Positions 1 through 5,139 of a stretch of DNA of 5,139 nucleotides are shown one piece after another. The position numbers and the translations under genes are program-made. The stretch lies in the NCBI GenBank assembly GCA_000388065.2, contig KB932207.1. One strand, 5' to 3'. Numbering within the stretch: position 1 is the first letter of the stretch; each line of letters begins with the position of its first letter. This DNA is from Fonticula alba ATCC 38817. Its lineage: Eukaryota; Protista; Nucleariida. Below the pieces are notes generated by a model. That model saw only the letters and a list, made by a program, of their open reading frames with translations, did no database searches and was not told the DNA's origin.

Positions 1-70
1 GGGGGGGGGGGGGGGGGAAAGTGCGCTCGTGCTGTCACTCTGCTCAGGGGGACGGGGTGTGCCACCGGGT

Positions 71-726
71 CTAGGTGGACTTGGCCGCACGCGAGACAGC
101 GTGGATCTCCTCAATGAACACACCCAGGTGCTCGGGCGAGTGGTTCGGCAGCATGCCATGGCCAAGGTTGGCGATGAGGCTGCCATCACCATTGCTATGG
201 GGGTGGGGAGGAATGATGTTAGAGAGGGGAGCGGGTCCGAGGGGGAGGGAGGGAGGGCGGGAGGGGGACACGGAGGGCAAGAAGTCACGTACTCGGCCAG
301 CATACGGCGGACCTCCTGGCGAATGACCTCCGGAGGGGCGAACAGAGTGCACGGGTCGAGATTGCCCTGAAGGACGCAGCCCGGGCCGGCCTTGGCACGA
401 GCCGACTTCAGGTCGATGGTCCAGTCGATGCCGAGGACATCATAGCCGAGCTTGGCCACCAGGTCCAGCGAGTGCATGGCACCGCGAGCGAAGACCACCA
501 GAGGGACGGCCTCAACACCATCAGCCGCCAGGCGGGCCTTCACGCCCTCGGCAATACGCGCGAGGTAGGGAAGAGAGAACTCCTTCAGCTGATGCGGCGG
601 CAGCTCGCCAGCGTTCGAGTCGAACACCTGGAGGATCTGTGTGTATATGTGTGTGTGTGAGAGAGAGAGAGAGAGAGGGAGGGAGAGAGAATGCAAAAGG
701 GCGCAACCACAAGGAGACAAGCTGAA

Positions 727-789
<63 letters not shown>

Positions 790-1927
790 GTGATGAGGGG
801 GTGGGATGTGTGTACCTGCGCGCCGGCATGGACCTTGCCCACCAGATACTCGATGGACACCTCGGTGATGACGTGCAGCAGCTGGTGGGCAGCCTCCGGG
901 TGGTTCAGGACAAAGGCCTTGGCTGCGAGACAGGAGGGAGGGTGGCAAAATGGGTGAGAGACGAGCATACAACCGGAGGCAGCAAAATGCACATGACACA
1001 TACCATGGTCCCAGTTCCGGCTGCCGCCGCCCTGAACCATGTACGCCATGATGGTCCATGGGGCACCGCAGAAGCCGAAGAGCGGGCAGTGCCCATTCAT
1101 GCGCATGCGCGTCAGGGCCACCGCCTCCCAGACGTACGACAGCGACTGGGCACACTTGGTGTAGTCCTCGCCGACGAACTTGACAATGGTCTCCACATCA
1201 GCCGGAGTGGCCACTCGGTTGGGGATCTGCGGGCCGATCCCCGGCGTCATGACCACATCCACACCCAGAGCCTGGGGAATGACCAGGATGTCGGAGAAGA
1301 TGATGGCCGCGTCCAGGGCGAAGCGGCGCAGCGGCTGCAGAGTCACTTCGGACGCCAGGGAGGGCGACCGGCAGACTTCGAAGAACTGGGACAGGCTGCG
1401 AACCGAGCGGAACTCTGTTTGCATGTAGGCATGTGTACGTGTGTGTGAGCGTGTGAGTGAGTGAGTGAGTGGGTGGGTGGGTGGGTGGGTGGGTGGGTGG
1501 GTAGGTGTACGTCTGCATGCGTCTGCATGCGTCTGCATGCGTCTGCATGCGTCTGCGTGCGTCTGCGTGCGTTTGTGTCCACACAGAAAGCGAAGCTAGG
1601 GCGTGAAGAGATGCGAGACGCATTGAGGAGGGGCAGATCAGCGCGCTAGCCATCCGAGAGGAATCCCATGGACAACGCACCGGGCAGATAGCGACCAGCC
1701 TGGCGCATAGCCCACACCGGGGTATGTGACACCGGCAGGCCCTTGGCCGCGCGCAGGGCGGTGTCGTTCTTCAGCGGGGGGAAGGCAGCCAGGAGACCGG
1801 ATCCGCCAGGAGCGCGGGCAGCCTGGATCCGGGCCACAGCCTCATCCTCGGGCATCTCGTCGAGCAGGGCCCCGGGCTGGGGGATGAAGGTGGGGGTGGG
1901 AGCGGGAGTGGGGGTGGGGACAGACAT
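71..1927 (-). CDS. hemE: Uroporphyrinogen III decarboxylase (heme biosynthesis). Spliced model: exons 1927-1681, 1414-1004, 922-816, 636-293, 194-71; 1233 nt = 410 aa + stop
   Basis: Spliced translation gives the UROD signature blocks in order: [24 protein letters not shown]|[30 protein letters not shown]|[29 protein letters not shown]. All four introns are GT..AG with compatible phases (1,1,0,2) and the total length is divisible by 3. TAG stop at 73-71. The substrate-binding Arg, Asp, Tyr, Ser and His residues known from human UROD are present. The start could lie further upstream (see findings). Confidence 0.96.
195..292 (-). other. hemE intron 4 (98 nt, phase 2)
   Basis: Donor GA|GTACGT, CTAAC branch-like motif, acceptor CCCATAG|C AAT. 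Joins the exon 4 frame to the NLGHG frame. Confidence 0.88.
638..690 (+). repeat. Compound (GT)n/(GA)n tract at the 3' end of hemE intron 3
   Basis: On the sense strand it reads (CT)n(CA)n directly before the acceptor AG. Confidence 0.9.
727..789 (+). repeat. (ATG)21 microsatellite in hemE intron 3; 17 copies visible again at 5089-5139
   Basis: Direct count. It explains the poly-M, poly-I and poly-S ORF shadows. Confidence 0.98.
923..1003 (-). other. hemE intron 2 (81 nt, phase 1, in frame and stop-free)
   Basis: Donor CAT G|GTATGT and acceptor CTCGCAG|CC AAG. Removal deletes a non-UROD-like 27-aa insert. Confidence 0.88.
1455..1502 (+). repeat. Compound (GAGT)4(GGGT)8 microsatellite in hemE intron 1, matching the G-quadruplex pattern
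   Basis: Direct count. Eight GGG runs with 1-nt loops lie on the template strand of hemE. Confidence 0.95.
1511..1580 (+). repeat. 10-bp minisatellite in hemE intron 1: (GTCTGCATGC)4 (GTCTGCGTGC)2 plus one degenerate unit
   Basis: Direct reading of 1511-1580. Confidence 0.96.
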
Positions 1928-2113
1928 GCTGGGGAAAAGAGGGGGGAGGGGGACAAAGGGCAGCCAGTGTAACAGCCGGCCGGGGCGATGGGCCCTCTCA
2001 GGCCGGCGGCCCTTGGAGCCCAGACGAAAGTGCCCATATGGAGGGCAACACGACCCACGTTTCCGATCCAATGTCCTGGCGCCCCCCTGGTCCGAGAACC
2101 AGGGACAACGCAC

Positions 2114-2238
2114 ATCGTAGTCTCGGTCGGGCACAGAGACATCCCCTGGAAGCCCCGTCTCTTGGGGCGGATGCCCGAGGATCGCACAAACAAGCGGGGC
2201 TGGGCAGCCGGAGCCAGGCGCCCACGCACGCAGCCCAT
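2114..2238 (-). CDS. Putative additional upstream hemE exon ([10 protein letters not shown]...PTETT-I), or a 5'-UTR exon
   Basis: A strong acceptor (CCCCTCTTTTCCCCAG) lies 1 nt before the hemE ATG at 1927 and a GTGCGT donor lies at 2113. Splicing 1929-2113 joins an ATG at 2238 in frame. No transcript evidence. Confidence 0.45.
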
Positions 2239-2357
2239 AGCTGCCAATTTACTATCGGCGTCCGATGCACGTGATGGCGGCCATGAGGGGCGCGCGGATC
2301 CATTTCCCGGCGGACCTCCTCCTCCCAGCCGGTCCCCCCGGAGCCTTGCAGCACACA
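2239..2357. promoter_or_regulatory. Putative compact bidirectional promoter between hemE and CBP3
   Basis: It is the only space between two divergent genes. Contains CACGTG (2268-2273) and adjacent inverted repeats. Depends on the scaffold join being correct. Confidence 0.5.
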
Positions 2358-2367
2358 NNNNNNNNNN
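2358..2367. other. Scaffold gap (10 N)
   Basis: Ten consecutive N. A round number like this is typical of a placeholder gap of uncertain size. Confidence 0.99.
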
Positions 2368-3861
2368 TGTTCCTGGCGTCGAGGTGCACCACTCCTGCCG
2401 GGGTCCTGCGCTGCACGCGTGCGCGCAACCGGCAGCTGGCCCCCGCGCTCGCAGGTGCCCAGCCTGCGGCCTCCTTTTCTTCAAAGCGCCCCGCCCCGGC
2501 CGACATGCCCATCCAGCCGACCCCGCCACCGCTGTTTGTTCCGCGGACGTCGATGTTCCGGCCGCTGGCTCGGCTGAACGCCCAGACGGAGGAGATGTTC
2601 CGGCAGAATGCCGCCCAGCAGGCCCCCCCCATCCCCGATCATCCGGCGCTGATTCCGGGCGAGCGGACGCACGATGACGACCCCTACCTGCCGGGGCATT
2701 CGCGCTATGTGGACATTGTGACGCCGCTGCCGAAAAATGCGCCGATTCTGCTCAAGGCCGCCCGCATCGGGCTGACCCTGGTGGGCCTCCAGTCGCGCGG
2801 GCCAATTGCCATGCGCCGCGCGCGCGAGCTCTTTGCCCGTGTGATGGAGGTGGCCGATGCCCGGCACAGCATGTTCGTGGAGCGTGCGTATCCGCCGGCC
2901 GCCATCACCAGCATCATCCCCGTCCTCATCATCTCCTCTCGCACTCCCCTGCCCTCCTCCCTCGCCCCCCCCCCTTCCTCTTTCCCTTCTGCTTGCCTGG
3001 CCCCCTTCTGTCGCTTCGTTCTCTCCCTCTGCCTACCGTCCCGCCTGCTTGCCTTTCGCCCGGCACTCACCTTTGGTTACTCCTCGCCCCCTCCCCCGCT
3101 CCCTCCCTCCCTCCCTCGCCCCCTCTCGCTCAGGCGCGGGTATGACGGACTCCTTCCAGACCTGGTTCCTGGTCTCCTACCTGCACGTGTGGATGTGCTC
3201 GATGCGGCTGCGCGTCGAGGGCCAGCCCGGCGACGATGTCAGCAAGCAGCTGGTGGAGCTTTTCATCGAGGAAGTCGAGCTGCGCATCCATCAGACCGGT
3301 GCCGTGCCCCGGCTGGATGCCACCATGAAGGTCTTTGTGGCCCAGATGCTTGGTGTGGACATTGCCCTGAATGAGGGAATCGTCGGTTGCGACTCGCTCC
3401 TGGCGTCTACCATGTGGCGGTGCGTGCACATGTGCATTTCACTCTCCGGCCATCGCTCGCGAAGCGTCTCCCTCACACCTGCCGCCCGTCCCCCTCCCTT
3501 TTTCCTGTACTGCCACACGCCTCTCCCTGCTTGGGCGCGCCTCGGGTGCAGTAATTTCACCGGAATGCGTGGTCGGCCGACCCAGCTCGAGTGGCTGGTC
3601 CGGTATGTCCGTTCGCATGTGGCCCACCTGGATGCCCTGTCCCAGTATGAGATTTACGCTGGCCACTTTACCTGGCCCCGGGCCAACGGCGATAATGTGC
3701 CGATCACCATCAATCGCGAGGCGGCCAACAAGGCCCCCTCGCCGGAGCTGCTGGCCGCGCGCATTGATCTCTTCCTGCTGGACGAGTATGTCCGCATGCA
3801 CTCCGATGGCCTGCCCTCGAGCCTGCCGCCCGGCAGCATTGATCTCGACCGGAAGTACTGA
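2367..3861 (+). CDS. CBP3: Ubiquinol-cytochrome c reductase assembly chaperone Cbp3/UQCC1. Spliced model: exons 2367(nTG)-2883, 3134-3419, 3552-3861; about 370 aa
   Basis: Spliced translation contains the family pattern recognised from memory: GMTDSFQTWFLVSYLHVWMCSMRLR ... QLVELF.E.VELRI ... LNEG...DSLLASTMWR|NF ... LEWLVRYVRSHVAHLDAL ... FTW. Introns GTGCGT..CAG are phase-compatible (1,2). TGA stop at 3859-3861. The N-terminus (M)FLASRCTTPAGVLRCTRARNRQLA.. is Arg/Ala-rich and acid-free, like a mitochondrial presequence. The first base of the start codon falls in the N gap; the first fully visible in-frame ATG is at 2505. Confidence 0.88.
2884..3133 (+). other. CBP3 intron 1 (250 nt, phase 1)
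   Basis: Donor GAG C|GTGCGT, long C/T tract, acceptor CTCAG|GC GCG GGT ATG. Confidence 0.88.
3420..3551 (+). other. CBP3 intron 2 (132 nt, phase 2, in frame and stop-free)
   Basis: Donor TGG CG|GTGCGT and acceptor TGCAG|T AAT restore the conserved WRN motif. Confidence 0.88.
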
Positions 3862-4362
3862 GCGATGCGAGTGTGAGCGCGAGCGCCCGGAGCTTTTGAG
3901 GTGCATTGCCCGGTGGTTCGCGCCTCCCTCCGCCCTCCCCCCTGATGTTCTTTTTCCCCTTTCCCTTGGGTTTGGCTCTCGCCTGTCCTCATAGACGCCA
4001 GTTGCTGCTGGCCCTGGCGGGAACGCGGCCGCTCTCTTTTCAACGCCCCGGGCCTGTTCCCCCCTCTCGCTCTCTCGCCTTCCGCGGTCCTCCGGACACA
4101 CATACATACATACGCACGCACCCCCCTCTCCCCCCCCCCCCTCTGAACCCCCGCCACCTCATCCCCCCCTATACCGGCACACATCCCCCAACCAACCTCC
4201 CGATAGACACCCAAAATCAATTGCAACATCTCTATTTCTTGCGAATGCCGGTGAAAGGTGGAAAGGAGGAGGAGCGAAGCAGAGGGCAGACCAGGGCGAG
4301 CCCATTAAAGGCAGGCACAGCGCGAGGCCGGGCTGGTGAAGATGGTATTGAGCCGGGGAAGA

Positions 4363-4379
4363 GGGGGGGGGGGGGGGGG
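4363..4379 (+). repeat. G17 homopolymer in the hemE 3' flank (also 1-17)
   Basis: Direct count. It marks the start of the terminal repeat. Confidence 0.97.
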
Positions 4380-4432
4380 AAAGTGCGCTCGTGCTGTCAC
4401 TCTGCTCAGGGGGACGGGGTGTGCCACCGGGT

Positions 4433-4998
4433 CTAGGTGGACTTGGCCGCACGCGAGACAGCGTGGATCTCCTCAATGAACACACCCAGGTGCTCGGGCG
4501 AGTGGTTCGGCAGCATGCCATGGCCAAGGTTGGCGATGAGGCTGCCATCACCATTGCTATGGGGGTGGGGAGGAATGATGTTAGAGAGGGGAGCGGGTCC
4601 GAGGGGGAGGGAGGGAGGGCGGGAGGGGGACACGGAGGGCAAGAAGTCACGTACTCGGCCAGCATACGGCGGACCTCCTGGCGAATGACCTCCGGAGGGG
4701 CGAACAGAGTGCACGGGTCGAGATTGCCCTGAAGGACGCAGCCCGGGCCGGCCTTGGCACGAGCCGACTTCAGGTCGATGGTCCAGTCGATGCCGAGGAC
4801 ATCATAGCCGAGCTTGGCCACCAGGTCCAGCGAGTGCATGGCACCGCGAGCGAAGACCACCAGAGGGACGGCCTCAACACCATCAGCCGCCAGGCGGGCC
4901 TTCACGCCCTCGGCAATACGCGCGAGGTAGGGAAGAGAGAACTCCTTCAGCTGATGCGGCGGCAGCTCGCCAGCGTTCGAGTCGAACACCTGGAGGAT
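4433..4998 (-). CDS. hemE: Second, partial copy of hemE (exons 4 and 5: 4998-4655 and 4556-4433), cut off within intron 3 by the window end
   Basis: Same sequence as 71-636 with offset 4362, including intron 4 and part of intron 3. This is probably the same locus seen twice rather than a paralog. Confidence 0.9.
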
Positions 4999-5088
4999 CT
5001 GTGTGTATATGTGTGTGTGTGAGAGAGAGAGAGAGAGAGGGAGGGAGAGAGAATGCAAAAGGGCGCAACCACAAGGAGACAAGCTGAA

Positions 5089-5139
<51 letters not shown>

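Follow-up and report, generated by a model that had tools for sequence, protein, structure and literature searches.

An apparent closed hemE-CBP3 loop in the Fonticula alba draft assembly most likely reflects contig misordering

Gene-sized circles are known as the plastid minicircles of dinoflagellates and as eukaryotic extrachromosomal circular DNA (eccDNA); they are free molecules that often carry a common non-coding core and are found as a whole population. Here, we analysed a stretch of 5,139 nucleotides from Fonticula alba (the window, meaning this stretch at its full length), in which a unit of 4.35 kb with the genes hemE and CBP3 appears to form a closed loop. Its only likeness to minicircles and eccDNA is the formal topology of a small one- or two-gene unit, whereas the unit in the window is tied to chromosomal flanks, has no recognisable core or origin, and depends for its closure on a gap of 10 N. 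With collapsed recent tandem gene duplications it has in common a cycle of contig adjacencies, copies that are 100% identical, and gaps on both sides whose sizes fit hidden parts, but here the assembly holds no diverged second copy and the junction is unsequenced. The locus also resembles the false duplications that occur beside gaps in short-read draft genomes: identical contig ends lie next to gaps, the join has the minimum size, the breaks fall in homopolymers and microsatellites, and the same scaffold contains a gene proven to be out of order. In the usual overlap artefact the overlapping ends adjoin each other across a gap, whereas here the contigs would in addition be swapped, which leaves the overlap outermost and mimics a circle. 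Taken together, we consider the apparent loop to be probably an assembly artefact caused by misordered contigs.

A genome search located the window at C7:957468-962606, within a scaffold of 2,157,034 bp. Both window ends are contig ends at runs of N (1660 N on the left and 1365 N on the right), and unrelated single-copy sequence lies past both runs. The flanking genes, a DEAH-type helicase gene upstream and a WDR36/Utp21-like gene downstream, are both unrelated to the window. The original prediction that the scaffold closes on itself does not hold, since the window lies within a 2.16-Mb scaffold and has unrelated genes on either side. The window is composed of two contigs linked by 10 N. Contig A (positions 1-2357) contains a run of 17 G (G17), the whole of hemE and 430 bp of hemE upstream sequence, and is bounded by the 1660-N gap on its left and the 10-N gap on its right. 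Contig B (2368-5139) contains the CBP3 upstream region, CBP3, a 3' intergenic region of 571 bp, a second G17 run, and hemE exons 5 and 4. It also holds part of hemE intron 3, and its end lies inside an (ATG)n tract at the 1365-N gap. The window consists of gene, intron or short intergenic DNA throughout. Positions 1928-2357 were also checked for a first exon that the downstream WDR36/Utp21 gene might lack, and none was apparent there. A search of the 31.3-Mb assembly revealed no further copy of either half of the 4.35-kb unit.

These flanks bear directly on the proposal that hemE and CBP3 reside on a 4.35-kb extrachromosomal circle or minichromosome of gene size, either alone or beside a chromosomal copy, which had rested on the window being the whole scaffold. 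Two adjacencies (the identity of 777 bp described below and the 10-N join) do formally complete a cycle; however, the scaffold ties the block to unique chromosomal genes at either end, the gap sizes fit a linear insertion, and one of the two closing junctions is a floor-size gap only. Nor was any element for replication, or any telomere, tRNA or other RNA element, found in the window: scans of it for tRNAs, Rfam families and telomere repeats were all empty, in line with the earlier remark that no replication or telomere sequence could be recognised. We therefore regard a free circle as exceedingly improbable.

The gene content of the window is as had been proposed, with two intact, intron-containing genes whose exons match their family profiles in order. 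The uroporphyrinogen decarboxylase gene hemE is encoded on the minus strand by five exons. Exon 1 (1681-1927) begins with the ATG at 1927-1925, is followed by the donor GTGCGT, and covers positions 2-31 of the URO-D profile (PF01208); exon 2 (1004-1414) covers positions 34-161, exon 3 (816-922) positions 166-200, exon 4 (293-636) positions 202-310, and exon 5 (71-194), with the stop codon at 71-73, positions 317-345. The exons are thus collinear over positions 2-345 of the 346 in the profile, when searched one at a time; three of these single-exon scores are above the cut-off (exon 3 barely), and the two weakest are approximately at it. Second copies of exons 4 and 5 are present at 4655-4998 and 4433-4556, respectively. 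The CBP3/UQCC1 gene is encoded on the plus strand by three exons: exon 1 (2505-2883, with the ATG at 2505), exon 2 (3134-3419), and exon 3 (3552-3861, with the stop codon at 3859-3861). Exon 2 matches positions 4-97 of the Ubiq_cyt_C_chap profile (PF03981) with 58.9 bits (cut-off, 21.5), and exon 3 matches positions 107-140, reaching the last of the 140 profile positions. The model is identical to the public Fonticula alba protein H696_04414 (324 amino acids), which carries PF03981 and to which exon 1 is 100% identical. Like known members of the HemE/UROD and CBP3/UQCC1 families, both genes show full collinear profile coverage across their spliced exons, and neither has any unusual feature in comparison with them; they are ordinary housekeeping genes.

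The sequence that suggests a loop is an exact repeat. Positions 1-777, at the start of contig A, and 4363-5139, at the end of contig B, are identical in 777 of 777 bases, as had been stated before. That the repeat ends are of low complexity was likewise borne out: it opens with the G17 run (1-17 and 4363-4379) and closes in an (ATG)n microsatellite within hemE intron 3. In the first copy, this microsatellite is read through all of its 21 units (727-789), whereas the second (5089-5139) stops at (ATG)17, cut by the gap at the window end. The two copies show not a single difference, even across the G17 run and three microsatellites, as would result from the same reads being used twice. We surveyed 220 kb of the scaffold, in which this repeat is the sole redundancy of more than 100 bp between contigs. 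The second copy is probably best read, from the bases themselves, as an unmerged overlap of the end of contig B with the start of contig A.

The other half of the apparent loop is the 10-N join (2358-2367), which falls in non-coding DNA between the hemE ATG (1927) and the CBP3 ATG (2505), so that the reading frame of neither gene depends on it. The surveyed 220 kb contains 41 gaps, nearly all of them with contig ends in G/C runs or microsatellites; nine of the 41 are exactly 10 N long and none is smaller, which makes 10 N the minimum gap size in the assembly. The sequences flanking the join have no suffix-prefix overlap and not even a common 16-mer, and neither flanking sequence had an exact match when JGI metagenome contigs were scanned. 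Continuity across 2358-2367 is thus not to be assumed, given the floor-size gap, flanks without overlap, and the misordering found at another 10-N join (see below). Upstream of its ATG, CBP3 exon 1 has no in-frame stop before the gap. The continuation of this open frame across the gap was considered as evidence for continuity and rejected, because the length of the gap is arbitrary and because open frames of 30 to 45 codons are common at a G+C content of 64%. A word search with CBP3 exon 1 and its upstream frame for a protein that reads across the gap returned only H696_04414, which starts at 2505. As for the orientation of the genes, which had been proposed to be both head to head and tail to tail, the two parts of the claim fare differently. 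The head-to-head layout is provided by the floor-size join only. The tail-to-tail layout, through the shared 3' region at 3862-4432, can be taken as real since this region is contiguous sequence within contig B.

At the sequence level, the sole adjacency between the contigs is therefore B followed by A, through the 777 bases, whereas the scaffold has the order A-10N-B. The sequence thus probably supports a single copy of 4352 bp in the order B then A, with CBP3 and hemE tail to tail. The gaps on both sides fit such a swap: the upstream gap of 1660 N stands where 1995 bp of contig B would be expected (ratio, 0.83), and the downstream gap of 1365 N where 1580 bp of contig A would be expected (ratio, 0.86). 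If the scaffold were correct as written, two hemE genes would flank one CBP3 gene (hemE-CBP3-hemE), and the remainder of the second hemE would lie in the 1365-N gap. No contig would have to be moved, and the second copy would need 1150 bp for the rest of its coding region or 1580 bp for the rest of contig A, which can be compared with the 1365 N available. This arrangement would, however, reduce the agreement of the upstream 1660-N gap with 1995 bp of contig B to a coincidence, would require that one gene was copied across its neighbour, non-tandemly and at 100% identity, and would meet the same objections to trusting the 10-N join; we consider it very unlikely.

A kinase gene at C7:889876-900052, about 60 kb from the window on the same scaffold, served as a control locus, in which the exons lie out of order on one strand. 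The N-terminal half of the kinase (Pkinase profile positions 15-150) is encoded on contig Y (C7:899615-900052), the C-terminal half (positions 159-263), in the same orientation, some 4 kb further upstream on contig X (895514-896014), and the exon with the GxGxxG motif on contig W (at approximately 889996). Each half is present in a single copy in the genome. Contigs X and Y are linked by 10 N, and this join is a proven misorder. The end of contig W and the start of contig Y share 42 identical bp, and 95 bp are likewise shared by the end of contig X and the start of contig Z; these overlaps between non-adjacent contigs are read as marking the true neighbours. The gap after contig Y has 3390 N, compared with the 3928 bp that are left of contig X once its 95-base overlap is subtracted (ratio, 0.86). 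The control does not make every 10-N join wrong. In whole-genome family scans, the matched exons of TMEM120, EXS and SIR2 were collinear at this resolution.

The overlap, the floor-size gap, the gap arithmetic, the placement of the window inside a large scaffold and a like error elsewhere in that scaffold were observed directly, and the following course of events would account for them. On the chromosome, the locus would exist once, with the helicase gene, CBP3 (plus strand), hemE (minus strand) and the WDR36/Utp21 gene in this order. A gappy short-read draft would have yielded contig B, with CBP3 and the 3' end of hemE, and contig A, with the whole of hemE, and their overlap of 777 identical bases would have been left unmerged because both of its ends lie in contig-breaking tracts (G17 and (ATG)n). 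The scaffolder would then have set contig A at the correct distance from its left neighbour, and contig B likewise from its right neighbour, before chaining A to B and writing the strongly negative gap estimate as the 10-N minimum, giving rise to the apparent loop. We infer this behaviour of the scaffolder, as well as the copy number of one, as the probable case. A false join had been among the explanations originally offered, where it was already rated a serious possibility, and it is the best supported of them: the loop needs the 10-N join, the gap sizes fit a swap, and the kinase locus is likewise swapped. Two points speak against misordering. Chaining A before B would normally need some read pairs, and unmerged overlaps are not pervasive here, the 777-bp repeat being the only long one in 220 kb.

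Both would be explained if the CBP3-hemE unit had very recently been duplicated in tandem on the chromosome to at least two copies, collapsed by the assembler to approximately 1.2 units between gaps that hide the rest, with the 10-N gap as the novel duplication junction; of such a second copy, only 777 bp is present in the window. Such a duplication would supply the read pairs and would be consistent with the lack of other long redundancy. It would make true adjacencies of both the sequenced step from B to A and the scaffolded step from A to B; the gaps of 1660 and 1365 N fit hidden parts of 1995 and 1580 bp as well as they fit an artefact; and the 8164 bp that separate the flanks in the scaffold come near the 8704 bp of two units. 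However, the combination of swap, 10-N join and compensating gap recurs at the kinase locus, the layout of which a duplication cannot explain without further errors. The copies also lack any difference, including in the G17 run and the microsatellites, as reused reads would give, and the would-be junction is backed by nothing other than the floor-size gap. We consider this duplication, which had also been offered originally, to be unlikely but the main rival of misordering. That the cycle is real in any form, be it as a very recent hemE-CBP3 tandem amplification or, with much lower likelihood, additionally as an excised 4.35-kb circle, with the junction hidden in the 10-N gap, is possible, if doubtful.

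Contig misordering thus being the preferred explanation, the closed hemE-CBP3 loop is most likely not a real feature, and its main value would be as a warning on the assembly; a tandem duplication at this locus, if true, would amount to a minor structural variant at the strain level. Gaps occur approximately once per 5 kb in the public draft of Fonticula alba, and at least some of its 10-N joins misorder contigs, which can create spurious "circles" and duplications as well as scrambled genes. Gene models close to these joins are probably broken, as exemplified by the kinase gene. A literature search for the assembler used on F. alba found none; overlaps of 95 bases fit, and may stem from, a de Bruijn graph assembler run at K=96.

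A search of the organism's own genome (a 31.3-Mb assembly of 214 records) placed the window at G000:C7:957468-962606, within a scaffold of 2,157,034 bases. It is adjoined by N runs (1660 upstream and 1365 downstream), and blastn found no similarity to the window beyond either of them. Upstream lies the 3′ end of a DEAH-type helicase gene (+ strand; HA2_N, HA2_C, and OB_NTP_bind to the profile end, followed by a stop), and downstream the 5′ end of a WDR36/Utp21-like WD40 gene (+ strand). The window is thus an internal part of a long record, and the suggestion in the original prediction that the scaffold closes on itself does not hold. A free circle or minichromosome, one of the options proposed, is accordingly highly improbable; it loses its premise because the block of hemE (uroporphyrinogen decarboxylase) and CBP3 (CBP3/UQCC1) is tied to chromosomal genes at both sides and contains only these two genes and short intergenic DNA. 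Scans of the window found no tRNA, Rfam family, or telomere repeat.

The predicted gene content was borne out. The five hemE exons (− strand; 1927-1681, 1414-1004, 922-816, 636-293, and 194-71) have GT-AG borders at all introns, and their translations match the Pfam URO-D profile collinearly (positions 2-31, 34-161, 166-200, 202-310, and 317-345). The three CBP3 exons (+ strand; 2505-2883, 3134-3419, and 3552-3861) match the Ubiq_cyt_C_chap profile at positions 4-97 and 107-140 and together equal the public 324-amino-acid Fonticula alba model H696_04414 (NCBI protein), with 100% identity in exon 1. For both genes, each exon was searched separately rather than as part of a joined protein. hemE introns 3, 2, and 1 (637-815, 923-1003, and 1415-1680) are dense with microsatellites, including (GA)16, (ATG)21, (GTGG)13, and six copies of the 10-mer CGTCTGCATG, and low complexity of this kind is the cause of the assembly fragmentation. 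No stop interrupts the CBP3 frame in the 45 codons that precede the annotated ATG (2370-2504), as far as a gap of 10 N, and the many R, A, S, and T residues encoded there recall a mitochondrial presequence. Translation may actually start within this gap or on its far side, on whatever truly precedes this part of the sequence.

The window consists of two contigs, A (1-2357) and B (2368-5139), separated by these 10 N. As had been claimed, positions 1-777 and 4363-5139 are identical (777/777); these bases form the start of A and the end of B. The identity begins with a G17 run (1-17 and 4363-4379) and ends in an (ATG)n run, which continues to 21 units in the first copy (727-789) and has 17 units in the second, followed by the downstream gap. 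The most likely explanation, and in our view a probable one, is a scaffolding artefact at a single-copy locus, in which A and B would be overlapping contigs that were not merged and were strung together in the wrong order. Such a false join was among the options originally put forward and is the one best supported, by the nature of the 10-N join, the arithmetic of the outer gaps, and a control locus elsewhere in the scaffold.

Because B ends with the same 777 bases with which A starts, B followed by A is the sole adjacency with backing in the sequence. This order gives a linear locus of 4352 bp with CBP3 (+) and hemE (−) tail to tail over 3862-4432. The tail-to-tail half of the predicted arrangement therefore stands, and the head-to-head half, and hence closure of a loop, depends solely on the 10-N join. 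No suffix-prefix overlap or common 16-mer was found between the flanks of this gap, and exact-pattern scans of the sequences beside it against metagenome contigs gave no match. The gap lies in noncoding DNA between the hemE and CBP3 start codons, so that no gene frame relies on it.

We surveyed the gaps in 220 kb of the same scaffold. There were 41 (about 1 per 5.4 kb), of which 9 were exactly 10 N and none smaller, with the remainder ranging from 16 to 3741 N; 10 N is thus the floor, written wherever the estimate is small or negative. Nearly all contig ends in the 220 kb carry G or C runs or microsatellites, so the low-complexity G17 and (ATG)n ends, correctly noted before, are normal contig stops in this assembly and not peculiar to the hemE-CBP3 unit. 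At C7:785857, 824628, and 917420, a long C run closing one contig faces a long G run opening the next, or the reverse, an unusual pattern for contigs that truly adjoin; it may reflect more wrong joins or inverted contigs.

For the gap arithmetic, the true order was assumed to be helicase, B, A, WDR36/Utp21. Between the helicase contig and the start of A, 1995 bases of B ahead of the overlap are expected and the scaffold has 1660 N (ratio 0.83); between the end of B and the WDR36/Utp21 contig, 1580 bases of A past the overlap are expected and the scaffold has 1365 N (ratio 0.86). A and B are therefore each at about the right distance from their outer neighbour, and the inner A-B join alone is inconsistent. 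Were the scaffold correct as written, with the layout hemE-CBP3-hemE, the upstream match would become a coincidence, and we regard this reading as improbable. The main rival is that the 4.35-kb unit was very recently duplicated in tandem and that the assembler collapsed the copies. Outer gaps of the same size are expected on this reading, which would also account for the placement of A before B; we hold a real duplication to be possible, though distinctly less likely than a misordered single-copy locus.

Only three repeats of at least 80 bp at ≥95% identity occur in the 220 kb, and one of these repeats pointed to a gene whose order in the scaffold is demonstrably wrong. This DYRK-like kinase gene has parts on three contigs, all on the + strand: the GRGSFGQV (GxGxxG) exon on W (C7:889876-890019), the VAIK-HCDL-DFG exon on Y (C7:899615-900052; Pkinase profile 15-150), and the exon from YIQSRFYRSPE to the C terminus on X (C7:895514-896014; profile 159-263). 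The N-terminal half is 4 kb downstream of the C-terminal half; since the whole assembly contains a single copy of each, only the series W, Y, X yields a complete gene. In the scaffold the arrangement is W, 10 N, V1, 10 N, V2, 1870 N, X, 10 N, Y, 3390 N, Z, with two additional contigs, of 1625 and 1798 bp, interposed after the first exon. X and Y are swapped, with a floor gap as their join, and the 3390 N after Y amount to 0.86 of the 3928 bases that X has outside its 95-base overlap with Z. The kinase locus and the window thus have in common a swap, a floor gap, and compensating outer gaps, with a ratio of 0.86 in both. Any public gene model at C7:889876-900052 is probably broken. In coarse whole-genome family scans for three other genes (TMEM120, EXS, and SIR2), the exons that matched were collinear at that resolution.

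W ends in the 42 bases with which Y starts; in the same way, X ends (C7:899366-899460) in exactly the 95 bases with which Z starts (C7:903509-903603). In the scaffold, the 95-base copies lie 4143 bases apart, and a 648-bp contig and 3390 N come between them. Here, as in the window, overlaps in the sequence identify true neighbours that the scaffold keeps apart. We suspect a graph assembler with K=96, as the 95-base identity resembles the K-1 overlap of graph neighbours. In the three cases that allow the hidden sequence to be deduced (the 1660-N and 1365-N runs and C7:900119-903508), the N run is 0.83 to 0.86 of its length, which suggests that gap sizes in the assembly are systematically too low by about 15%. 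A repeat of 87 bases without mismatch (93 bases at 98%) also starts with G17; its copies, at C7:829174-829260 and C7:837937-838023, are 8.8 kb apart, with gaps near both.
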